Shown: piece by piece, positions 1-20,000 of the stretch
Position numbering within the stretch: position 1 is the first letter of the stretch
How the letters are laid out: each line of letters begins with the position of its first letter
Assembly: GCA_048213135.1 (NCBI GenBank)
Contig: PS015118.1
Coordinates: forward strand, 136,914-156,913
DNA: 20,000 bases
Direction: 5' to 3'
From: Reclinomonas americana ATCC 50394
Lineage: Eukaryota
Program-made: the position numbers and the translations under genes
Notes under the pieces: generated by a model
Database searches by the model: none
What the model saw: the letters and a program-made list of their open reading frames with translations, nothing else
What the model was told of the DNA's origin: nothing

Positions 1-2660
1 CTTTATGCTGGCGGACTTTGTGGCAACTAGTCCCTCAGAGCTGCAGGTGGCCATTGGCGGAGCGCCGTTGACGCCGTCGGGGAGGTGGAGCGTGTGTATT
101 GATGTGGACAGTGTTCACAGAAGAGCTGGAACTCACTCGAAACTCGGGACCACGGAGCTTGTCGTCGGTGTGTGTGGGGGGTTGTCGGTACTGTGTGCGC
201 GTGTATGTTCTTGAGTGGTGATTGATTGGATTCCGCTGTTCCATCAGTTGGTGTTGACTCCTTCTCACCACGAACCCTGTTGGCCACCGACTCTTCTGCC
301 GCCCTGATTCTGAGCGGATACAGTCTTCAACCTGGAGCAAATGTGCGCTCTGTGTTCCTGGTTCCCTTGCAGTCATCCACCGCCGTTGGAGCCTGTTCGG
401 CATCGCCAGTTGCCAGTCGGCTTTCATGCTCACTGTCTGCGAGTGCCTCTACCGCCGATACGCAACTGGTAATCGTTGTTCCTTCTGGTGGTTTGCCAGC
501 AACTGTGTATCAGGTGTGAACATGATTGTTGGTGATTGTGCACACATAACCTGGCCTCATCAATGACTCGCAGATTTGTGTGGACTACACACTCAATTCG
601 CCTGGAACACTGATTCCCATTGTCGGCACACCACTGCTGTATGCCGGTCGCGTCGACACTCTGATCACCACGGCTGTCGCGGCATTGGATGCGACAGCGG
701 CTGTGGAGCTGCACGGTTTGTGTATGTTTGTGTATGCGATGGACACACTGTTTGACAAGACGATCTTCTCACCGTGTCTCTGCGTTAAGGAATCGGCCTG
801 TCACCGCTGTCCATCCGGCGTGTGGTATTCGATCCCACCGGTGCCTGCGACACAACTGCAAGCACATTTGTTGTCGTTCCCGGTTCCTCGGTGATCGTAC
901 CCGATCCCTCCGTCATTGACGGCAGCGCAATCAAGGTGCCGCTCGGCTCTGACGGCAACCGCGGGCTTGCGCCAGGCGTGTATGCCGTGTGCGTGGAGTG
1001 GACGGCGGCACCCATTGGTCGCCTCGTCCGCGTGGGTCCGGGCGACGGCACTCAGTCGGTTCACACGGGTAAGTTGTACGAGACGACGAGTTCAGTTGCT
1101 GCTATTGTATTCCACTGACGCGCACGTCTGCCTTCCACAGCCATTGCGACCACCATGCAGCCGCTCACCCTACTCCCGAACACTCCGCAGTCCACACTGA
1201 CGCTTTTCGGCGTGGCGCTGGACATGGCGCTGAGTGTGTTGTCGGTGGAGTTGCAACTCGGCTACGCCTGTCGGCCGGCAGGGACCGGTGTGATCGTGCA
1301 ACCGACGACGGTGACAACGACAATCGACAAGACGCAACTGCGGATGTTGTTGGCCAACGGATTGCCGCCGGGCCAGTGGGTTATTTGTGTCAACCTGCGA
1401 GGCAGACCTGTTGCTGCTGGGTCACCGCTCATCAAGTGGCCAGTGGCCGACGACGGGAACGAAGTCCTCGTGGCGCAGACAGTGTCTGTGACGCCGACTG
1501 CCGTACTGCGCCAGGACACCACATCGCGAGTGACTGTGATAGGTGTCGGACTGCGCGCCGCTGTCAGTGTGCGCAGTGTTCGTCTGGTGCCTGGCATGCT
1601 GTGCGCGCCGTTCACGGCTGACACTGTGGAGGCCACCTTGGCGCCGCGTGCCGCCGGTACTGTGGATGATGCCAGTCGGATTGTGGCATTCGTAGGTTCC
1701 TTGCCGCGCGACACGTACACGGTGTGTGTCGACGTGACTGCCAACGTCATGATCTCCTATGCATCGTTTGCCACAATCTCTGTTGGTTTGTCTGGTATCA
1801 TTGCTGTGCTTGCAAGCCGCTGTCGGTTCTCATGGTTGTGTCCGTCGCCTTTGTGTTTTTCATTGCAGCCTCGACCACGCGACTGGAACCTCAAGCAATT
1901 GCTCTATACGCTCCGCCTCCCACCGTGACTGTCTTTGGTGCCAATCTCGCGCCAGGACCTCTGCTGCGACGCATTCGTCTGCAGCGGGAGGCTCTGTCGT
2001 GTACTGCCTTGGCCACGTCATCTGCGGTGGACAGTGGCTCAGCGGTGTGGCAAGATGGCGACCTTGCTGGCTTGGTGCAGGTCTCAGCGGATGGATCTCA
2101 GCTGTTTATCCGAGCCAGCCGATCCATCGACGCCGGCCGGTATGTGATGTGTTTCGACGCACTGGCCGGCGATCCGTCGGGGGCATTCGTGTCAGTCTCC
2201 TCAGATGCCATTTTTGTCGGTGAGGCACATTGGTGGTGATGGTGTGCCACTACTATGTCTCTCACGTTTGTCATGAACCAATCACTTTTTTCCCCGTGCG
2301 CAGCACGCATCTTTGGCTTCACGCCAGTGACGCTACCCGCCGCGGTGGAGACTACATCGCTCACGCTGTCTGGACTCGGGCTGCTACCTGTGGCTTCGAT
2401 TCGTGCCATTCGATTGGAGCCTCTGGCAACCGACGGTATATCGTCGTGCTCCACCAGCTCTGATCCGCCACGCACCGGCACTGTCGCCGTGGCAGTCACG
2501 GCCGACGTTTCGGCGGCGACCAATGTCGCGCACGAGACGGTGTTCTCTGGCTTTGTCCTCAGCCGCTTTGTTCGGCAATACGTGGTGTGTGTCGACATGC
2601 GCGCGATTCCACAGATCGACAGCTTTGCCACCATTCCAGGCGCCGTGCCGATTACTGTTG
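1..2660 (+). CDS. Exons 1-7: tandem roughly 110-aa IPT/TIG-like beta-sandwich repeats (at least 7, first one partial)
   Basis: Exons <1-167, 248-513, 574-715, 790-1068, 1141-1785, 1869-2219, 2304-2660, all joined in phase. Recurring pattern P-x-x-L...L-x-L-x-G-x-x-L...V-R-x-V-x-L...C...L-x-P-G-x-Y-x-V-C-V-D (GRWSVCIDV, TVYQICVDY, GVYAVCVEW, GQWVICVNL, DTYTVCVDV, GRYVMCFDA, RQYVVCVDM). The fold assignment is inference. Confidence 0.8.
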
Positions 2661-5600
2661 GTGGGTCGTGTGGATGCTGCTGCATCTGGTCAGTGTGATT
2701 CTGTCTCATCATGTGGTGGTGCATCCGCAGAATCGAGTATCCGACAGCAGATATCTGTGGGCGAGGTGATTCAGCGTCCACAGAATGTCACCCTCACCAT
2801 TCAGCTCGTGTCCGGCACGAATTCCGTTCGACACGCGTTGAGTGAAGTGGAGGCCCGAGTGGCGACCGACCACTTGCAGGTGTTGGTCAACGGAGCTCTC
2901 TGGTCGTCGACGGTCCCTAGTCCGTGCCCACAACCCACCACCTTCACGGAGAAAGTGCTGTGCGTGGTCACAGGTCTATTGCCGAACACCAATTATACGT
3001 TTTCGGTGGGACTCGCCAGCAACTTGGACTTTTCCGTGTCCACTGTTATTGTCAGCTGCGTCTTGCATGTGCTGTGCATGTCGCGGCGACCTTTAATCAC
3101 TTACTGTTCTTGCACTTTCTTTGTGTGCTGCAGGCAAGACGCTGCTTGTGCACTCGGCTTCGATGCGTTATGGTGGCAAACCGTCGTTCACGACGGCACC
3201 TGTGTTGCGTGCTGTTGTTATGCGTGCTGTGATTTCTGCTTTGCACTGAACGCTGTGGATGTTCAGCATCGTATCCGCGAGTGGTGCACCGGATCCTATA
3301 GAAGGGTGAGTGAGAGGGAGATGGAGAGGGAGACAGCGAGAGGGAGAAGGGGAGGAAGAGGGAGGGGAGAGGAAGAGGGAGAGGAAGAGAGAAGAGACAA
3401 GGAGAGGGAGAGGAAGAGAGCAGGGGAAGTGGGAGAGGCAGAGGGAGAGGGAGGGAGAGGGAGAGGGAGAGGGAGAGGGAAAGGGAGAGGGAGAGGGAGA
3501 GGGAGAGGGAGAGAAGAGGGTGAGAGAGAGAAGAGCGTGAGTGAGAGGGGAAGGGGATGGAAGGAGAGGGAGAGGGAGAGGGAAAGGGAAAGGGAGAGGG
3601 AGAGAGGTGGGGGCAAAGGGAGAGCGTGTGTAAAGTAAGAGAAAGATGACTGAGGACACGAGGAAAGAGAGGAGGGAAAAGAGAGGGGGAAGGGTAACTG
3701 AGGGAATGCAAACAGCGAGAGTGAGAGAGGAGGAGAGATATTGAGTATGTAGTGACGCGAAAGGGAGAGGAAGCGTGAGGGCGTATGGTGGTGTCGAGAG
3801 AAAAAAAGAGAGAGATGGGAAAGCAAGAGAGTTGGAGATTGTGAAAGGTCAAATTGATTGTGACTGAGTACTACTGCAGTAAATGCAGAGGGTACGTGAT
3901 TGTAGTGGGATGAGCGATGGAGTGACAGCGGGTGTGCATGTTTAAATGAAATGCTGCTCTTTGAAAGCTGCTTATGAGTGAGTGAGTGAGTGAGTGAGTG
4001 AGTGAGGAAGAGTGCAGTGAGTGAGGAAGAGGGCAGTGAGTGAGTGAGTGAGTGAGTGCAGTGAGTGTGTGAGTGAGTGAGTGAGTGAGTGCAGTGAGTG
4101 AGTGAGTGAGTGAGTGAGTGAGAAAGTGAGTGAGTGAGTGAGTGAGTGAGAAAGTGAGTGATTGTATTTGTGACAGTGCAGCGATGTGAGAGTGCGTACA
4201 TTTTGCGAGCTCACTTTGCGCCTGTGGCAGACCGAATCCACGCTTTGAGGTCGTGCAGAAGAAGGCCAGTGGTTTAACTCGAATTATCGACTGGGATCCA
4301 TCTACGTCGCCCTGCTTATGGTGAGTACAAACACATCACCTTGATGTGTAACTTGAAAATATCAGGCCCCTCTGATGCACCACTCTTGTAGGACGTCTGC
4401 TGCACCTGTTCTGTGCACTCTGGCTGGTCTCGAAGCGGCAACTGGATACTACGATTTCTATGTGCGCACGGTCACCGACGCGAATGCCGGTGACTTGATC
4501 TTGTCGCGGGAGCCCATCGTCACTGGTGGGCGAGAATGGAAAATGTCTTGTGCTTGGTGTCGTATATCTTTCCCCATTTACTCAATTCTTTTTTCTTGCC
4601 GCATTGCAGCATTCCATGATTTGGACCTCACCATCATCATGCGTTTCGTATTTGACTTGCGACTTGCGTATCTGCTTGTGCTGGCGGCTCACTCATGAGG
4701 TGTGTACAGAGGGAGCTGTGGTGGCAATCAATAGCCCGATCGCTGTGCATGCTACGCTGGTGGATCCAGATCGTAATCGTGCTCTTGTCGACGTCACAAG
4801 CACTGTCTTCAACTGGGGCTGTACGGTCGACGGTGTCGATTGCGGCAAGGTAGTGGTGACCACGGAGAGATCCGAATGGCTGTACATCTTGGACGGGTTT
4901 TCGCGGCCTGGACGGTGACTCTCACTCTGTGTGCATGTTTGAATGCTTGCAGCAAGTTATTCACCTGTGTTCTCCGAAAAGGTACATTTTTTCATGCAAC
5001 GCCATTCGTGGTGCGCGAAGTAAACAGGCCTCGTCCGACGTCGTGGTCACTGGTGACTCCACGACTATTTTCCGTGTGGTGAGTCCTCCGCTTCCATTAT
5101 CGGCAGGCGATTATTTCTGAAGCCTTCGATTGCTAAACGTCTTTTTNNNNNNNNNNNNNNNNNNNNNNNNNNNNNNNNNNNNNNNNNNNNNNNNNNNNNN
5201 NNNNNNNNNNNNNNNNNNNNNNNNNNNNNNNNNNNNNNNNNNNNNNNNNNNNNNNNNNNNNNNNNNNNNNNNNNNNNNNNNNNNNNNNNNNNNNNNNNNN
5301 NNNNNNNNNNNNNNNNNNNNNNNNNNNNNNNNNNNNCTTCAAGGGAACCAACCTGGAAGGTCCACATCGATGAATTCGCTCATGGTGAATGTAAACGCCG
5401 TCGAGCGAGCTACGCCGCTCAAAGGTGTCACCTCCAGAGTACCGACAGTCGGCAAGTCGTTGATGTTGAGCGTGACGGAAGGCACAGCTACAGAGATTGC
5501 AGGCAATCAAAGTCAGTCGCAGTCAATCATCCTGATGTGCCGAATGTGCTTTCAAATAAGACGCAACATATTGACGAATGCGACGCCGGAGTCGGCAGTG

Positions 5601-8600
5601 TCCACAACTCGAAGACATACTGCAGTCCTCCAGTGAGCGTACCACCAGTGATGCGCACAGTTGGCGGTTGTCCGGGTGGACCAGGTAGGAACACAAATGC
5701 CGGTTCTCCGAGAAGCAGCTCGGTCGTGCTCCCTGTATGAGAACAGTGAGGCCAAGAACGGAAAGGGGCGAGCAGCAGACACGCATGCGCATCAAGCGCG
5801 CACGCCATACTTGCACCGCCTCTTCTCCCTTCTGTTTCTTCCTCACCACTCTCCTCTCTAGTCGCTTCATCGCACTGTCTCTCTTCCCTGTCCTCTTTGT
5901 GTGACTCACCCTTGGCATACGCGCGCCACGAATACCGGTTGGCAGCAAGCACACCAGGGTCATCAACAACAGTGGCGCTAACGGATATACTGCGCAGAGG
6001 ATTGAGCCGTGCCACAGCTGCTCCAACGGCAACGGGTGACTCGGAAACCTGCGTNNNNNNNNNNNNNNNNNNNNNNNNNNNNNNNNNNNNNNNNNNNNNN
6101 NNNNNNNNNNNNNNNNNNNNNNNNNNNNNNNNNNNNNNNNNNNNNNNNNNNNNNNNNNNNNNNNNNNNNNNNNNNNNNNNNNNNNNNNNNNNNNNNNNNN
6201 NNNNNNNNNNNNNNNNNNNNNNNNNNNNNNNNNNNNNNNNNNNNNNNNNNNNNNNNNNNNNNNNNNNNNNNNNNNNNNNNNNNNNNNNNNNNNNNNNNNN
6301 NNNNNNNNNNNNNNNNNNNNNNNNNNNNNNNNNNNNNNNNNNNNNNNNNNNNNNNNNNNNNNNNNNNNNNNNNNNNNNNNNNNNNNNNNNNNNNNNNNNN
6401 NNNNNNNNNNNNNNNNNNNNNNNNNNNNNNNNNNNNNNNNNNNNNNNNNNNNNNNNNNNNNNNNNNNNNNNNNNNNNNNNNNNNNNNNNNNNNNNNNNNN
6501 NNNNNNTGGCAATCCTTGGTGTATGTTGCTCGTCACTGACAATTGACTATATAGTGACGTATCTACCGTTCTACGTCCACCCACTCTATGGTTACAAGGT
6601 TTGTGTGTGTCATCCATCCATATTGGAGAGGAGTGTACCCTCCGCACTGACTCTCACTGGGATGATTCAGGTGTATATGGCCTCCAGCACAATTCCGATC
6701 ATCAGGAGTGTAGTATTCCCACTGGCCGGCAACGCCGGTGGCTCCAACCTACTCACTGTTGCGTTTGTTTCTCTCGTCGCCTCATAACACCCTATTCGGC
6801 TCACAGTGTTTCTCGCGCAGGTTGGAGTGAGTGCTCGCGACACATATGGCGGTGCAGTGGATGTAACCACAACGATTGCTGTCGCGGGGCCCAGCGGCGG
6901 CGCAAGCCTGGCTGCCGATGCATTCTTCCTCCGGTCGAGCATCGCCAAAGCGTTGCTGCTGGATCCTGGGGATTTCAACGATGCCGAACTGGGTTCATCG
7001 ATGGCATTGTTACATGCGGGTGTCACGACGCTGAGCACCGGTGGAGCCAGCAATCTTGCCGCCGGTATGGAAAAGGAAGAGGAAGGAAAGGGAAAGGAAA
7101 GGGAGAGGGAGGGGAAGGAGGAGAAGGAGAGAGAGAGGGAGAGGGAGAGGGAGCGGCAGAGAGGAAGAGAGAGAGGGAGAGGGAGAGGGAAAGGGAACGG
7201 AGAACGGTGGGGGAGAGAAAGAGCGAGAGGGAGAGGGAGAGGGAGAGGGAGAGGGAGAGGGAGGGGGAGGGGGAGGGGGAGGGAAGAGGGAAGAGGGAAG
7301 AGGGAGAGGAAAAGGGAAAGGAGAGGGAGAGGGAGAGAGAGAGAGAGNNNNNNNNNNNNNNNNNNNNNNNNNNNNNNNNNNNNNNNNNNNNNNNNNNNNN
7401 NNNNNNNNNNNNNNNNNNNNNNNNNNNNNNNNNNNNNNNNNNNNNNNNNNNNNNNNNNNNNNNNNNNNNNNNNNNNNNNNNNNNNNNNNNNNNNNNNNNN
7501 NNNNNNNNNNNNNNNNNNNNNNNNNNNNNNNNNNNNNNNNNNNNNNNNNNNNNNNNNNNNNNNNNNNNNNNNNNNNNNNNNNNNNNNNNNNNNNNNNNNN
7601 NNNNNNNNNNNNNNNNNNNNNNNNNNNNNNNNNNNNNNNNNNNNNNNNNNNNNNNNNNNNNNNNNNNNNNNNNNNNNNNNNNNNNNNNNNNNNNNNNNNN
7701 NNNNNNNNNNNNNNNNNNNNNNNNNNNNNNNNNNNNNNNNNNNNNNNNNNNNNNNNNNNNNNNNNNNNNNNNNNNNNNNNNNNNNNNNNNNNNNNNNNNN
7801 NNNNNNNNNNNNNNNNNNNNNNNNNNNNNNNNNNNNNNNNNNNNNNNNNNNNNNNNNNNNNNNNNNNNNNNNNNNNNNNNNNNNNNNNNNNNNNNNNNNN
7901 NNNNNNNNNNNNNNNNNNNNNNNNNNNNNNNNNNNNNNNNNNNNNNNNNNNNNNNNNNNNNNNNNNNNNNNNNNNNNNNNNNNNNNNNNNNNNNNNNNNN
8001 NNNNNNNNNNNNNNNNNNNNNNNNNNNNNNNNNNNNNNNNNNNNNNNNNNCCATCTCTCACGTACCAACTGAGGTCGGAGTGTCTCCAGCAGATCTGAGT
8101 CCTGTCGTGCAATCTCGAAAGCAAACGCTTCGCCATTGGAGGCATCGAGCGCCAGCGGCTGCCCGTAGGCATTCTGCAGCGTAACCCGCTGGATGGGGCT
8201 TCCCAGAACGGTGGTGTTGCGCGGCGCTGGATAGGGACTCAGATCTGACGAAACAAGTCAGACGAGTCGAAGTGGCAGACGGGAATAAACGACGGCGACG
8301 AAACTCGACGCCACAGTAGCGGACACGAAAATCGGTGTCGTGGCAAACAGGCGAGCGGGAATGGTGGGAGGAAACTGGTACTGTGTCAGCAGCGAGTTCG
8401 CATTCGAGTCCACCGTGCCGCCAATCTGTGGCACCACGCCTGTTGACCCGTTGGTCGACATGTTGCTGAAGGCGATGAACTGGGTGCGGAGGAGAGTGAG
8501 AATAATCACATACATCCATTCATATCCGACGGGAGAGAGAGAGAGAGAGAGAGAAACAGAGAATAAAGTGAGTGCGCAGAGAGGCCCATCCATATACTCT

Positions 8601-11600
8601 CTCTCTCTCTCTCTCCACTACTACGCACGCACCCACACACTCTTTTTCAGCAAAAAAACAGTCGCTCAGGTACTCCCTCAGATAAACATGCGGAGCGAGA
8701 CAGACATTCGCATGCGGGCTCAGAGAAAGAGAGGGACAGTCACAGACACACGGAAACATGGATTTGTTGTGAGACAAAAAACAGAACAAATACAGGCACA
8801 TTGTGAATGTACCACCATTGCCGGCTGCGGCGCAAAAGCAGCTCAGATAACTCATTCTCACATAGGACCGAAGGCAAGAACAAGAAAAAGGACACAGTGA
8901 AAGAAACTGACGCAAACCACACCGACAGTAATGATCGAATAACAAGAAGACACACTGCATCTCTCTTGCCCTTCTCCTTTCCCTATTTTTATCCTCCATC
9001 ATACCTGTACCCCCGGCACTGGTGTGCTTGCTGAAAAGTGCGCCGCCACCAATTGCATCGAGTTGCCGATGACCATGGTCGCCACTTCACCCGTGGCCTT
9101 GGTGTTGACAGATCGGAAGCCAACATCAGCCAGCGCTGAAACTCCGGCCGCCGCCAGCTGCTGGAATGCATGCGAGTCACTGCCTGCACTCGCAGATACA
9201 GCACTCAGCGTGTTGTCGATCATGGCGCTGAATGTCTGTGACATGGACCGTGCATCAGGGCCACNNNNNNNNNNNNNNNNNNNNAGAGTGTGCGCTGAGT
9301 GTGGATTGATCGACGTCTAATGTAATTGTGGTGCAGAGTGACTTGCTCGAGTACTTGGATAATTGCGGTGTGCGATCAACGTCTGCGACCGCATCATCGA
9401 CTTCATCTCCGACCGGAGAAACCACGCTCGTCTCGCTGAATAATTCTCGTTGCGTGTGCGCGTGTGTGTGTGTGTGTGTGTCTCGAATCGTGTGACACCT
9501 TTTGGCGACTTGCAAAGTCACTGTGGCGTGCGTAGATTGCGATCAATATGTCCCACGAAATACCACATTCAATTGTACGTCATGGTGTTGTTGGTGTGCT
9601 TCAGTGCAGCTGCATGTTCGTGTTACTGATATTCTCTCGATGCAGCCGTGGTCTCTCAGTTCAGCCGCTTGTGCGTCTACTGGAATGAGACGCAGTCGGC
9701 GTGGCGCTCTGACGGGTGCTCAACGTTGCGCACGATCTCATTGGGGGGTGTTCCCTCAGCCTGCATTGAATCACTCCTTCGGTGTAGGTATGCTCGAGTG
9801 GCGAGTGGAACGCGAGATGTGGTGTCGTTTGTGTGTCTCTGCAATCACATGACAGATTTCAGCGTGAATTGTGCGTAACCGAAGGAGGGAGGGAGTGAAG
9901 GGTGAAGGGAAGAGGAGAGAAGAGAAATGGGAGAGGGAGAAGAGAATTGGGAGACGGAAATGGAAGAGAGGAAGAGAGAGAGAGAAAGAGAGTAGAGATG
10001 AGGAAGAGGGAGGAACAAGGAGTGAATGAAGAGAGATGAAAGAGAGTAGAGAAGAGGAAGAAGGAGGAAAAAGGAGTGAATGTGGGAGTAGAGAAGGGGA
10101 AGAAAGAACGGAGAGAGAAGAGAGAGGGAAAAGGAGAGAGATGGATAGGATAAAAAGACAGAATAAACAAGAGGAGAGACGGGGAGAGGGAAGAGAAAGA
10201 TGAGAAAGAGGAAGAAGGAATAAGCGAAGCGAGAAAGAAAAGAGAGGAAGGAGAGGAAAAAGAGAAAGAGAAGAAGAAGAAGATCAAGAGTTTACAACAG
10301 CGGACCGAGAGAGAGGGAGAGGGGAAAGAGAGTGTGGCCTTCAGCCGGGGGGGTGATGAACAGTGCTCTGACTTGGTGTACTGATAACTTTGCGTTCCGT
10401 TTTGTTGCGGTGCAGTGCACGACATTTTCGACATTCACTTTACATTCGTATCGTTTCGTCGTTTGCATGACTGCCTTCGAGTGTTTTGTGGAGACTAACG
10501 TTGTGTGCGTAGTCCGGCCGACTTGCTGTCGCTGTTTACCGGACAACTCTTGCGGAGCTCGACCTTTGTGATTGTCGTCTGTGCGTAATGCGTGCGTGTG
10601 CCACGCACATCAACGAGATCCAGTGTGTCGCTGACTCCTCCCCGTCTCGTCGCAGTGATTCAAGTCATTTATCTGGTACAGCTATACATTGGCTACAAGC
10701 TCGACCAGGCGAGTGACAAGCAGCTCGTCCGTCATGTCAACATGTTGCGAATGCCGCTGAGGCGTGCCGTCTCGTATGGCGTGAAATTCGCCGGGTAAGC
10801 ACTGGCATTGCAGTTTCAGTTTGTTGAATGACCGTGACTCTTACTGTGAGGTACGCGTAGAGTATTCTCCACTGCCGATTTGCGAGAACGCGATCTGCAA
10901 CCGCATGATGCAGGTTCATTTGGATATTGATGTTTATTCCTGTGGAAGGTCGTAGTCAGGCTCACTTATAGAGTGCATGTAGACTCTCGGTTGGCATTGG
11001 CGAGGCATTTTATTGCTATCTCGCGGTTCCGACGTGCGTTTCAGTTGTGGTTTGACGTCATTTTGTTCATGCATCTCATCACGCGTGCGTCTGTACGCAG
11101 GTCTCGTTCATGCGGTGATTCGAGTCAACCGCAGTCGCGGATGGCTGAAACGGCGCATCGTGACGACGTGGACTGCCGTCGTCGGTATGTCTCAAGTCGT
11201 GAAAATCTCATCTGCCCAGTCTTGATGTTCACGTGATATCTGCTGTGCAGACAATCACTCGTGGATGTCGACGATTGTGTGTCCCAATGCCGATCGCTTC
11301 CGCAGAACGCAGCGCACGACGGTTTGATTTCGTACACCGTCGCTAGATTACCCCCGAATGTGTCCTCACACGATTCCATGTACAGACGCTTTGGTTCGCC
11401 GTCTGCTTGGCGCTGTACTGCAATGCGGTGTTTGCCGAGCAGGCGACGGTCACCGGTGCTGGGTCGGCTTTCTTGCGTGAGTTGCTGATTGGTGTTATAT
11501 CAGGTGCGAGAAGGGGTAAGGGGAAGGGGGAAGGGGGAAAGGAGGCAGGGGAAGGGGGGAACGGGAAAGGGGAAAGGGGAAAGGGGAAAGGGGAAAGGGG

Positions 11601-14600
11601 AGAGGGGAAAGGGAGGAAGGGCGAGAGTGGGGAGAGACCGGAGAGTGATTGGGAAGGAAGGGTACAGAGGAAAGGGAGGAGAGGGAGGAGGGAAGAATGG
11701 GAGATGACATGCGTATGTAGGAGAGCAAACAAGGATGGTGAATGTACACGGAGAGAGAAAGGAAGAGAAGGACACGAGGCAAGAAGGAAGAATGTGATGT
11801 CTATTGCGTGTGGGAGAATGACGAAGTAGCGGGATACTTTGAGAAGACGAATGAGGGAAACACTGAGGGCAAGAAGGAAGAATGAGAAAGGAGAACGTGA
11901 TACATAGTGGAAGATGAAGAGAAAGAATAGGAGGGGAGGCGGATGTCGGGGAGATGAGATGTGTGTGGGGGGAACGGAGAGTGATACTTGGGGAGGGAAA
12001 AGAAGGGAAAGACTGAAGGCAAGAAGGAAGCATGGGAAAGGAGAACGGAGAGGGAGAACAAGAGAAATAACGGGAGGGAAGAGGGAAGAATGGGAAAGGC
12101 AAATGGCGAAGGAGTGTGCAACACGGAGAGGGAGAACAAGAGAAATAACTTGAGGGTGGAAGAAAAAATGGGGAAAGGAAAATGGAGAGGGAGTGTGTTA
12201 CACGGAGAGGGAGAACAAGAGAAATAACGGGAAGGAAGAAGAAAAAATGGGGAAAGGAGAACGGAGAGAGAGAACGTGATACATAGAGGAAGATGACGAG
12301 AAAGAGTAGGAGGGGAGGCGAATGTCGGGGAGATGAGACGTGTGTGGGGGAACGGAGAGTGATACACGGAGAGGGAGAACAAGAGAACGGGAAGGAAGAA
12401 GAAAAAATGGGGAAAGGAAAATGAAGAGGAAGTGTGGAGAAGGAGAACCAGAGAAATGATGAGAGGGAAGGAGAAGGAATTGGATATCAACTGTGTGGAA
12501 GAACAAAGAGAGTGTAATAACAGGAGACGGATAGGACGAGAAATAGTGGAAGGGAAGGAGAAGGAATTGGATATCATCTGTGTGGGAGAACGGAGAGGGA
12601 GTGTAGTAACTGGAGACGGATAGGACGAGAAATAGTGGAAGAAGAACGGAGAGAGAGTGTAATAACTGGAGACGAAAAGGACGAGAAATAGTGGAGCGAG
12701 AGATAAGAAATGAGTGTGCGGGAGAACGGAAATGGATCGTAGTTTACAGTGGGGGCATCATACAAAGAGAGAGAGAGAGATGTGGCCGGGTATGAGTCTG
12801 ACGTGAGCTGTCCTGCAGGAGAATGAGAGTGAGTGAGAGCAAAAAGAGAAACAGCAGCAGTGTCATTGAAACTGTGTGCGCGTTGATGCAAGTGTCTCAC
12901 ATGATTGCCTACAGGAGTAATCATGGCGCCTGTGGTGTGGATCGTCTCGCAAATCTTCAAACGCACACCACGCTTGGTTCTGGAGATACCATCAAACGTG
13001 CACGAACTGAAGCGCACACCGGAGTCAGGGGAAGTGACGTCGATCGACATGCCGGCTGCTCATGACGTGTCCGACGTGGAGCGTGCAGAGTCTGATCGCA
13101 GCACTTCGTCTCGATCGGACTCGCCGACTCGCAAGGTAATGTCTGATGCATGTAGGCCAAGTTGCTGTGGATCCGCTGATGGTGACTGTGTGTGTGCGCG
13201 CGTTTGTGCAGAAACATCACGGTTTGCTTGCTGCTCCCCAGTTCCGGCATTTGTCACTGCCTCGGCCACTGCCGCCACCACCTGCAGCAGCAGCAGCAGC
13301 AACACCAACCACAGCAATGCGTGGTTCTCGGCTTGGTGGGCGTGGCGGTTCTGGCATGCACTGGCTCACGGCCATGTCTCTGCTGCGGAAGAACGATGTG
13401 TTTGGCGCGTTTTTGCATTACGCGCAGCATGGGAGGGAGAGTGCAGTTGCGTCGGAAGGGGGGGAGAGGAGGAGGGAGGGAAGGGAGAAGAGATGGAAAA
13501 TGAGGAGAATAGGTTGGAGGAAAGGATTGGGGAACAGGAAGGTTGATGGCTTGGGAATGAGGCAACCGATTGTTGACTGCTGATCATATTGTCCGCCAGG
13601 TCCCCATTGGATACTCGCTGGCTGCACTGCAGCGCGAGTTTTTCGAGTGGACACACAGCGCGGGGACGGGTGAAGGAACCTCACTGCAGGAGATGTCTGC
13701 CGATGAGTTCCAACGACAGTGGCTGGCGCAGTATGCTGCCGCCGCCACGGCTTCGGCGGCTGCCGGTGATCAGCTGGAGTCACGTGCTCGTCTGCTTGCG
13801 TTTGTGACTGACAGGCAGTTGAATGGCGATGTGAGTGCGCCGCCTTCGGTTGGAGGTGGACTTGCGTCTGTACGCATGAGTCGCACGGCTCTGACTAGCA
13901 GGTGAGTCGAAGAGAGGAGAAGGGGAAAGAAGGAAAAGGGAAGCGAGAGAAGGATGGAGAGGAGATGGGAAAGGAGAAGGGGAAAGAAGGGTAAGGGAAG
14001 ATAGAGGTAGAGAGAGACGGAGGAAGAAGAGAGAGAAAAAGTTGGGGAACGAGGGCAAAGAGTGGATGAAGGATTCGGCGAAGATAAAGGAGGAGAAGGG
14101 AAGAGAAGTGAGAAGAGAAGGCAGATAAAGTGAGAGAGGGGGGAAGGGAAAGTGAAGTGAATGAGAGACCAAAAGGAGGATAGAAAGGAGAAGGGACAGA
14201 AAGGAGAAGAGAATGGGGAGAGAAGTGGGGAAGAGAACAGAAGGGAGAAGAGAGGGGAGGGGGAATGAAGAGAATGAGAGACCAAAAGAGAGAAGAGAAC
14301 TGGACGAAGGTGAAGGAGGAGAAGGGAAGAAGAGGGATAAGAAGAAAAGGGAAGGGAAGAGATGAGGGGGGAAGGGAAAGTGAAGAGAATGAGAGGCCAT
14401 CAAGAGAAAAGAAAGCAGAAGAGACAGAAGGAGAAGAGGCTGGGGAGAAGCGTGGAGAAGAAAAGGGAACAGAGAGAAGAACGGAGAGGAGAAGAGAAGA
14501 AAGAGAGAAATGACAAAAAAAGAGATGAGAGAGAAGGGAAGAAGATGGATGAGAAGAAAAGGGAAGGGATGAGAAGAGAGAAAAGAGGGGAGGGAAAGTG

Positions 14601-17600
14601 AAGAGAATGAGAGACCACAGAGAAGAGAAAAAGGAGAAGAGAAAGAAAGGAGAAGAGAATGGGGAGAGGAGTGGAGAAGGAAGATTGGAGAAAAGAGGAT
14701 AACAGAGCGACAGAATGAGGAGAAGAGAGTAAAAGGAGAAGTTAACGAAGATGCGAAGAGAACGGAGAAGAAAGAGAGAGAAACGGAGCCAAAAAGAGAA
14801 GAGAGCGAGGAGAAAAGTGAGAATGGATAACAGGAAGAAAGGGAAGAGTGAGAAAGGGGAAGAGAAGGGAGCGAGGAGAAGAGAGTAAAAGGGAAAGTAA
14901 AGGAAGAGGAGGTGAAAACGGAGAAGAAAGAGAGAGAGAAACGGAGACAAAAGGAGAGGCGAACGATGAGACGACAGACTGATGATAACAGACCGAGAAG
15001 AGGAGTGAGAAAGGAGAAGAGGAAGTGGAGAGGAGAAACACAGAGGATAAAAGTTAAGAAAGGGAGGATAGAAGAACGAGGAAAAGAGAGAGTGGAGAGG
15101 AGAACGAAAATGAATATGTGAGTGAGATGGAGGTACAATTCATTGCGGAGGGAAGAGTGTTTTTTTGGCGTACATCTCATGCGTCTCTCTCTTTCCTCAC
15201 CCACCCAGTGCCGGCAGCCCCATGTCACCGAGCCCATGGCTCTCCATCATGCCACTCTCGCCCCACTATGTCGCCGAATTCCAACAAAATGACAATGACG
15301 ACGGCGACTCGACAGCAATGAAGGTGCGTCCGCTTGCGTTCAATCTTCCATGGCACAGTCAGCCCGCTAACACACTTGCGCTCAGGCGCCGCTGGTGGTA
15401 CGAAATGTGGACCTCCATCGCGTGCGAGTGCTTGCTTTGCTGCGACAACAGGACGTGATTGGAGCCTGGTTGTACTACATGACGAACATTCGACTGCCGA
15501 CTGTGTCGGTAGGTCGCTCCGTGAGCATTGTTAGTCAGCAGATTGTTCTGGTGTTGCTAACTTGCGGTATATCAGGTGACGCAGAGTGCCGGTTCATTTT
15601 CACTGGTGGCGTTGCTCCGCGAGTTCATGTCGTGGCGGCGCTCAGCCGTCGCACAGGCTGACGGTGATGCGGCCGCTGCGACCGTCTCCGAAGAAGACTT
15701 TGTGCGCTTGTGGCGTGAGCAGCAACAGCGACAAGTAGACGATGATGACAGAGCTTCAACATTGGCCTCGTTCTTGACTGCGAATCGCATCGTGGATGAC
15801 GTGAGCGGTGTGATGAGGTAAGTAACTGCAGTTCGTCATTCTTGCATGCTGTCGTTGGCTAACAAATTCAATGCACAGAGGGGAAACCGGCGCATCGTCA
15901 GTGTCTTCAAGGTCAGTTGTGCCAACTGTTGTCGTTGCTGTTCTATCCATGTGATTACTGACCTCTTATTTCCAGCGCTCTTGCCCTCTCGTCGCCGCCT
16001 GTTCATGTTGCGCTTCACTCTTGTATCAATGCACTCACCAAGCGGATTCACTCATCGCTGTTTTGTAATGTGCCTGCAGCGCGCCGAACCGTGGCCATTG
16101 GCGCGTGCTGGTGGACCGCAACCGGGTGGTGGTGTCGTTGTTCATGTGGATGGCTCTCACTTGGCATTGGAGCCTGGTTTCTCGACTCATGTCGATGAGA
16201 ATGGGTGAGTGTGGAGAGGAGATGGAGAACAAGAAGGAGAAGGGGAAGGAGAAGGAGGACAAGAAGGAGAAGGAGAAGGAGAAGGAGGAGAAAGGAGGGT
16301 AAAAGGAGAAGGAACGAGGTGGAAAAGAAAGAATTTGCGGGGAGGAGGAGGAAAGGAAGATGGAGTAGAAGAGGAGAAAGAGAACGAGGATGCTAAAGGA
16401 TTAAGGTGAGAAATGAGTGCAAGGAGACGAAGAGAAGAAAGGAGGCTGAGGAGGCGTAGGAGGACGAGGGAGGAGGAAGAGAAAGCAAGAGGGAACAGAA
16501 GAACATGTAAAGGGCAGGGAAAGAAGATACCGATGAAAATGAAAGGAAGCAGGAGAAGAAAAAGGAAGACGAGGAAGAGGATGGAGAGGGGAGAAAGAGA
16601 ACAGGAAGAAGGAAGCAGAAGAACAAGTAAAGGCAGGAGAAATAGAAGACGAAGGTGCTGGGAACAAGAATGTGGAAGGAGAAGAAAGGCAAGAAGAAAA
16701 AAGGCAAGAAGAAGAAGAAGAAGAAGGATTGAGAAGACAGAAGCGGAAGAGCAGATGCGTGAGAGGAGAAAACGAGAAAGGCATGTAGGAAAAGCAAGGA
16801 GGAGAAAGAAAGAATATGGAAACAGATTAGCGACGAAGAGCAGAAGAAGACGAGCGAGGCGAAAAGGAAGGGAAGAAGAAATAGGGGAGGGGTTANNNNN
16901 NNNNNNNNNNNNNNNGAAGGAAGGGTAAGGACAAGGGAGTAGAAGAAGGAAATGAAGAAGAGGAAAGGAAGGAGGAGCGGTCAAGGGGGAAGAAAAAAAG
17001 GAAAAGATACGAGGATGAAGACGAACGCAAATGTGAAAGCGGATGAGGAAGAGGAGAAAGAAAGGCAAGAAGGAGATGAAGAAAACCGAGAATAATGAAA
17101 CGGAAGAGCAGATATGTGGGAAGAGAAGACGAGAAAGGCGAAGAAGCAAGGAGAAGAAAGAAAGAATAAGGAAGCAGATTAGCAATGAAGAGCAGAAGAA
17201 GACGAGAGAGACGAAAAGGAAAGGAAGAGGGGAGGGGTTAGAAGGAAGGGTAAGGACAAGGGAGTAGAGGAAGGAATTGAAGAAGAGGAAAGGAAGGAGG
17301 AGCGAGAAGGGGGAANNNNNNNNNNNNNNNNNNNNGAAAAAGGAAAAACAAGGGTGAACACGAAAGCAAATGTGAAAGCGGATGAGAAAGAGGGGGGAAG
17401 AAGAAAAACTGAGAAGAAGGAAGCGGAAGAGCAGATATGTGGGAAGAGAATGCGAGACAAGGCGTGGAAGTAAAGTTAGGAGGAGAAAGAAAGAAGAACG
17501 ATGAAGGTAGGAAAAGTAAATGAAGGGAAGAAGCAACAGAAGAAGAAAGACGAGGAAGAGGATGAGAAGGAATGGGTAAGGACACGGAAGAGAAGGACGA

Positions 17601-18278
17601 TGAAAGAGGAAGAAAAACGAAGGAGAAAACGAAGAAAATGAAGGACGATGAAGAAGAAGAAGAGAATGACAAGATGGAAAACCAGGTGGTGGTAGAGGAG
17701 GAGACAAGGTAGCAATGGCAACCTGGAGAAAAGTACGCATGTCTATGTTGATGTGACCTATTCACCTTTGGTATGCACGCAGCCGCAACAGCCAAGCGTC
17801 TGATTCGTCTCAAAGGCAAGACTTTTTGTGCTTGTTATTTATTAGGTTGTGTCTCACGTTATTTTGCCCATGCAGTTCACACGCTGGCGACACCCCACTG
17901 CGTTCGCCGCACTCGACAAGTGCACAAGATGTCTCCGCCATACCGTCTGCTTCGGTAATTGGTCGTTGTTGCAGTCGCCATGCTTTGTGCTTGCATCTCA
18001 AGCGACACTTGTGTCCAGAGCACGGCAATGTGGCAGCGAGTGCGCACACTGTTAGCCGACCAACAGCGAACGCGCAATATCGTGCCGATGCTGGAGCCGG
18101 TGGAGAATGAGAACAGACATGTGAGAGCGTGTGAAAATGCGGAAGGAGGCGGGAAACAAGGGCGTCACTGAGTGTTTTTTTGTCGCGCAGGTCGGTGAAG
18201 TGAGTTATCCCGTTCAGATCAGCGCGCTGGGCAACTCTGGGCGTCGGAGGCGGCAGGTTAAGGGGACATTGCCAGTGG
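1..18278 (+). CDS. Giant multi-exon polycystin-1/REJ-like membrane protein gene (partial; about 49 exons, about 2,400 aa in window; six exons lie in two reversed blocks)
   Basis: Hand-spliced exon chain with GT-AG sites and consistent phases. Motifs appear in the order expected for the PKD1 family: REJ, GAIN/GPS (CxYW...W...GC...CxCNHM|TDF), TM1, DxHxWxS...FxRxQRxT, TM2, TM3, KxxLP. No start or stop codon for the gene is in the window. Confidence 0.88.
2731..4525 (+). CDS. Exons 8-12: two fibronectin-type-III-like modules
   Basis: Exons 2731-3050, 3139-3203 (both with tentative boundaries), 3267-3305, 4231-4320, 4392-4525. Peptides SPC...VLCVVTGLLPNTNYTFSV and SPC...VLCTLAGLEAATGYYDFYV match the FN3 strand E-F signature (GLxPxTxYxFxV). 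Confidence 0.65.
3306..3830 (+). repeat. Intronic polypurine tract with (GAGAGG)n runs
   Basis: Mostly G/A, with hexamer runs at about 3440-3512 and 3563-3605. Confidence 0.9.
3975..4161 (+). repeat. (GAGT)n tetranucleotide microsatellite, imperfect
   Basis: Direct reading of gagtgagtgagt..., with occasional gcagt and gaaa interruptions. Confidence 0.95.
4610..5078 (+). CDS. Exons 13-15: N-terminal part of REJ domain
   Basis: Exons 4610-4642, 4710-4914, 4982-5078. LVDPD...VFNWGC and PGRYIFSC...GARSKQASSDVVV resemble the REJ motifs DPD...F-x-W-x-C and G-x-Y-x-F...RS..AS..V.V. Confidence 0.75.
5353..6048 (-). CDS. Exons 16-18 of the same gene (REJ core) in a reversed, gap-bounded block
   Basis: Minus-strand exons 6048-5910 (VSESPV...ARLNPLRSISV...RYSWRAYAK), 5732-5568 (...GGTLTGGLQYVFELW...) and 5487-5353 (VTLNINDLPTVGTLEVTPLSGVARSTAFTFTMSEFIDVDLP). 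The last matches the REJ hallmark N-x-P-P-x-G-G...V-x-P-x-x-G-x-A-x-x-T-x-F...D-x-D-x-P. GT-AG sites are on the minus strand, and phases match the plus-strand exons ending at 5078 (phase 0) and starting at 6555 (phase 1). Confidence 0.85.
6555..7064 (+). CDS. Exons 19-21: C-terminal REJ region and start of helical GAIN-A-like region
   Basis: Exons 6555-6598 (VTYLPFYVHPLYGYK), 6671-6757, 6821-7064 (VGVSARDTYGGA, matching the REJ V-x-V-x-x-x-D-x-x-G-A motif). Confidence 0.8.
7069..7347 (+). repeat. Intronic (GAGAGG)n/(GA)n polypurine tract running into a gap
   Basis: Direct reading. Confidence 0.92.
8066..9235 (-). CDS. Exons 22-24 of the same gene (GAIN region) in a second reversed, gap-bounded block
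   Basis: Minus-strand exons 9235-9005 (TFSAMIDNTLSAVS...SMQLVAAHFS...GVQ), 8479-8305 (FIAFSNM...QYQFPP...) and 8244-8066 (LSPYPAPRNTTVLGSPIQRVTLQNAYGQPLAL...RPQL). The final donor GTACGT is phase 0, matching the plus-strand acceptor at 9336. Confidence 0.8.
9337..9870 (+). CDS. Exons 25-28: end of GAIN domain with GPS autoproteolysis motif
   Basis: Exons 9337-9448, 9518-9574, 9646-9724, 9788-9870. They encode CVYWNETQSAWRSDGCST-YARV...SFVCLCNHM|TDFSV, with 4 Cys, 2 Trp and the H-M|T triad. The predicted scissile bond is between the codons at 9851/9852. Confidence 0.92.
9881..10331 (+). repeat. Intronic GA-rich low-complexity tract
   Basis: Direct reading; lies between the donor at 9871 and the acceptor at 10415. 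Confidence 0.85.
10416..13135 (+). CDS. Exons 29-37: TM1, first cytoplasmic loop, PKD1 signature, TM2 and TM3
   Basis: Exons 10416-10452, 10513-10580, 10656-10794, 10861-10913, 10983-11033, 11101-11184, 11251-11321, 11386-11503, 12915-13135. TM1 is FVIVVLIQVIYLVQLYIGY followed by KLD. Then DNHSWMSTIVCPNADRFRRTQRTT, TM2 LWFAVCLALYCNAVF, and TM3 ELLIGVISGVIMAPVVWIVSQIFKR. Confidence 0.85.
11508..12730 (+). repeat. Purine-rich intron with (GGGGAAA)n and nested direct repeats
   Basis: A roughly 96-bp unit occurs at 11891-11987 and 12270-12365. ACGGAGAGGGAGAACAAGAGAA occurs four times (about 12045, 12123, 12202, 12366). GGACGAGAAATAGTGGA occurs three times in 12530-12695. Confidence 0.85.
13212..15817 (+). 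CDS. Exons 38-42: cytoplasmic loop containing two copies of an unrecognised roughly 115-aa helical domain
   Basis: Exons 13212-13445, 13600-13901, 15209-15323, 15386-15508, 15576-15817. Phases are consistent and the internal peptide repeat is visible by eye. Confidence 0.78.
13910..15110 (+). repeat. Purine-rich intron with degenerate direct repeats
   Basis: A GGGAAAGTGAAGAGAATGAGAGACCA-like unit recurs at about 14146, 14261, 14374 and 14592. Confidence 0.8.
15879..18278 (+). CDS. Exons 43-49: Ser/Pro-rich remainder of cytoplasmic loop, ending RRRRQVKGTLPV before the expected TM4
   Basis: Exons 15879-15911, 15976-16006, 16080-16204, 17783-17815, 17876-17954, 18019-18120, 18191-18278. This was the only stop-free phase chain I found. 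A basic K-x-x-L-P precedes TM4 in PKD1-family proteins. Confidence 0.65.
16210..17710 (+). repeat. Purine-rich intron with a degenerate tandem duplication of roughly 330-360 bp (about 2.5 copies)
   Basis: CGGAAGAGCAGAT recurs at about 16744, 17101 and 17424. The downstream CAGATTAGC...GAAGAGCAGAAGAAGACGAG...GGGGTTA-GAAGGAAGGGTAAGGACAAGGGAGTAGA is shared by copies 1 and 2. Confidence 0.85.
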
Positions 18279-20000
18279 GTGAGTGGAGAAGGGGAAGGGG
18301 GTTGGGAGGGATGGAGAGGGATGGGGAGAAGGGGATAAGTGGAAAGGGAGGGGGAAGGGAAGGGGAGAAGAGAAGACGAGACCGGGAGGGAAGAAGGGAA
18401 AGGAAAATGATTGGATGAACCTGCAAGGTGAGGAGAAAGGTGGGAGGAACAAGCGGGGGAGGGAGGTCTGGAAAAGGGAAGTGGAAGTGAAGGAAGAATA
18501 GGGAAAAAGTGGAACAAAACTCAAAGGGAGTNNNNNNNNNNNNNNNNNNNNNNNNNNNNNNNNNNNNNNNNNNNNNNNNNNNNNNNNNNNNNNNNNNNNN
18601 NNNNNNNNNNNNNNNNNNNNNNNNNNNNNNNNNNNNNNNNNNNNNNNNNNNNNNNNNNNNNNNNNNNNNNNNNNNNNNNNNNNNNNNNNNNNNNNNNNNN
18701 NNNNNNNNNNNNNNNNNNNNNNNNNNNNNNNNNNNNNNNNNNNNNNNNNNNNNNNNNNNNNNNNNNNNNNNNNNNNNNNNNNNNNNNNNNNNNNNNNNNN
18801 NNNNNNNNNNNNNNNNNNNNNNNNNNNNNNNNNNNNNNNNNNNNNNNNNNNNNNNNNNNNNNNNNNNNNNNNNNNNNNNNNNNNNNNNNNNNNNNNNNNN
18901 NNNNNNNNNNNNNNNNNNNNNNNNNNNNNNNNNNNNNNNNNNNNNNNNNNNNNNNNNNNNNNNNNNNNNNNNNNNNNNNNNNNNNNNNNNNNNNNNNNNN
19001 NNNNNNNNNNNNNNNNNNNNNNNNNNNNNNNNNNNNNNNNNNNNNNNNNNNNNNNNNNNNNNNNNNNNNNNNNNNNNNNNNNNNNNNNNNNNNNNNNNNN
19101 NNNNNNNNNNNNNNNNNNNNNNNNNNNNNNNNNNNNNNNNNNNNNNNNNNNNNNNNNNNNNNNNNNNNNNNNNNNNNNNNNNNNNNNNNNNNNNNNNNNN
19201 NNNNNNNNNNNNNNNNNNNNNNNNNNNNNNNNNNNNNNNNNNNNNNNNNNNNNNNNNNNNNNNNNNNNNNNNNNNNNNNNNNNNNNNNNNNNNNNNNNNN
19301 NNNNNNNNNNNNNNNNNNNNNNNNNNNNNNNNNNNNNNNNNNNNNNNNNNNNNNNNNNNNNNNNNNNNNNNNNNNNNNNNNGGGAGAAAGACAGTGGGGG
19401 ATGTGAGGGCAAAAGTGGAAGAGGAAATGCACGGTGGACGAAGGTGGGAATGGAAAATGGGAAGATGGAGGAGGAGGGAGAGTGGACAGTGCGTGTGAGA
19501 GCAGAAATGACAGCACTGTGTAATGGCAGTGATTGACGTTGATGTGGAGGGGAAAAGGAACAGCAAAGGTGGAAGAGCTTGAGAGAGGCAAGAGGAATGT
19601 TGAAAGAGGAGAGTATCAGTGTTTGAAGGCACTGTATGAAGGCAGTGAGTGATCTTGATGTTGATATGGAGAGGGAAACGGGGAACCTGGATGAGCTTGA
19701 GAGGCAAGAGAAATGTGGAAAGAGGAGAGGGCAGAGGATTAGGGGAAAGGGATAAAAAAGGGAAGGATGCAGAGAAAGACGCAGAGGAAATGACAATGGA
19801 GATGCAGATGAATAGACGAGATACGAGAAATGTAGAAGGCGAAGAGGGAAGAAGAGTAAGGGGGAAGGGAATGGAATGGGAGTGTCGAAGAAAAAGTGAC
19901 GCGGGATGGGGTGGGTGGGAAAGGACAGTGGAGATGCAGATAGAAAGACGAGAGGCAAGAGGAAAGTAAAAGGGAAAGAGGGAACAAGATTAAGGCGGAA
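18279..20000 (+). repeat. Purine-rich intronic sequence interrupted by an 850-N gap
   Basis: Donor GTGAGT at 18279, followed by GA-rich sequence. No convincing exon in 19382-20000. Confidence 0.7.

Follow-up and report, generated by a model that had tools for sequence, protein, structure and literature searches.

A probable polycystin-1/REJ-family receptor gene with an unusual stalk and tail in a draft scaffold of Reclinomonas americana

The locus and its exon chains

The window, by which we mean the whole 20,000-nt stretch of Reclinomonas americana DNA that was analyzed, is draft scaffold with seven N-gaps, short GC-rich exons, and purine-rich introns. From its start it carries tandem Ig-like repeats, a weak FN3-like exon, a REJ module, a GPS motif, three membrane segments, and a long hydrophilic region (Table 1). 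Judged from sequence, we consider it likely that these parts belong to a single gene with many exons, that the window covers most of it, namely its middle, and that it encodes a large type-I-like membrane receptor, unusual in its stalk and tail, that belongs to the polycystin-1/receptor-for-egg-jelly (PKD1/REJ) family. Four large N-gaps interrupt the gene, and the N-runs include 5147-5336, 6055-6506, 7348-8050, and 9265-9284.

Table 1. Features of the predicted receptor gene, with coordinates in the window
Feature	Position	Strand	Remarks
Seven tandem Ig-like (IPT/TIG-like) repeats, ~95-115 residues each	2-2660 (2-2695 by repeat units)	+	Found with outside-protein HMM
Repeat exons	2-167, 248-513, 574-715, 790-1068, 1141-1785, 1869-2219, 2304-2660	+	Open chain, GT-AG introns
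FN3-like exon 1 (weak)	2731-3050	+	Pfam fn3 E=0.013, 16.1 bits vs cut-off 25
Provisional exons, possible second FN3-like domain	3139-3203, 4231-4320, 4392-4525	+	Phase-compatible GT-AG junctions chosen by eye
Cys-containing exons before first gap	4610-5078, boundaries uncertain	+	Open frames
Reversed block 1, three REJ-region exons	5337-6054; exons ~5921-6054, ~5568-5728, ~5349-5487	-	Between N-runs 5147-5336 and 6055-6506
Exons between REJ and GAIN	~6509-6606, ~6688-6775, ~6821-7064 (region 6507-7064)	+	Open frames, exon-like composition
Reversed block 2	8051-9264; exons ~9005-9262, ~8281-8479, ~8062-8226	-	Minus-strand open frames; between N-runs 7348-8050 and 9265-9284
GPS exon	9646-9874	+	Pfam GPS PF01825
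Exons with membrane segment 1	10513-10580, 10656-10794	+	TM1 over in-phase GT-AG junction, 10562-10696; hydropathy peak 2.24
TM1-TM2 loop exons	10861-10913, 11101-11184, 11251-11321	+	Curated chain
Exons with membrane segments 2 and 3	11386-11503, 12915-13135	+	TM2 11389-11433; TM3 over in-phase junction, 11482-12958
Long hydrophilic tandem-module region	13212-18278	+	Open chain
Module 1	13212-13445, 13600-13901	+	Followed by linker exon 15209-15323
Module 2	15386-15508, 15576-15817	+	
Provisional further module copies	16080-16204, 17975-18120, 18191-18278	+	

Hand-checked exon chains were used in place of two automatic gene-model runs, which mis-framed several short exons. The N-terminal chain runs open through 3050 in eight exons (842 residues), and its introns, 60-84 nt long, are all GT-AG (7/7). 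A second chain leads from the GPS exon into the tail, to 15817, in 13 exons and 665 residues; it is stop-free, with 12/12 introns GT-AG. Curated exons are short, and their introns are GT-AG throughout (19/19). Exon joins across 3050-5146 are ambiguous, and the gene model is uncertain there. Among 35 exon translations, the significant Pfam matches are REJ and GPS only, and both hold after correction for that number of scans. An Rfam scan of the window returned 0 families.

The stalk and the region before the first gap

The repeats were located with an HMM built solely from 15 repeats of outside proteins (P0001-P0005). It detected seven units in the window, on the plus strand only, with domain E-values from 1.2e-4 to 7e-14 (Z set to 1000); the first is truncated by the window start. 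P0006 (E=6.7e-4), a bacterial-type Ig-repeat protein, was excluded from the HMM, its match being probably due to chance or very remote. The original prediction had named these domains TIG-like and counted seven or more. The tandem array stands, while a direct assignment to the family does not, as 0/6 window repeat exons match Pfam TIG (PF01833) at E<=1.

The TIG-like character of the repeats is instead suggested by indirect evidence. For example, the relative P0003, which matches a window exon at E=2.8e-12, itself matches Pfam TIG (E=8.4e-6, 26.1 bits against a cut-off of 20.9), and P0001 does so at E=0.0042. When a repeat exon was used for a language-model search of the ESM Atlas, TIG was carried by 23 of 30 matches; the first named cluster (score 0.93, 190 shared features) had TIG on 41% of its members, and the nearest clusters were TIG-bearing ones from haptophyte, euglenozoan, and chlorophyte records. 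An AlphaFold model of the double-repeat exon (1143-1784) is all-beta, with approximately 5-6 strands per repeat and low confidence (mean pLDDT 55.4). Foldseek comparison of this low-confidence model with the PDB gave 0 matches at E<=0.001, and the weak top rows were tandem Ig domains (titin, scFv).

Relatives of the stalk are few. Among 1.84 billion representative proteins there were just five, fragmentary and 31-36% identical, and none in that library reached 50% identity to the 214-residue repeat exon. Word-based searches of longer proteins with the 216-residue exon and with P0001 found no relatives. A profile of the nine-sequence alignment A1, run against proteins of near length, had P0004 (source ENA) as its sole match, a sequence already in A1.

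Two FN3-like domains had also been predicted after the repeats, and these could not be established. The first is sub-threshold in Pfam, and its single-sequence AlphaFold model is uninformative (pLDDT 39.5). The second candidate is split over provisional exons with a purine-rich intron of 1,027 nt among them. Neither of its larger pieces (4232-4318 and 4393-4524) has a Pfam match. The Cys-containing exons that follow are probably the start of the REJ region; their Pfam matches at E<=1 are at chance level only.

The REJ-GPS core and the reversed blocks

The predicted REJ domain is confirmed by a Pfam match (PF02010) on the minus strand at 5351-5485, with E=1.9e-8 and 33.8 bits against a cut-off of 25. 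The match covers profile positions 305-346 of 452, and significance is confined to one exon of the module. The exons at 6507-7064 that separate REJ from GAIN have no Pfam match. The second reversed block presumably holds the body of the GAIN domain; this placement comes from its position just upstream of the GPS exon, and its exons match no Pfam family.

The GPS motif itself is clear. Pfam PF01825 matches 9648-9875 (+) in two stretches, with E=1.3e-9 and 38.8 bits against 22.5. The exon reads C-x2-W-x6-W-x3-G-C at 9672-9719 and C-L-C-N-H-M-T-D-F at 9834-9860, with the four Cys, two Trp, and cleavage-site His and Thr all kept. Conserved Cys, Trp, and cleavage-site residues are among the features listed for GPS/GAIN in one published account (PMC3321182). 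Of the GAIN/GPS unit that was originally proposed, the GPS half is thus backed by a profile match above its cut-off, and the rest of GAIN lacks such statistical support. Cleavage is predicted in H-M-T (codons 9846-9854; residues 67-69 of the curated chain), at the bond that joins Met to Thr; TM1 begins at residue 93, a GPS-TM1 spacing of 23 residues. However, cleavage may not occur, since position -1 of the site is Met where Leu is usual and the gap that separates the halves of the GPS match is approximately 30 residues longer than usual.

The features that, in the original prediction, would hide the gene from ORF-based annotation are present: the exons are short, and two minus-strand coding blocks lie between N-runs. 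Because N-runs bound both, the blocks at 5337-6054 and 8051-9264 are most likely contigs that were mis-oriented in scaffolding. Base composition also sets them apart: pyrimidine-rich 60-nt windows on the plus strand make up 2/22 of the first block and 2/39 of the second, against 0/518 elsewhere. If both inversions were real, the locus could be a pseudogene copy that has decayed or been rearranged; the insertion in the GPS, its Met at -1, and the want of a close homologue in protein libraries would suit such a history. We find this improbable, as every curated exon is open with its GT-AG sites intact, and the inversions match gap-bounded contigs exactly, as is characteristic of a scaffolding error.

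Membrane segments and tail modules

After the GPS exon there are three hydropathy peaks (2.24, 1.57, and 2.39), and the maximum in the approximately 365 residues after TM3 is 1.27. This agrees with the original description of TM1-3 followed by a very long loop, at least insofar as a long hydrophilic stretch follows. A 1,411-nt intron separates the exons that carry TM2 and TM3. The TM1-TM2 loop, split over four exons, has 102 residues, which is shorter than a full PLAT domain plus its flanks. PLAT gave no match at E<=1, whether exon by exon (35 translations, including three of the four loop exons) or in 51 open reading frames; with the loop divided in this way, a truncated remnant may be present. 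PLAT, PKD_channel, and 7TM families were likewise absent from these 51 plus-strand frames of 9285-18280. The PLAT and polycystin-channel domains, for which the original prediction had proposed profile checks, have no match in these exons and frames; any TM4-11 or channel domain would lie beyond the window. Sequence searches of the PDB with the GPS, pre-TM2, and TM2 exons returned no polycystin chain, and the pre-TM2 and TM2 exons had 0 matches at E<=10.

A GPS motif directly upstream of the first membrane segment would also be expected of an adhesion-GPCR-type receptor (class B2), in which GAIN/GPS precedes a seven-helix bundle. Such a receptor is extremely improbable here. A REJ module is present, and just three hydrophobic segments are followed by more than 350 hydrophilic residues; the three peaks, together with the lack of a 7tm match in the 51 frames, contradict this class.

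The hydrophilic region after TM3 spans at least 400 residues and consists of tandem copies of one module. Modules 1 and 2 are 33% identical over 78 residues (E=1e-11, two-sequence BLASTP). The module belongs to no Pfam family, and the ESM Atlas gave unnamed clusters only (best score 0.87), with no lead.

How these modules relate to the membrane part allows two further readings. The first is that the protein is a member of the REJ family with three membrane segments only, in which the supposed loop is a C-terminal cytoplasmic tail and there is no channel-like part of the 11-TM polycystin-1 type. We regard this as possible and rather doubtful. No hydrophobic segment occurs in the curated residues after TM3 or, by eye, in the provisional exons to 18278, and the run of modules has not ended where the window stops. 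In sea urchin, REJ proteins span 1-11 TM segments (PMC1934368). However, the last exon (18191-18278) ends at a GTGAGT splice donor and the window then ends in an intron, so more coding sequence must lie downstream. The stretch before TM2 (11256-11315) may also resemble the juxtamembrane motif of 11-TM PKD1 proteins.

The second reading divides the locus among several neighboring genes: an Ig-repeat protein, either secreted or anchored (1-3050), a REJ-GPS protein with three TM segments, and a separate cytosolic repeat protein from 13212 onward. The large N-gaps, the ambiguous joins from 3050 to 5146, and tail modules without a family link to polycystins leave room for such a division, which we nevertheless think unlikely. 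TM3 runs in frame into the tail exons through GT-AG introns without a stop, flipping the two blocks brings every part onto the same strand, and neither the gene-model runs nor the hand-checked chains contain a terminal, stop-containing exon between the parts. The in-frame joining of 13 exons, from GPS into the tail, through 12/12 GT-AG introns argues for a single gene.

Relation to known receptors and predicted mode of action

The order of parts (REJ, GPS just before TM1, two more TM segments, and a long hydrophilic stretch) supports membership in the polycystin-1/REJ family, and fits no other. The animal polycystin-1 family (PKD1, PKD1L1-3, and PKDREJ) and sea-urchin SpREJ1-10 share with the predicted receptor an extracellular stalk and REJ followed by GPS just before TM1. 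In contrast, the stalk here is TIG-like in place of LRR, WSC, C-lectin, or PKD repeats, PLAT is not detected, the TM1-TM2 loop is only 102 residues long, and the region after TM3, in a window that covers TM1-3 only, consists of tandem modules that match no known family. The prediction that stalk and cytoplasmic modules differ from those of animal PKD1 was therefore correct. IPT/TIG-repeat surface proteins (PF01833), of which fibrocystin PKHD1 is one, similarly build a long stalk from tandem Ig-fold repeats, whereas the window repeats fall below Pfam TIG at E<=1.

Other relatives have been described outside animals. In the brown alga Ectocarpus, Esi0130_0068, a membrane protein of male gametes, likewise combines REJ and GPS in its long N-terminal ectodomain. 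It has 1,427 residues and 6-7 predicted TM segments, below the 11 of polycystin-1, and its description mentions no TIG stalk (PMC4700764). GAIN domains are listed for Tetrahymena (more than eight), Dictyostelium, and Monosiga, and these unicellular-eukaryote proteins share the conserved Cys, Trp, and cleavage-site residues (PMC3321182); the GPS here differs in its Met at -1 and inserted stretch. Sea-urchin SpREJ proteins have a variable ectodomain, and PLAT in only 5/10 (PMC1934368). A literature search found no paper describing a TIG, REJ, and GPS architecture, which is weak evidence of absence.

The idea of a novel, lineage-specific polycystin-1 relative thus keeps its family order and its differing stalk and modules, and loses some of its novelty to the brown-alga REJ-GPS protein (PMC4700764), to the GAIN domains of unicellular eukaryotes (PMC3321182), and to the varied REJ proteins of sea urchin (PMC1934368). 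The receptor is real, and as a variant within a known type it is only moderately surprising; REJ with GPS outside animals and PLAT-less REJ proteins with few TM segments in sea urchin had already been described. A bolder proposal, which we offer tentatively and do not favor, is that the gene gives a first glimpse of a separate protist branch of polycystin-like receptors that has hardly been sampled. In such a branch, an IPT/TIG stalk would replace the animal adhesion modules, PLAT would be lost or reduced to a stub, and a new tandem cytoplasmic module of approximately 110-130 residues, whose copies all have an intron at one shared position, would couple the receptor to the cell interior.

Self-cleavage and mechano- or adhesion sensing are predicted here by analogy with the family. 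Folding of the REJ-GAIN unit would lead the chain to cleave itself at the Met-Thr bond of H-M-T, and the cut stalk would remain non-covalently attached. Pulling on the stalk or binding of a ligand could then expose a short tethered peptide and change the state of the membrane part. This part might signal through its cytoplasmic modules or, should there be TM4-11 farther downstream, a partner or built-in channel might carry the signal.

In humans, polycystin-1 is the principal protein of polycystic kidney disease, and there is still debate about the coupling of its ectodomain, GPS cleavage, and PLAT loop to signaling. A relative with another stalk, a minimal TM1-TM2 loop, and another cytoplasmic output would reveal what in the REJ-GAIN-TM1-3 core cannot be dispensed with, and would give a data point on the age of that core outside animals. 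In draft assemblies, short exons, low-complexity introns, and mis-oriented contigs fragment giant receptors of this kind, which can consequently be absent from protein sets with ease.

REJ, GPS and family assignment

In the order of its parts (REJ, a GPS directly ahead of TM1, two further membrane segments and a cytoplasmic continuation) the protein matches the polycystin-1/REJ family, and an adhesion GPCR was rejected on this ground. When 35 exon translations were each scanned separately against Pfam, two gave significant matches, REJ and GPS, both over their cut-offs (table), as had been predicted. For the "GAIN/GPS" of the original prediction, the GPS holds, but GAIN beyond the GPS motif found no statistical support; we infer GAIN here because PMC3321182 shows the GPS to be part of it.

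The GPS exon keeps four Cys and two Trp and carries C-L-C-N-H-M-T-D-F (9834-9860), with Met preceding the Thr of the predicted cleavage site. Pfam matches the motif as two stretches, the H-M-T half lying approximately 40 residues past the first; this suggests that roughly 30 residues are inserted within the motif. The region between the halves corresponds to 9720-9833. By analogy with the polycystin-1/REJ family, the REJ-GAIN unit would cut the chain at H-M/T, the stalk would stay held non-covalently, and force or a ligand acting on the stalk may change the state of the membrane part. With Met at position -1 and an insertion in the motif, cleavage is uncertain.

The REJ exon sits in a minus-strand block (5337-6054), and the exon-like open frames of a second block (8051-9264) likewise run on the minus strand. 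Both have runs of N at either end. Pyrimidine-rich 60-nt windows of the plus strand numbered 2 of 22 and 2 of 39 in the two blocks and 0 of 518 elsewhere, which fits a flipped polarity of purine-rich introns. Read on the minus strand, the final strands of the second block lead into the plus-strand GPS exon. This is most simply explained by two small contigs having been mis-oriented in scaffolding. The last exon of the second block (8051-8110, minus) closes with the short peptide S-D-L-L-E-x-L, which occurs again at 9337-9360 (plus), at the start of the next plus-strand exon across a 20-N gap. Such repetition may reflect either a short duplication or artefactual overlap where the contigs join.

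Membrane part and cytoplasmic tail

From the GPS to the tail, 13 exons join in frame (12 of 12 introns GT-AG) into 665 residues with no stop. Three hydropathy peaks follow the GPS exon (2.24, 1.57 and 2.39; Kyte-Doolittle, 19-residue window), in agreement with the predicted TM1-TM3; past the third, hydropathy never exceeds 1.27 in this chain. A loop of 102 residues joins the first segment to the second. PLAT, PKD_channel and 7TM families gave no match at E<=1 in the 51 plus-strand ORFs of 9285-18280, a scan made exon by exon and insensitive to exon-split domains. PLAT was not detected exon by exon, and a complete PLAT does not fit. Resemblance to animal PKD1 is presumed for the sequence directly preceding TM2 and for the distal loop; searching the PDB by sequence with the loop-end and TM2 exons returned no match. 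Loop exon 11101-11184, which by eye we take to resemble the last PLAT strands, could be the remnant of a lost PLAT, with no profile match in the exon and ORF scans.

The region after TM3 contains modules in tandem. Across 78 residues, module 1 (13356-13901) and module 2 (15404-15817) are 33% identical (E=1e-11, two-sequence comparison), and each has an intron at the corresponding place, a pattern suggesting that a two-exon unit was duplicated in tandem. Introns splitting modules lie at 13445/13600, 15508/15576 and 18120/18191. The module matched no Pfam family and gave no ESM Atlas lead. A GTGAGT donor closes the last exon, and the gene therefore runs on beyond the window.

Coordinates of domains, exons, repeat units, gaps and tandem arrays
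Feature	Position	Strand	Basis
Repeat unit, C-terminal half only	ORF 2-211	+	repeat HMM
Repeat unit	ORF 226-516	+	repeat HMM
Repeat unit	ORF 789-1115	+	repeat HMM
Two repeat units	ORF 1119-1925	+	repeat HMM
Repeat unit	ORF 1670-2236	+	repeat HMM
Repeat unit	ORF 2240-2695	+	repeat HMM
Second FN3-like candidate	3139-3203, 4231-4320, 4392-4525		provisional exons
REJ	5351-5485	-	Pfam E=1.9e-8, 33.8 bits vs 25, profile positions 305-346 of 452
GPS	9648-9875	+	Pfam E=1.3e-9, 38.8 bits vs 22.5
Chain exon 1	9646-9874
Chain exon 2	10513-10580
Chain exon 3	10656-10794
Chain exon 4	10861-10913
Chain exon 5	11101-11184
Chain exon 6	11251-11321
Chain exon 7	11386-11503
Chain exon 8	12915-13135
Chain exon 9	13212-13445
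Chain exon 10	13600-13901
Chain exon 11	15209-15323
Chain exon 12	15386-15508
Chain exon 13	15576-15817
Further module copies	16080-16204, 17975-18120, 18191-18278		provisional exons, in frame
N-run	5147-5336
N-run	6055-6506
N-run	7348-8050
N-run	9265-9284
N-run	16896-16915
N-run	17316-17335
N-run	18532-19381
(AGGGAG)n array	3303-3624		Tandem Repeats Finder
(GGAGAG)n array	7085-7347		Tandem Repeats Finder
79-158-nt tandem units	12045-12695, 14132-15068		Tandem Repeats Finder

Stalk repeats and comparison with known receptors

The stalk comprises eight in-frame exons (2-3050; 842 residues; 7 of 7 introns GT-AG, 60-84 nt). When 1.84 billion representative proteins were searched exhaustively with HMMER, the 214-residue exon 1143-1784 matched only six at E<=0.001, led by P0001 (E=2.6e-19), P0002 (E=2.2e-15) and P0003 (E=2.8e-12). 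All six are short fragments of tandem repeats with 31-36% identity to the exon; none in that library reached 50%, and the library therefore lacks the window's own protein. P0001-P0005, to which alone the stalk repeats are related, have the appearance of ORFs called on eukaryotic contigs lacking annotation; some extend into intron-like sequence at their ends, and P0004 is carried on a 2,766-bp ENA contig.

An HMM trained on 15 repeats from P0001-P0005 only, run on all six-frame ORFs of the window, found seven units, all on the plus strand. This upholds the count in the predicted "TIG-like x7"; the label has no direct Pfam match (Pfam TIG against the window's repeat exons, E<=1) but is reasonable on the indirect evidence of P0003, which exceeds the TIG cut-off (E=8.4e-6, 26.1 bits vs 20.9), and the ESM Atlas, where the stalk exon adjoins TIG-bearing clusters (first named match 0.93, 190 shared features) and 23 of its 30 matches belong to the TIG set. 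P0001 matches TIG weakly. The AlphaFold model of the stalk exon is all-beta at low confidence (pLDDT 55.4), and Foldseek against the PDB gave 0 matches at E<=0.001, its weak top rows being tandem Ig domains. The two FN3-like domains also predicted remain candidates: exon 2731-3050 has a sub-threshold fn3 match (E=0.013) and an uninformative fold model, and the second candidate is split over exons, its two larger pieces having no Pfam match.

Among published cases, PMC4700764 describes Ectocarpus Esi0130_0068, a non-animal REJ and GPS membrane protein of 1,427 residues with 6-7 predicted membrane segments; PMC3321182 places GAIN domains in Tetrahymena, Dictyostelium and Monosiga; and PMC1934368 gives sea-urchin REJ proteins 1-11 membrane segments, with PLAT in only 5 of 10. 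The family's known range therefore already takes in ectodomains that vary, the absence of PLAT and fewer membrane segments. What sets this gene apart is its TIG-like stalk, with very few relatives in public protein sets, together with a short loop joining TM1 to TM2 and a cytoplasmic module in tandem that has no known family. Our literature search found no paper describing the combination.

Scaffold and intron composition

This draft eukaryotic scaffold has seven runs of N in the window, where no Rfam family was found. Strand-balanced GC-rich stretches, which are the exons, are interleaved with long purine-rich stretches of the plus strand, which are the introns and consist of tandem arrays. 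Every long intron has a strong purine bias on the coding strand (3303-3624, 7085-7347, 9880-10340 and 11504-12800; further on, 13902-15150, 16205-17700 and 18279-20000) and combines short (AGGGAG/GGAGAG/AAGGGGA)n arrays with larger tandem units of 54-158 nt. Purine-rich tandem arrays do not occur in the short introns (60-190 nt). A microsatellite, (TGAG)n in about 47 copies (3975-4161), lies within the 1,027-nt intron between the first two provisional exons of the second FN3-like candidate.
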